From a virus (lineage: Duplodnaviria > Heunggongvirae > Uroviricota > Caudoviricetes): a stretch of DNA of 15,350 nt. Positions 1 through 15,350 of the stretch are shown here, piece after piece. Under the pieces are notes generated by a model. The model did no database searches, was not told the DNA's origin, and was given only the letters and a program-made list of their open reading frames with translations. Location of the stretch: the IMG/VR virus record IMGVR_UViG_2690316153_000018; one strand, given 5' to 3'. The translations under genes were made by a program, and so were the position numbers. Numbering within the stretch: position 1 is the stretch's first letter; every line of letters starts with the position of its first letter.

Positions 1-105
1 ATAACGCTCACCGGCTTTTGACACAAAATATGTGCTGCCACGACGTCGCCAGTAGGTGTTCACCGTCGGCGGGTAAGGCAAAACAAATTCTATGCGTTCA
101 GTCAT
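1..105 (-). CDS. rusA: RusA-like Holliday-junction resolvase, N-terminal ~35 codons only; the gene runs off the left edge of the window
   Basis: Minus-strand ATG at 105..103 directly follows the TGA (108..106) of the upstream gene. Translation MTERIEFVLPYPPTVNTYWRRRGSTYFVSKAGERY carries the LPxPPxxNxYxR motif I associate with RusA. The frame stays open to position 1. Confidence 0.55.
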   Translation of the reverse strand, partial: MTERIEFVLPYPPTVNTYWRRRGSTYFVSKAGERY

Positions 106-1161
106 TCATGCTTTCCACTTCAGGACACCCGAATTTCTCGCGTGCATTAAAAAACGAATCAGCAACAACAGCTGGCTGCCGTGTTTTTCTTCAAAATCTT
201 TTACCCCGGCGTGCAGTTCGTTATGACATTTACGGCACAGCGGAATAACAAACAAATCATCAGCCTTTGTTCCCATCCCTCCCAGTCCATGACCAATGAT
301 GTGATGCGGATCATCTGCCTGATTACCGCACGTCATGCATTTCTGCGTTTTTACCCAGCGCGTGTATACAGGCATCTCTTCCCGTTGTGGTTTCTGGCGC
401 TGGAGATACTGAGCCGGTGACTCCGGATCAACGGCAATGCTGACCACCGTCTTTTCCTGTGGCGGGTTTTGCTGGTGGGCGTGAGGCAGCAGCGCAAGAT
501 TTTTTGTGCGCTGCTTCAGTATGCTGGTGGCGGTCTGCTCTCCCGGTACGATGTCGCTTTCGCGGTACACCGAGCGGATTTTTTCCGCACGCAATCCCAG
601 AGAACGACGTAATACTGCCTCCGGCAATACGTCCGCTACCTGATTGCAGACCGCCCACCAGGATAATTCAGCCAGCGATAACTCCCGCTCCTGTGTACCG
701 TTTATTGCGTGGCGGATGACGTCAATCATCCAGGATGTCAGGTTTTGTTGAGCAAGTTGCCCGAGTGATTCTGAAGTCTGGTCGCGTAACTGATTATCAC
801 AGTGCCAGCACAATACCATTGCGCCGGTACCGTAACGATGTATGACGGTTTCACTGTGGTGGTAGTCACCATGAGGCCACTGGCAGGATTTAACATGGCG
901 TAACAGCCAGTCAGACAATGCGCCAGCGCCGCCAGCAGCACGAATCACCCGCTCATCGCTGAAAAATGGCAGTAATGATTTATCTTCCGCGAGCGGCTGG
1001 CGCACGGCAGGAACAGTTCCTGACGGCAGACCGCGCATGCTTTTCGGTTCCGGCTCCACCAGCACCCGGGGATTATGAAATACCTGCATGGATTCACGGC
1101 CCGGCTTAAGGACCACCAGCCCGAGTTCCGGTACCAGAACAGGTCGAAGTAATACCCGCAC
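106..1161 (-). CDS. ydfU: DUF968 / YdfU-like phage protein with C-terminal HNH-like zinc-binding motif (nin-region protein)
   Basis: 351-codon ORF with GTG start at 1161 preceded by GGAGG at 4-nt spacing. C-terminus CMTCGNQADDPHHIIGHG...PLCRKCHNELH is a CxxC...H...CxxCH HNH/NinG-like motif. Matches my recollection of E. coli YdfU. Confidence 0.75.
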   Translation of the reverse strand: MRVLLRPVLVPELGLVVLKPGRESMQVFHNPRVLVEPEPKSMRGLPSGTVPAVRQPLAEDKSLLPFFSDERVIRAAGGAGALSDWLLRHVKSCQWPHGDYHHSETVIHRYGTGAMVLCWHCDNQLRDQTSESLGQLAQQNLTSWMIDVIRHAINGTQERELSLAELSWWAVCNQVADVLPEAVLRRSLGLRAEKIRSVYRESDIVPGEQTATSILKQRTKNLALLPHAHQQNPPQEKTVVSIAVDPESPAQYLQRQKPQREEMPVYTRWVKTQKCMTCGNQADDPHHIIGHGLGGMGTKADDLFVIPLCRKCHNELHAGVKDFEEKHGSQLLLLIRFLMHARNSGVLKWKA

Positions 1162-1162
1162 G

Positions 1163-1441
1163 TTACCTCCAGATACGCTGCTGGAATGTGCGGGACGGAC
1201 GCGGTGGGCGTTCAGAGTAAGGCAGTCTGACTGAGATTATCCAGTGTCGGAAGTCGAAGCTGAGGTCTTTCTGAAACTCGTAACCACGTCTGCGGTAGTT
1301 CTGAATTAGCCACTCTGCCTGCTCTTCAGTACATGGATCATGCTGGAACCAGTCAGATTTGAATGCATGAGAACGCCGCCCGTGCCTGCTGGCAAAGACG
1401 GCTGAATTATCAGAATTGTGTTGTCTGGAATTTTGCGCCAT
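1163..1441 (-). CDS. hypothetical phage protein (92 aa)
   Basis: ORF with ATG at 1441 and GGAG about 8 nt upstream; co-directional and tightly packed with neighbouring phage genes. No recognisable motif. Confidence 0.5.
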   Translation of the reverse strand: MAQNSRQHNSDNSAVFASRHGRRSHAFKSDWFQHDPCTEEQAEWLIQNYRRRGYEFQKDLSFDFRHWIISVRLPYSERPPRPSRTFQQRIWR

Positions 1442-1507
1442 CGGCTTTCTCCGGTGGCACAGTGTTACTCAACAGGGGTTCAGCCCTGCGCTGAATTGTA
1501 GATGAAT

Positions 1508-1816
1508 TCACTCATCTTCAAAAGCAGAAAAACCAGCCTTAATCCCAGCTTCTTTCAGAGACGGCAACGATGTGACAAATTCATTTGCACGCAAAATAAA
1601 ACCATCCGTCACAAGCCCATCCACCAAATGAATTAACGCAGCTCCACTCTTCCTTTGTTGAGACTGTAAACATTTAATACGGCAGTGGCTGACAATAGCG
1701 CCATTCTCAACGCGCACAGTATAGAGGCCATCCTCACTAAAAATTTCACGTAATTCTTCGATTTTCATCAACAGAATCCTTCCAGATAAATAGCACTCCC
1801 CCTGTTCGGGGTCCAT
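1508..1816 (-). CDS. hypothetical phage protein (102 aa; alternative start at 1768 giving 86 aa, MKIEELREIF...)
   Basis: ORF with ATG at 1816 (purine-rich GGGAGAAGAGGG upstream) and an in-frame ATG at 1768 (GGAAGGA upstream). No recognisable motif. Confidence 0.5.
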   Translation of the reverse strand: MDPEQGECYLSGRILLMKIEELREIFSEDGLYTVRVENGAIVSHCRIKCLQSQQRKSGAALIHLVDGLVTDGFILRANEFVTSLPSLKEAGIKAGFSAFEDE

Positions 1817-1898
1817 CCCTCTTCTCCCTGCGCGCTACTTAAGTATTTTTGATTCTATTCTGGCACCGTCCAAAACTTCAAACACGTTGAAAATAAAA

Positions 1899-1921
1899 AC
1901 AAAAAACCCGCCGAAGCGGGT
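1899..1921 (-). terminator. Rho-independent terminator for minus-strand transcription (stem CCCGC / loop CGAA / stem GCGGG, then a U-run on the minus strand)
   Basis: Plus strand reads aaaaaaaCCCGCcgaaGCGGGt, so the minus-strand transcript is a GC hairpin followed by 6-7 U. It lies 5 nt downstream of the stop of the 1926..3029 gene. Confidence 0.55.
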
Positions 1922-1925
1922 ATAC

Positions 1926-3029
1926 TCAAACAATCTGGAAAATATTTCTTGGATTTGTAATAGGTCTGTTGATGGAGAACAACTCACGAATTAAATCTTG
2001 GCTCAAGCCAGTTTTCATAAGAATTCTTAGCCAGGTTGCATCATCCAGCATTTCAATCGCCTCGGCCAGCATACCGGGTTCTTCAGGGCGCAAAAGTTCA
2101 TCACCAGGTTCAACTCTCGTATACCCTCTGGAATTAAGATGCATATAGCCAGTTCTTGCCTGTTCCTGGGTCAATAAGCCTAATGCGCTGGCTCGATAAA
2201 TACACATTTTAAGGCTGATTTTCCATCTAAGTTTAAATTCAACCAGAGCATTCCAGTCGAATTGCTTACCTCGTATTCGTGGAAATTCTTTAATGAAAGA
2301 TAACCTGGGAACTAATAAGGCGCTCGAAAAGTGATCGGCTTGTGATTCCGTAAGTTTATCACCTGTCGTTATGCCCTCATGCATTACTAAATGCCCTAAT
2401 TCATGACCTAAATCAGAGCGAAATCTACATATGCTTTTTTTAACATTGTTCCTGATGATAACAGGCCTGTTATTGTGAACAGTAAAAGCATCAACACGAT
2501 CATCGACTCCCGTAACATGCGCAACGATTACCCCTAAACTCTCCGCCAATTTAACCATTGATGATATAGGGCCAAGACCTAAATTCCAGGCACGGCGACA
2601 ATCTTCTGCCACTCGCTCAATATCATTCGGAGTAAGTAATTCAGCCCCTGGGTGCTCCGGTATGTTAACGTCAGGAAATTCGATTTCACCTTCAACAGCA
2701 GAAATTATAATATTAAGAATCTCAGCCCTGGCCAATACACTATTAGTCAGCGTTTGAGTCCTGGACTTCTTACTCCGAAAATGGCAGACATCACTTTCCA
2801 GAGCGTATTTTCGTTCAGTAAAAAGAAAACTGGACTTAATCATAAGCGCTGAAGATATTAACTCAAGACATTGCTCCGATGGCCTGCACCCCTTCTCCAG
2901 TTTGCTAACGAATTGCTTTGTCTTGCCAATTTTTTCGGCTAACTCTTCACAAGAAAGCCCAACAGCCATTCTCGCTAGTTTGAGCTTATCACCCCGATAC
3001 TCAGTGAAGTTATTCACCTGATGTTCCAT
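1926..3029 (-). CDS. Fusion protein: N-terminal XRE-family helix-turn-helix + C-terminal ImmA/IrrE-type (COG2856/DUF955-like) zinc metallopeptidase
   Basis: N-terminus LKLARMAVGLSCEELAEKIGKTKQFVSKLEKG is a typical XRE HTH. HExxH motif present in DLGHELGHLVMHEG. ORF track starts at GTG 3032; an ATG at 3029 is the likelier start. The 5' end overlaps the stop of the upstream gene by about 20 nt. Confidence 0.8.
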   Translation of the reverse strand: MEHQVNNFTEYRGDKLKLARMAVGLSCEELAEKIGKTKQFVSKLEKGCRPSEQCLELISSALMIKSSFLFTERKYALESDVCHFRSKKSRTQTLTNSVLARAEILNIIISAVEGEIEFPDVNIPEHPGAELLTPNDIERVAEDCRRAWNLGLGPISSMVKLAESLGVIVAHVTGVDDRVDAFTVHNNRPVIIRNNVKKSICRFRSDLGHELGHLVMHEGITTGDKLTESQADHFSSALLVPRLSFIKEFPRIRGKQFDWNALVEFKLRWKISLKMCIYRASALGLLTQEQARTGYMHLNSRGYTRVEPGDELLRPEEPGMLAEAIEMLDDATWLRILMKTGLSQDLIRELFSINRPITNPRNIFQIV

Positions 3030-3660
3030 CACTGCTCACATCCAAATCTTTATCCTTCGTACGCCGACGAAGAGGCACCTTATTAATCTCCGCTTCGTCA
3101 GGGAGTGTGTTATAATCAAGAGGCATAAGCGGCATCGATGCTGTAGATTGATGAGAAACTATACTAATCTGAGCACCATAAGTATTAAATCCAACAAGAG
3201 CTACCTCCCAACGAGGCAGTGTGGACTCTAATTCACCATCGCCCTCTTCGGATAAAAAAGGCTCAGCTATGACTCGCCATGTAATATCTTGCTCAGCCTC
3301 AACATCACCAAACAATGAGAGTTGCTCATACTCTACTTTATTTCGACGCAGACGATGTTTCTTTTTGGGGTTATTAATGCAATCTTTGGTAAATTGTAGC
3401 GGAACTTTATTTAAAGCAACTACATAGTCCAACCCCTTGGAAATCATCTCAAGGCCAGGAATTGCATCTTCATTTTGAATAAGATGATTTCTGACCCAAT
3501 CATAAGCCCTTACACCTTCAGACCAGTTGCTGTCTAATGCGTGCTTATGATAGTACAGCTGCTCAAGTACGTTAGCGATCTCCGCCAACAAGTGGCGAAC
3601 ATAGTTTTCAGCAAGATAAGGTTGAAATTCCCAACAAGGAGCTAACTGATTTTCATTCAT
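3010..3660 (-). CDS. hypothetical protein (216 aa), translationally coupled to the downstream HTH-peptidase gene
   Basis: ORF with ATG at 3660; its stop (3012..3010) overlaps the start of the HTH-ImmA gene. No motif I can assign. Confidence 0.7.
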   Translation of the reverse strand: MNENQLAPCWEFQPYLAENYVRHLLAEIANVLEQLYYHKHALDSNWSEGVRAYDWVRNHLIQNEDAIPGLEMISKGLDYVVALNKVPLQFTKDCINNPKKKHRLRRNKVEYEQLSLFGDVEAEQDITWRVIAEPFLSEEGDGELESTLPRWEVALVGFNTYGAQISIVSHQSTASMPLMPLDYNTLPDEAEINKVPLRRRTKDKDLDVSSDGTSGE

Positions 3661-3695
3661 TTCAAGTTTCGCTTTTTTTAGAATTCGTAAACCAC

Positions 3696-3724
3696 ATATT
3701 TTCGCATTTTTCTATTTTTGTCAA
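3696..3724 (-). promoter_or_regulatory. Candidate sigma70 promoter for the 3660..1926 cassette (minus strand)
   Basis: Minus strand has a perfect TTGACA (plus coords 3724..3719), a 17-nt spacer, then a weak -10 AAATAT (3701..3696), about 35 nt upstream of the ATG at 3660. Judged by eye only. Confidence 0.3.
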
Positions 3725-3736
3725 CCAGACTAATGC

Positions 3737-3756
3737 AAAAACCCGCCGAAGCGGGT
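3737..3756 (-). terminator. Rho-independent terminator-like hairpin (minus strand), identical in sequence to the one at 1902..1921
   Basis: Plus strand aaaaaCCCGCcgaaGCGGGt; the minus-strand transcript is the same hairpin followed by UUUUU. It lies about 70 nt downstream of the hokD stop. Confidence 0.45.
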
Positions 3757-3825
3757 TAAGTGCGGGTGCGTTGAGGATGCCTGGCACATCAGAGGTGGCG
3801 GGAGATTACTCCCCCGCCGGGTCTC

Positions 3826-3981
3826 TTACTCCTCAGGTTCGTAAGCTGTGAAGACAGCGACCTCCGTCTGGCCGGTTCGGATTCGTACCTCGCAGAGGTC
3901 TTTCCTCGTTACCAGTGCCGTCACTATGACGGTTAAACAGATGACGATCAGGGCGATTAACATCGCCTTTTGCTGCTTCAT
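3826..3981 (-). CDS. hokD: Hok/Gef-family small membrane toxin (51 aa from the internal ATG; the ORF track extends to 4038)
   Basis: Translation MKQQKAMLIALIVICLTVIVTALVTRKDLCEVRIRTGQTEVAVFTAYEPEE has a single TM helix and the conserved C-terminal Cys/Arg/Tyr-Glu pattern of Hok-family toxins. Matches my recollection of E. coli HokD (RelF). Confidence 0.8.
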   Translation of the reverse strand: MKQQKAMLIALIVICLTVIVTALVTRKDLCEVRIRTGQTEVAVFTAYEPEE

Positions 3982-4660
3982 AGCCTGCTTCTCCTTGCCT
4001 TTCGGCACGTAAGAGGCTAACCTACGTGTGTAGAGCATAGATATGGCCTCAGATTAATGTTAAGCGTCTTGCCGGACGCGTAATGTTAACTGGGGCTTTT
4101 CTCTATCTGCCTTTGGTGTTGATGCCCGAGGCAGATAGCCTCAAGCACCCGCAGCAATTCTACTTAACTACCGTTACCTCGCCAATATGAAATCAATCAG
4201 AAAGGTGATCCATAAGAACAACAGCAAGACAATAAATTGCCATTACAGCAGCAATAGCCAGCGCACATTTGAGAACCAGCACCACAACCTCCTGTATTGG
4301 ACGTACACCAGTCCTGATAAATATGAGGCTGTCTCGTCAGTGATTCAATACAACTACTGGGTATAGTTTCTATGATTTTGTTCTGTGGAAATGGAAAACA
4401 GCAACCAGTCACCACCAGCACTTCTTTAAACATGCCAAGTCACACGCAAGCCAACATTATAGTTCCCTTTGAGCGAGCAGATGAAGCTAGCAAAAATATT
4501 GATCACTTAGGATGCATTACTAACGTTGCTATGTGTTAACGAACAGGGAGTGGGTCATCAGCATAAATATTTATGCAGTAGGTTTCTTTTAGGACTAGAT
4601 TAATCAAAAACATTTAGATAAAATTATAAAATCAAGAAATTGGTGGCAATTAATCTTTAA

Positions 4661-4689
4661 TTGTGCCAGCTGAATTTCGTTATTATAGA
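4661..4689 (+). promoter_or_regulatory. Candidate sigma70 promoter for the membrane-protein/methyltransferase operon
   Basis: TTGTGC (4661..4666), 17-nt spacer, TATAGA (4684..4689), about 35 nt upstream of the ATG at 4725 in an AT-rich leader. By eye only. Confidence 0.3.
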
Positions 4690-4724
4690 AGATTAGCTTT
4701 TTTTTTGAGTGTTTGGAGAGTAAA

Positions 4725-5420
4725 ATGTTAGAACCACCAAAGAGTTATAATGAAATGTTGCCTATGCTCCATAAGGCGACTTTTATTACTACATTTATAT
4801 TTTACCTATCATTAGTCATTTATGGCTACATGCCATTGGTTGGCATTAATGCCAAGTATATCCCCCCCGTTAAAGACTACGAGGAATTTATTAAATGGAT
4901 ATTAACCTTTGGCATATTACCAATTGCATCTTCAGTTTTTTGGTCAGTAATTAGTGGAGCTTTAGATCTACATAATAATGTAGCAAAAATTATTGGAATA
5001 AGGAAGATGTGGGATAGTCATTTAATTATTAAACCATTAGCAAAAATTGCAGGCGTTACGAGAAAATTAACTACTGATGAATCTCACAAGGTAATGAGTA
5101 AACTGTATTACCCAGAAGTTAAAGAGTTAAAAGACAAACATTACGTTGAACTTTTCTGGAACAAAGTTTATTACTTTTGGGTTTTCTTTGAACATACAGT
5201 AATCGCATTTGTTACTATTTTAATAATAAGTATCGCCAAATTAACAAATATATTCTCTGTTACTGGCTCTTTAATTAATCTTTGGTTGTGGATTATTTCT
5301 CTTGTCGCATTTGACTTCCTTATTTTCATAGCATCAGTTAAACCAAGAACAGAAAGCCAAGTAAGACAAATACCTGATAGCAAAATAAAAGAATTCTTTA
5401 ACAATAACAATATTTTTTAA
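4725..5420 (+). CDS. Integral membrane protein with four predicted TM helices (2 TM + ~65-aa loop + 2 TM), function unknown
   Basis: ATG at 4725 preceded by GGAGAG at about 5-nt spacing (the ORF track starts at TTG 4713). Four hydrophobic stretches: ATFITTFIFYLSLVIYGYMPLVGI, FIKWILTFGILPIASSVFWSVISGAL, VYYFWVFFEHTVIAFVTILIISIA, TGSLINLWLWIISLVAFDFLIFIASV. Codon usage is strongly AT-rich. Confidence 0.8.
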   Translation: MLEPPKSYNEMLPMLHKATFITTFIFYLSLVIYGYMPLVGINAKYIPPVKDYEEFIKWILTFGILPIASSVFWSVISGALDLHNNVAKIIGIRKMWDSHLIIKPLAKIAGVTRKLTTDESHKVMSKLYYPEVKELKDKHYVELFWNKVYYFWVFFEHTVIAFVTILIISIAKLTNIFSVTGSLINLWLWIISLVAFDFLIFIASVKPRTESQVRQIPDSKIKEFFNNNNIF

Positions 5421-5426
5421 ACGAGG

Positions 5427-6086
5427 TTGATTTTGAATTACAAAATAAATGGAATAAACATACGTTCAGAAAATGCAGCGAAACCGCACACTATGCCATC
5501 TAACTATCTCTGTAAACAGATTGAAAGCACTAATAAAAATGGCAATGCCCTTGATTTTGGATGTGGAAAACTTAGATATTCAGAACAATTAGTAAATAAA
5601 TTTGAAACTGTGACATTTTTAGATTCCAGAAGACAACTAGAAAGAGTGCAAATTATCAGAGGTGTACAAACCACGATTCCAGATTACGTGATAAATAACT
5701 ATAAGAATGCTAATATTGTTTCTTATGAAAATATAGATAAAATAACAAATCATTATGATTTCATACTTTGCGCAAACGTGCTTTCCGCAATTCCATGTGA
5801 ATCCACAATTCACAAAGTCCTCAGTGCGATTAGAGAATTATTAAAGAGTGATGGTGAAGCACTGATTGTCAATCAATACAAAAGTTCTTATTTCAAGAGG
5901 TACGAGAGCGGTATTAAACATTTGCATGGGTATATATACCAAAACTCTCGCAATGCTTTCTACTATGGTTTATTAGATGTGGATACTGTAAGTAAAATAT
6001 GCTCAGATAATAATTTAGAAATAATAAAATCATGGAGCAAAGCAGGTAGTTCATATGTGGTTGTTGGTAAACATATACATATTTAG
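5427..6086 (+). CDS. Small class-I SAM-dependent methyltransferase-fold protein (about 217-219 aa), substrate unknown
   Basis: Motif I ALDFGCGKL, acidic residue ending beta-2 (TVTFLDS) and a motif-IV-like YDFILCANVLSAIP. Start is TTG at 5427 or 5433; GAGG at 5423..5426 gives good spacing to 5433. The first in-frame ATG is at 5493. Lies 6-12 nt after the stop of the membrane-protein gene. Confidence 0.7.
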   Translation: MILNYKINGINIRSENAAKPHTMPSNYLCKQIESTNKNGNALDFGCGKLRYSEQLVNKFETVTFLDSRRQLERVQIIRGVQTTIPDYVINNYKNANIVSYENIDKITNHYDFILCANVLSAIPCESTIHKVLSAIRELLKSDGEALIVNQYKSSYFKRYESGIKHLHGYIYQNSRNAFYYGLLDVDTVSKICSDNNLEIIKSWSKAGSSYVVVGKHIHI

Positions 6087-6400
6087 TTTATTTCAACAAA
6101 TTATTAGAAAGAGTGATTTGCTTGTTAATTATTAGCTCGGCAGTGCCGGATCAACATGACCCTGCCACTTAGGCCATTGCCGGTTTACCTACTTTTGTAA
6201 GGTTCAGCATGAAGTTTTTATATACTCTTCCTAATATCAATAGTGATGCTCGCTTATGTTAGCTGCTTCTTGTACATAGTAGCCTTCTCCGACAGTACTG
6301 CAATGAGCGGAGAGTAAAAGTCGATAAACAATAAGGAGGTTCACAATAAATATTTCTCGGTGAAACTTTCAAAGCATTCTCTGTTTTGCTAAATCGACAA

Positions 6401-7300
6401 TTATAAATCAACAACATTTAGTGTTATATCAATATTATTTAGCCTTGCAATCTCTGATGAATCACTTGCTATTTTAGCTTTTAATTTATCAATATTAATC
6501 ATATCTTCATGGCTTATATAAACCATATCACCTTGGTTAACTTTAGATTTGTTCACTATGGCTTGAATAACAGACAAATCATCCATTACACCTCTCATAA
6601 ATTTCACCATGCTTTGATCTTTGAAGTCAGATATCGATTTTGAACGTTGCTTACGTTGAATTGTTCCTTTTGTAATTACTTCATTAATTTCTTTTAAACC
6701 AGTGAGCATATCAGACAGACTGCCTTCGCAACTCATCCGATGTTTTATTGCATTGCGATTAATAATATTGAGTATAATTTCGAGTGAATCTTTATCACTC
6801 CATGGATGTAATGATGTATAATCATGATGACGTCGAATGGCGTCAATCATATCCTGGACCATATCTTCATCTGCTTTATCGCAAAGTTCATTCACGAAAT
6901 AGCTGGGGTCGATTATTTTACAATAACTTGGAGTTAGGTATCTTGAGGCTTTACAAAAACCAAAAATATATAAAGTAGAGTATTTATCTTTCAGACTCTC
7001 TCCTATTTCATTTATTTTCTCAAAAGATTCGATAGTTTTTTTAATTTTTGCTGGACTTGCATTCGTAGTAACTTGAACTGCTATCATGTTTTTATTATCA
7101 GCTAAATCAATGGCGGGAAAATTAACTTTAATCTGATTCATGTTTACCAGCTCACCCATTTTCAGCGCGCGAAACATAAAGATGGTCAATGACTCAATTA
7201 TTCTTTCCATGTCATGAAAGCCTGCCTGTTTGCGTTGCGCGATATAAAGCTGGAGTAGTGCAATATCACTCTGTAAGTTTCTAATAAGTGGATCAATCAT
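6401..7300 (-). CDS. hypothetical protein (299 aa); N-terminal region resembles, from memory, a SMEK-type domain
   Basis: ORF with ATG at 7300 and AAGGA about 9 nt upstream. N-terminal HDMERIIESL and NFPAIDLADNKNMIAVQVTTNASPAKIKKTIESF resemble the signature I associate with SMEK-domain proteins; not verified by HMM. AT-rich codon usage; convergent with the 4725..6086 operon. Confidence 0.75.
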   Translation of the reverse strand: MIDPLIRNLQSDIALLQLYIAQRKQAGFHDMERIIESLTIFMFRALKMGELVNMNQIKVNFPAIDLADNKNMIAVQVTTNASPAKIKKTIESFEKINEIGESLKDKYSTLYIFGFCKASRYLTPSYCKIIDPSYFVNELCDKADEDMVQDMIDAIRRHHDYTSLHPWSDKDSLEIILNIINRNAIKHRMSCEGSLSDMLTGLKEINEVITKGTIQRKQRSKSISDFKDQSMVKFMRGVMDDLSVIQAIVNKSKVNQGDMVYISHEDMINIDKLKAKIASDSSEIARLNNIDITLNVVDL

Positions 7301-7552
7301 AGCTAATAATCCTTTTCAATGAAGCTGGAGGTGTGTTTAACTATTAGTTAAATTTCTATTTTTATAGAAACAAGCTTTACAACTTCATCAAAGTTTCTCA
7401 AATCCTAATCCACTTTGCAAATCCACTAACCATGCTGAATGCTTTCTGTTGTTAAACATATCCGCTGCTGGCACCAAGCAGACAAACACACTAACTCTAC
7501 CCTACTCCACAAAAGAGCCAATCAATATCTGAACTAATAAACTTTAATCTCA

Positions 7553-7975
7553 TCACTTCAATAAATATCGAGCATTTCCCTGATAGAATGCTAGTATGCG
7601 CTGCATAACTTCACTCTTCCGGCACTCGCGACAGATTATGTTCTGACGCCTGTCGTAGCGACGTATTTCTCCGTCAGGTAATGACCAGATAAGGTCCGGA
7701 TCAACCGCAGATGGTTCCTTCAGCTTTGCCCTTGAGAGCTTTTTACGGGCATTTTGCCAGTCCTTACGCGCCTGTTCAGACGGGAATAACCCGTAACCAG
7801 AGTTGTATACATCGCCGCTGGCAACCAGCTCTCTTGCGAGAACGCTCATCAGATATCTTGTCGCACCTGTCTTGACTTCCAGTTGCCGTAACGTCTCACG
7901 CCCACTCCGGCGTACGAGTTCAACAACCTGCCCTTTAATTTTTTCCCGCTCTTCTTGTGTAAAAACTTTTGCCAC
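7553..7975 (-). CDS. hypothetical phage protein (140 aa) in the replication-module position
   Basis: GTG start at 7975 preceded by a perfect AGGAGG at 4-nt spacing; begins 40 nt downstream of the O-like gene. Basic, possibly nucleic-acid-binding; no motif assigned. Confidence 0.7.
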   Translation of the reverse strand: MAKVFTQEEREKIKGQVVELVRRSGRETLRQLEVKTGATRYLMSVLARELVASGDVYNSGYGLFPSEQARKDWQNARKKLSRAKLKEPSAVDPDLIWSLPDGEIRRYDRRQNIICRECRKSEVMQRILAFYQGNARYLLK

Positions 7976-8015
7976 AAGCCCTCCTGAAAATTACCTCATG
8001 ACCAGAAATTAACAC

Positions 8016-8981
8016 TTACCCCCTGAAGCCCGGCGGAATTTCGGTATCCGGCTCAGAAATATGATTCACACAACGCTGTACAGACGAACGCCCCAGGCGG
8101 ATAACCAGTTCATCCCATTTTTCGCGAAGCTTTGACGGACTCATGATATTTTTTACCCAGAATGGATCCCGCTGCACCCGACCAAACATTTCACAAATTT
8201 GTCTGTGAGTTCTGCCATCCAGCATCCGCATTGTGCGCACGTCGTTGGCCCATGCGGTCCAGTTGGGTTCTTTCGGTCGCGAAATCTCGCCATCATCGCT
8301 GGCGGCCTGCTCGTAAAGACTCACGATTCGCCCCCAGATCCACTGCGCACACGCCAAATCTTCCTGGCTGCCCCACTGGCGTTTTTTCGCACTGAACACA
8401 ACCGCGTCAGGGTGTCGGGTTAAAAAATCCTGTTCAACCGTCTGCGGGTCCGGTTGCGAAGCTTCCGGACGAGAAGTCTTTTTATTCTCTGTAGTAATCT
8501 CTGTTGTATTCTCTGTAAGATCATCAGGCCATTTTGACCCGATGACATTGAGTCGTTTTGAACCAATGGAGCGTTTCATTTTGACCTCTTCCATCGTGTC
8601 ATTTTGACCTGATGGAGCGGCGCATTTTAAACCGATGGATTCGCTCAATTTGCCACCATCTAAAAGCTCGCTCCCGTAGTTGATCGTGTAGAAATTGGTC
8701 ATATCGCGCTTTGATTTATTGAGCTTTTCACAACGCAAAAGCCCCAGCGTTTTCAGACTTGCAAACGCGCGCTTTAACGTTGACTCTGACCAGAATGGGA
8801 ACTGTTCCAGCCATTGTTCCGTTGTGTTATAAATCCAGCGAACACCATCACATTCCATGCCGGAGTTGGTATCTCTCAACCAGTAGTGCAGTTGTTGCAA
8901 AACAATGGCTTCGTTTAAGCCAATTTTCATTGCCAGCTGCGTGTTTATAACCAGTGGGCGTTCAGCAAAAAGAAGACTCAT
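8016..8981 (-). CDS. Phage replication initiation protein, O-like / replisome-organizer family (tentative)
   Basis: ORF track starts at TTG 9035; the ATG at 8981 (MSLLFAERPLVINTQLAMKIGLNEAIVLQQLHYWL...) has GGATGGA upstream. The N-terminal winged-helix-like region resembles phage replication-initiator N-domains, and the gene sits where O sits in lambdoid phages, downstream of cro. Confidence 0.6.
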   Translation of the reverse strand: MSLLFAERPLVINTQLAMKIGLNEAIVLQQLHYWLRDTNSGMECDGVRWIYNTTEQWLEQFPFWSESTLKRAFASLKTLGLLRCEKLNKSKRDMTNFYTINYGSELLDGGKLSESIGLKCAAPSGQNDTMEEVKMKRSIGSKRLNVIGSKWPDDLTENTTEITTENKKTSRPEASQPDPQTVEQDFLTRHPDAVVFSAKKRQWGSQEDLACAQWIWGRIVSLYEQAASDDGEISRPKEPNWTAWANDVRTMRMLDGRTHRQICEMFGRVQRDPFWVKNIMSPSKLREKWDELVIRLGRSSVQRCVNHISEPDTEIPPGFRG

Positions 8982-9483
8982 AATTCCATCCAGCTTTTTG
9001 TTGGTATTGCTGTCGATACGCAAGCTTGAAAGCAATTGCTTTTTCTATAAGTTCGTCAGTTTCACGATCTACAACGGCAGGATCTGCAAAAAGCAGTCCG
9101 GATTCCACCACATCGCCATATTCTTTATTTAACCCGGCGATCATGTACGTAATACTTTTTCCATCACTGATCTCACGATACAACCTGAAATCACTAATCC
9201 GGATAGCCTCCATAATCGCAGGCACTAGCGCCATGAACTTTTCACGCTTATCCCTGGTGTCGATAGCCTTCCAGCGTTCGAATATCTTCACTCGATTAAC
9301 GCCAAGCGCTCGCTGATCAACCGCGCCACCTTCATCTGTGACACGCTGAACATCGATGTTCGGGCGCTCTTTCAAAGCCCAGAATGCTTCAGTGATTAAT
9401 ATCGTCGCCTGCTCCTGTGTCATTCCTGGTCGACATATCCAGGCATCCAGAGCCTCACGAGCCTGTTCAGGAGTGATTTTCAT
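8962..9483 (-). CDS. hypothetical phage protein (173 aa) immediately downstream of dicC (cII-like position)
   Basis: ATG at 9483 overlaps the 3' end of dicC by about 17 nt, suggesting translational coupling. No motif assigned. Confidence 0.65.
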   Translation of the reverse strand: MKITPEQAREALDAWICRPGMTQEQATILITEAFWALKERPNIDVQRVTDEGGAVDQRALGVNRVKIFERWKAIDTRDKREKFMALVPAIMEAIRISDFRLYREISDGKSITYMIAGLNKEYGDVVESGLLFADPAVVDRETDELIEKAIAFKLAYRQQYQQKAGWNYESSFC

Positions 9484-9697
9484 TGTTCAACCGCCCCGCC
9501 CGCTTCGTCTTACGATATTCATCATAAACTTTGGGATCATACTGAAGCTCCCCGCCAGATGCCTCCTGTAGACGCATCGCGCGACCTTCGGGAACTAAAT
9601 CCCCTTTCCAGCTATAAAGCGAAGCCAAACGAATACCTGCTGCTTGTGCAAGTTTTGTTTTTGAACCGAAATACAAAAGAGCGTCAGTTTTAAGCAT
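9467..9697 (-). CDS. dicC: Cro-like repressor DicC
   Basis: 76-aa product MLKTDALLYFGSKTKLAQAAGIRLASLYSWKGDLVPEGRAMRLQE... matches my recollection of E. coli DicC. Divergent from dicA across an 83-bp operator region. Confidence 0.88.
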   Translation of the reverse strand: MLKTDALLYFGSKTKLAQAAGIRLASLYSWKGDLVPEGRAMRLQEASGGELQYDPKVYDEYRKTKRAGRLNNENHS

Positions 9698-9711
9698 TTA
9701 AAACACCTTTA

Positions 9712-9778
9712 TTGTTAGTCATAACTAACAAAATAGATGTTAACAAAAACATAGTCAATACGATTTAGCATTAGCTAA
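9712..9778. promoter_or_regulatory. dicC-dicA divergent promoter/operator region with inverted-repeat operators
   Basis: Inverted repeat TTGTTAGT-N4-ACTAACAA at 9712..9731 and 8-bp palindrome TTAGCTAA at 9771..9778, between divergently transcribed repressor genes. Confidence 0.6.
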
Positions 9779-9780
9779 CT

Positions 9781-10188
9781 ATGGAAACAAAAAATTTAAC
9801 TATCGGCGAACGCATTAGGTATCGTCGGAAAAACCTCAAACACACCCAAAGGTCTCTTGCTAAAGCCCTGAAAATCTCCCATGTGTCTGTATCACAATGG
9901 GAACGGGATGATAGTGAACCTACAGGGAAGAACCTTTTTGCCCTCAGCAAAGTATTGCAATGCTCACCAACATGGATTCTATTTGGCGATGAAGACAAGC
10001 AACCAACACCACCTGTTGAGAAGCCAGTTGCCTTATCCCCCAAAGAACTAGAGCTCCTTGAGCTGTTTAATGCACTGCCAGAATCAGAACAGGATACCCA
10101 GCTCGCCGAAATGCGAGCTCGAGTAAAAAACTTCAATAAACTCTTTGAAGAATTACTAAAAGCCCGTCAGCGGACAAATAAAAGATAA
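9781..10188 (+). CDS. dicA: cI-like HTH repressor DicA (XRE family)
   Basis: 135-aa product METKNLTIGERIRYRRKNLKHTQRSLAKALKISHVSVSQWERDDSEP... with a clear XRE-type HTH; matches my recollection of E. coli DicA. Confidence 0.9.
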   Translation: METKNLTIGERIRYRRKNLKHTQRSLAKALKISHVSVSQWERDDSEPTGKNLFALSKVLQCSPTWILFGDEDKQPTPPVEKPVALSPKELELLELFNALPESEQDTQLAEMRARVKNFNKLFEELLKARQRTNKR

Positions 10189-10224
10189 CATCATCAATGA
10201 GTTATCTTTTACCACATCAATCAT

Positions 10225-10277
10225 GTTAGCCATAACATACAAAATCACTTGACCTATATGTTAGCCATGGCTAATCT
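10225..10277 (+). promoter_or_regulatory. Candidate dicB-operon promoter with overlapping operator palindrome
   Basis: TTGACC (10249..10254), 17-nt spacer, TAATCT (10272..10277). The 14-bp perfect palindrome TTAGCCATGGCTAA (10261..10274) overlaps the spacer and -10, and a related half-site TGTTAGCCATAACA lies at 10225..10238. Confidence 0.45.
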
Positions 10278-10354
10278 TATTTGCATCAACACACCGCACG
10301 GTGTTCTCAGCAAACAGTTCCGCTACCCCAGCGTTAAGGGGAAATGAGGTCAGC

Positions 10355-10510
10355 ATGGATACTATCGATCTTGGCAACAACGAATCTCTGGTGTACGGCG
10401 TGTTTCCCAACCAGGACGGTACGTTCACCGCGATGACGTATACCAAAAGCAAAACGTTTAAAACCGAAAATGGTGCCCGTCGCTGGCTGGAAAGAAACTC
10501 AGGTGAGTGA
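10355..10510 (+). CDS. ydfA: YdfA-like small protein (51 aa), first gene of the dicB operon
   Basis: ATG at 10355 with GAGG 5 nt upstream; product MDTIDLGNNESLVYGVFPNQDGTFTAMTYTKSKTFKTENGARRWLERNSGE matches my recollection of YdfA. Confidence 0.8.
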   Translation: MDTIDLGNNESLVYGVFPNQDGTFTAMTYTKSKTFKTENGARRWLERNSGE

Positions 10511-10511
10511 T

Positions 10512-10640
10512 ATGGATTTCGACACAATCATGGAAAAGGCTTACGAAGAATACTTCGAAGGTCTTGCCGAAGGCGAAGAAGCTCTCAGCTTCAACGAATT
10601 TAAACAGGCGCTTTCCAGTTCGGCAAAATCTAACGGCTGA
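10512..10640 (+). CDS. ydfB: YdfB-like small acidic protein (42 aa)
   Basis: ATG at 10512, one nt after the ydfA stop, with GGTGAG upstream; product MDFDTIMEKAYEEYFEGLAEGEEALSFNEFKQALSSSAKSNG. Falls below the ORF-track size cut-off and was translated by hand. Confidence 0.7.
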   Translation: MDFDTIMEKAYEEYFEGLAEGEEALSFNEFKQALSSSAKSNG

Positions 10641-10669
10641 TAAGCGAAACAGCACCGCGAGGAATCAGT

Positions 10670-10888
10670 ATGCAGAAACGAGAACCCGTCATCATCGCGC
10701 CAGACTATACCGATGATGAACTTTATGAGTGGATGCACCAGAAAATTAATGCAGCGCAGGATCTGAAATGGGCCAATGAAGCCAGAGCTAAGCAGGCTGA
10801 AAATCTGTCCGCTCTGGAGCAGGATATCACCAGGCTGGAAAAAGCAGCGGCATTAAGCATTGCCAGAATGATTACATACCCGCGTTAG
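10670..10888 (+). CDS. ydfC: YdfC-like protein (72 aa)
   Basis: ATG at 10670 with GAGGAA at 6-nt spacing; product MQKREPVIIAPDYTDDELYEWMHQKINAAQDLKWANEARAKQAENLSALEQDITRLEKAAALSIARMITYPR. Confidence 0.8.
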   Translation: MQKREPVIIAPDYTDDELYEWMHQKINAAQDLKWANEARAKQAENLSALEQDITRLEKAAALSIARMITYPR

Positions 10889-11229
10889 TAGCTAATCAAC
10901 AAAGCTAAGGTTAGTAATTAAGGAGTTCTCCACGGGTGAGGTGGAGTGCGTGCGCCGGACACGGGTGAGCATCCGGCATTGACAGTTTACTGAAAGGATA
11001 TTTCCCTGAAAAGTCAGACCATAACGCGAAAGCGCACGGCGAGGTAGCTGGTTCATAGATAGCCTGTCGTTAAATTTTCGTCGACCGTGCGCTTCCGGTT
11101 GTGGCAATCCGCGAAATGGCGCGGCGGTAAGTATGGCGGGGTTATTCCTTCCCCCGTTGAGGACACCGGGTTGTCAGGTTGACCATACGCTTAAGTGACA
11201 ACCCCGCTGCAACGCCCTCTGTTATCAAT

Positions 11230-11282
11230 TTTCTGGTGACGTTTGGCGGTATCAGTTTTACTCCGTGACTGCTCTGCCGCCC
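11230..11282 (+). ncRNA. dicF: DicF small regulatory RNA (53 nt), an Hfq-dependent ftsZ-targeting sRNA processed from the dicB-operon transcript
   Basis: Sequence TTTCTGGTGACGTTTGGCGGTATCAGTTTTACTCCGTGACTGCTCTGCCGCCC followed by TTTTT matches DicF as I remember it, in the expected position between ydfC and dicB after a roughly 340-nt untranslated leader. Confidence 0.7.
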
Positions 11283-11456
11283 TTTTTAAAGTGAATTTTG
11301 TGATGTGGTGAATGCGGCTGAGCGCACGCGGAACAGTTAAAACCAAAAACAGTGTTATGGGTGGATTCTCTGTATCCGGCGTTAATTGTTAACTGGTTAA
11401 CGTCACCTGGAGGCACCAGGCATCGCATCACAAAATTCATTGTTGAGGACGCGATA

Positions 11457-11645
11457 ATGGAAACGTTATTACCAAACGTTAATACGTCTGAAGGTTGTTT
11501 TGAAATTGGTGTCACTATCAGTAACCCTGTATTTACTGAAGATGCCATTAACAAGAGAAAACACGAACGGGAGCTATTAAATAAAATATGCATTCTTTCA
11601 ATGCTGGCCCGTTTACGTCCGATACAAAAAGGATGCTGGCAATGA
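11457..11645 (+). CDS. dicB: Cell-division inhibitor DicB (62 aa; acts with MinC)
   Basis: In-frame ATG at 11457 gives METLLPNVNTSEGCFEIGVTISNPVFTEDAINKRKHERELLNKICILSMLARLRPIQKGCWQ (62 aa), matching my recollection of DicB. The ORF-track start at 11352 is an upstream extension. Confidence 0.85.
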   Translation: METLLPNVNTSEGCFEIGVTISNPVFTEDAINKRKHERELLNKICILSMLARLRPIQKGCWQ

Positions 11646-11833
11646 ATACAGCATTTGCACTTGTTCTGACAGTTTTTCTTGTTTCCGGAGAGCCAGTTGA
11701 TATTGCAGTCAGTGTTCACAGGACAATGCAGGAGTGTGTGACTGCAGCAACCGAACAGAAAATTCCCGGTAACTGTTACCCGGTCGATAAAGTTATTCAC
11801 CAGGATAATAACGAAATCCCGGCAGGTCTTTAA
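11642..11833 (+). CDS. ydfD: YdfD-like small membrane/lysis-associated protein (63 aa)
   Basis: ATG at 11642 overlaps the dicB TGA (ATGA overlap); product MNTAFALVLTVFLVSGEPVDIAVSVHRTMQECVTAATEQKIPGNCYPVDKVIHQDNNEIPAGL has an N-terminal hydrophobic helix. Confidence 0.8.
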   Translation: MNTAFALVLTVFLVSGEPVDIAVSVHRTMQECVTAATEQKIPGNCYPVDKVIHQDNNEIPAGL

Positions 11834-11925
11834 AACAGTTCCGTAATAAACATCCGGTTTCATTCTTATATGCCAGCAATGGCAGGGATTTGTTCACCCT
11901 TAAATCTGTAATGAGGTAAAACAAA

Positions 11926-14043
11926 ATGAGTAAAGTCTTTATTTGCGCTGCTATTCCTGATGAACAGGCCATAAAAGAAGATAGCGCTGTTGCGGTGGCC
12001 ACTGCCATTGAAGCTGGTGATGAGCGTCGCGCACGCGCAAAATTTCATTGGCAATTTCTGGAGCAATTCCCTGCAGCTCAGGACTGCGCTTATAAATTTA
12101 TTGTCTGTGAGGATAAACCCGGCATACCCCGCCCTGCCCTCGATTCCTGGGATGCTGAATATATGCAGGAAAACCGCTGGGATGAGGAGTCTGCTTCCTT
12201 TGTCCCGGTTGAGACTGAATCCGATCCGATGAACGTCACTTTTGACAAGCTGGCCCCTGAAGTACAGAACGCTGTCATGGTTAAGTTCGACACATGTGAA
12301 AACATCACCGTTGATATGGTTATTAGCGCACAGGAATTGTTGCAGGAAGACATGGCAACATTCGACGGACATATCGTTGAAGCGTTGATGAAAATGCCAG
12401 AAGTTAACGCCATGTATCCGGAGCTTAAGCTGCATGCCATCGGGTGGGTTAAGCATAAATGTAAGCCTGATGCCCTTCGCTACGACCGCCAGACTATTTT
12501 TGGCCTTGTCCGTGAACGTCCGATCGACATTCACAAAGACCCTGTGGCACTGAACAAATACATTACTGAATACCTGACTACAAAGGGCGTGTTTGAAGAT
12601 GAAGGAACAAATCAGAGCGCAACTGATACTCTCTCGTCGTCAGTACCAGAAACTGATGCAGTGGAAACGGCAATTCCGGACAACGAAAAAACCGAATGCA
12701 AAGTGGAAGTCGAACCATCTGTAGAGCGTGAGGGGCCGTTCTACTTCCTCTTCACCGACAAGGATGGCGAAAAATACGGTCGCGCAAACAAACTTTCTGG
12801 TCTGGATAAGGCACTGGCTGCCGGGGCTACTGAAATCACGAAAGAAGAATATTTCGCCCGCAAAAACAGTACATACTCAGGTTCACAACAAAATACTGGT
12901 GCATCTGACACGACCGCACAACCAGAGCCGGTAAAAGTTACCGCTGACGAAGTAAACAAAATTATGCAGGCAGCCAATATCAGCCAGCCTGACGCCGATA
13001 AGTTGCTTGCTGCCTCTCGCGGAGAATTTGTTGCAGGGATTAGCGACCCGAATGATCCGAAATGGGTAAAGGGGATGGAAACCCGCGATTCTGTAAACCA
13101 GAACCAGCAAGAATCGGAACAGAACGACCAGAAAGCGGAACAAAACAGCCCAAATACGCAACAAAACGAGCCAGAAACGAAACAACCTGAGCCAGTAGCG
13201 CAACAGGAACCGGAAAAAGTCTGCACCGCCTGCGGTCAAAGCGGTGGTGGCAACTGCCATGATTGTGGCGCGGTGATGGGTGACGCAACATACCAGGAAA
13301 CATTCGATGAAGAGAATCAGGTTGAAGTTCAGGAAAATGATCCGGAGGAAATGGAAGGCGCTGAACATCCACACAAGGAGAATGCTGGTAGCGCTCAGGA
13401 TCACGCCAGCGATAGTGAAACTGGCGAGACGGCAGATCCCTTAATTACGGTGAACGGTCATCACGTTATCACATCCACCAGCAGGACGTGTGACCATCTA
13501 ATGATCGACCTTGAAACCATGGGAAAAAATCCTGATGCCCCGATTATCTCAATAGGTGCAATATTTTTCGATCCGCAAACCGGAGATATGGGACCGGAAT
13601 TTAGTAAGACTATTGATCTGGAAACTGCTGGCGGAGTCATTGATCGGGACACCATTAAATGGTGGCTTAAGCAATCACGCGAAGCGCAATCTGCCATTAT
13701 GACCGATGAAATCCCGTTAGATGATGCACTGTTACAATTGCGGGAATTTATCGACGAAAACTCCGGTGAATTTTTTGTTCAGGTCTGGGGTAACGGTGCA
13801 ACTTTCGACAACGTGATTTTACGCCGTTCATATGAACGGCAGGGGATCCCCTGCCCGTGGCGTTACACCAATGATCGCGATGTAAGAACGATGGTTGCTC
13901 TGGGACTGGTGATGGATTTCGACGCAAGAACGACTATTCCATTCGAAGGTGAACGCCATAACGCTCTGAACGATGCACGTTACCAGGCGAAATACGTTTC
14001 AGCCATCTGGCAAAAACTGCTCCCGAGTCAGGCTGATTTTTAA
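11926..14043 (+). CDS. ydfE: Full-length YdfE-like protein (705 aa) with C-terminal DEDD-type (DnaQ-like) 3'-5' exonuclease domain
   Basis: Long uninterrupted ORF. C-terminus has exonuclease motifs MIDLETMG (Exo I), [12 protein letters not shown] (Exo II) and HNALNDARY (Exo III). A CxxC-x8-CxxC zinc-ribbon-like motif ([16 protein letters not shown]) and an acidic/Gln-rich low-complexity linker precede it. Confidence 0.85.
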
Positions 14044-14110
14044 TGTTCAACCCATATCGCCGCCCACCAGCTATAGTGGCGGCGGTCATGCTGTAAAGGC
14101 ACGTGACCAC

Positions 14111-14353
14111 ATGTACGAATTAACTCTATCTCCAGCAGAGATTAAAGAGATCACGAAATACGAGCGATACACAAAACAGCAACACCAGTTAAGACTGCAC
14201 GGCATCCCATTTGTAATCGGCCCTAAAAACGAACCCATAGTTCTCCGCAGGGATATTCCACACGGTCTGACAACGATGCCAAAAACATCTGAACTGGTTT
14301 CTGCTGAACCCGATTTTGAGGCGCTGAACAATGGGAAGACCAAGAAAAAATAA
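14111..14353 (+). CDS. xis: Excisionase-like protein (about 80 aa), overlapping the integrase start
   Basis: ATG at 14111 within ORF 13973..14353; the 3' end overlaps the int start by 23 nt, as in lambda xis/int; small basic product. Assigned by position and size, not by a recognised motif. Confidence 0.55.
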   Translation: MYELTLSPAEIKEITKYERYTKQQHQLRLHGIPFVIGPKNEPIVLRRDIPHGLTTMPKTSELVSAEPDFEALNNGKTKKK

Positions 14354-15350
14354 AAAAGATAATGTACTGCCACCGCGGGTTAGATCGAATGGTTACAGTT
14401 ACGTGTGGAAACCCGAAGGAAGTACAAGAAGTATAGGGCTAGGAAGAGTGCGGAAAACCAGCGTAGCTAAAGTCTGGCAAAATTATGAACTGGAAAAAGC
14501 AAAACTCCACAACATAATGACCGTAGCTAAATTATGGCACATGTTTATGGACTCCCCTGCATTTACAGAACTGGCCCCCCGAACCCAAAAAGATTATCGA
14601 CAACATCAGAAGGCGTTGCTGATGGTATTCGGAAAAGTGCTTGCTGATAATGTCAAAACTGAGCAGGTAAGAATTTTCATGGATAAACGAGGGCTTGAGA
14701 GCAAGACCCAGGCAAATCATGAACTGGCAAGCCTGAGTCGAGTATACGGGTGGGGATATGAGCGTGGGTATGTGAAGAATAACCCATGCAAAGGAGTCAG
14801 AAAATTCTCTCTTAAAGCCCGCACTGTTTACATCACCGATGAACAGTATGCGGCGATATATGCGGAAGCAATTCCACAGTTACGCATTGCAATGGAGATT
14901 TCCTATCTCTGTGCGGCAAGACTCGGTGATGTGCTTGAGTTGAAATGGCAGGATATTATGGATAAAGGGATCTACATTGAGCAAAACAAAACCGGCACCA
15001 AACAAATCAAGGAATGGTCACCGCGATTACGTACAGCGATCCAGTTAGCCCGAAATGTATCTTCCTGTACATGCGAATATGTGATCAATACAACCAAAGG
15101 CGGGAAAGTCATAGCTAAAACGCTGAATAACTGGTGGAATCAGGCTAAACGCGCAGCCGAGCAAAAAGTTGGCGTTCCGTTCGGGTGTAATTTTCACGAC
15201 ATAAAAGCCAAGGGGATCTCAGATTACGAAGGCAGCAGTCGCGACAAACAAATTTTCAGCGGGCATAAAACAGAAAATCAGGTGTTGATTTACGATCGTA
15301 AAACAAAAATCACACCAACACTGGATTTGCCGCTCGTGGTTAGCAAGTAG
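14331..15350 (+). CDS. int: Lambda-family tyrosine integrase (339 aa, apparently intact)
   Basis: N-terminus MGRPRKNKKDNVLPPRVRSNGYSYVWKPEGSTRSIGLGRV resembles lambda Int. Catalytic-region residues are visible (KWQDIMDKGIYIEQNKTG..., FHDIKAKG, SGHKTENQVLIYDRK with the putative catalytic Tyr). The stop codon is the last three bases of the window. Confidence 0.9.
   Translation: MGRPRKNKKDNVLPPRVRSNGYSYVWKPEGSTRSIGLGRVRKTSVAKVWQNYELEKAKLHNIMTVAKLWHMFMDSPAFTELAPRTQKDYRQHQKALLMVFGKVLADNVKTEQVRIFMDKRGLESKTQANHELASLSRVYGWGYERGYVKNNPCKGVRKFSLKARTVYITDEQYAAIYAEAIPQLRIAMEISYLCAARLGDVLELKWQDIMDKGIYIEQNKTGTKQIKEWSPRLRTAIQLARNVSSCTCEYVINTTKGGKVIAKTLNNWWNQAKRAAEQKVGVPFGCNFHDIKAKGISDYEGSSRDKQIFSGHKTENQVLIYDRKTKITPTLDLPLVVSK

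Follow-up and report, generated by a model that had tools for sequence, protein, structure and literature searches.

A duplicated hokD terminator probably marks a reusable cassette slot in Qin-like lambdoid prophages

In the T4-type phages RB49 and phi1, promoter-early stem-loop elements (PeSLs) undergo recombination, give rise to mini-circles and reshuffle ORFs (Arbiol et al. 2010, PMC2839356). These are short repeats, each with a terminator stem-loop, on either side of non-essential ORFs of a hyperplastic region; the elements themselves are where insertions, deletions and replacements map, their terminator keeps the inserted unit insulated, and recombination between copies, including through circular intermediates, is the proposed vehicle (PMC2839356). 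Morons of lambdoid phages (Hendrix/Juhala 2000) are presented otherwise in the summaries given in PMC2839356 and PMC3594210: there, regulatory sequences do not serve as the vehicle, and the units insert by undefined illegitimate recombination. P2-like phages and P4-like satellites carry defence hotspots, defined by conserved flanking core genes, which are fixed positions with alternative anti-phage systems from strain to strain (Rousset et al. 2022, PMC9122126).

The locus described here lies in a 15,350-nt stretch of viral DNA (IMG/VR record IMGVR_UViG_2690316153_000018; the window), where a defence cassette next to hokD stands between two copies of a terminator-like hairpin. As with PeSLs, copies of a stem-loop element enclose variable ORFs, and the contents differ among relatives, here with six types. 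The locus differs from PeSLs in that a single resident terminator is duplicated at one temperate lambdoid slot, whereas PeSLs form ~50 dispersed copies; a promoter part lies beside the terminator for Rosmer cassettes only; mini-circles, known from PeSLs, were not found in a junction search of IMG/VR; and the cargo consists of defence or toxin–antitoxin operons rather than single ORFans. Like morons as summarised in those two sources, the cassette is an autonomous unit with its own terminator and a candidate promoter, is present in some relatives and absent in others, and is predicted to be expressed from the prophage, but its end terminator copies the resident one and the frame is reused by several cassettes. 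The Botstein–Campbell ‘linker’ model also has short conserved boundary sequences guide exchange and keep regulation intact; the linker in our case would be a 20-nt functional terminator at one slot, with a crossover role suggested by junction comparisons. The likeness to the P2/P4 hotspots is that of a fixed prophage position holding alternative anti-phage systems, in this case in the lambdoid early-region/Q-upstream segment and framed by terminator direct repeats.

A sequence-only reading of the window had pointed out an exact 20-nt repeat, AAAAACCCGCCGAAGCGGGT, at 1902–1921 and 3737–3756, each copy forming a GC stem-loop and a U-run on the minus strand. We found the repeat exact at both positions, and both copies were called terminator-like by a terminator scan and by folding. 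Read on the minus strand, both form the hairpin ACCCGC-UUCG-GCGGGU, with a stem of 6–7 bp (5 G–C pairs) and a UUCG loop, ahead of a U-run of 5–6 U; the tails of the two copies are UUUUUUGUUUU and UUUUUGCAUU, and the folding energies are -10.9 kcal/mol (1902–1921) and -15.1 kcal/mol (3737–3756). Identity is confined to the 20 nt, the flanking bases being c-a and a for the first copy and g-c and t for the second, and the whole window holds no third copy even with up to 3 mismatches allowed. Since neither hairpin is followed by a T-run on the plus strand, it should work in one direction only. The 20-mer was matched in 0 of 200 dinucleotide shuffles, a null that is too generous for a terminator as widespread as this one turned out to be; a family-specific count was used in its place. 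We refer to the element as T, and to its hokD-proximal and cassette-distal copies as T_R and T_L (Table 1).

Table 1. Features of the hokD terminator slot and its surroundings in the window.
Feature	Position	Strand	Basis or remark
Backbone downstream of slot: hyp92 (1163-1441), DUF968/HNH gene (106-1161)	106..1441	-	Pfam DUF968; annotations of L002, L004, L005, L372
rem-like small gene, ‘class A’ backbone flank left of slot	1508..1816 (RefSeq 1508-1768)	-	not T-framed
T_L, cassette-distal terminator copy	1902..1921	-	exact match, terminator scan, fold, flank comparison with L001, L002, L004, L372
rmrA, RosmerTA antitoxin-like, N-terminal HTH and M78/IrrE-type peptidase domain	1926..3032	-	Pfam, PADLOC, RefSeq
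rmrT, RosmerTA toxin-like, 216 aa	3010..3660	-	PADLOC RmrT E=4.6e-25
Cassette promoter/operator edge (candidate)	3681..3736	-	read from sequence
T_R, hokD-proximal terminator copy	3737..3756	-	hairpin and five U; exact match, terminator scan, fold
hokD, type I toxin	3826..3981	-	Pfam HOK_GEF 2.9e-23; RefSeq hokD in identical locus L005
hok mRNA 5' region and sok antisense region	3976..4150	-	Rfam RF01794 sok, 114 bits

Our main reading, to which we assign a probability of about 60%, is that the two 20-mers are copies of one intrinsic terminator, that recombination at T left the duplication behind, and that T marks a reusable insertion slot.

Judged by profile matches, the cassette in the window is a RosmerTA defence system, consisting of RmrT and the HTH/M78-peptidase protein RmrA. 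RmrA matches HTH_3 (5e-07) and Peptidase_M78 (6e-11) in Pfam and has a PADLOC match at E=6e-105; in the RefSeq annotation of the identical locus L005 its start is at 3029. RmrT has no Pfam family, and its gene overlaps the start of rmrA by ~20 nt. Both genes match the RmrT and RmrA profiles of PADLOC-DB, RmrA with the HTH and M78 peptidase architecture, and nothing unusual turned up in the system itself; its interest lies in its placement. The cassette holds rmrT and rmrA alone, with no transposase and no inverted-repeat ends at the junctions, and no integrase domain was present among the window ORFs scanned. Its upstream edge contains a candidate promoter, not called by a consensus promoter scan, with a perfect -35 TTGACA (3724–3719) and, after a 17-nt spacer, a weak -10 AAATAT. 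Direct operator-like repeats at this edge, TGGTTGACA (3727–3719) and TGGTTTACGAATTC (3694–3681), are kept in the RosB and RosB2 cassettes described below and in an out-of-slot homologue, L007, and a copy of the operator-like TGGTTNAC repeats also stands in the backbone past T_L. A 9-nt linker, GCAUUAGUC (3736–3728), lies between the cassette edge and T_R. The cassette occurs in 237 of 5426 E. coli genomes, and no match was found among sequenced phages (INPHARED).

On the other side of T_R, the features of a hok/sok type I toxin–antitoxin locus are present, namely a Hok-family toxin, a sok region and a predicted 5'–3' fold-back. A mok-like frame is supplied by an overlapping 70-aa ORF (3826–4038, minus strand). 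The hok mRNA 5' element UGCGGGUGC (4153–4145) pairs with the 3' element GCACCCGCA (3769–3761) just upstream of T_R, folding of 3737–4160 on the minus strand predicts the long-range fold-back helix with z=-7.9, and the T_R hairpin begins 3 nt past this tac-fbi helix. The earlier proposal that one copy terminates hokD and the other the cassette agrees with their positions: T_R lies ~70 nt past hokD, and the T_L hairpin, which ends at 1921, begins 5 nt past the rmrA stop codon (1926–1928). As read from position and sequence, T_R would form the 3' end of the hok mRNA and end the hokD/sok transcript; a literature search found no 3'-end mapping data for the hokD terminator.

UUUUUUGUUUUU directly follows the T_L hairpin, and the sequence past T_L is the same flank that follows the single terminator copy in empty sites. 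We rejected T_L as the leftover of a second hok locus, there being no hok 3' sequence past it. The rem-like gene was likewise rejected as a T-framed cassette: it replaces 22 nt of the no-rem flank without a second copy, and several other small inserts found at its place have no T frame either. Further downstream in relatives, rusA and then the Q antiterminator gene follow the DUF968 gene.

Comparison with related prophages bears directly on the origin of the repeat. If the cassette had entered at the terminator, a single copy was expected to mark the empty site in prophages lacking it, and this is what we observed: K-12 Qin, EH01-18-02, E2 and C7 are among those that carry one copy, and no empty site with two copies was seen among the relatives compared. 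At the empty-site junction (cassette-free relatives L001, L002, L004 and L372), the left flank of the 1902–1921 copy is joined to the right flank of the 3737–3756 copy. We also constructed ‘virtual empty sites’, in which the two flanks of an occupied locus are spliced together at T, and compared them by junction-spanning BLAST with real empty loci. The alignments ran uninterrupted across the junction at 98.65% over 1259 nt for RosA (L011 against empty L065), 98.9% for the lipoprotein cassette c671 (L125 against empty L063) and 96.9% for Doc (L126 against empty L099), and near-isogenic empty and occupied pairs are thus available for three cassette types. The T_R A-run is the exact point at which thousands of E. 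coli genomes begin to match occupied loci. A scan of genome contigs for the hokD-side flank returned 10 loci, all Escherichia/Shigella except three MAGs and a hairpin-less Pseudomonadota MAG match, and no new cassette types among them. Comparison of the window with empty relative L372 shows one crossover ~100 nt inside the hok 3' region, outside T; spread of a cassette therefore does not need T. Taken together, the junctions support the suggestion that recombination occurred within or next to the terminator, with T as the joint of a cassette slot; how the recombination proceeded is considered below as a proposal drawn from sequence.

Six cassette types occupy the slot, all co-directional and each between two T copies: RosA, RosB, RosB2, a split HTH/M78 module, a Phd/Doc-like pair and a lipoprotein gene. 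In the place of the window cassette, relatives carry at least five others, comprising two further RosmerTA subtypes and the Phd/Doc-like, split HTH/peptidase and lipoprotein cassettes. All have the same orientation and the same junction, GCGGGT/cassette; the duplicated segment ranges from ~19 to ~45 nt, depending on the cassette. The RosA cassette is found on both rem and no-rem backbones, and the Doc cassette is joined via T_L to at least four backbones that cannot be aligned with one another, two of which also occur empty. The idea that terminators serve as portable joints, raised in the sequence-only reading, gains support from these six T-framed types and from the attachment of Doc to non-homologous backbones.

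The same survey contains observations that could be explained without an active role of T. One or a few ancient duplications may have created the T–T frame, with later replacement of its contents, illegitimate or homologous, and recombination in the flanks; T would then be a selected landmark, as the hok 3' end and as insulation of Q, and not an active joint. We regard this as unlikely, though it is the alternative that survives best. It is favoured by the c671 lipoprotein cassette, which still carries 130 nt of diverged rmrA 3'-end sequence beside T_L (score 44 versus 11.5±1.9, 0 of 1000 shuffles); this cassette, at least, arose by replacement inside an existing frame and not by a fresh insertion that duplicated T. 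It is also in keeping with the T_L flank variant common to RosB and RosB2, with the L372 breakpoint in hok and not in T, and with the constraint that hok mRNA architecture places on T_R. Against it, the edges of Doc, c1354, RosB and RosB2 showed no trace of a previous occupant, Doc is attached through T_L to backbones that have nothing but T in common, and the near-isogenic empty and occupied pairs extend to three cassette types.

The reading of T as duplicated must also be weighed against how common the hairpin is. In two IMG/VR scans for the 18-mer AAACCCGCCGAAGCGGGT with the hokD flank excluded, each yielding at least 120 loci, it proved to be a ubiquitous phage terminator, present in at least 240 unrelated viral contigs with unrelated flanks and 30–67% GC. 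Each cassette might accordingly be a classical moron with its own terminator, which coincidentally is the same common, thermodynamically optimal C(UUCG)G hairpin as that of hokD, with no duplication and no role in recombination. An insertion after the T U-run that brought its own copy would look identical; as T is globally common and U-runs are of low complexity, flank continuity alone cannot prove that T_L was not imported. Within the Qin-like prophage family, by contrast, the T hairpin is confined to the hokD slot: in related prophages (1.24 Mb, 120 loci) every one of the 124 exact hairpins maps either to the hokD site or to the distal end of a cassette, while ~60 other CCCGC...GCGGG hairpins in the same sequence all have other loops and none has the CGAA loop. 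Two apparent ‘far copies’ of T, in L055 and L071, turned out to be a different hairpin near tRNA genes. In each of the six slot cassette types, the terminator has the CGAA loop or is a single base away from it. The out-of-slot RosA homologue L007 (80% identity, same promoter edge) can be read both ways: its terminator has the same CCCGC/GCGGG stem as T, but another loop and another distance from the stop codon, which argues that T_L is not an inherited part of the cassette core. Given also the uniform orientation and junction of the cassettes, we consider independent acquisition of the same hairpin improbable, and more so than a passive frame.

Recognition of the T hairpin by a site- or structure-specific recombinase (integron-like, HUH/Y1, or a resolvase such as RusA), with the repeat as attachment site or target duplication, would account for the identical flanking hairpins, fixed orientation and sharp junctions, and rusA does lie a few genes downstream in relatives, but it is very improbable: the cassettes carry defence or toxin–antitoxin genes only, with no integrase, transposase or inverted repeats, the 6-bp stem and 4-nt loop fall well short of the size of attC sites, the duplicated segment is not equally long in all cassettes, and no tandem cassette arrays were seen in 120 loci. 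Integron attC sites measure 57–141 bp and are imperfect. The slot does resemble an integron in its promoter-proximal cassettes, each followed by a hairpin-forming element and exchangeable at one site; it differs in the absence of an integrase, in its 14-nt perfect terminator hairpin, in cassettes with their own candidate promoter, and in the arrays, of which none were seen. An integron cassette was rejected on the grounds of this hairpin and the lack of an integrase domain in the window ORFs scanned, and a transposable element with target-site duplication was rejected for want of a transposase and terminal inverted repeats.

Returning to recombination at T as the source of the repeat, we propose the following course. 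In Qin-like lambdoid prophages, T would be the native end of the hok/sok transcript and lies between the replication genes and Q. Without a cassette the order is hokD, T and backbone (hyp92, DUF968, rusA, Q, with rem first in some lineages); in the window it is hokD, T_R, the cassette with its promoter, rmrT and rmrA, then T_L and backbone, with the RosmerTA unit directly after the T U-run. A donor unit may carry, or gain, a T-like terminator at its 3' end. For Rosmer cassettes, an additional short promoter-edge homology (CTGGTTNACAA) with the backbone just past T may contribute: the Rosmer upstream edge resembles this backbone with shuffle p<0.0005 for RosA, 0.004 for RosB2 and 0.066 for RosB, and the upstream edges of RosA and RosB2 (GCAUnnnUCUGGUUGACAAA) are near-identical despite RmrA proteins that are ~32% identical. 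Doc, c1354 and c671 showed no comparable promoter-edge match to the backbone. A blastn-short search for shared cassette edges returned nothing beyond related cassettes; the c671 remnant and the promoter-edge motif emerged from manual and local alignment.

The order of these homologies would be promoter then terminator in the cassette, and terminator then promoter-like motif in the target. This reversed order would call for ‘ends-in’ or circle-type (Campbell-like) integration, or for unequal crossover, each of which leaves T on both sides. By analogy with the promoter/stem-loop cassettes of T4-type phages, we favour short-homology recombination as the source of the duplication. Twenty nucleotides is short for RecA-dependent recombination, and a phage recombinase or a rare event must therefore be assumed. 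Circle or tandem junctions (right edge, T, left edge) were absent from IMG/VR for RosA and Doc, assemblies being a weak test for them.

Once in place, the two copies may serve both neighbours. From their position and sequence, T_R would protect the hok mRNA 3' end that hok fold-back control needs, and T_L would keep transcription from the candidate cassette promoter, presumed active in the lysogen, from running on into Q and the other genes downstream. A framed cassette could be lost by recombination between the two T copies, be carried onto other backbones by way of T_L, spread through ordinary homologous exchange in hokD and backbone, or have its contents swapped inside the frame. A bolder extension, which we hold only tentatively and think doubtful, is that the hok terminator hairpin and the few bases after it form an active, integrase-independent joint at which prophages capture, lose and swap defence operons by short homology or small circles. 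Because the same 18-mer is among the commonest terminators across unrelated phages, it might even act as a near-universal linker between phage lineages.

Our literature search found no published description of a hokD-terminator slot, which is not proof of absence. The entry of morons and defence cassettes into phage genomes is still termed ‘illegitimate recombination’. The locus described here is a concrete example of such entry, very common and easy to manipulate; E. coli K-12 itself has the empty slot, in Qin between hokD and rem. Because cassettes alternate between two T copies and matched empty and occupied pairs exist, the linker idea can be tested by integration and excision assays. The locus also shows where new accessory or defence genes can be sought in practice, namely between two copies of the hokD terminator. 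Even if the terminator is only a passive frame, the slot would still be a tidy example of the need to insulate operons inserted into prophages, a need that arises because hok mRNA requires its own 3' end and Q lies downstream.

The 20-mer AAAAACCCGCCGAAGCGGGT occurs in two exact copies in the window, one (T_R) about 70 nt downstream of hokD and one (T_L) at the far end of the neighboring cassette, and no third site was present in the window even with up to 3 mismatches (0/200 shuffles). Identity between the copies is limited to these 20 nt; their flanks differ. On the minus strand, which carries every gene of the stretch around them, both read ACCCGC-UUCG-GCGGGU followed by 5-6 U, and both were called by a terminator scan (folds of -10.9 and -15.1 kcal/mol). 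Since no T-run follows either copy on the plus strand, the hairpin acts in one direction only. Exact search thus confirmed the duplication around the cassette that the sequence-only reading had described, and scan and folding agree on a GC stem-loop with a U-run at each copy. PADLOC profile matches to RmrT and RmrA identify the enclosed "HTH-peptidase cassette" as a RosmerTA defence system (RosA), while DicF and gene order mark the element as a Qin-like lambdoid prophage.

Features around the two terminator copies (window positions unless a locus is named)
Feature	Position	Strand	Basis or remark
T_L	1902-1921	-	starts 4-5 nt past the rmrA stop codon
rmrA, 368-aa ORF, HTH + M78-peptidase	1926-3032	-	PADLOC RmrA, 6e-105
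rmrT, 216-aa ORF	3010-3660	-	PADLOC RmrT, 4.6e-25
T_R	3737-3756	-	
hokD	3826-3981	-	Pfam HOK_GEF
sok/hok 5' region	3976-4150	-	Rfam RF01794, 114 bits
DicF antisense RNA	11231-11282	+	Rfam RF00039, 76.7 bits
rem-like gene, hyp92 (92-aa), DUF968/HNH gene		-	also part of the stretch
rmrA remnant in lipoprotein cassette c671	L048:3637-3770		also in L073, L096, L102, L125

The two copies appear to serve different transcripts. Folding of the 424-nt hok mRNA gave the classic 5'-3' fold-back, with UGCGGGUGCUUGAGG paired with CCUCAACGCACCCGCA (z=-7.9), and placed the T_R hairpin 3 nt beyond the fold-back helix. As part of this predicted 3' architecture, T_R must keep its place. Co-transcription of relBE-hokD has been reported in K-12 (PMC5120126), and that transcript presumably ends at the same terminator. 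Given the known lambdoid gene order, an inserted unit with its own candidate lysogen-active promoter, upstream of and co-directional with DUF968-rusA-Q, would need a terminator at its end, which T_L would supply.

Directly adjoining hok on its other side, window 4713-7300 encodes a 235-aa protein without a family match, a class I SAM-dependent methyltransferase and a SMEK-domain protein with a PADLOC match to an Argonaute-associated N-terminal domain (1.4e-20). The right-hand neighbors of hokD differ by strain (relBE in K-12, paa in E2, an ORF6N gene in RM8082, a chaperonin gene in STEC346), so hokD and its terminator stand out as a short conserved block amid variable DNA. In strain UTME-9 the locus is 100% identical to the window apart from a 1.1-kb insertion (L005:5654-6742) just beside hokD, at window ~4050-4060, which encodes an "integrase core domain" protein (IS element) and which the window lacks.

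Relatives without the cassette (K-12 Qin, rem-hokD; EH01-18-02; E2) contain one terminator copy, whose left flank is that of T_L and whose right flank is that of T_R. A "virtual empty site" built from the window flanks found an uninterrupted 1,164-nt match at 97.2% in strain C7 and eleven other genomes, and for three cassette types the flanks joined at the terminator correspond to real empty loci in one junction-spanning alignment (96.9-98.9%). Comparison with cassette-less relatives therefore bears out a single copy as the mark of the empty site, and none of the empty sites compared had two copies. Of 5,426 complete E. coli genomes, 4,768 have the slot flanks and 226 the full 3-kb stretch of cassette and flanks (window 1400-4400); searched by itself, the cassette is present in 237, each match being essentially full-length. 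A Phd/Doc-like cassette with T_R and hok was found in 120 genomes and RosB, another RosmerTA subtype, in 23; in the remaining thousands, homology to occupied loci starts exactly at the T_R A-run. Two large E. coli plasmids of the non-mobilizable type, H81 (CP088590.1) and H82 (NZ_AP026904.1), also carry RosA, full length at 99.8% identity.

The slot accepts several alternative cassettes. An IMG/VR scan with the hokD-side flank matched at least 120 loci; among the 120 matches listed, 52 were in a basal state with the terminator 97 nt from hyp92, 34 had rem, 18 held a cassette between two terminator copies and 16 had other left flanks. The framed cassettes comprise RosA, two further RosmerTA subtypes (RosB and RosB2), a split HTH/M78-peptidase module that includes a small Cys-rich ORF, a Phd/Doc-like pair, and c671, a 130-aa lipoprotein gene; the Doc type is found in RM8082, where a Fic/Doc-family toxin and a small upstream ORF occupy the same position between two copies. 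The RmrA proteins of RosB and RosB2 are 32-47% identical to that of the window, with no DNA similarity. All framed cassettes are co-directional with hokD and have identical junctions: one end abuts the hairpin (GCGGGT|cassette), the opposite end the A-run (cassette|A-run). Two-cassette arrays were absent among the 120 matches listed, and rem and several small inserts lie outside any terminator frame.

Could the two hairpins simply be alike by convergence? The 18-mer they share, AAACCCGCCGAAGCGGGT, is no rarity: with the hokD flank excluded, two IMG/VR scans each matched at least 120 loci, with unrelated flanks and 30-67% GC. It is a common C(UUCG)G terminator that presumably arose convergently, which makes perfect identity of two terminators less surprising than the shuffle test implies. 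In the prophage family itself the hairpin is nevertheless specific to the slot: across 1.24 Mb of DNA, taken from the 120 matches listed, 124/124 exact hairpins lie at the hokD site or a cassette far end, and ~60 other CCCGC...GCGGG hairpins carry different loops. Nor was T_L inherited along with the cassette core. In the one out-of-slot homologue compared (L007; 80% identity, unrelated prophage region), the cassette promoter edge is retained and the terminator differs in loop (AUAUA-type) and spacing, being 17 nt instead of 4 nt from the stop codon.

Several observations concern the hairpin elsewhere. Among 237 listed occurrences in unrelated viral contigs (L128-L361), 76 have GGAG-N4-10-ATG in the next 45 nt, and in 36 of these a conserved UUAUUGCCYGGAG adjoins the U-run directly, which looks like a recurrent terminator-plus-RBS intergenic unit of other phage groups. 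In Stx phages (e.g. VT2-Sakai AP000422.1, hokW), hok/sok matches the window only from query position 18, inside the hairpin 3' arm, and these loci apparently use another terminator; for Evi, vB_EcoS-689R5 and Rac the match starts at position 1 or 2. In L094, ~60 nt left of the hokD flank, the hairpin is split by a 24-27-nt insert, CTGAGGGATCCCCATAAATCAGCG, with its own inverted repeat and a BamHI site, perhaps a scar left by engineering, perhaps a small insertion.

Exchange of cassettes may follow more than one route. For the Rosmer cassettes, short homologies stand in reversed order: in the target a promoter-like motif follows the terminator, and in the cassette the terminator follows the promoter. 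With this order, a circle that integrates, or an ends-in event, would be expected to leave flanking direct repeats. Circle or tandem junctions of RosA and Doc were not found in IMG/VR, where assemblies are a weak test, and 20 nt is short for RecA-dependent exchange. In the Rosmer cassettes the repeat reaches past the hairpin. RosA and RosB2 have near-identical upstream edges (GCAUnnnUCUGGUUGACAAA) despite saturated coding divergence, and these edges resemble the backbone directly after the terminator (GCAUU-CUGGUUUACAAUUC; shuffle p <0.0005 for RosA, 0.004 for RosB2). No such likeness was found for Doc, c671 or c1354, the last also one of the framed cassettes. Two direct operator-like repeats, TGGTTGACA and TGGTTTACGAATTC, lie in the Rosmer promoter region (window 3681-3727, minus strand); a very similar motif, CTGGTTTACAATTC, follows the terminator in the no-rem backbone (L009, L013, L016, L006), even with a cassette present, and might be bound by RmrA.

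Two further routes emerge from comparison of loci. In c671, a ~130-nt diverged 3'-end remnant of a RosA-type rmrA adjoins T_L (score 44 vs 11.5±1.9, 0/1000 shuffles); since this remnant is retained, c671 arose by replacement inside the frame. The window is 99.7% identical to C7 over 3.67 kb right of the terminator and 87% identical left of it. The first 100 nt to the right (3757-3856) contain 7 mismatches and the next ~3.5 kb are essentially identical, suggesting a breakpoint within the hok 3' region, ~100 nt in; the whole unit can therefore be moved by ordinary recombination in the flanks.

The sequence-only reading had proposed acquisition by recombination at the terminator, or terminators as portable joints. 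This is supported by the single-copy empty sites, by the alternative cassettes and by Doc, which is joined via T_L to at least 4 mutually unalignable backbones, two of which also occur empty with the same flank. RosA likewise sits on two backbones, with rem (window) and without (L006, 94% identity, with one substitution in each terminator copy). The structural picture is solid: one slot has one terminator copy in empty sites and two in occupied ones, and holds any of several different cassettes. The mechanism is inferred; we favor short-homology recombination at the terminator, with in-frame replacement and flank recombination as further contributors.

No earlier description of the hokD-terminator slot was found in the literature searched. 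Among described systems, the promoter/stem-loop (PeSL) cassettes of T4-type phages come closest: repeated elements that contain a terminator recombine there with one another, which shuffles ORFs and gives rise to mini-circles (PMC2839356). The present locus is a lambdoid example whose terminator does look like the joint. It differs in that one resident terminator is duplicated at a single slot and that only some cassettes have a promoter component.

What the first reader, a model, noticed from the sequence alone, without database searches (positions are those of the whole stretch)
1926..3660. Two-gene cassette: unknown 216-aa protein translationally coupled to an HTH-XRE/ImmA-IrrE metallopeptidase fusion
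The 368-aa protein combines an XRE HTH with an HExxH peptidase domain of the ImmA/IrrE (COG2856) type. Such regulators are known to de-repress mobile-element or defence genes by proteolysis in response to a signal (ImmR/ImmA of ICEBs1; CapH/CapP controlling CBASS). Here the repressor and peptidase are fused, and the gene overlaps by about 20 nt an upstream unknown protein that could be the controlled effector, a sensor or a toxin. The pair sits between two terminators with a possible promoter of its own (perfect -35 TTGACA), which is typical moron organisation.
Basis: partly seen in the sequence, partly recalled or inferred. Interest (0 to 1): 0.7.

Follow-up and report, generated by a model that had tools for sequence, protein, structure and literature searches.

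The report
RosmerTA toxin–antitoxin defence cassette in prophage
The two overlapping genes are a member of the already named RosmerTA toxin–antitoxin/anti-phage family carried as a self-contained insert in an E. coli lambdoid prophage, and the toxin carries a conserved sliding-clamp-binding motif that suggests how it poisons the cell.

Summary
Two minus-strand genes overlap by 20 nt: a 216-aa protein (3660..3010), then a 367/368-aa XRE-HTH + M78 Zn-peptidase (3029/3032..1926). Near-identical terminators bracket them, and they have their own promoter.

Both proteins match the PADLOC RosmerTA profiles: RmrT PDLC03929 at 4.6e-25 and RmrA PDLC03943 at 6e-105.

This is the Vmi480/Vmi470 subfamily, shown to be a toxin–antitoxin pair in 2015. 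It is not the subfamily that Millman et al. tested against phage.

The 1,835-bp cassette sits between hokD and rem, flanked by a duplicated 20-bp terminator. Related phages have an empty site with one copy. 237 of 5,426 complete E. coli genomes carry the cassette. The pair is co-conserved, toxin first, from Serratia to Pseudovibrio, and the promoter layout is conserved too.

One new lead: RmrT has an exact β-clamp-binding motif, QLSLF (aa 113–117). It is conserved across this family and, in register, in the Millman-type RmrT family. A third Rosmer toxin, RipA, is known to bind the DnaN pocket. I infer a clamp-poisoning toxin; this is untested.

Verdict: new member of a known kind, moderate interest.

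The parts
3010..3660 (-). rmrT: 216-aa toxin gene, Vmi480-type RmrT (PADLOC PDLC03929, phrog_5786)
   Evidence: ORF and translation. PADLOC RmrT 4.6e-25, full length. phrog_5786 8e-85. 26% identity, E 7e-15, to the Vmi480-like toxin. All 54 of 54 distant relatives hit PDLC03929.
1926..3029 (-). rmrA: 367-aa antitoxin gene, XRE HTH + M78 (ImmA/IrrE) Zn-peptidase + C-terminal domain. An alternative GTG start lies at 3032.
   Evidence: PADLOC RmrA PDLC03943 6e-105. 47% identity to Vmi470-like. 29% identity to the Millman-verified RmrA.
3010..3029 (-). 20-nt overlap of the rmrT 3' end with the rmrA start (translational coupling)
   Evidence: Coordinates. Overlaps of 8-20 nt or a 5-bp gap are seen in homologous pairs.
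2844..2984 (-). HTH_3 (XRE) DNA-binding domain of RmrA (aa 17-63 of the 368-aa form)
   Evidence: Pfam PF01381, 5.2e-07. PDB sequence hits to SinR and 434 repressor HTH domains.
2187..2504 (-). Peptidase_M78 domain of RmrA (aa 177-282 of the 368-aa form)
   Evidence: Pfam PF06114, 6.4e-11. PADLOC capP partial hit 1.6e-14.
2391..2405 (-). HELGH zinc-binding/catalytic motif (aa 209-213 of the 367-aa form)
   Evidence: H209, E210 and H213 are invariant in 20 homologues, together with H217 and E228.
3310..3324 (-). QLSLF (RmrT aa 113-117): exact match to the bacterial β-clamp-binding motif consensus QL[S/D]LF
   Evidence: Translation. Column conservation: E110 50/54, Q113 44/54, L116 39/54. 70 of 109 family members have Qxx[LM]F or the hexapeptide form at this position. 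The motif aligns in register with the Millman-type RmrT family. Consensus taken from PMC12309361.
3667..3726 (-). Promoter/operator region. -35 TTGACA at 3724..3719; weak -10 AAATAT at 3701..3696. Two tandem copies, period 33 nt, of GGTT(G/T)AC-N-GCGAAA: GGTTGAC 3726..3720 with GCGAAA 3705..3700, and GGTTTAC 3693..3687 with GCGAAA 3672..3667.
   Evidence: Sequence. GTTGAC is invariant and GTTTAC is present in 5 of 6 aligned upstream regions from Serratia, Xenorhabdus, a second E. coli type, V. thalassae and V. fluvialis. The promoter and operator roles are inferred.
3740..3757 (-). Intrinsic terminator upstream of the cassette (ends hokD transcription)
   Evidence: 7-bp stem, 5 GC pairs, T-run.
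1906..1921 (-). Intrinsic terminator downstream of rmrA
   Evidence: 6-bp stem, 5 GC pairs, T-run.
1902..1921 (.). Left copy of the 20-bp direct repeat AAAAACCCGCCGAAGCGGGT bounding the 1,835-bp insertion
   Evidence: The empty site in PPompW phages holds a single copy.
3737..3756 (.). Right copy of the 20-bp direct repeat

Best explanation
This is a RosmerTA (rmrT-rmrA) toxin–antitoxin module of the Vmi480/Vmi470 subfamily. It is carried as a self-contained moron (terminator, promoter, rmrT, rmrA, terminator) between hokD and rem in the early/nin region of an E. coli lambdoid (Qin/Rac-like) prophage.

Shown here:
- The anatomy of the cassette.
- Membership by curated profiles for both genes.
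- Intact peptidase catalytic residues.
- Strict co-conservation of the pair and of its promoter layout.
- The insertion/empty-site relationship.

Taken from the literature on homologues:
- The toxin is lethal when expressed alone and is neutralised by the HTH-peptidase (Vmi480/Vmi470).
- rmrA-type genes cannot be deleted alone.
- An E. coli prophage homologue makes clpP essential.
- Other Rosmer systems protect against phages.

Inferred mechanism. RmrA binds the tandem GGTT(G/T)AC...GCGAAA repeats through its HTH and autoregulates the operon. It also keeps RmrT harmless, through direct binding and/or peptidase- and ClpXP-dependent turnover. When an infecting phage disturbs this balance, RmrT is freed and arrests the cell, so the lysogen population is protected (abortive infection).

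For the toxic step I propose that RmrT docks into the hydrophobic protein-binding pocket of the β sliding clamp (DnaN) through its conserved QLSLF motif and blocks replication. This is what is reported for the unrelated-in-sequence Rosmer toxin RipA and for SocB.

My sub-confidences are: Rosmer-type TA about 0.9; anti-phage role about 0.6; clamp targeting about 0.4.
For: Profiles. PADLOC RmrT PDLC03929 4.6e-25 and RmrA PDLC03943 6.2e-105, both near full length. PHROGs 5786 and 2439. NCBIfam spr1629-family antitoxin, below its cutoff.

Link to an experimentally studied pair. I recovered the Vmi480/Vmi470-like pair by searching for the published cloning primers. It matches in lengths (198/362 aa), in the 5-bp gap and in both termini. 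It is homologous to the window pair at 26% (E 7e-15) and 47% (E 1e-123) and hits the same PADLOC models. Vmi480 is lethal in E. coli and is neutralised by Vmi470 (PMC4671572).

ClpP link. The E. coli E101 prophage homologue of Vmi480/470 makes clpP essential (10.1101/2020.05.25.114553).

Definition and defence data. RosmerTA was defined, and ΔrmrA was not obtainable. Phage Kita RmrTA defends against two BASEL phages.

Catalytic residues are invariant.

Co-conservation was found in Xenorhabdus, Serratia, V. fluvialis, Pseudomonas, Pseudovibrio, V. thalassae/Ningiella and a second E. coli type.

The promoter layout is conserved. The insertion has a 20-bp duplication and an empty site in related phages. 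The cassette is present in 237 of 5,426 complete E. coli genomes.

Clamp motif:
- Exact QLSLF, conserved in the family.
- 72 of 109 members carry a pentapeptide or hexapeptide clamp-binding motif, against 8.0 ± 2.9 in per-sequence shuffles.
- All six strict QL[SD]LF hits among about 230 ORFs of the fetched loci are RmrT proteins.
- The Millman-type RmrT family has QLKLDL, QLDLF, QIDLF, QLSLF and QLELDL at the homologous place, aligned in register by hhalign (E 0.0016, 180 columns).
- RipA binds the DnaN pocket and depends on ClpX. Its N-terminus reads MLNQDLF.
- The consensus and the sub-micromolar binding of QLSLF to E. coli DnaN come from PMC12309361.
Against: - Nothing has been tested on this protein pair or on any relative above about 41% identity (toxin).
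- Phage defence has been shown only for other Rosmer subfamilies.
- Rosmer toxins are heterogeneous: the phage Kita RmrT depolarises membranes.
- RipA shows no detectable sequence similarity to this family, so its target cannot simply be transferred.
- About a third of family members deviate from a canonical clamp motif (for example QMDWI).
- The AF2 model puts Q113-S115 at the end of a helix rather than in an extended peptide.
- Conserved hydrophobic residues could be structural.
- The -10 element is weak and the scan tool did not call the promoter.
- How RmrA neutralises RmrT, and what the peptidase cleaves, is unknown.
Confidence: 0.8

Rival explanations
1. The pair is a genuine toxin–antitoxin module, but its selected role is addiction or stabilisation of the prophage or of the moron itself (post-segregational killing), not defence against other phages.
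For: It sits next to another addiction-type toxin, hokD. Vmi480/470 sits on a mobilisable genomic island. Antitoxin genes of this family cannot be deleted alone. This subfamily has not been tested against phage.
Against: Other Rosmer systems do protect against phages. The V. fluvialis homologue lies beside a reverse transcriptase + AAA ATPase pair, a defence-island-like context. Prophage accessory slots are typical sites for defence genes. The two roles are not mutually exclusive.
Confidence: 0.2
2. RmrT is a toxin of this family, but QLSLF is a structural or antitoxin-contact element. The target is then something other than the clamp, for example nucleic acid cleaved by a degenerate PD-(D/E)xK-like fold, or the membrane.
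Confidence: 0.35
3. The fused HTH-peptidase is an ImmR/ImmA- or CapH/CapP-like stress-responsive switch that controls prophage induction or other cargo genes. The 216-aa protein would then be a sensor or accessory factor rather than a toxin.
For: The domains are shared with ImmA/IrrE and CapP. The invariant linker motif CHFRS (F84, R85) between the HTH and the peptidase could be a cleavage site.
Against: The prophage has its own dicA/dicC-type immunity switch elsewhere in the window. The cassette is absent from otherwise similar phages and occupies different slots in different prophages, islands and chromosomes, so it is autonomous. The upstream protein's homologue is lethal on its own. No CBASS or ICE genes are adjacent.
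Confidence: 0.05

Closest known systems
RosmerTA (RmrT/RmrA) anti-phage toxin–antitoxin systems (Millman et al. 2022; verified system from E. coli OLC-716)
   Same: The architecture is the same: a toxin of unknown function first, then an XRE-HTH + Zn-peptidase antitoxin. RmrA is homologous (29% identity, E 2e-35). Both window genes match PADLOC Rosmer models. The clamp-binding-like motif lies at the equivalent position of the toxin.
   Different: The toxin belongs to another sequence family (PDLC03929 versus PDLC03935). There is no pairwise similarity and only a weak profile-profile signal (Prob 16%, E 0.0016). Defence has not been tested for this subfamily.
Vmi480/Vmi470 toxin–antitoxin of Vibrio mimicus MGIVmi1 (Luo et al. 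2015, PMC4671572)
   Same: It is the same subfamily. The toxin is 26% identical (E 7e-15) and the antitoxin 47% identical (E 1e-123). It hits the same PADLOC models, has the same gene order and shares the promoter layout. Toxicity and neutralisation have been shown experimentally.
   Different: The host element differs: a mobilisable genomic island rather than a lambdoid prophage. There is a 5-bp gap instead of a 20-nt overlap. The motif takes the hexapeptide form QISLEL rather than QLSLF.
E. coli E101 prophage TA E101_02645/02644 (Rousset et al. 2021)
   Same: It is a prophage-borne homologue of Vmi480/470 in E. coli, reported at 33%/42% identity. It makes clpP essential, which points to protease-dependent control of the toxin in this subfamily.
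   Different: It is a different protein. The suppressor residue T46 is W46 here and N46 in the second E. coli type I examined. I could not retrieve its sequence, so the relationship is indirect.
RipA/RipB (Spr1630/Spr1629) of Streptococcus pneumoniae (PMC12795458)
   Same: It is a Rosmer-class pair (PADLOC RmrT PDLC03931, RmrA PDLC03945). RipB is 25% identical to the window RmrA. The toxin binds the hydrophobic pocket of DnaN and needs ClpX to be kept in check.
   Different: RipA has no detectable similarity to the window toxin. Its clamp-like motif, if real, is N-terminal (MLNQDLF). It is chromosomal in a Gram-positive and linked to competence.
SocAB type VI toxin–antitoxin of Caulobacter crescentus
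   Same: The proposed logic is the same: a toxin that blocks replication by occupying the β-clamp pocket and is held down by ClpXP-dependent proteolysis (PMC5422525 and PMC12795458).
   Different: There is no sequence or domain relationship. SocA is a small proteolytic adaptor, not an HTH-metallopeptidase. This is a functional analogy only.
ImmR/ImmA (ICEBs1), IrrE/DdrO and CapH/CapP (CBASS regulators)
   Same: These share the M78 (COG2856) metallopeptidase paired with an XRE HTH. Both sets of systems sit on mobile-element or defence loci.
   Different: In those systems the repressor and the protease are separate proteins and control a neighbouring operon. Here they are fused and paired with a toxin gene upstream in the same operon. 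Neither a CBASS operon nor ICE genes are nearby.

Membership tests
RosmerTA | Two adjacent co-oriented genes forming one operon: toxin (RmrT) plus antitoxin (RmrA) | tested here: met
   Minus-strand genes 3660..3010 and 3029..1926 overlap by 20 nt and share one promoter and one terminator.
RosmerTA | Antitoxin carries an XRE-type HTH and an M78/COG2856 Zn-peptidase with intact HExxH | tested here: met
   Pfam HTH_3 5e-07 and Peptidase_M78 6e-11. H209, E210, H213, H217 and E228 are invariant in 20 homologues.
RosmerTA | Both proteins match curated Rosmer profile models | tested here: met
   PADLOC RmrT PDLC03929 4.6e-25 (aa 7-209 on profile positions 5-195 of 198). RmrA PDLC03943 6.2e-105, plus 13 further RmrA models.
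RosmerTA | RmrT is toxic alone and is neutralised by RmrA | not testable with these tools
   Shown only for the homologue Vmi480/Vmi470. Supported indirectly by the failure to obtain ΔrmrA.
RosmerTA | Confers protection against phage infection | not testable with these tools
   Shown for the E. coli OLC-716 system and for phage Kita RmrTA, both with different toxin families.
Vmi480/Vmi470 subfamily (PDLC03929/PDLC03943) | Sequence homology of both partners to the experimentally studied pair | tested here: met
   BLASTP 26% (E 7e-15) and 47% (E 1e-123) against the pair recovered with the published primers. The recovered loci are from V. thalassae and Ningiella, not V. mimicus itself.
ImmR/ImmA or CapH/CapP regulatory pairs | Separate repressor and protease genes regulating an adjacent ICE or CBASS operon | tested here: not met
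   HTH and peptidase are one polypeptide. The neighbours are hokD and rem-like phage genes, with no CBASS or ICE genes.
β-clamp-binding proteins (functional class) | Conserved QL[S/D]LF or QLxLxL motif able to dock in the DnaN pocket | tested here: inconclusive
   The motif is present exactly (QLSLF, aa 113-117) and is conserved. Binding to DnaN was not testable, and the model places part of the motif in a helix.
PD-(D/E)xK nucleases | Conserved catalytic acidic/lysine residues on an αβββαβ core, with significant structural similarity | tested here: not met

The most novel reading that the evidence does not exclude
Rosmer toxins of at least two sequence families share a canonical β-sliding-clamp-binding motif (QL[S/D]LF or QLxLxL) at an equivalent position. 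The two families are the Vmi480 type found here and the Millman-verified E. coli OLC-716 type. RipA may be a third.

Rosmer would then be, in large part, a family of clamp-poisoning abortive-infection systems. Their toxins would be held down by an HTH-metallopeptidase together with ClpXP, a logic convergent with SocAB. I found no report of this motif in the searchable literature: only the RipAB paper links Rosmer to the clamp, and it does not mention a motif.
Probability: 0.4. Interest if true: 0.65.

Novelty: new member of a known kind. Interest (0 to 1): 0.4.

Why it matters
As a cassette it is ordinary. It adds one more prophage-borne RosmerTA module to E. coli, present in about 4% of complete genomes, and it shows once more that the hokD/rem stretch of lambdoid prophages is an exchange point for toxin and defence cargo.

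The useful part is mechanistic. What most Rosmer toxins do, and why relatives depend on ClpX/ClpP, is still open. A conserved clamp-binding motif in two toxin families, read together with the published RipA–DnaN data, turns that question into a few simple experiments: motif point mutants, DnaN binding and dnaN pocket suppressors. It would also identify the replication clamp as a recurrent target of abortive-infection toxins.

Tried and rejected
- Direct sequence search of both proteins against PDB chains. There was nothing for RmrT at E ≤ 10. For RmrA there were only HTH hits and spurious repeat-protein hits.
- The afdb50 library was unavailable.
- A nuclease (PD-(D/E)xK) reading was considered because restriction enzymes recur among the weak hits. 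I rejected it for lack of conserved catalytic residues.
- tblastn of RmrT against 50,697 phage records found no match, even though a PHROG family exists.
- The search for related loci with the diverse alignment failed because there was no conserved 7-10-column stretch.
- I could not obtain the E101_02645/02644 sequences. A second E. coli type (L014) is related (41% and 58%) but is not that protein, since residue 46 is N.
- RipA was recovered through its primers but is not detectably homologous to the window toxin.
- An inverted-repeat operator search gave only a weak palindrome around GAATTC. The conserved feature turned out to be a tandem direct repeat instead.
- No paper in the library mentions WP_001004956 or WP_000401168.
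Full report
**1. What is in the sequence**

The window carries two minus-strand ORFs at the stated coordinates.
- A 216-aa ORF runs 3660..3010 with an ATG start.
- A 368-aa ORF runs 3032..1926 with a GTG start.

In E. coli FORC 064 the 2-kb stretch 1800-3800 is 100% identical. There RefSeq annotates a 651-nt hypothetical protein (WP_001004956.1) and a 1,104-nt 'helix-turn-helix domain-containing protein' (WP_000401168.1) that starts at the ATG at window 3029. The overlap is therefore 20 nt, or 23 nt from the GTG.

Pfam finds HTH_3 (aa 17-63) and Peptidase_M78 (aa 177-282) in the longer protein and nothing in the 216-aa protein. The HExxH motif is HELGH at residues 209-213 of the 367-aa form.

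Terminator-like hairpins lie at 3757..3740 and 1921..1906 on the minus strand. A perfect TTGACA lies at 3724..3719. The best -10 candidate is AAATAT after a 17-nt spacer, which is why the consensus scan did not list this promoter.

**2. Context and how the cassette got there**

The surrounding genes are those of a lambdoid Qin/Rac-like prophage:
- a DUF968/HNH (ydfU-like) gene and rem-like small genes on one side;
- hokD, replication genes, ydaT, dicC/dicA, an exonuclease and an integrase on the other.

The flanks of the cassette match PPompW, mEp460 and related phages. In those phages the two flanks are contiguous: 165 bp in all, lying between rem and gef/hokD.

The cassette is bounded by a perfect 20-bp direct repeat, AAAAACCCGCCGAAGCGGGT, at 1902-1921 and 3737-3756. 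This repeat is the hokD terminator hairpin and is present once in the empty site. So a 1,835-bp unit has been inserted at, or exchanged through, that terminator. The unit reads promoter, two genes, terminator copy, which is a textbook moron.

The full cassette (≥80% coverage) occurs in 237 of 5,426 complete E. coli genomes. The flanks alone occur in about 4,000.

**3. Identity**

Against PADLOC, the 216-aa protein matches RmrT model PDLC03929 (4.6e-25, aa 7-209 on profile positions 5-195 of 198). The 368-aa protein matches RmrA model PDLC03943 (6.2e-105) and 13 further RmrA models. It gives only partial hits to CapP and CapH.

PHROGs has families for both proteins: phrog_5786 (unknown function) and phrog_2439. 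NCBIfam gives a sub-threshold hit to the 'spr1629 family repressor/antitoxin' model.

[quoted passage not shown] Ernits et al. describe the family as one RmrA (ImmA-type, often with an HTH) paired with many different toxins. They also showed defence and membrane depolarisation for the phage Kita member.

**4. Which Rosmer**

The system verified by Millman et al. (E. coli OLC-716; sequences in their supplement) has a 239-aa toxin. That toxin shows no pairwise or sequence-to-profile similarity to the window toxin and belongs to PADLOC model PDLC03935. Its RmrA is 29% identical to the window RmrA.

The window toxin belongs to a family of roughly 200-aa proteins.
- A profile search of 1.84 billion representatives found 69 members at E ≤ 0.001.
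- They come from Enterobacterales, Aeromonas, Vibrio, Pseudomonas, Photobacterium and Pseudovibrio, and all are annotated as hypothetical.
- All 54 that I aligned hit PDLC03929, and none hits Pfam.

Millman et al. cite Luo et al. 2015 for this configuration. That paper showed that vmi480 (198 aa) of Vibrio mimicus MGIVmi1 is lethal in E. coli. It is neutralised by the downstream vmi470 (362 aa, HTH + Zn-peptidase), and vmi470 cannot be deleted alone.

I recovered the pair by searching for their cloning primers. In V. thalassae and Ningiella there is a 198-aa ORF (MTKKPEFY…QKKVSDE), followed after 5 bp by a 362-aa ORF (MIYQAVN…PLRSV). These match all four primers.
- The toxin is 26% identical to the window toxin (E 7e-15).
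- The antitoxin is 47% identical to the window antitoxin (E 1e-123).
- Both hit the same PADLOC models as the window proteins.

Rousset et al. 2021 found that an E. coli E101 prophage pair, 33%/42% identical to Vmi480/470, makes clpP essential. A T46S change in that toxin suppresses the effect. I could not retrieve that sequence. A second E. coli type that I did retrieve (L014) is 41% and 58% identical to the window pair and also lies next to hok in a lambdoid prophage. It is not the E101 protein.

**5. Co-conservation and the peptidase**

In every context examined, the toxin gene is immediately followed by an HTH-M78 gene of 361-373 aa, overlapping it by 8-20 nt or separated from it by 5 bp. 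The contexts were:
- Xenorhabdus, in the nin region of a prophage;
- Serratia, between Q and the holin;
- V. fluvialis, beside a resolvase and a reverse transcriptase/AAA ATPase pair;
- Pseudomonas and Pseudovibrio chromosomes;
- V. thalassae/Ningiella;
- the second E. coli type.

An alignment of 20 RmrA sequences, down to 28% identity, keeps H209, E210, H213, H217 and E228 invariant. It also keeps a linker motif, (E)QCHFRS (F84, R85), and a DAF motif.

**6. Regulatory region**

The upstream regions of cassettes from very different surroundings share one layout: GGTTGAC(A), a spacer, GC(G/A)(A/T)AAAT, then a second GGTTTAC and a second GCGAAA-like element.

In the window these form two tandem copies with a 33-nt period:
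- GGTTGAC at 3726..3720 with GCGAAA at 3705..3700;
- GGTTTAC at 3693..3687 with GCGAAA at 3672..3667.

The first copy coincides with the -35 and -10 elements. The second lies between the -10 and the start codon.

Conservation across contexts argues for a real promoter. That the repeats are the operator of the RmrA HTH is my inference.

**7. The toxin**

With the 54-sequence alignment, AF2 gives a confident model (pLDDT 87.4, pTM 0.76). It has two long helices, a β-meander, an excursion of about 35 residues (aa 96-125) and three more strands.

The excursion holds the family's most conserved linear element: E110-x-x-Q113-L-S-L116-F117. A basic stretch (NPKKKHRLRRNK) precedes it, and a variable acidic linker follows.

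QLSLF is an exact instance of the bacterial clamp-binding consensus QL[S/D]LF. That peptide binds E. coli DnaN with sub-micromolar affinity (PMC12309361).

Among 109 family members:
- 54 have Qxx[LM]F at this position;
- 16 more have the hexapeptide form, for example QLSLPL (identical to the E. coli tight-binding clamp peptide used in PMC12309361; the Hda motif, from my own knowledge), or QISLEL in the Vmi480-like protein;
- the third position is mostly S, D or T, as in genuine motifs.

Per-sequence shuffles give 8.0 ± 2.9 members with such a motif, against 72 observed. This control ignores the relatedness of the sequences. Among about 230 ORFs of at least 150 aa in all fetched loci, the six strict QL[SD]LF matches are all RmrT proteins.

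**8. The motif is not confined to this family**

I fetched five plasmid-borne homologues of the Millman-verified toxin (24-39% identity). Each is followed by an XRE/ImmA gene.

At one aligned position they read QLKLDL (OLC-716), NYDLF, QIDLF, QLDLF, QLELDL and QLSLF.

A profile-profile comparison of the two toxin families gives a weak but collinear alignment over 180 columns (Prob 16%, E 0.0016), and it places the two motifs in register. [quoted passage not shown]

A third Rosmer toxin, RipA of S. pneumoniae, has been characterised experimentally:
- Seven suppressor substitutions map to the hydrophobic partner-binding pocket of the clamp.
- The system depends on ClpX.
- The authors draw the parallel with SocB.

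I recovered RipA/RipB through their primers. They are PADLOC RmrT PDLC03931 and RmrA PDLC03945. RipA is not detectably similar to the window toxin. It begins MLNQDLF, which resembles the xxDLF part of the motif.

In the searchable library only the RipAB paper links Rosmer to the clamp, and it names no motif.

**9. Most likely mechanism**

*Shown here.* This is an autonomous, promoter-to-terminator rmrT-rmrA operon of the Vmi480/Vmi470 subfamily. Its peptidase site is intact and its regulatory layout is conserved.

*From homologues.* The toxin kills when it is alone, and the antitoxin is indispensable. ClpP or ClpX is needed to keep related toxins harmless. Other Rosmer systems defend against phages.

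*Inferred.*
- RmrA autoregulates the operon through the tandem repeats.
- Together with ClpXP, RmrA prevents RmrT from accumulating.
- Infection upsets this balance.
- Free RmrT plugs the DnaN pocket through QLSLF and stops replication of both cell and phage.

What the peptidase cleaves, and what signal triggers the system, are unknown.

The main rivals are:
- an addiction-only role;
- a toxin target other than the clamp;
- far less likely, an ImmR/ImmA-type switch with a non-toxic partner.

**10. Verdict**

But the system is a member of a named and modelled family whose subfamily was shown to be a toxin–antitoxin pair in 2015.

As a cassette it is a new, uncharacterised member of a known kind. 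Its added value is the clamp-binding motif shared by two Rosmer toxin families. This is a motif-level inference, and it can be tested directly.

Noticed in passing
window 6401-7300 (-): A 299-aa protein with an N-terminal SMEK_N domain (Pfam 2.2e-22). It also matches the N-terminal part of PADLOC 'Aga_REase-PNTD1-PNTD2' (1.4e-20). This is a conflict-system-associated domain, carried in the same prophage accessory region as the Rosmer cassette.
   Followed up: partly
window 4713-6086 (+): Two adjacent plus-strand genes lie opposite in orientation to the surrounding early genes. One is a 235-aa protein with no Pfam or PADLOC hit. The other is a 219-aa class I SAM methyltransferase with only a weak PADLOC mad2 hit (1e-4). 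The function of this possible further cargo module is unknown.
   Followed up: partly
window 3826-4038 (-) and locus L014 6302-6457: hokD (HOK_GEF, 2.9e-23) lies immediately upstream of the cassette. A second, 41%/58%-identical E. coli Rosmer pair sits just upstream of a hok gene in another lambdoid prophage. The hok neighbourhood seems to be a recurrent landing site for these cassettes.
   Followed up: partly
RmrA C-terminus (window about 1926-1960) and linker (about 2770-2790): Across 20 RmrA homologues the extreme C-terminus ends in a hydrophobic L-(R/K)-L-V(-K)-like tail (here …NIFQIV). A linker motif (E)QCHFRS, with invariant F84 and R85, sits between the HTH and the peptidase. Either could be a degron or a self-cleavage site relevant to the ClpXP dependence; this is speculative.
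   Followed up: no
locus L007 6883-10111 (Vibrio fluvialis): Directly beside the Vmi480-like pair lie a reverse transcriptase (RVT_1), an SMC/AAA ATPase and a small ORF. This retron-like or other RT-based defence candidate indicates a defence-island context for this Rosmer subfamily.
   Followed up: no
window 106-1161 versus locus L001 10383-11354: The 100% match to E. coli FORC 064 was established only for window 1800-3800. At the position where the window has a DUF968/HNH (ydfU-like) gene, that genome is annotated with the T3SS effector nleB2, followed by nleC, nleH and nleF. This points to mosaicism just beyond the cassette. I did not align the flanks.
   Followed up: no
window 11926-14043 (+): A 705-aa ORF ends in an Rv2179c-like 3'-5' exoribonuclease domain (1.1e-65). 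In the related locus the corresponding gene is annotated simply as 'exonuclease' and is longer (2,472 nt), so the start of the ORF listed here may be too far downstream.
   Followed up: no
locus L004 5850-5873 (Serratia) and window 3740-3757: In Serratia too, a G+C-rich hairpin lies just upstream of the conserved rmrT promoter. The terminator-promoter-genes arrangement travels with the cassette, or is re-created at each site.
   Followed up: no

Follow-up and report, generated by a model that had tools for sequence, protein, structure and literature searches.

A probable composite anti-phage islet in a lambdoid prophage, joining a diverged ymfE-ymfD allele to a stand-alone SMEK gene

The AT-rich island at positions 4440 to 7552 of the window analyzed here (a 15,350-nucleotide stretch of prophage DNA) is probably a composite islet of anti-phage cargo made up of two functionally separable units, namely, a diverged allele of the ymfE-ymfD gene pair of Escherichia coli K-12 and a stand-alone gene for a SMEK-domain protein. 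This reading draws on the homology, synteny, composition, and genomic contexts observed here, together with the phage defense described in the literature for K-12 YmfE (“Kunado”). As originally predicted, the island encodes a 4-TM membrane protein, a SAM-dependent methyltransferase starting 12 nucleotides past the stop codon of the membrane protein gene, and a convergently transcribed protein of 299 amino acids. The same prediction had nominated the island as an undescribed system, yet it is not a categorically new one: the first two genes are an allele of ymfE-ymfD, and YmfE has been shown to act against T5-like phages, a connection that was unknowable from the sequence alone.

An AT-rich cassette in a variable prophage slot

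In 500-nucleotide intervals from 4501 to 7500, GC content was 0.30 to 0.35 throughout, compared with 0.44 to 0.52 on both sides (0.328 for 4440 to 7552 versus 0.468 for the remainder of the window). The GC3 of the three island genes was 0.26 to 0.28 (0.276, 0.257, and 0.270), versus 0.35 to 0.68 for all 13 other genes measured. These values bear out the AT-rich island that had been placed by eye at about 4440 to 7550. Homology to a strain with a nearly empty slot broke at 4305 and resumed at 7679, and an 83%-identical copy in another phage backbone (the ECO20 allele) delimited a common cassette at 4558 to 7472; the predicted coordinates were therefore right to within about 100 nucleotides.

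The cassette occupies a slot of highly variable cargo in a DicB/Qin-type lambdoid prophage, with hok/sok on one side and the DUF977/replication genes on the other. Both flanks belong to the phage backbone and lie outside the cassette. On the left (3826 to 4150, minus strand) is a type I toxin-antitoxin consisting of the hok toxin gene (3826 to 4038; PF01848, E = 3e-23) and the sok antisense RNA (3976 to 4150; Rfam RF01794, 114 bits). On the right is the DUF977 gene (7553 to 7975, minus strand; PF06163, E = 2e-30), which begins the replication module and is followed by the replication genes. At the same hok|DUF977 junction, other strains carry AbiH, RelA/SpoT, DUF4209, NUDIX plus HAD, AAA ATPases, and other cargoes, and across E. 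coli prophages the DUF977 gene is conserved beside a wide variety of cargoes, making this junction of DicB-type lambdoid prophages a one-slot-many-cargoes site of use for defense-gene mining. A class I methyltransferase found in this slot in another locus (H63) is encoded by a different, unrelated 118-amino-acid gene. RosmerTA is also among the defense neighbors in this prophage. The earlier view of the island as an acquired moron stands: the AT-rich cargo entered the prophage horizontally, its slot is rich in defense genes, and defense is the best reading.

Upstream of the membrane protein gene, the cassette begins with an AT-rich noncoding leader (4558 to 4724, plus strand) that is 83% identical to that of the ECO20 allele; the GC content of the region from 4440 to 4724 was 0.33. 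The leader is presumed, by analogy with the K-12 lit/ymfE locus, to be a promoter and H-NS target region. No strong match to the sigma-70 consensus was found within it, and, over the island as a whole, candidate promoters and terminators were no more numerous than in shuffled sequence. The convergent spacer between the methyltransferase and SMEK genes (6087 to 6400; GC content, 0.376) also falls within the ECO20-common cassette and showed no terminator-like hairpin by a simple scan. The right end of the cassette is formed by the region upstream of the SMEK gene (7301 to 7472, minus strand), presumptively its promoter region, where ECO20 homology stops at 7472; the GC content of 7301 to 7552 was 0.345. 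Given such extreme AT-richness, H-NS would probably silence both units, as has been shown for K-12 lit/ymfE.

The membrane protein and its methyltransferase partner

The first gene of the island (open reading frame 4713 to 5420, plus strand; RefSeq start, the ATG at 4725) encodes a 231-amino-acid protein (4725 to 5420) that is assigned to the Kunado (YmfE) family of inner membrane proteins by full-length homology, with 60% amino acid identity over residues 1 to 230 to K-12 YmfE (YmfE of strain RP437; cluster P0029). Its AF2 model (pLDDT 86) is all-helical with four long hydrophobic helices, and hydropathy and the positive-inside rule predict an N-in/C-in topology with a basic cytoplasmic loop of 60 residues. 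The protein had zero matches in Pfam, PADLOC, NCBIfam, and PHROG, is annotated in RefSeq as “hypothetical protein” (WP_000892866), and returned no papers in a literature search by RefSeq protein accession.

What such a protein might do is suggested by K-12, where ymfE was needed for defense against T5-like phages in a delta-hns background and where the cloned gene protected without blocking adsorption, placing its action at a postadsorption step, with superinfection exclusion as the proposed mechanism (bioRxiv 10.64898/2026.09.05.749240, an unreviewed preprint). The K-12 lit/ymfE locus is H-NS bound and compacted, and defense appears once silencing is lifted (10.64898/2026.09.05.749240). By homology, the membrane protein of the first unit (4558 to 6086) would likewise block T5-like phages after adsorption, probably at DNA entry, rather than act as the abortive-infection effector originally envisaged. 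Defense by the island allele is extrapolated from a homolog that is 60% identical, and its phage range or mechanism may differ from that of K-12 YmfE.

The second gene (open reading frame 5427 to 6086, plus strand) has its RefSeq start at a TTG at 5433, preceded by a GAGG Shine-Dalgarno sequence, and is predicted to be translationally coupled to the membrane protein gene. Its product (5433 to 6086; 217 amino acids) is a YmfD-like class I SAM-dependent methyltransferase by homology to K-12 YmfD (68% amino acid identity) and by matches above cutoffs to Pfam Methyltransf_12 and Methyltransf_23 (E of about 2e-8). The subfamily signature S-E-x-A-A-K-P ... L-D-x-G-C-G-K-L-R-Y-S ... N-V-L-S-A-x-P was invariant down to 31% identity, and a D-S motif closing strand 2 was also invariant. 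The nearest solved structures were those of TehB, UbiG, and MJ0882-type enzymes. Assignment as a TehB tellurite resistance enzyme was rejected, as the NCBIfam TehB scores (28 to 29 bits; E of about 1e-6) fell far under the curated equivalog cutoffs of 218 and 303 and the Pfam TehB match (PF03848; 24.4 bits, E = 2e-5) was one of many overlapping generic methyltransferase matches. PD-lambda-5, an E. coli defense system with a methyltransferase domain, was likewise rejected, there being no PADLOC match beyond a weak, generic one to mad2 (E = 1e-4). Neither a [DNS]PP[YFW] nor a C5 DNA-methyltransferase motif was found on direct reading of the sequence, nor did any DNA-methyltransferase family in Pfam or NCBIfam match, and we do not think that the target is DNA.

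The two genes together were 68.9% identical in nucleotide sequence to e14 ymfE-ymfD over 97% of the length of the pair. In a survey of 65 loci, the methyltransferase gene lay directly downstream of the membrane protein gene in all 64 that had room for it, down to 25% identity, and the two proteins codiverged (membrane protein/methyltransferase percent identities of 100/100, 91/85, 85/81, 78/67, 63/68, 60/68, 59/62, 34/42, and 25/31). Distant relatives checked by gene context had a partner of the same subfamily adjacent or overlapping in 4 of 4 cases, including the 34% and 25% alleles, and a partner from a soil metagenome that was outside model building scored 150 bits against the subfamily HMM. 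For the distant clade, a scan of genome contigs yielded five loci only, and the proteins P0174, P0168, and P0198, searched singly, had no matches among viral contigs. Counting the e14 ymfED allele, 434 of 5,426 complete E. coli genomes carried this two-gene cassette. By this conservation, the methyltransferase appears to be an evolutionarily obligate companion of the membrane protein. The gene-neighborhood check put forward in the original prediction came out in full for these two genes (64 of 64 loci) but linked the SMEK gene to them only in close alleles.

The pair occurs at classic defense sites. In P2-like prophages it comes immediately after ogr; in a P4-like element it is accompanied by gop-beta-cII-type genes and a reverse transcriptase (RVT_1) gene; elsewhere it lies within a type I restriction-modification operon between hsdS and hsdR, near an OLD-family nuclease, or, in e14, beside lit. 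Further locations include integrase islets, Providencia, Enterobacter, and soil and marine metagenomes. The P2-like and P4-like hotspots show the same one-slot-many-cargoes behavior as the hok|DUF977 slot at a different site. Compared with e14, the island pair has the same gene order, tight coupling, 4-TM architecture, and AT-rich prophage-edge location, but it differs in its site (the att-proximal end of e14 versus the lambdoid hok|DUF977 junction), in its defense neighbors (lit versus hok/sok and RosmerTA), and in the presence of a convergent SMEK gene, which e14 lacks. An anonymous cassette of “hypothetical protein plus methyltransferase” is hereby tied to a defense function that has only just been demonstrated.

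For the methyltransferase, K-12 offers less guidance. The Kunado preprint nowhere mentions ymfD, describes a system of one gene, YmfE, and is silent on whether the cloned ymfE fragment included ymfD (10.64898/2026.09.05.749240); from its report of “two hits,” the ymfD knockout would not have been among the hits of the e14 screen. If ymfE alone is enough, and if the ymfD knockout was indeed no screen hit, the sole known phenotype would not need the methyltransferase, strictly conserved though it is. That ymfD is a constant partner across very deep divergence nonetheless means that the Kunado system may be incompletely defined. As to its role, we infer that it either works on, or together with, the conserved side of the membrane protein that faces the cytoplasm or has a small-molecule or protein target there. 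A bolder reading, which we hold only tentatively and consider rather unlikely, is that Kunado is a two-component, methylation-dependent inner membrane defense with a coinherited YmfD-type partner and that the stand-alone 300-amino-acid SMEK family is a new single-gene nuclease defense. The methyltransferase would then work at conserved residues on the cytoplasmic side of the membrane protein (Y8, H83, R93, Y129, and H139) and would methylate the membrane protein itself or a phage or host factor; a two-component methylation-dependent inner membrane defense, if true, would have no described precedent.

The SMEK gene

The gene of the second unit (6401 to 7472, minus strand, with its upstream region) runs convergently to the pair and encodes a stand-alone SMEK-domain protein of 299 amino acids (6401 to 7300). 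An N-terminal Mrr-like, PD-(D/E)xK-type domain (about residues 5 to 140) is joined to a C-terminal domain that is helical and conserved. The former was recognized by Pfam SMEK_N (PF21941; 79.9 bits versus a cutoff of 27), by NCBIfam NF033859 (105.1 bits versus a cutoff of 30), and by similarity to PDB entry 26bh_D, “Mrr domain from Kordia jejudonensis Mrr-APAZ pAgo” (E = 7e-8 with a single sequence and 9e-13 with a profile). The original prediction had missed this SMEK/Mrr-like nuclease domain.

Residues E36, D65, Q76, T78, and K85 were invariant among 25 diverse homologs, as were 15 positions in the C-terminal domain (within residues 166 to 274). The AF2 model (pLDDT 83.5) gave no significant nuclease match in Foldseek. 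Where canonical nucleases have (D/E)-x-K, the core motif here is Q-x-T with the lysine displaced, and because of this replacement, nuclease activity of the SMEK domain stays putative. Homology to the Kordia SMEK/Mrr-APAZ protein covers the N-terminal ~120 residues, with a common core N-F-P-A-I-D-L-A-D ... A-x-Q-[VI]-T ... K-I; the C-terminal 160 residues, in contrast, form a different conserved helical domain, and the island protein is encoded by a single gene. The C-terminal domain had no family match in Pfam, PADLOC, NCBIfam, or PHROGs, and the PADLOC model for an Argonaute-associated REase matched residues 8 to 146 only. An Argonaute gene was absent from the window and from all contexts of SMEK homologs examined. 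The gene was rejected as a SMEK-APAZ short pAgo effector, having neither an APAZ domain nor an adjacent Argonaute gene.

Full-length homologs were found alone in unrelated islets of gamma-, beta-, and alphaproteobacteria, with neighbors that included Abi_alpha, SLATT_5, SymE/TacAT, a Lamassu-type operon, and AAA_15/21 genes. From these contexts and its domain matches, we infer that the SMEK protein is an independent, single-gene, nuclease-based defense or restriction factor, and we nominate this widespread stand-alone SMEK/Mrr-like family, always in defense islets, as a candidate single-gene defense.

One unit or two, and alternative readings

The SMEK gene does travel with the pair in some alleles, as ECO20 and the survey of 65 loci show. 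Among close alleles, the arrangement of the trio is constant and the three genes codiverge as a block at 83 to 91% (membrane protein, 85 to 91%; methyltransferase, 81 to 85%; SMEK protein, 83 to 90%), one such allele belonging to another phage backbone, whose replication genes are of the RepO/DnaB kind. With block codivergence in at least two phage backbones, the SMEK gene and the pair may to some degree cooperate functionally. It is nevertheless quite improbable that the three genes form a single integrated defense system, e.g., of sensor, modifier, and effector, as the original prediction had suggested in treating them together. The pair occurs without the SMEK gene in all alleles at or below 78% (K-12 e14, Providencia, Enterobacter, the P4-like element, the type I restriction-modification operon, and the soil and marine metagenomes) and in five alleles at 83 to 86% for which 2.9 to 6 kb of downstream sequence was available; the SMEK gene stands alone in many unrelated proteobacterial genomes; in E. 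coli sublineages, it is frameshifted while the pair is intact; and K-12 YmfE defends although e14 has no SMEK gene. A restriction-modification-like division of labor, in which the methyltransferase modifies DNA and the Mrr-like SMEK nuclease restricts it, would suit the adjacent, convergent placement of the two genes and the relatedness of the SMEK domain to the folds of Mrr/AspBHI restriction nucleases, yet we regard it as extremely improbable. The methyltransferase has none of the DNA-methyltransferase motifs or Pfam families, its closest relatives, TehB and UbiG, act on small molecules, and it is coupled to the membrane protein gene and not to the SMEK gene, from which it is usually apart. 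Moreover, Mrr-like enzymes are typically modification dependent and need no cognate methyltransferase (type IV restriction).

Two further alternatives to the favored reading of separable defense units concern the pair itself. Translational coupling of a small multipass membrane protein to a strictly conserved methyltransferase, among toxin-antitoxin and Abi genes (hok/sok, RosmerTA, and, in e14, lit), would be expected of a toxin-antitoxin or abortive-infection module in which a membrane-damaging toxin is curbed by the methyltransferase until infection. This is nonetheless improbable. Two observations from work with other aims speak against it: the Keio strain lacking ymfD shows normal growth (PMC12096079), although any toxicity there could be hidden by the silencing of ymfE by H-NS, and ymfE is said to protect when cloned alone, with toxicity not reported (10.64898/2026.09.05.749240). 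In addition, an antitoxin gene that follows its toxin gene is atypical in order. Doubtful to a similar degree is a nondefense role in lysogenic conversion or physiology, e.g., small-molecule or lipid methylation with a membrane partner, in the manner of tehA-tehB, where a membrane protein gene is likewise found beside that of a class I SAM methyltransferase of about 200 amino acids. The weak similarity to TehB and the reduced early biofilm formation of a K-12 ymfD knockout (PMC3105296) would fit such a role. On the other hand, the TehB scores are an order of magnitude under the cutoffs (28 bits versus 218), the island membrane protein has 4 TM helices and no relationship to TehA, which has 10, the pair resides, in contrast to the TehA-TehB operon, in mobile defense islets and hotspots, and YmfE has a direct phage-defense phenotype (10.64898/2026.09.05.749240).

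Composition and gene content of the island

The AT-rich character of the island (4440-7552), claimed in the original prediction, was borne out by windowed and third-position GC, both of which set it apart from its flanks. GC was 0.30 to 0.35 in each 500-nt window across 4501-7500 versus 0.44 to 0.52 on both sides, and 0.328 for the island as a whole versus 0.468 for the remainder of the window; third-position GC was 0.26 to 0.28 in the three island genes versus 0.35 to 0.68 in the 13 other genes measured. The AT-rich block is real and has sharp borders. All three predicted genes were also confirmed: on the plus strand, a 231-aa hydrophobic membrane protein (4725-5420) is followed, 12 nt past its stop codon, by a class I SAM methyltransferase (5433-6086) with a TTG start and GAGG in front, and a convergent 299-aa gene lies on the minus strand (6401-7300). 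The left flank consists of hok and the sok RNA, and the right flank of DUF977 followed by replication genes, ydaT, dicC, and dicA, with DicF farther along; these flanking genes identify the backbone as a DicB/Qin-type lambdoid prophage.

The membrane protein and its methyltransferase partner

The membrane protein had no match in the family libraries searched, and relatives sharing at least 39% identity with it occurred in Enterobacterales only. A sensitive nucleotide search matched the pair (membrane-protein and methyltransferase genes) to ymfE-ymfD of the K-12 e14 prophage, with 68.9% nucleotide identity over 97% of the length; protein identities were 60% to YmfE and 68% to YmfD. In K-12, these genes occupy the margin of e14, flanked by icd and by lit, which encodes the classic T4-exclusion peptidase. 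The pair adds a new and diverged member to a just-described system. Both defense by K-12 YmfE and H-NS control of its locus have been shown in the literature, in a preprint of 11 September 2026 (bioRxiv 10.64898/2026.09.05.749240): deletion of hns in BW25113 or MG1655 reveals defense against T5-like phages, the lit/ymfE region is compacted and H-NS bound, and, among the e14 genes screened with Keio mutants, lit (T4) and ymfE (T5-like phages) were the two hits. Carried on pBR322 with its native promoter, ymfE protected a prophage-free strain against T5-like phages with different receptors and did not block adsorption; the authors proposed superinfection exclusion at DNA entry and renamed the protein Kunado, a name found in no other paper in the literature searched. 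The preprint text makes no mention of ymfD or of any methyltransferase. Elsewhere, ymfD is still given as an uncharacterized putative methyltransferase; the Keio ymfD knockout grows normally (PMC12096079), and early biofilm formation was reduced in a ymfD knockout (PMC3105296).

The constancy of the methyltransferase partner is a point that the Kunado study overlooked. An exhaustive profile search yielded 218 representative relatives of the membrane protein; among the best 150 of these, about 130 are 210 to 260 aa long and the others are mostly shorter fragments, and pairwise identity in a sample of 25 relatives was 18 to 60%, mostly 20 to 45%. When 65 loci encoding a relative were collected and scored by tblastn, each of the 64 with room for one had a homologous methyltransferase immediately downstream; the two genes are at most 12 nt apart, abut in K-12, and overlap by as much as 23 nt. 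The two proteins diverge together (membrane protein/methyltransferase identities of 100/100, 91/85, 85/81, 78/67, 63/68, 60/68, 59/62, 34/42, and 25/31%), and the same pairing recurred in the gene contexts of four distant relatives, two of which are the 34% and 25% alleles. A methyltransferase partner from a soil metagenome, outside the model-building set, scored 150 bits against the subfamily HMM. Invariant in this subfamily are an N-terminal S-E-x-A-A-K-P, then L-D-x-G-C-G-K-L-R-Y-S, and also N-V-L-S-A-x-P. The closest solved relatives are the small-molecule enzymes TehB, UbiG, and MJ0882 (E=1e-5 to 1e-3), and neither [DNS]PP[YFW] nor a C5 DNA-methyltransferase motif occurs in the methyltransferase sequence. 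The main tension concerns this partner: should ymfE alone suffice, and should the ymfD knockout have given no hit (our own reading of the two hits in the e14 screen), the strict conservation of the methyltransferase would lack an explanation.

Hydropathy and charge distribution predict four transmembrane helices with both termini cytoplasmic and a 60-residue cytoplasmic loop (residues 81-140) containing 12 Lys/Arg. Under this topology, the family-wide conserved Y8, H83, R93, Y129, and H139 face the cytoplasm or lie at the membrane interface, so that they would form a surface accessible to a methyltransferase in the cytoplasm or to an early protein of a phage; the conserved W152 and E156 are placed in TM3.

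The genomic settings of the pair are typical defense sites. It comes immediately after ogr in P2-like prophages (Enterobacter and Providencia) and is found in a P4-like element that also carries Beta_protein/cII, relaxase, and reverse-transcriptase genes, inside a type I restriction-modification operon between hsdS and hsdR, and in an integrase islet with an OLD-family nuclease nearby; at other loci, it adjoins a P4-type primase, an integrase, or the prophage-chromosome border.

In one MG1655 assembly (L026, NZ_CP010440.1, 6002-6705), ymfE is annotated as a frameshifted pseudogene, and it is intact in RP437 (L029) and other K-12 records; the frameshift reflects a sequencing error or else a difference between laboratory lineages, and would influence Kunado phenotypes. 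In a K-12-like 4.6-Mb record (L073, 6709-7038), the ymfD homologue aligned over residues 1-110 only and may be truncated or disrupted.

The SMEK gene and its relation to the pair

The convergent 299-aa gene encodes a SMEK_N domain (79.9 bits in Pfam and 105 bits in NCBIfam, both well over the cutoffs) and matches the solved "Mrr domain" of Mrr-APAZ, a short-Argonaute effector from Kordia jejudonensis (E=7e-8 as a single sequence and 9e-13 as a profile). In the literature, SMEK is regarded as an Mrr-like PD-(D/E)xK nuclease domain found in short pAgo effectors (PMC10810196; bioRxiv 10.1101/2023.06.08.544223); unlike those effectors, the 299-aa protein lacks an APAZ domain and an accompanying Argonaute gene. 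Homologues that match over the full length, each about 300 aa long, are present in gamma-, beta-, and alpha-proteobacteria at identities down to 42%, with one outlier at 31%. Residues E36, D65, Q76, T78, and K85 are invariant among them, and the C-terminal domain, helical in an AF2 model (pLDDT 83.5) and with no informative structural match found, is conserved equally well. The gene belongs to an annotated but uncharacterized family, and this stand-alone SMEK family is a defense candidate. In the contexts examined, it had no constant neighbor and always lay within variable, defense-type islets: adjoining Abi_alpha in Vibrio, integrases and an AAA_13 ATPase or else SymE and TacAT in Enterobacter, SymE and helicase/DUF87 genes in Cupriavidus, a 219-aa gene and SLATT_5 in Pseudomonas, and, in Citrobacter, between a Lamassu-type operon and AAA_15/AAA_21 genes. 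The Pseudomonas homologue, the same-strand 219-aa gene downstream of it, which had no family match, and the SLATT_5 membrane protein that comes next may form a small operon (L011, 6958-7617 and 8002-8700; L012).

Cooperation between the pair and the SMEK gene, as implied by the original prediction of an undescribed three-gene system, is possible. The SMEK gene lies convergently downstream of the pair in all alleles with at least 99% identity and in the 91% alleles, and also in four alleles at 84 to 85%, one of them in a different phage backbone, where it has itself diverged to 83 to 84%; the three genes have thus been co-inherited for some time. However, this co-occurrence does not extend to five other alleles at 83 to 86%, from which the SMEK gene is absent despite 2.9 to 6 kb of downstream sequence, nor to any allele at 78% or below, the experimentally active K-12 locus included. 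Moreover, the SMEK gene is frameshifted beside an intact pair in strain SLK172 and in chicken-isolate lineages, an arrangement seen in 7 of the 25 best hits as judged by annotation pattern; in one such lineage, an IS4-family insertion sits upstream of the pair, inside no gene. Defense islets typically hold separate modules as neighbors, and we conclude that the pair and the SMEK gene are two such modules, adjacent in one clade. With the SMEK gene separable and the pair a diverged allele of ymfE-ymfD, the three-gene system was not upheld.

From the homology, synteny, genomic contexts, and composition observed here, we infer a phenotype for the window's allele, a role for the methyltransferase, and an activity for the SMEK protein. 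We judge it likely that the island combines a Kunado-like membrane protein, a companion methyltransferase, and an independent SMEK nuclease factor, all silenced by H-NS. The membrane protein would behave like K-12 Kunado, residing in the inner membrane and blocking T5-like or other phages once they have adsorbed, probably as their DNA enters. The methyltransferase would be its functional companion at the cytoplasmic face, with the membrane protein or a phage or host factor, rather than DNA, as the putative target. The SMEK protein may act as an independent nuclease-based factor, possibly modification dependent, as seen in other Mrr-like enzymes. We propose that H-NS keeps all three genes quiet because they are AT-rich.

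Distribution and the hok-DUF977 slot

Of 5,426 complete E. coli genomes, 153 carried the 3.1-kb island (146 copies at least 99% identical), and it occurred in none of the phage collection searched; once the e14 ymfE-ymfD allele is counted, 434 of the 5,426 genomes carry a copy. Comparison of 3700-8100, flanks included, with these genomes revealed the hok-DUF977 junction to be a site where a single slot takes up many different cargoes. In other strains, it holds RelA/SpoT-domain, AbiH, DUF5677, DUF4209, NUDIX plus HAD, AAA-ATPase, Sll1717-type P-loop, QueH, alpha/beta-hydrolase, or DUF7167 genes, and in some strains the slot is almost empty. This slot of DicB/Qin-type lambdoid prophages is perhaps worth mining systematically as a defense hotspot. 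Against a near-empty slot, homology stops at 4305 and restarts at 7679, and the cassette held in common with the ECO20 copy, which is 83% identical and set in another phage backbone, spans 4558-7472. The approximately 250 nt at 4306-4557, which contain a 55-aa ORF (4372-4539), match neither comparator and may be a remnant of earlier cargo. Three short contigs (L030, L031, and L032) filed as 'Candidatus Scatousia', 'uncultured Haemophilus', and 'Streptomyces sp.' assemblies carry the E. coli cassette at 90 to 100% identity, most likely reflecting contamination or mis-binning rather than true host range.

Directly left of hok, on the minus strand, lies a RosmerTA defense pair (1926-3660; GC 0.42) composed of RmrA (1926-3032; HTH_3 plus Peptidase_M78; PADLOC PDLC03943, E=6e-105) and RmrT (3010-3660; PDLC03929, E=5e-25; phrog_5786, E=8e-85). 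It is missing at the same position in strains C7 and NEBExpress and is therefore a second, independent cargo insertion. Farther to the right, on the plus strand, a 705-aa exonuclease gene (11926-14043) contains an extended acidic stretch of low complexity in its middle, rich in Gln/Glu/Pro, which gives rise to a very strong AT skew (as high as 0.39 at 12751-13250); the homologous gene in strain C7 is longer (2,472 nt).

Follow-up and report, generated by a model that had tools for sequence, protein, structure and literature searches.

The gene at positions 4725-5420 of the stretch of DNA analysed here (15,350 nucleotides at its full length, hereafter the window) encodes, judged by its sequence, a member of the YmfE family. 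We consider it probable that this inner-membrane protein, encoded by the first gene of a ymfE-ymfD cargo operon, protects the lysogen at a step after adsorption, most likely against the genome entry of T5-like phages. Homology to YmfE of E. coli K-12, at 60% identity, speaks for an anti-phage role; the block of DNA entry, the membrane topology, the contact between YmfE and YmfD and the silencing of this copy by H-NS are points that we infer. The ymfE-ymfD pair was without known function until September 2026, when a preprint dated 2026-09-11 and not yet reviewed, which contains the only experimental data on the family, renamed YmfE “Kunado” (bioRxiv 10.64898/2026.09.05.749240).

The coding sequence (4725..5420, plus strand, 231 amino acids) was assigned from the open reading frame, its Shine-Dalgarno sequence, hydropathy, an AlphaFold2 model, homology and family alignments. 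It starts with the ATG at 4725, preceded by GGAGAG at 4716-4721, and its stop codon lies at 5418-5420; the N-termini of the homologues (MLEPPK/MFEPPK) align with this ATG and not with the upstream TTG at 4713. A chance reading frame can be dismissed, because the frame runs for 231 codons in DNA of about 31% GC, has many homologues and is accompanied by a partner gene that is kept across phyla. In a Kyte-Doolittle profile with a 19-residue window, four segments exceed 1.6 (residues ~18-42, 56-82, 148-176 and 181-207), and the hydrophilic stretch 83-147 divides them into two pairs. The AlphaFold2 model, calculated from an 18-sequence alignment (mean pLDDT 87.3, pTM 0.81), contains helices at residues 8-32, 53-80, 82-90, 92-108, 117-133, 138-174, 183-214 and 218-227, which form two helical hairpins and a soluble insert of three helices (82-90, 92-108 and 117-133). 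Hydropathy and this confident model thus bear out the preliminary description, which had seen a four-helix membrane protein with two helices on either side of a charged loop of ~65 residues and had recommended structure prediction; no structure in the PDB or among the viral predictions of BFVD specifically resembles the predicted fold. Lysine and arginine residues are concentrated in the central loop (13), followed by the C-terminal tail (4), the N-terminal tail (2) and the loop 43-55 (2), with none in the loop 175-182. According to the positive-inside rule, this distribution points to cytoplasmic N- and C-termini and a cytoplasmic central loop. The protein is therefore best described as a predicted inner-membrane protein with four transmembrane helices in N-in/C-in orientation, in which residues 83-147 would form a cytoplasmic helical domain. 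A cytoplasmic C-terminus of YmfE-type proteins also fits the distant homologue P0170, which carries a TIR domain at this end.

No match was found for the protein at E<=0.01 in Pfam, NCBIfam and PHROGs, nor for any family at E<=0.1 among the PADLOC models, including RexB and KwaA, so that the absence of an enzymatic motif noted earlier holds in all four collections. The Pfam SLATT model matches neither this protein nor nine members of the superfamily, including the TIR fusion P0170. These searches also bear on the question whether the gene could encode a holin, a transporter or another housekeeping membrane protein of the prophage, as small prophage proteins with several transmembrane helices are often holins and the gene is located in a lambdoid prophage. 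However, the match to a holin or transporter family that the preliminary description had named as a refutation did not turn up in Pfam, NCBIfam or PHROGs. The syntenic prophage of strain C7 already encodes a class II holin, a lysozyme and lysis genes in another place; ymfE itself belongs to a low-GC cargo island and not to the lysis cassette, and the same gene pair also occurs outside prophages. With no family match, a cargo-island location and separate lysis genes, such a role is extremely improbable and can be regarded as effectively refuted.

The clue to the identity of the protein was its partner gene, since one homologue of the encoded methyltransferase bears the name ymfD. In a BLASTP comparison, the protein aligns without gaps to YmfE of the K-12 element e14 (WP_010723094) with 139 identities in 230 positions (60%, E 2e-108). 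The product of the neighbouring gene at 5433-6086 is 68% identical to YmfD of e14 (WP_000241967), and sensitive blastn gives the gene pair 68.9% DNA identity to ymfE-ymfD of K-12 across 99% of its length. The motifs NY-EML, LH(N/D), GIR--(W/F)D, (F/Y)Y, DxH and W-(W/F)FW---E of the YmfE family are present as well. The preliminary description had stated that sequence alone does not assign the protein to a family, a statement that cannot be maintained in view of this similarity and of the identity of the pair as ymfE-ymfD. The close homologues obtained in the homology search number only 39 and are all enterobacterial, and in a full HMMER scan of 1.84 billion cluster representatives, 221 proteins reached E<=1e-3, almost all of them 220-250 amino acids long; a word-index search with the broad superfamily alignment as query returned only 8 proteins. 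No copy was detected by tblastn in 50,697 deposited phage genomes, and the matches among plasmids are limited to 3 records. Among 5,426 complete E. coli genomes, blastn detected the pair in 434 (~8%, K-12 included), of which the allele of the island described here, at an identity of at least 99%, accounts for 146, and the band of 60-80% identity, which includes the e14 copies of K-12 (68.9%), for 283. In the literature search, WP_000892866, WP_001373963 and WP_000566848 were mentioned in no paper, the pair is not among the systems cloned for DefensePredictor, and the Rousset paper on P2/P4 hotspots does not mention it.

The pair of the window and that of K-12 resemble each other in the layout of four transmembrane helices with a central loop, in the downstream ymfD partner, and in being AT-rich prophage cargo that adjoins another defence-type gene. 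They differ in the host element, which is e14 in K-12 and a Qin/DicA-type prophage here, and in their position, as the K-12 pair lies beside int/att at the int-proximal end of e14, whereas the pair at 4725-6086 follows the replication genes. The neighbours are likewise different: in e14 it is the divergent lit gene, encoding the Lit protease, with intE nearby, and in the window a convergent gene with a SMEK domain. The copy at 4725-5420 is moreover a different allele, with 69% DNA identity to K-12 ymfE, and the reported phenotype is that of the K-12 copy alone. The intergenic region between lit and ymfE in K-12 e14 (L041, 3726-3790) contains a short tandem repeat of about 8 copies of TCATTTCA-like units, which is not present upstream of ymfE at 4725.

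The second gene of the pair (5433..6086, plus strand, 217 amino acids) begins 12 nt past the ymfE stop codon with a TTG start, preceded by a GAGG Shine-Dalgarno sequence at 5423-5426, and was assigned from Pfam matches, YmfD homology and an AlphaFold2 model. Its product matches Methyltransf_12/23 and TehB in Pfam, and the model (pLDDT 89.4) shows a minimal Rossmann methyltransferase. Both the N-terminal IRSENAAKP motif and the SAM loop LDFGCGKLRYS of K-12 YmfD are kept; the invariant features of the ymfD type are the SAM-binding motif LDFGCGKLRY and the residues D41, G43, C44, K46-Y49 and D64. DNA-methyltransferase motifs were not found. According to Foldseek, the fold is nearest to small-molecule and tRNA-base methyltransferases (Trm9, MfnG, NNMT, DhpI, DnrK and NodS), with TM-scores of ~0.6, which are too generic to suggest a substrate for YmfD. 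We predict that the protein is a minimal class I SAM-dependent methyltransferase and the operon partner of ymfE. PD-lambda-5, a defence system with a methyltransferase-like component (PMC9519451), was considered and rejected, as only the methyltransferase gave a weak match to mad2 (E 9.7e-5) and the ymfE-like protein matched none of the PD-Lambda-5 models of PADLOC.

In order to survey the pairing, HMMs for both proteins were scanned over all fetched loci. The pairing is obligate: wherever an examined locus leaves space for the two genes, ymfE and ymfD lie side by side, in either gene order, and the only unpaired loci, L016 and L019, both end at a contig edge. The pair is found in the window, in e14 of K-12, in P2-like prophages of Providencia and Enterobacter, in a lambdoid prophage of Enterobacter hormaechei and in a P4-cII/relaxase island, and furthermore in Pseudomonas, Colwellia, Marinobacter and two alphaproteobacterial contigs. 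All 28 IMG/VR viral contigs that carry ymfE also carry ymfD (28/28), and MAGs of Acidobacteriota, Deltaproteobacteria and Planctomycetota contain the pair in reversed order. In an alphaproteobacterial locus, the membrane protein is only ~25% identical to that encoded at 4725-5420, and the overlapping neighbouring gene encodes a protein with 33% identity to the methyltransferase at 5433-6086 (E 5e-32) in which the IRSENAAKP motif is kept. The tie to the downstream methyltransferase-like gene that had been suspected from the window was thus correct, the pair being ymfE-ymfD.

A membrane protein next to a small class I SAM methyltransferase is also the arrangement of TehA/TehB, and the two genes could accordingly form a pair for lysogenic conversion or detoxification, in which the methyltransferase modifies a small molecule, a lipid or a quinone, and the membrane protein presents the substrate or exports the product. 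The product of 5433-6086 indeed scores above the Pfam threshold for TehB (24.4 bits, cut-off 20.4), its nearest folds and its lack of DNA-methyltransferase motifs are in line with such an activity, and its relatives are called UbiG-like by the JGI annotators. The scores against the NCBIfam TehB equivalogs, however, are far below the cut-offs (29.1 against 303 and 28 against 218), and the ymfE-like protein is unrelated to the 10-TM TehA and matches neither TehA/SLAC1 nor a transporter in Pfam. Furthermore, YmfE of K-12 confers phage resistance without YmfD (bioRxiv 10.64898/2026.09.05.749240), a ymfD knockout shows no growth phenotype (PMC12096079), and the pair is consistently located at prophage cargo sites and in defence islands, a context of mobile defence cargo. 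We therefore regard a TehA/TehB-like function as improbable.

The window comes from a lambdoid prophage of E. coli that belongs to the Qin/DicA-DicC type, with an integrase (14331-15350), an exonuclease (11926-14043), the DicF antisense RNA (11231-11282, plus strand; Rfam RF00039, 76.7 bits), dicA (9781-10188) and dicC (9467-9697), together with a YdaT-like gene, replication genes, a DUF977 gene and DUF968. The presence of DicF in a Qin-like immunity region with dicA and dicC confirms the prophage type. According to the composition profile, ymfE, ymfD and the convergent SMEK-domain gene occupy a low-GC cargo island (4500..7500) of ~3 kb, flanked by hokD/sok on one side and by the DUF977 and replication genes on the other, with a GC content of 0.30-0.35 as opposed to 0.41-0.55 in most 500-nt windows elsewhere, a composition compatible with a locus silenced by H-NS. 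The context of this island, which occurs at an identity of at least 99% in the 146 complete genomes, was taken from the annotation of strain C7. Upstream of ymfE lies an AT-rich intergenic leader (4540..4724, plus strand, GC about 0.30-0.32), which is presumed to be the promoter and H-NS target region; a simple scan of it gave no match to the sigma-70 consensus, and no terminator was detected by scanning after ymfD at 6086. Although a “potential SOS box” has been listed for K-12 ymfE, neither ymfE nor ymfD of K-12 shows SOS induction in transcriptomics, and no convincing LexA box was found upstream of ymfE at 4725, where a single half-pattern with one mismatch, ~180 nt away, is within chance expectation.

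The neighbourhood contains further cargo. The gene convergent on ymfD (6401-7300, minus strand) encodes a protein of 299 amino acids assigned by its SMEK_N domain match, the N-terminus of which matches the PADLOC model of an Argonaute-associated REase-PNTD (E 1.4e-20). This gene accompanies ymfE-ymfD in 151 E. coli genomes and is absent from the loci of the pair in other genera, for which reason it is probably independent cargo or an independent defence candidate. A pair of the RosmerTA type, identified with PADLOC, is encoded on the minus strand at 1926-3660 and consists of RmrA with an HTH and an M78 peptidase domain (1926-3032, minus strand, E 6e-105) and RmrT (3010-3660, minus strand, E 5e-25). 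The annotation of the C7 prophage (L001), which is syntenic in other respects, does not contain this pair, and the pair therefore has the appearance of additional cargo inserted between hokD and the ninR-side genes. Directly adjoining the low-GC island, at 3826-4150 (minus strand), are a hokD-type toxin gene (Pfam HOK_GEF, E 3e-23) and its sok antisense RNA (3976-4150; Rfam RF01794, 114 bits).

Across genomes, the ymfE-ymfD pair is a resident of prophage cargo sites and of defence islands. In the lambdoid prophages (the window and L012) it follows O/P-type replication genes, and in the P2-like prophages (L003-8) it follows ogr at the prophage end. In the P4-cII/relaxase island (L009) it lies beside an RT-Toprim retron and the “beta” gene of gop-beta-cII, and in another locus (L014) it adjoins an AbiGi-like gene. 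In Pseudomonas (L092, 386-5334, and L002, 1-3321), the pair is located directly downstream of Hachiman HamA/HamB (HamB2 E=0); these two loci belong to the same lineage, with YmfE proteins 86% identical, and count as one evolutionary instance of linkage to Hachiman. An insertion of ~1.1-1.2 kb interrupts ymfE, or IS elements (ISVsa5, IS3, IS1A) are present in the island, in several genomes of E. coli (L119, 4519-6552; L123, 4463-6381; hits H14-H16 and H35), and the gene may be costly or dispensable in some hosts.

The reported experiments concern the K-12 copy. In delta-hns strains of K-12, resistance to T5-like phages maps to e14, and of the Keio deletions of e14 genes, only that of ymfE restores the plating of these phages in a delta-hns strain (bioRxiv 10.64898/2026.09.05.749240). 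On pBR322 and under its own promoter, ymfE protects strain BW25113 delta-9, which is devoid of cryptic prophages and therefore of ymfD, so that ymfE alone sufficed in this strain (bioRxiv 10.64898/2026.09.05.749240). The protection is directed against T5-like phages that use different receptors and leaves adsorption unblocked, from which observation alone the authors drew their hypothesis that YmfE acts by superinfection exclusion at DNA entry (bioRxiv 10.64898/2026.09.05.749240). The same preprint describes H-NS silencing of the ymfE/lit locus of K-12 and never mentions ymfD. The ymfD knockout of K-12 grew normally, and no specific role in mRNA m6A could be assigned to the gene (PMC12096079).

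A 50-sequence alignment of the superfamily, including the protein encoded at 4725-5420, indicates where the functional part of YmfE may be located. Four residues (Y8, H83, Y129 and W152) are invariant, and three more (R93, D97 and E156) are conserved in at least 90% of the sequences. All positions conserved in at least 80%, among them these seven as well as H139 and I216, fall within one of the two terminal tails, the central loop or the juxtamembrane start of TM3, and conservation is lowest in the two loops predicted to be periplasmic. Conservation in the superfamily is thus confined to the predicted cytoplasmic face, as opposed to the membrane core, where it would be expected for a conserved pore lining. 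The metagenome protein P0170 (395 amino acids) combines a four-helix module of the YmfE type with a C-terminal TIR domain (TIR_2, E 2e-20), a fusion that fits a defence role for the superfamily, and its nearest relative on a contig, L043, has ymfD upstream. A search for the contig of P0170 in genome and metagenome collections gave only relatives consisting of the transmembrane module (L020-22 and L042-43) and unrelated TIR proteins.

These features have to be weighed against each other with regard to the mechanism. The preliminary description had pointed to pore-forming or membrane-disrupting effectors of abortive infection; its link to defence stands, and is strengthened by the homology to K-12 YmfE, whereas the effector itself becomes a competing explanation and is not the best reading. 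The authors of the preprint interpret the K-12 phenotype as superinfection exclusion. According to this competing explanation, YmfE would be a membrane sensor or effector of the Abi type, similar to RexB or Kiwa, which senses genome entry or a perturbation of the membrane and then opens or disrupts the membrane or activates an enzyme (YmfD, or the TIR NADase in P0170), so that the infected cell is stopped or killed. In keeping with it are the four transmembrane helices, the large domain conserved on the cytoplasmic side, the presence of an enzyme partner that is obligate across phyla, and the location of the pair in defence islands, as is P0170, since TIR is a typical Abi effector and the relative L043 keeps ymfD upstream. 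The insertions that interrupt ymfE in some genomes could mirror a fitness cost, and normal adsorption fits abortive infection equally well (bioRxiv 10.64898/2026.09.05.749240). On the other hand, a multicopy plasmid with ymfE alone under its native promoter protected cells lacking ymfD, and toxicity was not reported (bioRxiv 10.64898/2026.09.05.749240). Furthermore, the membrane core has no conserved polar lining, the conserved residues being juxtamembrane and cytoplasmic, the protein resembles neither RexB nor KwaA nor another membrane component in PADLOC at E<=0.1, and the TIR fusion is a single sequence. An abortive mechanism is accordingly a possibility to be taken seriously, albeit a rather unlikely one.

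Superinfection exclusion by T4 Imm, P22 SieA and HK97 gp15, small inner-membrane proteins encoded by phages or prophages, does not affect adsorption and presumably acts on the entry of the genome, which is also the mechanism put forward for YmfE. However, there is no sequence relationship to these classical exclusion proteins, as the ymfE-like protein has no match in PHROGs, and YmfE is larger, has a conserved cytoplasmic domain and an obligate enzyme partner, and occurs in several bacterial phyla. In these respects the family has more in common with sensor/effector defence systems than with a classical exclusion protein of narrow distribution and fast evolution. RexB of the lambda RexAB system and KwaA of Kiwa (PMC11785009) likewise combine a four-helix inner-membrane protein with a neighbouring cytoplasmic partner in prophages or defence islands, and it is plausible that YmfE, RexB and KwaA have the sensing of a membrane event as their common logic. 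In contrast to these systems, the partner of YmfE is a SAM methyltransferase and not RexA or KwaB, and K-12 YmfE acted without its partner in the one experiment described (bioRxiv 10.64898/2026.09.05.749240).

Following the preprint, we rank a block at entry first because YmfE alone suffices, because its action is independent of the receptor and because no toxicity is reported. This ranking of exclusion at entry is only modestly above an abortive or sensor-type mechanism, because a spread over several phyla, a conserved cytoplasmic domain, an obligate enzyme partner and a TIR fusion are typical of sensor-effector systems. In the exclusion model, YmfE would act in the inner membrane and after adsorption to shield the lysogen from other phages, and the step that it most likely stops is the productive genome entry or the establishment of T5-like siphophages. 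The protection would thus resemble superinfection exclusion and not lysis, transport or a housekeeping function. The N-terminal segment, the 65-aa loop, the juxtamembrane start of TM3 and the C-terminal helix would together form a cytoplasmic domain, which may act as the working and regulatory surface of YmfE and as the docking site for the cytoplasmic SAM methyltransferase YmfD.

A more far-reaching interpretation, which we put forward tentatively and consider less likely to be true than false, is that YmfE-YmfD is an ancient two-component membrane immunity module of several phyla, to which the methyltransferase belongs as an integral component, and that YmfE is a gate or sensor that binds a swappable enzymatic arm. 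This arm would be YmfD in nearly all loci and the fused TIR domain in P0170. If, on the contrary, the methyltransferase is irrelevant, YmfE would be one more prophage-encoded exclusion protein. Beyond the preprint, the strict coupling to a methyltransferase across phyla, the conserved cytoplasmic residues and the TIR-fused variant provide new handles on the mechanism, and the window adds a second, divergent ymfE-ymfD allele in a different prophage, where it lies beside RosmerTA, hok/sok and a SMEK-domain gene. Should the interpretation as a two-component module be true, it would represent a methylation step in anti-phage defence that is unrelated to restriction-modification, for which the candidate methylation targets would be YmfE itself, a signal in the form of a lipid or small molecule, or a phage protein located where entry takes place.

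What the first reader, a model, noticed from the sequence alone, without database searches (positions are those of the whole stretch)
5427..6086. Orphan small SAM-methyltransferase-fold protein coupled to the membrane protein, with a non-ATG start
The protein has the class-I methyltransferase motifs (DFGCGKL, FLDS, DFILCANVLSAIP) but at about 219 aa is too small to carry a DNA target-recognition domain and lacks the DPPY/NPPY-type motif of DNA amino-methyltransferases. It is therefore more likely a small-molecule, RNA or protein methyltransferase, or a SAM-binding sensor. The frame opens with TTG (5427 or 5433) after GAGG, and the first ATG is 22 codons in, so the start needs experimental definition. 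Tight spacing after the membrane-protein stop suggests co-translation.
Basis: partly seen in the sequence, partly recalled or inferred. Interest (0 to 1): 0.65.

Follow-up and report, generated by a model that had tools for sequence, protein, structure and literature searches.

The report
YmfD-like methyltransferase with membrane partner
The gene is real and encodes a small non-DNA SAM-methyltransferase, a diverged copy of the uncharacterised E. coli K-12 prophage gene ymfD, that is always paired with a four-helix membrane protein (YmfE-like); the pair sits where prophages keep anti-phage genes, so it is a good but untested candidate for a new kind of phage-defence module.

Summary
**Observation:** confirmed. 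The ORF, the three class-I methyltransferase motifs, the lack of a DPPY motif, the non-ATG start and the tight coupling to the upstream membrane gene are all real.

**Start codon:** TTG 5433 (217 aa), not TTG 5427 and not the internal ATG.

**Identity:** not an orphan. It is an allele of E. coli K-12 e14-prophage YmfD (68% identity). The membrane protein is YmfE (60%). Both are named but functionally unknown.

**New here:**
- YmfE+YmfD is a strict two-gene cassette in about 50 of 52 loci across 10 or more phyla, in either gene order, with no third conserved gene.
- Natural fusions exist: YmfE-YmfD in one polypeptide, and YmfE-TIR in four lineages.
- The cassette has lower GC than its flanks in 48 of 48 loci.
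- It rides on lambdoid and P2-like prophages and on a conjugative element, next to Lit, McrBC, Hachiman, Lamassu or SIR2.
- In this window it fills a hokD-DUF977 slot that holds AbiH, AIPR or SIR2 in sister prophages.

**Best reading (about 0.5):** a membrane-anchored methyltransferase conflict or defence module. Substrate and trigger are unknown.

The parts
4725..5420 (+). YmfE-like inner-membrane partner, 231 aa. It has four transmembrane helices (about 8-32, 52-80, 138-173 and 183-214). A conserved basic cytoplasmic three-helix insert lies between TM2 and TM3 (residues 82-133) and carries the family signature LHDxISDxFxIRxxFD...FYxYAS...WxWFW.
5421..5432 (+). Intercistronic junction. ACG (5421-5423) is the remnant of the ATG start used by sister alleles. 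GAGG (5423-5426) is the Shine-Dalgarno sequence, 6 nt upstream of TTG 5433.
   Evidence: The allele comparison is. L011, Pectobacterium, Yersinia and K-12 have TAA-ATG at this position. The window has TAA-ACG-AGG. Providencia has ATA-GAGG followed by TTG.
5433..6086 (+). YmfD-like class-I SAM-dependent methyltransferase, 217 aa, with a TTG start and a TAG stop. Motif I lies at 5553-5573. The acidic end of beta-2 (FLDS) lies at 5616-5627. Motif IV (DFILCANVLSAIP) lies at 5757-5795. A conserved N-terminal hairpin plus loop (NIRSENAAKPHT) is encoded upstream of the first ATG.
4300..7400 (.). Low-GC cargo island (30-35% GC against 45-55% in the flanks). It fills the hokD-DUF977 slot of the prophage. 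It contains the ymfE/ymfD-like pair and a convergent SMEK-domain gene (6401-7300, minus strand).
   Evidence: The composition profile is. The same slot holds AbiH, AIPR, SIR2, DUF4209 and other cargo in syntenic E. coli prophages. The pair has lower GC than its flanks in 48 of 48 loci.

Best explanation
The gene encodes a catalytically competent class-I SAM-dependent methyltransferase of the YmfD family. It does not act on DNA. It works as an obligate pair with the upstream YmfE-like four-helix inner-membrane protein.

**Proposed working model**
- The two genes are co-transcribed and translationally coupled. The methyltransferase starts at TTG 5433.
- The methyltransferase docks on the cytoplasmic face of YmfE, against its C-terminus and the conserved TM2-TM3 insert.
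- There it methylates either YmfE itself or a membrane-proximal molecule.
- The pair is a self-contained, horizontally mobile cassette carried by prophages, conjugative elements and defence islands.
- It most likely serves inter-element conflict: anti-phage abortive infection or superinfection exclusion.
- In that model YmfE is the membrane sensor/effector, and the methyltransferase sets or reads its state.
- In some lineages a TIR (NADase-type) effector is added to YmfE's cytoplasmic tail.

**What is shown:** the fold, the conserved SAM-binding motifs, the start site by comparative evidence, the strict pairing, the fusions, the mobility and the hotspot position.

**What is inferred:** the physical complex, the defence role, and which partner is sensor and which is effector.

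**What is unknown:** the substrate and the trigger.
For: **Fold and motifs**
- Pfam hits pass their cut-offs.
- The AlphaFold model has pLDDT 90.3.
- D41, G43, D64, E99 and N115 are invariant.

**Identity**
- The pair is 68% and 60% identical to K-12 YmfD and YmfE, in the same order.

**Pairing**
- My own HMM finds the partner adjacent in about 50 of 52 loci from Proteobacteria, Acidobacteriota, Planctomycetota, Verrucomicrobiota, Nitrospirota, Bacillota, Actinomycetota and others.
- Gene order is E>D in about 38 loci and D>E in 12.
- No third gene is conserved: Pfam gives a maximum of 5 of 147 (LysR regulators), and blast clustering a maximum of 5 loci.

**Fusions**
- P0302 is YmfE(1-225)+YmfD(231-444), E 3e-40, found on 4 contigs from 3 samples.
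- YmfE-TIR_2 fusions occur in L057, L058, P0225 and P0234, with the methyltransferase gene immediately upstream where DNA is available.

**Conflict context**
- In e14 the order is attL-ymfD-ymfE-lit-intE.
- In the window the pair fills the hokD-DUF977 slot, which holds AbiH, AIPR or SIR2 in sister prophages.
- In a Pectobacterium conjugative element it lies directly after McrBC.
- It lies at the ends of P2-like prophages in Yersinia and Providencia.
- In Pseudomonas it lies directly after Hachiman HamA/HamB.
- LmuB, SIR2, resolvases, integrases and transposases occur among the neighbours.
- The pair has lower GC than its flanks in 48 of 48 loci.

**Start site**
- The comparative evidence for TTG 5433 is.
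Against: - No experiment links ymfD or ymfE to phages. No paper in the searchable library pairs these genes with a phage phenotype.
- e14-bearing K-12 has been used for decades without such a phenotype being noticed (own knowledge).
- Neither protein matches any PADLOC v2 model, apart from a weak generic methyltransferase hit to mad2, E 1e-4.
- Many loci have only housekeeping neighbours such as LysR, glycine-cleavage or ABC-transporter genes. I ran no background control, so enrichment for defence genes is qualitative.
- The partner is absent from 50,697 sequenced phage genomes.
- No sigma-70 consensus promoter was found upstream of the pair.
- ymfD and ymfE are not SOS-induced in K-12 (PMC11002266).
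- The structural neighbours are metabolic enzymes, which fits a metabolic role equally well.
Confidence: 0.5

Rival explanations
1. A fitness 'moron' that modifies a small molecule or membrane lipid. YmfE would present or transport a membrane-associated or toxic compound, and YmfD would methylate it. The purpose would be detoxification or envelope remodelling, with no role in phage defence. This is analogous to TehA/TehB.
For: - All structural neighbours are small-molecule O/N/C/S-methyltransferases.
- The Pfam TehB hit passes its cut-off, 24.4 against 20.4 bits.
- A membrane protein plus methyltransferase operon echoes tehAB.
- Deleting ymfD reduced early biofilm formation in K-12, and ymfD was induced in mature biofilms (PMC3105296).
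- Many loci have metabolic neighbours.
Against: - The NCBIfam TehB equivalog models score 28-29 bits against cut-offs of 218-303.
- YmfE has four helices and no transporter-like fold or family.
- TIR fusions to YmfE are hard to fit into a metabolic role.
- No metabolic gene is a conserved neighbour.
- The pair is placed in Abi/SIR2/AIPR hotspots and next to Lit, McrBC and Hachiman.
Confidence: 0.2
2. A toxin-antitoxin or addiction cassette. YmfE would be a membrane-damaging toxin and YmfD its neutraliser, and the pair would stabilise the mobile element that carries it.
For: - It is a compact two-gene cassette with overlapping reading frames, found on mobile elements and patchily distributed.
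- It sits beside other toxin-antitoxin modules: hok/sok and RmrTA in the window, and YoeB/YefM in Marinobacter.
Against: - The Keio ymfD knockout is viable and grows normally with ymfE intact (PMC12096079; the same strain was used in PMC3936739).
- The SAM-binding and catalytic motifs are invariant across phyla, which a stoichiometric antitoxin would not need.
- Both gene orders occur.
- A covalent E-D fusion is maintained in nature.
Confidence: 0.12
3. An RNA methyltransferase (tRNA wobble, rRNA or mRNA) that the prophage uses to tune host translation. The membrane protein would be only a co-transcribed neighbour.
For: - Trm9, a tRNA (cmo5U34)-methyltransferase and E. coli CmoA are among the best structural matches.
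- m6A-seq peaks dropped in the ymfD knockout (32 against 602). [quoted passage not shown]
Against: - 23S rRNA m6A2030 is unaffected in the ymfD knockout (PMC3936739).
- The strict, order-independent pairing and the covalent fusion with a membrane protein are not expected for a soluble RNA enzyme.
- The protein has no RNA-binding extension. It is only 217 aa long, essentially a bare catalytic domain.
Confidence: 0.08
4. An orphan DNA methyltransferase, used for epigenetic marking or anti-restriction.
For: - Prophages often carry orphan DNA methyltransferases (own knowledge).
- There is a weak PADLOC hit to the MADS methyltransferase mad2, E 1e-4.
Against: - There is no DPPY/NPPY-type motif IV and no target-recognition domain.
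- No N6_N4_Mtase, N6_Mtase or DNA_methylase Pfam hit is found.
Confidence: 0.02

Closest known systems
YmfD (b1137) and YmfE (b1138) of the E. coli K-12 cryptic prophage e14
   Same: - The proteins are homologous over their full length: 68% identity for the methyltransferase and 60% for the membrane protein.
- The gene order and tight junction are the same.
- Both pairs are low-GC prophage cargo next to a defence gene (lit in e14).
   Different: - It is a different allele in a different prophage type (Qin/Rac-like lambdoid) and at a different position: the hokD-DUF977 slot rather than between attL and int.
- The ATG start has been lost and replaced by TTG with a new GAGG.
- A SMEK gene accompanies it.
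- The K-12 genes themselves have no known function.
Two-gene prophage or defence modules made of a small polytopic membrane protein plus a cytoplasmic partner: lambda RexB/RexA and Kiwa KwaA/KwaB
   Same: - The architecture matches: a roughly 4-TM inner-membrane protein plus one soluble protein (own knowledge of these systems).
- They are self-contained two-gene cassettes carried by prophages or defence islands.
   Different: - There is no detectable sequence similarity: the partner protein has no PADLOC hit.
- The soluble partner here is a SAM-methyltransferase, an enzyme type not known in those systems.
- This is a resemblance recalled from memory, not a tested relationship.
CheR and the methyl-accepting chemotaxis proteins
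   Same: A class-I SAM methyltransferase acts on the cytoplasmic helical part of a membrane protein and so sets its signalling state. This is a possible mechanistic analogue (own knowledge).
   Different: - There is no homology beyond the shared Rossmann fold.
- No demethylase (CheB-like) is conserved nearby.
- Methylation of YmfE is hypothetical.
TehA/TehB tellurite-resistance pair
   Same: - It is a membrane protein plus a small class-I methyltransferase encoded in one operon.
- The Pfam TehB model matches above its cut-off.
   Different: - The NCBIfam TehB equivalog models are missed by a wide margin.
- YmfE is unrelated to the 10-TM TehA/SLAC1 family: no Pfam hit.
Bacterial TIR-domain defence proteins (Thoeris ThsB, PADLOC candidate system PDC-S66)
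   Same: In four lineages the YmfE partner carries a C-terminal TIR_2 domain that matches ThsB and PDC-S66 models, E down to 5e-57.
   Different: - The window's YmfE-like protein has no TIR domain.
- No ThsA-like partner is present.
- The TIR is appended to a family-specific membrane domain that is always paired with the methyltransferase.

Membership tests
Class-I (Rossmann-fold) SAM-dependent methyltransferases | Glycine-rich motif I (E/DxGxGxG) after beta-1 | tested here: met
   The motif LDFGCGKL occupies residues 40-47. D41, G43, C44, K46 and L47 are invariant in 42 homologues.
Class-I (Rossmann-fold) SAM-dependent methyltransferases | Acidic residue at the end of beta-2 that binds the ribose hydroxyls of SAM | tested here: met
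   D64 in the motif TFLDS is invariant, and strand 59-64 is present in the model.
Class-I (Rossmann-fold) SAM-dependent methyltransferases | Seven-stranded beta-sheet Rossmann-like fold | tested here: met
Class-I (Rossmann-fold) SAM-dependent methyltransferases | Curated profile score above threshold | tested here: met
   Methyltransf_12 scores 35 bits (cut-off 30), Methyltransf_23 34.2 (27), Methyltransf_11 23.8 (21.2) and TehB 24.4 (20.4).
Class-I (Rossmann-fold) SAM-dependent methyltransferases | Binds SAM and transfers a methyl group | not testable with these tools
   This needs biochemistry.
YmfD/YmfE pair (e14 prophage, E. coli K-12) | Full-length homology of both proteins and the same adjacent arrangement | tested here: met
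   The methyltransferase is 68% identical over 212 aa (E 4e-113). The membrane protein is 60% identical over 230 aa (E 2e-108). In both loci the E gene is upstream of the D gene.
DNA amino-methyltransferases (N6-adenine / N4-cytosine) | (D/N/S)PP(Y/F/W) catalytic motif IV | tested here: not met
   The sequence has no PP dipeptide. Motif IV is CANVLSAIP.
DNA amino-methyltransferases (N6-adenine / N4-cytosine) | Target-recognition domain, and similarity to DNA methyltransferase structures or profiles | tested here: not met
TehB tellurite-resistance methyltransferase | Equivalog-level profile match, and a TehA partner | tested here: not met
   NCBIfam NF008405 scores 28 bits (cut-off 218) and NF008992 scores 29.1 bits (cut-off 303). 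The upstream protein has no TehA/SLAC1 family hit.
Catalogued anti-phage defence systems (PADLOC-DB v2.0.0) | Match of the component proteins to a system's models | tested here: not met
   The methyltransferase gives only a weak hit to mad2 (E 9.7e-5). The membrane partner and three distant orthologues give no hit.
Anti-phage defence systems (functional definition) | Expression reduces phage plating or burst | not testable with these tools
   No report was found in the searchable literature.
Anti-phage defence systems (functional definition) | Genomic association with known defence genes and mobile-element cargo hotspots | tested here: inconclusive
   The qualitative evidence is positive. The pair lies next to Lit, McrBC, Hachiman, Lamassu LmuB, SIR2 and SMEK in different loci. 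The window's slot holds AbiH, AIPR or SIR2 in sister prophages. No background-corrected enrichment statistic was computed, and many loci lack defence neighbours.
Type II-like toxin-antitoxin modules | Loss of the antitoxin is lethal or growth-arresting while the toxin gene is intact | tested here: not met
   This comes from the literature on the K-12 allele only. The Keio ymfD knockout did not negatively affect growth (PMC12096079). Expression level in K-12 is a caveat.

The most novel reading that the evidence does not exclude
YmfE/YmfD is a widespread, so far uncatalogued two-gene anti-phage system. Its enzymatic component is a non-DNA, small-molecule-type or protein-type SAM methyltransferase tethered to a dedicated membrane protein.

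It would be the first defence system that works through methylation of something other than DNA. Possible modes:
- A methylation 'safety catch' on a membrane effector that lapses when a phage depletes SAM or blocks the enzyme.
- Methylation of a phage or host molecule at the site of genome entry.

It would also mean that E. coli K-12 has carried a copy of such a system (e14 ymfED, next to lit) unnoticed.
Probability: 0.35. Interest if true: 0.8.

Novelty: new variant of a known kind. Interest (0 to 1): 0.55.

Why it matters
- **Possible function for two K-12 y-genes.** ymfD and ymfE are long-standing genes of unknown function in E. coli K-12. This analysis turns them into a defined, testable unit: a strict two-gene cassette found in 10 or more phyla.
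- **Topology is now predictable.** The natural fusions place the methyltransferase at the cytoplasmic C-terminus of the membrane protein.
- **Link to immune effectors.** In four lineages the membrane protein carries a TIR domain.
- **If it defends against phages.** It would add a new enzymatic logic, non-DNA methylation at the membrane, to bacterial immunity. It would also make the hokD-DUF977 slot of Qin/Rac-like prophages a useful place to look for further systems.
- **If it does not.** It is still a conserved membrane-anchored methyltransferase with an unknown substrate.
- **Practical point.** Many database records annotate a truncated 197-aa protein that starts at the internal ATG. That form lacks a conserved N-terminal element.

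Tried and rejected
- **DNA methyltransferase or R-M reading:** rejected. There is no DPPY motif, no target-recognition domain and no structural neighbour among DNA methyltransferases.
- **TehB membership:** rejected on the NCBIfam equivalog cut-offs.
- **TTG 5427 as the start:** rejected. It has 0 nt spacing to GAGG, and the family start aligns with 5433.
- **Internal ATG as the start:** rejected. The N-terminus is conserved, with invariant Y3, N14, A16 and K17, and codons 2-21 show an excess of synonymous changes.
- **A third conserved gene:** searched for by Pfam counts and all-against-all clustering, and none was found.
- **SMEK as part of the system:** it travels with the pair only in the window lineage and in a Pectobacterium conjugative element. 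It is absent elsewhere, so I treat it as separate cargo.
- **Possible link to the 4-TM 'Lipocone' superfamily:** the paper makes no mention of this family, and no Pfam hit supports a link.
- **Literature:** I found no functional study. ymfD knockouts were negative for 23S m6A2030 and for growth, and ymfD was not solely responsible for mRNA m6A. The DefensePredictor text and its stored (truncated) supplements contain neither the accessions nor the peptide strings.
- **Promoter scan:** it found no sigma-70 consensus promoter upstream of the pair.
- **P0309:** this protein joins a truncated YmfE to a TraG-like ATPase. I judged it a disrupted gene, not a functional fusion.

Full report
**1. The observation**

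The window is an early/accessory region of a Qin/Rac-like lambdoid prophage of E. coli. An identical stretch in strain FORC 064 is annotated, in order: dicA/dicC, ydaT, a replication O-like gene, DUF977, a SMEK-domain protein, a class I SAM-dependent methyltransferase, a hypothetical protein, hokD, an HTH protein, and nleB2.

ORF 5427-6086 (+) is present. At the local base composition, a 219-codon stop-free frame has a probability of about 5e-9.

Each falls on invariant or near-invariant columns of a 42-sequence alignment that reaches 40% identity. Pfam Methyltransf_12, Methyltransf_23, Methyltransf_11 and TehB all pass their gathering scores. The protein has no PP dipeptide and hence no DPPY-type motif.

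The upstream gene (4725-5420) encodes a 231-aa protein with four hydrophobic helices. It ends 12 nt before TTG 5433.

**2. The start codon**

GAGG lies at 5423-5426. It touches TTG 5427 and lies 6 nt upstream of TTG 5433. PGAP uses 5433.

Comparative evidence settles the choice as far as computation can:
- Distant homologues (Neptuniibacter, Pseudomonas, Marinobacter) begin with ATG or GTG at exactly the codon equivalent to 5433 (M-R-Y-K/L-I/V-x-G).
- Most enterobacterial alleles (K-12, L011, Pectobacterium, Yersinia) have an additional TAA-ATG start four codons upstream.
- In the window that ATG is ACG. The same two substitutions (ATGGGG to ACGAGG) create the GAGG.
- Providencia has the same solution (ATA, GAGG, TTG).

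The first ATG, 20 codons further in, is used in many NCBI records. They annotate a 197-aa protein, for example P0007, which is seen on 734 contigs. That form would remove a conserved N-terminal element with invariant Y3, N14, A16 and K17. Codons 2-21 show synonymous:non-synonymous counts of 10:4, 7:3 and 7:4 against K-12, Yersinia and Providencia. The rest of the gene runs at about 1:1. This region is therefore translated.

**3. What the protein is**

It is 68% identical to YmfD (b1137) of the K-12 cryptic prophage e14. The upstream protein is 60% identical to YmfE (b1138). The order is the same, and the K-12 junction is TGA-ATG.

Both K-12 genes are uncharacterised:
- The ymfD knockout keeps 23S m6A2030 (PMC3936739).
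- It did not negatively affect growth and is not solely responsible for mRNA m6A (PMC12096079).
- A point mutation in ymfD was neutral in an evolution study (PMC6828540).
- Deletion of ymfD lowered early biofilm formation (PMC3105296).
- Neither gene is SOS-induced (PMC11002266).

The AlphaFold model (pLDDT 90.3) is a class-I Rossmann methyltransferase with two additions. One is an N-terminal beta-hairpin followed by a flexible, strongly conserved loop (SENAAKPHT). The other is a small hairpin insert after beta-2 that carries invariant Q68, R71 and Q73.

**4. The partner and the pairing**

The YmfE-like protein has no Pfam, NCBIfam, PHROGs or PADLOC hit.

Its model (pLDDT 90.5) has four long membrane helices and a three-helix insert between TM2 and TM3. 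That insert is basic (13 K+R against 8 D+E). It carries the family signature LHDxISDxFxIRxxFD...FYxYAS...IDxHLVxxALDxWxWFW, with invariant H83, R93, Y129 and W152.

A scan of one genome per species found 52 loci that encode a YmfD relative, in 10 or more phyla. An HMM I built from the upstream proteins finds a YmfE relative directly adjacent in about 50 of them. The partner is upstream in about 38 loci and downstream in 12. Overlaps or gaps of -20 to +14 nt are typical. The exceptions are contig ends or damaged genes.

No third gene is conserved. The commonest neighbouring Pfam family is LysR (5 of 147), and the largest blast cluster spans 5 loci. This is a self-contained two-gene cassette whose pairing survives inversion of gene order.

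**5. Fusions**

P0302 (459 aa) is YmfE(1-225) followed by a complete YmfD-like domain. That domain begins at the canonical MHYRVLG and is 34% identical to the window protein (E 3e-40). The identical protein is encoded on four contigs from three samples.

The methyltransferase needs cytoplasmic SAM. So YmfE's C-terminus, its N-terminus and the conserved TM2-TM3 insert are all cytoplasmic, which agrees with the positive-inside charge distribution. The variable TM1-TM2 loop faces the periplasm.

Four independent YmfE proteins (L057, L058, P0225, P0234) carry a C-terminal TIR_2 domain. It matches ThsB-like and PDC-S66 models (E down to 5e-57). The methyltransferase gene lies immediately upstream wherever DNA is available. 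One of them also carries an Lcl_C domain.

P0309, a truncated YmfE joined to a TraG-like ATPase, looks like a disrupted gene.

**6. Context**

The pair has lower GC than its flanks in 48 of 48 loci, with a median difference of 9.3 points. In the window the island is 30-35% GC against 45-55% in the flanks.

Where the pair is found:

| Host or element | Position and neighbours |
|---|---|
| E. coli K-12, prophage e14 | attL-ymfD-ymfE-lit-intE |
| This window | Between hokD/sok and DUF977, together with a convergent SMEK-domain gene |
| Pectobacterium conjugative element | McrB-McrC, then E, D and a convergent SMEK gene, then type IV secretion genes |
| Yersinia, P2/186-like prophage | After the integrase, at the prophage end |
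| Providencia, P2-like prophage | After gpD-ogr, at the prophage end |
| Pseudomonas | Directly after Hachiman HamA/HamB |
| Other loci | LmuB, SIR2, ResIII, N6_N4 methylases, resolvases, integrases, transposases, YoeB/YefM, a Tse2-type ADP-ribosyltransferase |

The window's slot is a cargo hotspot. In syntenic E. coli prophages, the same hokD-DUF977 interval holds an AbiH-family gene plus one other, an AIPR-family gene, a SIR2-family gene, DUF4209, QueH plus an ATPase, an alpha/beta-hydrolase, and others.

The full island is present in 146 of 5426 complete E. coli genomes. The partner is absent from 50,697 sequenced phage genomes and occurs on three plasmids.

**7. Interpretation**

Shown:
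- A class-I methyltransferase with intact SAM-binding motifs.
- An obligate genomic partnership with a dedicated membrane protein.
- The topology, inferred from a natural fusion.
- Mobility, and placement among defence genes.

Inferred: the two proteins form a complex at the inner face of the membrane, and the cassette serves inter-element conflict (abortive infection or exclusion).

I put about 0.5 on that. The direct evidence is association plus the TIR fusions. There was no background-controlled statistic, and no phenotype exists.

I cannot say which partner senses and which acts, or what is methylated. Candidates are YmfE's invariant H83 or R93, a lipid, or a metabolite.

Rivals:
- A metabolic or envelope 'moron' analogous to TehAB: 0.2.
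- A toxin-antitoxin cassette: 0.12. The viable ymfD knockout and the invariant catalytic motifs count against it.
- An RNA methyltransferase: 0.08.
- A DNA methyltransferase: 0.02.

**8. Novelty**

The gene and its partner are named K-12 y-genes, so the bare annotation is not new.

I found none of the following in the searchable literature or in PADLOC v2:
- The cassette's strictness across phyla.
- The E-D and E-TIR fusions.
- The hotspot placement.
- The start-codon history.

I rate the finding a new variant of a known kind: a two-gene cassette of a membrane protein plus a cytoplasmic partner, carried as mobile-element cargo. The enzyme type, a non-DNA methyltransferase, is not known in such cassettes. 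If the defence role is confirmed, it would be a new kind of system.

Noticed in passing
window 6401-7300 (-): A SMEK-domain protein (299 aa) is convergent with the methyltransferase and lies in the same low-GC island. It matches Pfam SMEK_N (E 2e-22) and the N-terminal nuclease part of a PADLOC short-Argonaute partner model. The same E, D, convergent-SMEK block occurs in a Pectobacterium conjugative element (L068). SMEK is absent next to the pair in e14, Yersinia, Providencia and the distant loci. It is probably a separate single-gene defence candidate.
   Followed up: partly
window 3700-8300; loci L064, L065, L066: The interval between hokD and the DUF977 gene is a variable cargo slot in Qin/Rac-like E. 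coli prophages. Sister prophages carry AbiH plus one other gene, AIPR, SIR2, DUF4209, QueH plus an ATPase plus DUF1627, an alpha/beta-hydrolase (O157:H7), or DUF7167 at this position.
   Followed up: yes
window 1926-3032 (-) and 3010-3660 (-): An RmrA-like (HTH plus M78 peptidase, E 6e-105) and RmrT-like (E 5e-25) gene pair overlaps by 23 nt. RmrA-like genes also lie directly beside the YmfE/YmfD pair in two Bacillota loci (L036, L039). That could be coincidence or a recurrent association.
   Followed up: partly
window 3826-4038 (-) and 3976-4150 (-): A hokD toxin gene (Pfam HOK_GEF, E 3e-23) lies here with its sok antisense RNA (Rfam RF01794, 114 bits). Together they form one border of the cargo slot.
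   Followed up: yes
window 5421-5435; alleles in L002, L011, L068, L070, L072: The start codon has changed within the family. The ancestral start is at the 5433-equivalent codon. Enterobacteria gained a TAA-ATG start four codons upstream. The window allele lost it (ATG to ACG) while creating a GAGG Shine-Dalgarno for the TTG. Many NCBI records instead annotate a 197-aa protein from the internal ATG (for example P0007, 734 contigs), which is probably a wrong start.
   Followed up: yes
window 11231-11282 (+): A DicF antisense RNA lies here (Rfam RF00039, 76.7 bits). This fits the dicA/dicC/dicB immunity region annotated in the identical E. coli record.
   Followed up: no
window 4197-4433 (-): A 78-aa ATG-started ORF lies at the GC transition between sok and the cargo island. 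It has no family hit and is not annotated in RefSeq. A terminator-like hairpin lies inside it at 4258-4239.
   Followed up: no
records NZ_CP148483.1 and NZ_CP148498.1 (hits H1, H2): In two chicken isolates an IS4-like ISVsa5 element is inserted inside the stretch that corresponds to window 4400-6400.
   Followed up: no
L034 8384-10681; L042 1025-2729: Two Acidobacteriota loci have an extra ORF or spacer of 330-685 nt between the YmfE-like and YmfD-like genes. This differs from the usual overlap. The L042 partner is truncated to 121 aa.
   Followed up: no
L057 671-3214: This 847-aa protein combines the YmfE domain, a TIR_2 domain, a further hydrophobic segment and a C-terminal Lcl_C domain (Pfam E 5.5e-16). 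It is the most elaborate architecture seen for the family.
   Followed up: partly

Follow-up and report, generated by a model that had tools for sequence, protein, structure and literature searches.

Defence nucleases of the Shedu SduA type combine an effector and a sensor in a single protein. A PD-(D/E)xK domain and a variable non-catalytic domain share one polypeptide, the genes are encountered in defence islands and on mobile elements, and auto-inhibition is presumed. A PD-(D/E)xK nuclease is also the effector of the clade S2B short Argonaute (pAgo) systems, for which three papers treat SMEK as an Mrr-like enzyme of this class, and the SMEK domain is reported there as a nuclease effector with weak collateral activity on both double-stranded and single-stranded DNA. 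These reports contradict the initial annotation of the DNA studied here, which had presented SMEK only as a domain of unknown function. The closest described system is DS-27, a single-gene unit named 'SMEK' (WP_087896215.1, 299 aa, NZ_QOXX01000051.1 1216-2115) that was reported in the DefensePredictor study of DeWeirdt, Mahoney & Laub (Science 2026; PMC13092281). DS-27 was cloned from an E. coli strain, received a DefensePredictor log-odds of 7.0 and an HHblits log-odds versus known defence proteins of -2.2, and was scored as defensive (TRUE) and replicated (TRUE) (PMC13092281). When MG1655 carried the gene and its native upstream DNA on a low-copy plasmid, the plating of RB69 fell approximately 700-fold (-log(EOP) 2.85), and protection was recorded against this one phage of the 24 (PMC13092281). 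Its residues 8-139 were annotated as PD-(D/E)XK (SMEK_N), and DUF6650, the domain assigned to its C-terminal part, was counted among the domains newly implicated in defence; the paper offers no individual discussion of DS-27, no mutant and no mechanism (PMC13092281). Literature searches brought up no main-text mention of the RefSeq accession of the protein described below or of stand-alone SMEK proteins, and the link to DS-27 is found only in supplementary tables.

The window, by which we mean the whole 15,350-nt stretch of DNA that was analysed, carries a gene of this kind. The features of the gene are as follows.

6401..7300, minus strand: SMEK-domain coding sequence, ATG start, 299 aa, stop codon at 6401-6403
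6890..7288, minus strand: SMEK_N / Mrr-like PD-(D/E)xK nuclease domain, residues ~5-137
6404..6889, minus strand: family-specific four-helix-bundle domain, residues 138-299, pI 5.5
7301..7479, minus strand: 5' non-coding region travelling with the SMEK gene, ~180 nt, AAGGA ribosome-binding site 9 nt before the ATG

The encoded protein is identical to RefSeq WP_000566848.1. Alignment with DS-27 (WP_087896215.1) demonstrated 296 identical residues out of 299 (99.0%) at equal length, and the two have their two-domain layout and single-gene organization in common. They differ by the substitutions K95E, I96T and M189V (window to DS-27), and the published defence phenotype belongs to the DS-27 allele and not to the window allele. 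Residue 189 is at least 90% conserved in the family, and the window protein carries the consensus Met189. Judged by sequence identity, the SMEK gene appears to be an already published single-gene defence system; because it is a 99%-identical copy of the validated DS-27, the finding is correct but already known. Our main reading, to which we assign a probability of about 65%, is that the gene product is an anti-phage defence nuclease that acts alone as a single protein and is, at 99% identity, the same protein as DS-27.

The initial annotation had described a convergent gene of 299 aa, and this was confirmed: the minus-strand gene at 6401-7300 faces two plus-strand genes at 4713-6086. The peptides quoted for it were located in the open reading frame, HDMERIIESL at residues 29-38 and NFPAIDLADNKNMIAVQVTTNASPAKIKKTIESF at residues 60-93. 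Its description as the sole island gene co-directional with phage transcription holds for the early-right (replication) operon; the SMEK gene shares its orientation with the cro-like, replication and DUF977 genes. The island itself has a GC content of 30-35%, versus 45-55% in the flanks. Among 5.8 billion proteins searched, 108 full-length homologues of the SMEK protein were recovered, with identities down to 42%; nearly all of them are 290-310 aa in length and align with 96-100% of the query. Their hosts include Enterobacterales, Pseudomonas, Vibrio, Xanthomonas, Burkholderiales and others. Comparison with five alleles gave dN/dS ratios of 0.14-0.27, similar in the N- and C-terminal halves. 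Because of the 108 full-length homologues and the low dN/dS in both halves, the SMEK open reading frame is a functional gene under purifying selection rather than a chance reading frame.

An HMM search bore out the proposed SMEK-like N-terminus, with both SMEK_N models far exceeding their curated cut-offs: NCBIfam NF033859 matched residues 5-95 (E 1.3e-30, 105.1 bits, cut-off 30) and Pfam PF21941 matched residues 10-120 (E 2.2e-22, 79.9 bits, cut-off 27). The match spans the conserved core and not low-complexity sequence, and the SMEK_N model was matched by all 52 of the 52 full-length family members. The best match among PDB sequences was the 'Mrr domain' of Kordia jejudonensis Mrr-APAZ (PDB 26bh; phmmer 7e-8, residues 26-137), with which the SMEK protein has the core NFPAIDLAD...A(V/F)Q(V/I)T...K in common. 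The SMEK_N domain (pI 8.9) has the fold of restriction endonucleases and is homologous to a solved member of the Mrr-like PD-(D/E)xK nucleases. Four residues, E36, D65, Q76 and K85, do not vary across the 52 family members (17-49% identity), and T78 is at least 90% conserved. In terms of the E...D...(D/E/Q)xK motif, E36, D65 and Q76 are therefore invariant, but the position of the xK lysine is Thr78; since this threonine is at least 90% conserved, the usual lysine of the QxK element is replaced by threonine in the SMEK family. The invariant K85 in the next helix, at an 'S-x-x-K' position, may take the place of the missing motif lysine, as we assume from the alignment. A homologue search using the N-terminal domain alone returned only fragments, and no other SMEK_N architectures were visible in it.

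The initial annotation could assign no motif to the C-terminal part of the protein, and the present analysis agrees, with no Pfam, NCBIfam or PDB match at the HMMER level. Scans of the C-terminal half against Pfam, NCBIfam, PHROGs and PADLOC produced nothing specific, a PDB profile search with the C-terminal domain gave no match, and Foldseek against the PDB gave no match at E<=0.001. Structural matches of the domain were limited to generic four-helix bundles, a fold equally compatible with sensing, with oligomerisation and with a structural role in the nuclease. Residues 169-292 of DS-27 have been annotated as DUF6650 by HHpred with a probability of 0.88 (PMC13092281), a link that HMMER did not reproduce here; an hmmscan of 22 C-terminal domains at E<=10 yielded no match to PF20355 (DUF6650). 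The family alignment identified D169, R182, A184, E192, G193, G212 and K221 as conserved positions, and DSSP strings place the conserved residues in inter-helix loops or at helix ends. A profile of the C-terminal domain retrieved only 88 proteins among 1.84 billion (1.84e9) cluster representatives, in all of which the domain occupies approximately residues 135-300 of a protein of about 300 aa, or the match is a fragment. Because these 88 matches have a single architecture and all 52 of the full-length members carry SMEK_N, the C-terminal domain exists only in fusion with SMEK_N.

Comparison with the described nuclease systems places the SMEK protein near several of them. It resembles the SMEK/Mrr-APAZ proteins of short pAgo systems (clade S2B, the KjAgo partner) in its homologous N-terminal nuclease domain. 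In contrast to these proteins it has no APAZ domain: its match to the PADLOC Aga_REase model (1.4e-20) covers the first 146 residues and model positions 9-143, ending at position 143 of 463, and its C-terminus is a 160-residue helical bundle peculiar to its own family. No short Argonaute (MID-PIWI) gene or PIWI family was detected at any annotated SMEK locus examined. Membership in the short Argonaute systems was rejected on both grounds, the missing APAZ domain and the missing pAgo gene, and because there is no APAZ domain and no Argonaute gene nearby in any locus, activation cannot depend on a guide RNA and a target DNA. Relative to Mrr and the type IV enzymes of the MspJI-AspBHI kind, the SMEK protein differs in its motif (D65...Q76-V-T78, to which K85 of the next helix apparently contributes the lysine), in possessing no recognised modified-DNA reader and in having the nuclease at the N-terminus. 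The similarity to Shedu SduA-type nucleases lies in the union of PD-(D/E)xK and a non-catalytic domain in one polypeptide, whereas the non-catalytic domain of the SMEK protein is a different one and sits at the opposite end. No sequence relationship to Shedu-type nucleases was found, with no PADLOC match beyond the pAgo-associated REase models.

The 7301-7479 region upstream of the gene is conserved in five unrelated genomic contexts and diverges at approximately 0.5-0.85 of the synonymous rate. Because it moves with the gene into five contexts and diverges slowly, and because DS-27 was active from its native upstream DNA, we presume this region to be the SMEK gene's own promoter/leader. A scan revealed no consensus sigma-70 site upstream of the gene and no terminator at the gene. 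The initial annotation had suggested expression together with the prophage, a proposal that the data do not support: the gene has its own 5' region of about 180 nt in five contexts, it occurs outside prophages as well, and DS-27 functioned from a plasmid. Read-through from the replication operon on induction is possible. Two further candidates for the conserved 5' region were rejected, a structured RNA (RNAalifold energy no lower than -13 kcal/mol, covariation term positive) and an upstream peptide (the 11-codon upstream open reading frame is not conserved). An Rfam scan found only sok. At the outer edge of the conserved upstream region lies a GC-rich hairpin (7455-7480, minus strand; GTCTGCTTGG TGCCAG CAGCGGAT), which is kept in four of five contexts with some compensatory changes and lacks a U-tract; it could function as an insulator or a weak terminator, or it could be the scar of a recombination event.

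Neighbourhoods of SMEK homologues were compared in search of a partner gene, and an all-against-all BLASTP of the neighbours in 17 loci identified no common family; in the comparison of 15 genomes of different species, too, no neighbour is shared. In Enterobacter the gene has two contexts, a chromosomal site beside SymE and TacAT and, at proA, an integrase island that also contains AAA_13 and HNH_2 genes. It adjoins SLATT_5 in Pseudomonas and Abi_alpha, between matE and gcvP, in Vibrio cyclitrophicus; in Citrobacter a Lamassu-like operon flanks it on one side and AAA_15/21 genes on the other, and in Xanthomonas it lies near Gabija-like OLD-TOPRIM and UvrD genes and a PIN gene. A 45%-identical homologue in V. 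parahaemolyticus constitutes a single-gene integron cassette (1355-2236) with attC-like repeats at 1149-1269 and 2243-2363 (locus coordinates). One full-length copy was found among 72,556 plasmids and none among 50,697 sequenced phage genomes. Contexts of this kind are typical of defence genes, and the neighbourhoods suggest that the SMEK gene needs no conserved neighbour. A toxin-antitoxin module was rejected as well: there is no common neighbour, the gene occurs as a single-gene integron cassette, and the downstream genes in Pseudomonas and Vibrio are mutually unrelated. The V. parahaemolyticus cassette array is long and also holds SduA_C (Shedu-type), HNH and FRG genes.

The window belongs to a Qin-like lambdoid prophage of E. 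coli, and the idea of a P2-type hotspot was dropped on this account. The prophage contains immunity genes of the DicA/DicC type and YdaT, followed by an O-like replication protein and a Ren-like DUF977 protein; after these come the island, hok/sok, DUF968, RusA and Q. In E. coli prophages the interval from the Ren-like DUF977 gene to hokD (~4450-7480) is a variable hotspot of exchangeable cargo, where a KwaB-like gene with QueH, a beta-family/sce7726 pair, an 865-aa AAA ATPase or other cargo is found elsewhere; homology breakpoints cluster at approximately 7458-7476 of the window. The neighbouring features are listed here.

1926-3660, minus strand: Rosmer pair RmrT/RmrA, two overlapping genes (PADLOC)
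3826-4150, minus strand: hok/mok-type toxin gene and sok antitoxin RNA (PHROG MokW-like, 8e-33; Rfam RF01794, 114 bits, 2.7e-26)
4567..7472, no strand assigned: low-GC composite block of ymfE-like, ymfD-like and convergent SMEK genes
4713/4725-5420, plus strand: ymfE-like membrane gene with about four hydrophobic segments
5427-6086, plus strand: ymfD-like class I SAM methyltransferase, TehB/Methyltransf_12/23-type model matches

RmrA (368 aa, HTH and Peptidase_M78, PADLOC 6e-105) and RmrT (216 aa, PADLOC 5e-25) occupy an insert of approximately 1.85 kb with 42% GC that the prophage of strain C7, otherwise near-identical, lacks, and hok/sok lies between Rosmer and the low-GC island. The membrane/METHYLTRANSFERASE pair is a homologue of ymfE/ymfD and shares 69% DNA identity with its e14 counterpart in K-12. 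The initial annotation had raised the possibility that the SMEK gene travels with this pair. Within E. coli it does, 151 of the 152 SMEK copies in complete genomes carrying the ymfE/ymfD-like pair; in every more distant lineage examined SMEK is found without the pair, the outcome that the initial annotation had set as a refutation of its proposal. Counts in E. coli are equal for the pair and for SMEK, with 146 at >=99% and 5 at 80-90% DNA identity (one was inspected, at 87.8%), and the exception is a single 79% SMEK copy that stands beside an integrase without the pair. A different phage backbone contains block 4567-7472 as a unit with 83% DNA identity, and an IncHI2 plasmid of Citrobacter has the identical convergent three-gene order. 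The pair occurs without SMEK in an Enterobacter prophage (following O/P), in P2-like prophages (following ogr) and in Cronobacter, and ymfED of the e14 type is present without SMEK in 283 E. coli genomes. Conversely, the pair is never present with SMEK homologues of <=83% identity in the lineages examined. Since the pair occurs alone, SMEK occurs alone in distant lineages and DS-27 was scored as a single gene, we read block 4567-7472 as a probable recent composite of two independent cargo units, which would make the pair context and not a required part of the defence gene. The pair was always observed as a tight two-gene unit, alone in the cargo slots of several prophage types and also beside umuDC-like genes, and it looks like an independent accessory module.

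Several other explanations were weighed against the reading of the gene as a stand-alone defence nuclease. The protein might be a type IV, modification-dependent restriction endonuclease whose Mrr-like domain cuts modified phage DNA while the C-terminal domain reads the modification and unmodified host DNA is spared. RB69, the sole phage restricted, is a T-even phage with hypermodified cytosines, and a nuclease of this type would be expected to have neither a cognate DNA methyltransferase nor a partner gene, as is the case here. The Mrr-like character of the nuclease domain points in the same direction, and according to one paper the nuclease most closely homologous to SMEK is the modification-dependent AspBHI. 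Pfam and NCBIfam scans, however, detected no SRA, winged-helix, PUA-like or other DNA-reading fold, and the C-terminal domain is an acidic (pI 5.5) four-helix bundle. A nuclease-first domain order is unusual for Mrr/MspJI-type enzymes, and the DNA of T4 carries glucosyl-hmC; T4 was in the tested panel, yet there is no protection row for DS-27 against it. We regard a type IV enzyme as possible but weaker than a stand-alone gated nuclease, and on balance as unlikely. A type II-like restriction-modification pairing with the adjacent methyltransferase was rejected, the models matched being of non-DNA-methyltransferase type and each gene occurring without the other in many genomes.

Linkage within E. 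coli raises the question of whether the three convergent genes form one system, for instance a nuclease with a modifying or immunity partner, so that the role of SMEK depends on the ymfE-like and ymfD-like pair. The coinciding counts, the recurrence of the block in another backbone at 83% DNA identity and the gene order on the Citrobacter IncHI2 plasmid all favour such a system, as does the homologous ymfED pair in e14 of K-12, which adjoins the abortive-infection gene lit. The distribution outside E. coli argues against it, with the more divergent SMEK homologues always lacking the pair and the pair standing alone in Enterobacter, P2-like prophages, Cronobacter and 283 E. coli genomes. In addition, the methyltransferase matches TehB/Methyltransf_12/23-type models and no DNA methyltransferase families, and DS-27 was treated as a single-gene unit in both cloning and scoring, which leaves an obligate three-gene system quite improbable. 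A role in the service of the phage is more improbable still, whether as a nuclease expressed by read-through after induction and directed at host or competitor DNA, or as an addiction toxin that stabilises the element. The SMEK gene does follow the replication and Ren-like genes directly and in the same orientation, no strong intrinsic terminator being predicted in between, and the frameshifted E. coli copies (899 nt) could reflect a cost of carriage. Against this, the gene and its 5' region are also found in non-phage islands, at plain chromosomal sites and in integron arrays, the phage genome set holds no full-length copy, there is no conserved antitoxin-like neighbour, and the defence phenotype was obtained without any prophage.

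The preferred reading of the SMEK gene as a stand-alone defence nuclease can be put in mechanistic terms. The N-terminal SMEK_N domain would be the effector that cuts DNA, and the acidic C-terminal four-helix bundle would serve as the regulatory or sensing module. The bundle would keep the nuclease off until it meets a cue peculiar to certain phages, which RB69 has and most of the other tested phages lack, and this cue would release or oligomerise the nuclease, with phage and/or host DNA being degraded as in abortive infection. A lysogen would produce the SMEK protein from the gene's own promoter region at 7301-7479, and the protein would guard the host of the prophage from superinfection, like the neighbouring hok/sok and Rosmer. 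The defence function was demonstrated with the 99%-identical allele; because no nuclease activity, catalytic mutant or trigger is reported for DS-27 in the literature, we infer the division between effector and sensor, that is nuclease action and sensing by the C-terminal domain, from homology, the invariant residues and the narrow phage spectrum. A more specific proposal, which we offer tentatively and consider less likely than not, is that the bundle represents an uncharacterised phage-sensing or oligomerisation switch that licenses an Argonaute-type SMEK/Mrr nuclease without an Argonaute and that in enterobacterial prophages may be packaged with the ymfE/ymfD-like pair as a cooperating cassette. 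If this were so, an effector domain would have come under the control of a protein-level trigger peculiar to RB69-like phages.

The identification as such adds little, the protein having already been cloned from E. coli and shown to be defensive against RB69 in 2026. What is worth pursuing lies in the mechanism, where an effector common to short Argonaute systems is combined with a 160-residue helical domain found nowhere else, and the SMEK protein would be a compact model for the gating of an Mrr-like nuclease. The strict two-domain fusion, the integron cassette, the gene's conserved leader and a linkage to the ymfE/ymfD-like genes that recurs but is dispensable offer experimental starting points.

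Two minor observations concern individual copies of the gene. A few E. coli genomes contain an 899-nt version annotated as two coding sequences, and truncated products of 119-187 aa are on record; the sequences of these versions suggest occasional inactivation of the SMEK gene by frameshift. An 87%-identical copy is present on a 3-kb contig (NZ_JBFBIU010000052.1) of an assembly labelled Streptomyces sp., where it most likely represents contamination of the assembly by enterobacterial sequence.

Follow-up and report, generated by a model that had tools for sequence, protein, structure and literature searches.

Among described proteins, exodeoxyribonuclease VIII (RecE) of the Rac prophage shares with the gene product analysed here a middle module made up of a conserved motif, a Cys4 motif and an acidic stretch. 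The recE gene also occupies the same position on the prophage map, in the terminal part of the early-left operon and ahead of xis-int. The RecE head contains PF06630, which the protein studied here lacks, and the RecE nuclease is of the PD-(D/E)XK type and acts 5'-3', whereas the protein here ends in a DEDDh 3'-5' domain. In Rac, recT lies directly after recE; here a DUF4224 gene and an integrase gene are found instead. According to a review, the N-terminal region of RecE boosts linear-linear recombination by the full-length protein (PMC11611040).

The DexA exonucleases of phages T4 and T2 belong to the DEDDh fold family, like the C-terminal tail of our protein, with which their five catalytic residues align at an overall identity of about 30%. 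Here, in contrast, the domain forms the tail of a multidomain protein of 705 or 823 aa. DexA homologues are commonest in Escherichia, and one bacterial homologue, EcD, was reported in 2025 to degrade the T4 genome and to protect E. coli (PMC12153337). EcD is a separate, stand-alone protein (its primers give MIDTET...TIPETY), and the 823-aa relative of our protein, WP_000048381, is not listed in Table S3 of that paper. Stand-alone Rv2179c-like exonucleases also occur in Escherichia phage Lys8385Vzw (gp32, 190 aa) and Yersinia phage PY54 (gp51). Both have PF16473 like the tail here and are 54-60% identical to the full-length tail, but they lack the head, tether and Cys4 motif and lie at another location in the phage genome. 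Lys8385Vzw gp32 (59% identical) was considered as a candidate for EcD (HAK9828821.1) and is not EcD; the single IMG/VR match of the 20-nt EcD reverse primer is not an ORF.

In E. coli K-12 the corresponding gene, ydfE (b1577), is an IS2-truncated remnant of an 823-aa family. K-12 YdfE is 96% identical to the family form over residues 1-256, where IS2 cuts it at codon 256 and IS2E follows, as expected from the initial annotation, which had called the gene YdfE-like and disrupted by an IS element in K-12. In the same K-12 region DicA represses dicBp (PMC10448788), and dicB has a phage-exclusion function (PMC6832061). The literature searched yielded no biochemical or genetic work on any protein of this architecture, and it mentions ydfE in gene lists only.

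Here we analyse the ydfE-like gene in a 15,350-nt stretch of Caudoviricetes DNA (IMG/VR record IMGVR_UViG_2690316153_000018; the window). The 705-codon gene is a rare, recent, shortened copy of a very common, catalogued E. coli prophage gene. We put at roughly 70% the probability of our overall reading, that this is a rare and recent in-frame deletion allele of a YdfE-family exonuclease of Qin/Rac-type lambdoid prophages, with a working nuclease and an impaired head function.

A rare in-frame deletion allele of a common prophage gene

The gene is one ATG-initiated open reading frame (Table 1), and the single 705-codon frame previously described is present in both the ORF list and the translation. 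The description of this frame as uninterrupted fails if it is taken to mean full length: the frame is open, but it encodes the 823-aa family protein without residues 181-298. Compared with WP_000048381.1, a prophage protein named "exonuclease", the 705-aa protein is 100% identical outside a single in-frame gap of 118 codons (354 bp). It likewise matches an 823-position PHROG profile in two stretches and skips positions of about 180-297. The complete head (about 345 residues) of the 823/824-aa standard form is thus not found in this copy, which is not the intact form missing from K-12. One long open frame should not be equated with an intact gene.

In full-length alleles the missing 354 bp are bracketed by direct repeats, AGCCTGGTGCC and AGCCTGATGCC, which are 11 bp long and imperfect (10/11 matches). 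Slippage or recombination between them would have removed residues 181-298. Among 5,426 complete E. coli genomes, none has a one-piece match to the deletion junction. The exact 705-aa protein forms a one-member cluster and was found in four NCBI draft contigs, all from a single lineage. Two separate assemblies with this allele are 100% identical across 12.3 kb, so the allele represents one lineage and an assembly artefact is unlikely. Two further rare alleles (P0095 and P0108) bear other in-frame deletions in the same region, which by this comparison of sequences could be dispensable.

The gene itself is ordinary, as it belongs to a prophage family of E. coli that is already known and catalogued. 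Members related to WP_000048381.1 (823 aa) combine YdfE_N, YdfE_C and Rv2179c-like domains and are encoded in the order dicF-dicB-ydfD-exo-xis-int, as is the 705-aa gene, and precomputed matches to YdfE_N (PF27430) and YdfE_C (PF27432) are recorded for the exact 705-aa protein. Over 8,000 close relatives are on record; 823-824 aa is their standard length, and NCBI names most of them 3'-5' exoribonuclease. DNA of the YdfE-type head is kept in 4,007 of the 5,426 complete genomes, often in several copies. In a search for the family gene, about a quarter of the genomes with a match fall short of 80% coverage. In the head, the small domain, the conserved motif and the nuclease dN/dS does not exceed 0.18. 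The family matters more than this copy: roughly three in four complete E. coli genomes have a gene with its head, and purifying selection acts on all of its folded parts.

Table 1. Features of the gene and its neighbourhood in window coordinates. L002 is an identical contig (L002 coordinates are window coordinates minus 1925); L001 contains a matching region.
Feature	Coordinates	Strand	Basis
DicA/CI-like repressor gene, head of operon region	9781..10188	+	Pfam HTH_3 and Phage_CI_repr
DicF sRNA	11231..11282	+	Rfam RF00039, 76.7 bits vs gathering score 48
dicB	11457-11645	+	Pfam DicB on L002
ydfD-like DUF1482 gene, directly upstream of exonuclease gene	11642-11833	+	Pfam DUF1482 on L002
Shine-Dalgarno GAGG, 9 nt before ATG	11913..11916	+	Direct sequence reading
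CDS of 705 aa and a stop codon; allele of 823-aa YdfE-family prophage exonuclease with an in-frame deletion	11926..14043	+	ORF list, translation, comparison with WP_000048381.1
YdfE-type head, aa 1-180 (alpha/beta subdomain, then helices)	11926..12465	+	K-12 YdfE identity, AlphaFold, dN/dS
Deletion junction AGCCTGATGCC, hybrid survivor of the direct repeats AGCCTGGTGCC / AGCCTGATGCC	12464..12474	+	BLAST segments overlap there
aa 181-227, remaining C-terminal half of RecE-shared helical domain (family 299-345)	12466..12606	+	BLASTP; dN/dS 0.03-0.12
aa 269-314, small beta-hairpin/helix domain	12730..12867	+	AlphaFold (family residues 390-431, pLDDT 84-91); dN/dS 0.02-0.07
aa 335-387, conserved motif region common to RecE-like proteins	12928..13086	+	Alignment of 18 RecE/YdfE-family representatives; dN/dS 0.08-0.18
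aa 388-431, Gln/Glu-rich low-complexity linker, length-polymorphic	13087..13218	+	Translation; AlphaFold pLDDT below 50
Cys4 motif C433-x2-C436-x7-C444-x2-C447, putative zinc knuckle/ribbon	13222..13266	+	Translation
aa 453-522, acidic segment common with RecE up to nuclease boundary	13282..13491	+	BLASTP and DNA alignment with K-12 recE; dN/dS about 0.7-1.2
DEDDh 3'-5' exonuclease domain, aa 524-705	13495..14040	+	Pfam PF16473, DexA alignment; dN/dS 0.14-0.17
Catalytic codons	D528 13507-13509, E530 13513-13515, D628 13807-13809, H678 13957-13959, D683 13972-13974	+	DexA alignment
DUF4224 excisionase-like gene, directly downstream	14111-14353	+	Gene calls; annotation of matching region in L001
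Tyrosine integrase	14331-15350	+	Gene calls; annotation of matching region in L001

The head and the deleted segment

The 823-aa family protein divides into a head (about 345 residues, folded), a tether and a C-terminal DEDDh domain. The tether is long, acidic/Gln-rich and by prediction mostly disordered, and it contains the small beta domain, the conserved motif and the putative Cys4 knuckle. The first ~230 residues of the 705-aa protein had been treated as one N-terminal region. They are not one unit: the YdfE-type head occupies residues 1-180, and from residue 181 onward the sequence is homologous to RecE. In the AlphaFold model of the 823-aa form the whole head (residues 1-344) has a pLDDT of about 85-92. 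Residues 1-180 have values of about 82-94 and a dN/dS of 0.05-0.10; the allele of phage vB_EcoS-689R5 carries a RecE-type head and was left out of the dN/dS estimates for the head. The nuclease tail of this model was poorly modelled, as the underlying alignment mixed different tails, and no conclusion was drawn there.

Within the deleted stretch AlphaFold places helices at residues 185-205, 247-257, 270-281 and 286-296 (823-aa numbering). Compared with a diverged allele, the deleted segment has a dN/dS of 0.20, with 0.05 and 0.16 for helices and 0.80 for a loop. The deletion took away four predicted head helices, including half of the helical domain shared with RecE, and spared the tether and the nuclease. 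As the lost segment is helical by prediction and evolves under purifying selection across the family, the head of the 705-aa allele is probably damaged, with the nuclease intact. AlphaFold confidence is not a measure that can demonstrate destabilisation of the head by the deletion.

A dS of about 0.013 in the deleted codons relative to three alleles raised the possibility of a nucleotide-level element. We rejected this in favour of shared mosaic sequence: near-identity extends over about nt 200-960, a block wider than the deletion, and a diverged allele gives an ordinary dS of 0.36.

Searches with the head returned no informative fold relatives. The best Foldseek match in the PDB had an E value of 0.64, and the best match in BFVD (E 0.09) was to uncharacterised phage proteins of 70-85 aa. 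Targeting or partner binding by the head is therefore a guess. Any head-dependent role, be it targeting, partner binding or regulation, would most likely be impaired in the 705-aa form.

A middle module shared with RecE

Residues 181-508 of the 705-aa protein are homologous to residues 314-592 of K-12 RecE (BLASTP, E 4e-62), which ties this part of the protein to an N-terminal region of RecE that is itself uncharacterised. In the 823-aa form the homology begins at residue 262, which falls within the stretch that was deleted, and the N-terminal half of the helical domain shared with RecE is lost from the 705-aa protein. Over residues 355-508 the DNA identity with K-12 recE is 87%, and the amino-acid identity is about 85-90% by eye. 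By both BLASTP and DNA alignment the homology ends at the boundary of the nuclease domain. The small beta-hairpin/helix domain (aa 269-314) is missing from K-12 RecE. Judging from these alignments, the central part of the protein, Cys4 motif included, is the module that also precedes the nuclease domain of RecE. The 705-aa protein scores 254 bits against the exoVIII equivalog NF007259 (NCBIfam), below the cut-off of 1269, and covers profile positions 322-603 only.

The acidic/Gln-rich linker was quoted correctly in the initial annotation and lies at aa 392-430. Its length varies in the family, with a 7-aa repeat insertion in one allele (P0003) and a 42-nt indel relative to recE. The zinc ribbon proposed next to it does have two CxxC pairs, but they are spaced by seven residues rather than the eight given. 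All four cysteines are kept in every homologue with a complete segment, K-12 RecE included, in the alignment of 18 representatives; the whole segment is missing from seven more distant RecE-like representatives. In the AlphaFold model the Cys4 stretch has a pLDDT below 50-55 and forms short strands only. One singleton allele has the substitution C447G.

The nuclease tail

The C-terminal DnaQ-like exonuclease recognised earlier from its DxE, D and H...D motifs is matched by Pfam PF16473 (Rv2179c-like) at residues 524-695 with 221 bits (cut-off 27, E 1.1e-65), covering profile positions 2-177 of 177. Loss of the DEDD residues would have spoken against this assignment. The five residues D528, E530, D628, H678 and D683 (DxE, D, H-x4-D) are all present, are invariant in a six-sequence family alignment and match the catalytic residues of T-even DexA. 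The closest solved relative, and the sole sequence match in the PDB, is T4 DexA (8KEL/8KEN, E 3e-8). From its sequence we infer that the tail is a metal-dependent 3'-5' exonuclease. It would take nucleotides singly off free 3' ends, with D528, E530, D628 and D683 binding two metal ions and H678 acting as the general base. PF16473 is named after the exoribonuclease Rv2179c, and RNA could be a substrate.

Other DexA positions are retained to differing degrees. Among the two DexA residues reported to recognise 5hmC, D169 corresponds to D664, which is invariant, and W152 corresponds to T648 (Tyr or Cys in other alleles), with W645 three residues upstream. D90, on which tetramer formation depends in DexA and which is Ala in EcD, is kept here as D600, and S87 corresponds to P597.

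Operon context

The gene order matches that of K-12 (ydfABC-dicF-dicB-ydfD), with all genes on the same strand and a DicA-like repressor upstream; DUF1391 is also present (Pfam, Rfam). In the initial annotation the gene closed the dicB operon, just before xis-int, and this agrees with the genes on either side: DicF, dicB and a ydfD-like gene upstream, and the DUF4224 and integrase genes downstream. No convincing intrinsic terminator was found in the 92-nt gap between the ydfD-like and exonuclease genes, where there is a weak 5-bp hairpin (fold z-score 0.18). As the last gene of a DicA-controlled dicF-dicB-ydfD early-left operon, it would be expressed upon prophage derepression; repression in lysogens and expression on induction are a reading from operon position. 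In K-12, however, northern blots revealed no dicBp transcript that ran as far as ydfE (PMC10448788), so co-expression with dicB is putative.

The early-left operon here, in its entire length, has no recT, bet or erf gene. Nor does any of these genes lie beside a DEDDh variant with a RecE-type head that was inspected in a Rac-like prophage.

Possible functions

Our best guess is that the protein acts as a stand-alone nuclease on DNA 3' ends (of phage, host or competitor) or on short oligonucleotides, and not as one half of an exonuclease-annealase pair. Recombination, anti-defence and superinfection exclusion, the roles suggested in the initial annotation, are hypothetical, and classical two-component recombination becomes less likely in view of the 3'-5' polarity and of an operon that has no annealase gene.

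It is also conceivable, if on balance unlikely, that the 705-aa allele is functionless in a defective prophage, and that its frame is open because the deletion is recent and a multiple of three. The allele is private to one lineage, is identical to its parent outside the gap and is too recent for selection to have acted; the segment it has lost is constrained in intact alleles. Disruption is also frequent in the family, as seen from IS2 in K-12 and from incomplete coverage in about a quarter of the matching genomes. However, the deletion has left the start signals, the tether and the nuclease domain unharmed. Stand-alone tails of ~190 aa are normal phage genes, so the tail folds without the head, and the two other in-frame head deletions also argue against decay.

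We are doubtful that the protein is an exoribonuclease which, at prophage induction, shortens RNA from its 3' end or breaks down short oligoribonucleotides (host or phage transcripts, nucleotide signals). Both Pfam (Rv2179c-like '3'-5' exoribonuclease') and the NCBI name of most members point that way, and in the DexA paper the DexA dimer is overlaid on the human oligoribonuclease REXO2. Rv2179c itself is reportedly an Mg-dependent 3' exoribonuclease (Abendroth et al., J Biol Chem 2014), which would count for an RNA substrate. Yet Rv2179c is absent from the PDB sequence matches even at E 10, where the DNA exonuclease DexA is present. In addition, the scaffold to which the domain is joined occurs elsewhere on the DNA exonuclease RecE, and the gene lies at the DNA-transaction end of the operon, beside xis and int.

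HREX-type anti-phage defence, in which a DexA/EcD-like tail would selectively digest the hydroxymethylcytosine DNA of T-even phages and so shield the host, appears improbable. It draws on T4 DexA as the only solved sequence relative, on the EcD precedent, on the invariant D664, on the exclusion of phage by the adjoining dicB, and on the wide distribution of the head among complete genomes. Against it, EcD is a different, stand-alone protein, the identity to DexA is only about 30%, the W152 position is not kept as Trp, and the tetramer residue D90 is retained. PADLOC models gave no match to the 705-aa protein, and an operon repressed in lysogens fits poorly with a standing defence.

The last alternative, a RecE analogue that resects ends for phage recombination together with an annealase or recombinase supplied by the host or by another locus, is in keeping with the RecE middle module, the recE-like position, the swapping of heads and middles between RecE-type and DEDDh-type proteins and the effect of the N-terminal region in full-length RecE, but we consider it very unlikely, because a 3'-5' nuclease of opposite polarity would destroy the 3' tails needed by RecT, Red-beta or RecA, and because none of the three contexts inspected for DEDDh-tailed forms has an annealase gene.

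Module exchange in the family

The shared module links our family to RecE, a workhorse of recombineering, and the role of the shared head, motif and Cys4 region would explain how full-length RecE differs from its nuclease domain. It would also reveal whether a 3'-5' nuclease that serves in exclusion or in DNA processing is widespread among prophages. The 705-aa allele is a natural deletion that could be used as a ready-made mutant. As a long shot related to the HREX idea, the non-catalytic region of RecE and YdfE, made up of head, conserved motif and Cys4 tether, may be a reusable 'delivery platform' of lambdoid prophages, with the DEDDh versions, which most E. coli genomes contain, as an induction-linked nuclease against phages or competitors. 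In that case interchangeable nucleases (5'-3' PD-(D/E)XK, 3'-5' DEDDh and a third, phrog_7838 type) would serve one target or host partner, and natural in-frame head deletions such as that of the 705-aa allele could be used as informative separation-of-function alleles.

Members of the family combine a common middle with either of two head types and with one of at least three nuclease tails, which have been shuffled around it. The PF06630 and PD-(D/E)XK domains, which are absent from the 705-aa protein, are present in two relatives (P0191 and P0124).

An in-frame deletion in the head of a predicted prophage exonuclease

The initial annotation described a single, uninterrupted 705-codon ydfE-like frame. 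The ATG-initiated ORF is real (ORF list, translation of the window; Table), and most of the domain reading attached to it was right. It is not an intact version of the gene, as had been supposed, but a rare in-frame deletion allele, and probably an impaired one. Compared with WP_000048381.1, an 823-aa protein annotated as 'exonuclease' whose numbering we use for the family, the window protein is identical at each residue but lacks residues 181-298. The top matches in complete E. coli genomes, including the 100%-identical ones, are all in two pieces and span 2,472 bp versus 2,118, and none of 5,426 complete genomes gave a one-piece match to a query spanning the junction. Close relatives number more than 8,000, with 823-824 aa as their standard length; the 705-aa form is a one-sequence cluster.

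In the full-length gene, the missing 354 bp end in AGCCTGGTGCC and AGCCTGATGCC, which are identical at 10 of 11 positions. Given these short direct repeats and the one hybrid copy left in the window, the event bears the signature of slippage or short-homology deletion. Four contigs from NCBI draft assemblies of E. coli encode the exact 705-aa protein. One of these contigs, CYED01000026.1, is 100% identical to the window; a second assembly is 100% identical across 12.3 kb. Because two assemblies carry it identically, the 705-aa form is most likely a real allele confined to a single lineage.

In two further rare alleles, P0095 (731 aa) and P0108 (781 aa), codons of the same head region are also lost in frame. 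These deletions (residues ~164-255 and ~199-240, respectively) are independent of the one in the window, and the end of the P0095 deletion coincides with codon 256, the site of the IS2 interruption in K-12 ydfE. Such deletions may reflect deletion-prone sequence, tolerance of loss in the head, or ascertainment bias, since only in-frame events resemble full proteins.

Parts lost to the deletion

Modelled with AlphaFold, either within the whole 823-aa protein or as its first 350 residues alone, the head has a pLDDT of ~82-94. Lost with the deletion are the predicted helix 185-205, the low-confidence loop after it and three more helices (247-257, 270-281 and 286-296). Homology to RecE, the Rac-prophage exodeoxyribonuclease VIII, begins at residue 262 in the full-length form, and the window protein aligns to RecE only from its own residue 181 (family residue 299); thus, the deletion cuts a conserved domain rather than a spacer. 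Compared with a properly diverged allele (P0079/L013), the deleted codons have a dS of 0.36 and a dN/dS of 0.20, and so the segment is under purifying selection in the family. By part, dN/dS is 0.05 for helix 181-206, 0.16 for helices 245-298 and 0.80 for the loop (207-244).

A near-absence of synonymous change specific to the deleted codons was considered and rejected, because it belongs to a shared mosaic block. This near-identical DNA (gene nt ~200-960) is found in the alleles of L001, L010, L011 and L012, which are otherwise 5-10% diverged, and is consistent with frequent recombination of co-resident prophage copies. Genomes have a median of 2 places matching the exonuclease gene, and a maximum of 10.

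Nuclease tail, shared middle and domain shuffling

The reading of a C-terminal DEDD exonuclease domain was borne out. The only PDB sequence relative of the tail is T4 DexA (8KEL/8KEN, E 3e-8), a 3'-5' exodeoxyribonuclease whose catalytic residues align with D528, E530, D628, H678 and D683, which are invariant in the YdfE family. Upstream, homology to RecE covers window residues 181-508 (RecE 314-592, E 4e-62). The two proteins are near-identical from the conserved motif through the Cys4 motif and acidic stretch (87% at the DNA level), and the homology stops exactly where the nuclease domains start. The CxxC pair reported earlier is present, with x7 rather than x8 spacing (C433-x2-C436-x7-C444-x2-C447). 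All four cysteines are kept in each homologue with a complete segment; distant RecE-like proteins lack the entire Cys4 segment. Within the non-catalytic region, no other piece is as well conserved between RecE-like and YdfE-like proteins as the RGEF(V/Y)... motif, which is kept even in relatives without the Cys4 segment and could be a partner docking site. The Gln/Glu-rich linker, also correctly recognized, has an extra 7-aa repeat (EQNGQKA) in the allele P0003 and differs from K-12 recE by a 42-nt indel. Values of dN/dS point to strong selection on four parts, at 0.05-0.10 in the head, 0.02-0.07 in the small beta domain, 0.08-0.18 in the motif and 0.14-0.17 in the nuclease; the acidic stretches, near 1 or above, are under relaxed selection.

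Queried with the non-catalytic part, a set of 1.8 billion representative proteins yielded only 173 relatives, and every head/tail combination is represented among the full-length ones. The YdfE-type head is joined to a DEDDh tail in the window gene's own family and to a third type of tail, matching only phrog_7838 ('exonuclease'). The RecE-type head (PF06630) precedes a DEDDh tail in P0124, P0182 and phage vB_EcoS-689R5, and a PD-(D/E)XK tail in RecE and P0191. The tail alone forms a 190-aa gene in temperate phages. There is one case of a RecE-head-RecT fusion. P0187 (703 aa) has a RecT domain attached directly to RecE's N-terminal domain plus middle module, and its Cys4 motif is severed past the first pair; it represents a natural fusion lacking an exonuclease, or else a deletion that joined recE to recT.

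Table. Features of the window and of the exonuclease family protein
Feature	Window (nt)	Residues (aa)	Strand	Basis or remark
HTH and ImmA/IrrE metallopeptidase protein	first of pair in 1926-3660	368 in length	-	RmrA, E 6e-105
216-aa protein	second of pair in 1926-3660	216 in length	-	RmrT, E 5e-25
hok/sok type I toxin-antitoxin locus	3826-4150		-	
Hok/Gef-family ORF	3826-3981			
sok antisense RNA	3976-4150			Rfam, 114 bits; overlaps Hok/Gef-family ORF
235-aa protein	4713-5420	235 in length	+	no family match
Class I SAM methyltransferase	5427-6086		+	
SMEK-domain protein	6401-7300	299 in length	-	weak PADLOC match, Aga-type nuclease-associated model
DicF RNA	11231-11282			Rfam, 76.7 bits
Shine-Dalgarno GAGG	9 nt 5' of 705-codon ORF		+	sequence reading
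705-codon ORF	11926-14043	1-705	+	ORF list, translation
Single hybrid repeat copy	12464-12474			DNA comparison with full-length gene
Small beta domain		269-314		
RGEF(V/Y)... motif	12928-13086	335-387		RecE aa ~453-485
Gln/Glu-rich linker	13087-13218	388-431		length varies among alleles
DEDDh tail		524-705		Pfam Rv2179c-like, 221 bits
Alpha/beta subdomain		family 1 to ~100		AlphaFold
Helices		family, after subdomain to 205		AlphaFold
Low-confidence loop		family 207-241		AlphaFold
Further helices		family 247-338		AlphaFold

Possible function

From the sequence, we predict with fair confidence a two-metal, 3'-5' exonucleolytic removal of nucleotides. Candidate substrates are DNA ends, short oligonucleotides or RNA; we favour DNA, given the scaffold shared with RecE, the kinship with DexA and the location beside xis-int. 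Two points speak against a RecET-like recombination pair. The polarity is the reverse of RecE's, and an annealase is missing: recT directly follows recE in the Rac prophage, whereas no annealase gene follows the DEDDh-tailed genes in the three contexts inspected. Bacterial DexA homologues ('EcD') were proposed to defend against T4 by digesting 5hmC-DNA (PMC12153337, 2025). EcD, however, is a stand-alone protein different from that in the window. Of the highlighted residues, the window protein has a conserved equivalent of D169 but not of W152, and it retains that of D90, the tetramer-forming residue of DexA that is Ala in EcD. No PADLOC model matches the window protein. We therefore take the EcD/HREX link as a lead, not a classification. 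For the head, Foldseek gave nothing useful against the PDB (best E 0.64) or viral predicted structures (best E 0.09).

The gene family is already catalogued, with annotations in thousands of genomes and three Pfam families, and the window itself holds nothing new in kind. Of the 5,426 complete genomes, 4,798 have matches to the full gene and 4,007 to the YdfE-type head. We found no functional studies of ydfE or its full-length relatives in the literature; a family that is common, constrained and experimentally unstudied has some worth as a target.

Operon and other prophage cargo

The 705-codon gene closes a Qin-type early-left operon, and its placement by the initial annotation at the end of the dicB operon before xis-int agrees with the gene order. 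Along the strand, this runs DicA/CI-like repressor, homologues of ydfA, ydfB and ydfC, DicF RNA, dicB, a ydfD-like gene and the 705-codon gene, followed by a DUF4224 excisionase-like gene and a tyrosine integrase. The kinship with a K-12 gene disrupted by an IS element was likewise correct: the orthologous K-12 ydfE, an annotated pseudogene, is 96% identical to family residues 1-256 and then runs into IS2E. The operon position suggests expression on prophage derepression, and no convincing terminator was detected upstream of the gene. Northern blots in K-12, however, revealed no dicBp transcript extending to ydfE (PMC10448788).

Elsewhere in the window, two overlapping genes match the PADLOC RmrA and RmrT models and are a candidate anti-phage or toxin-antitoxin-like two-gene system carried as prophage cargo. 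Further cargo fills the interval from hok/sok to the replication genes (4713-7300). This looks like a variable slot for defence genes, because in FDAARGOS_1059 a SIR2-family gene occupies the equivalent slot.
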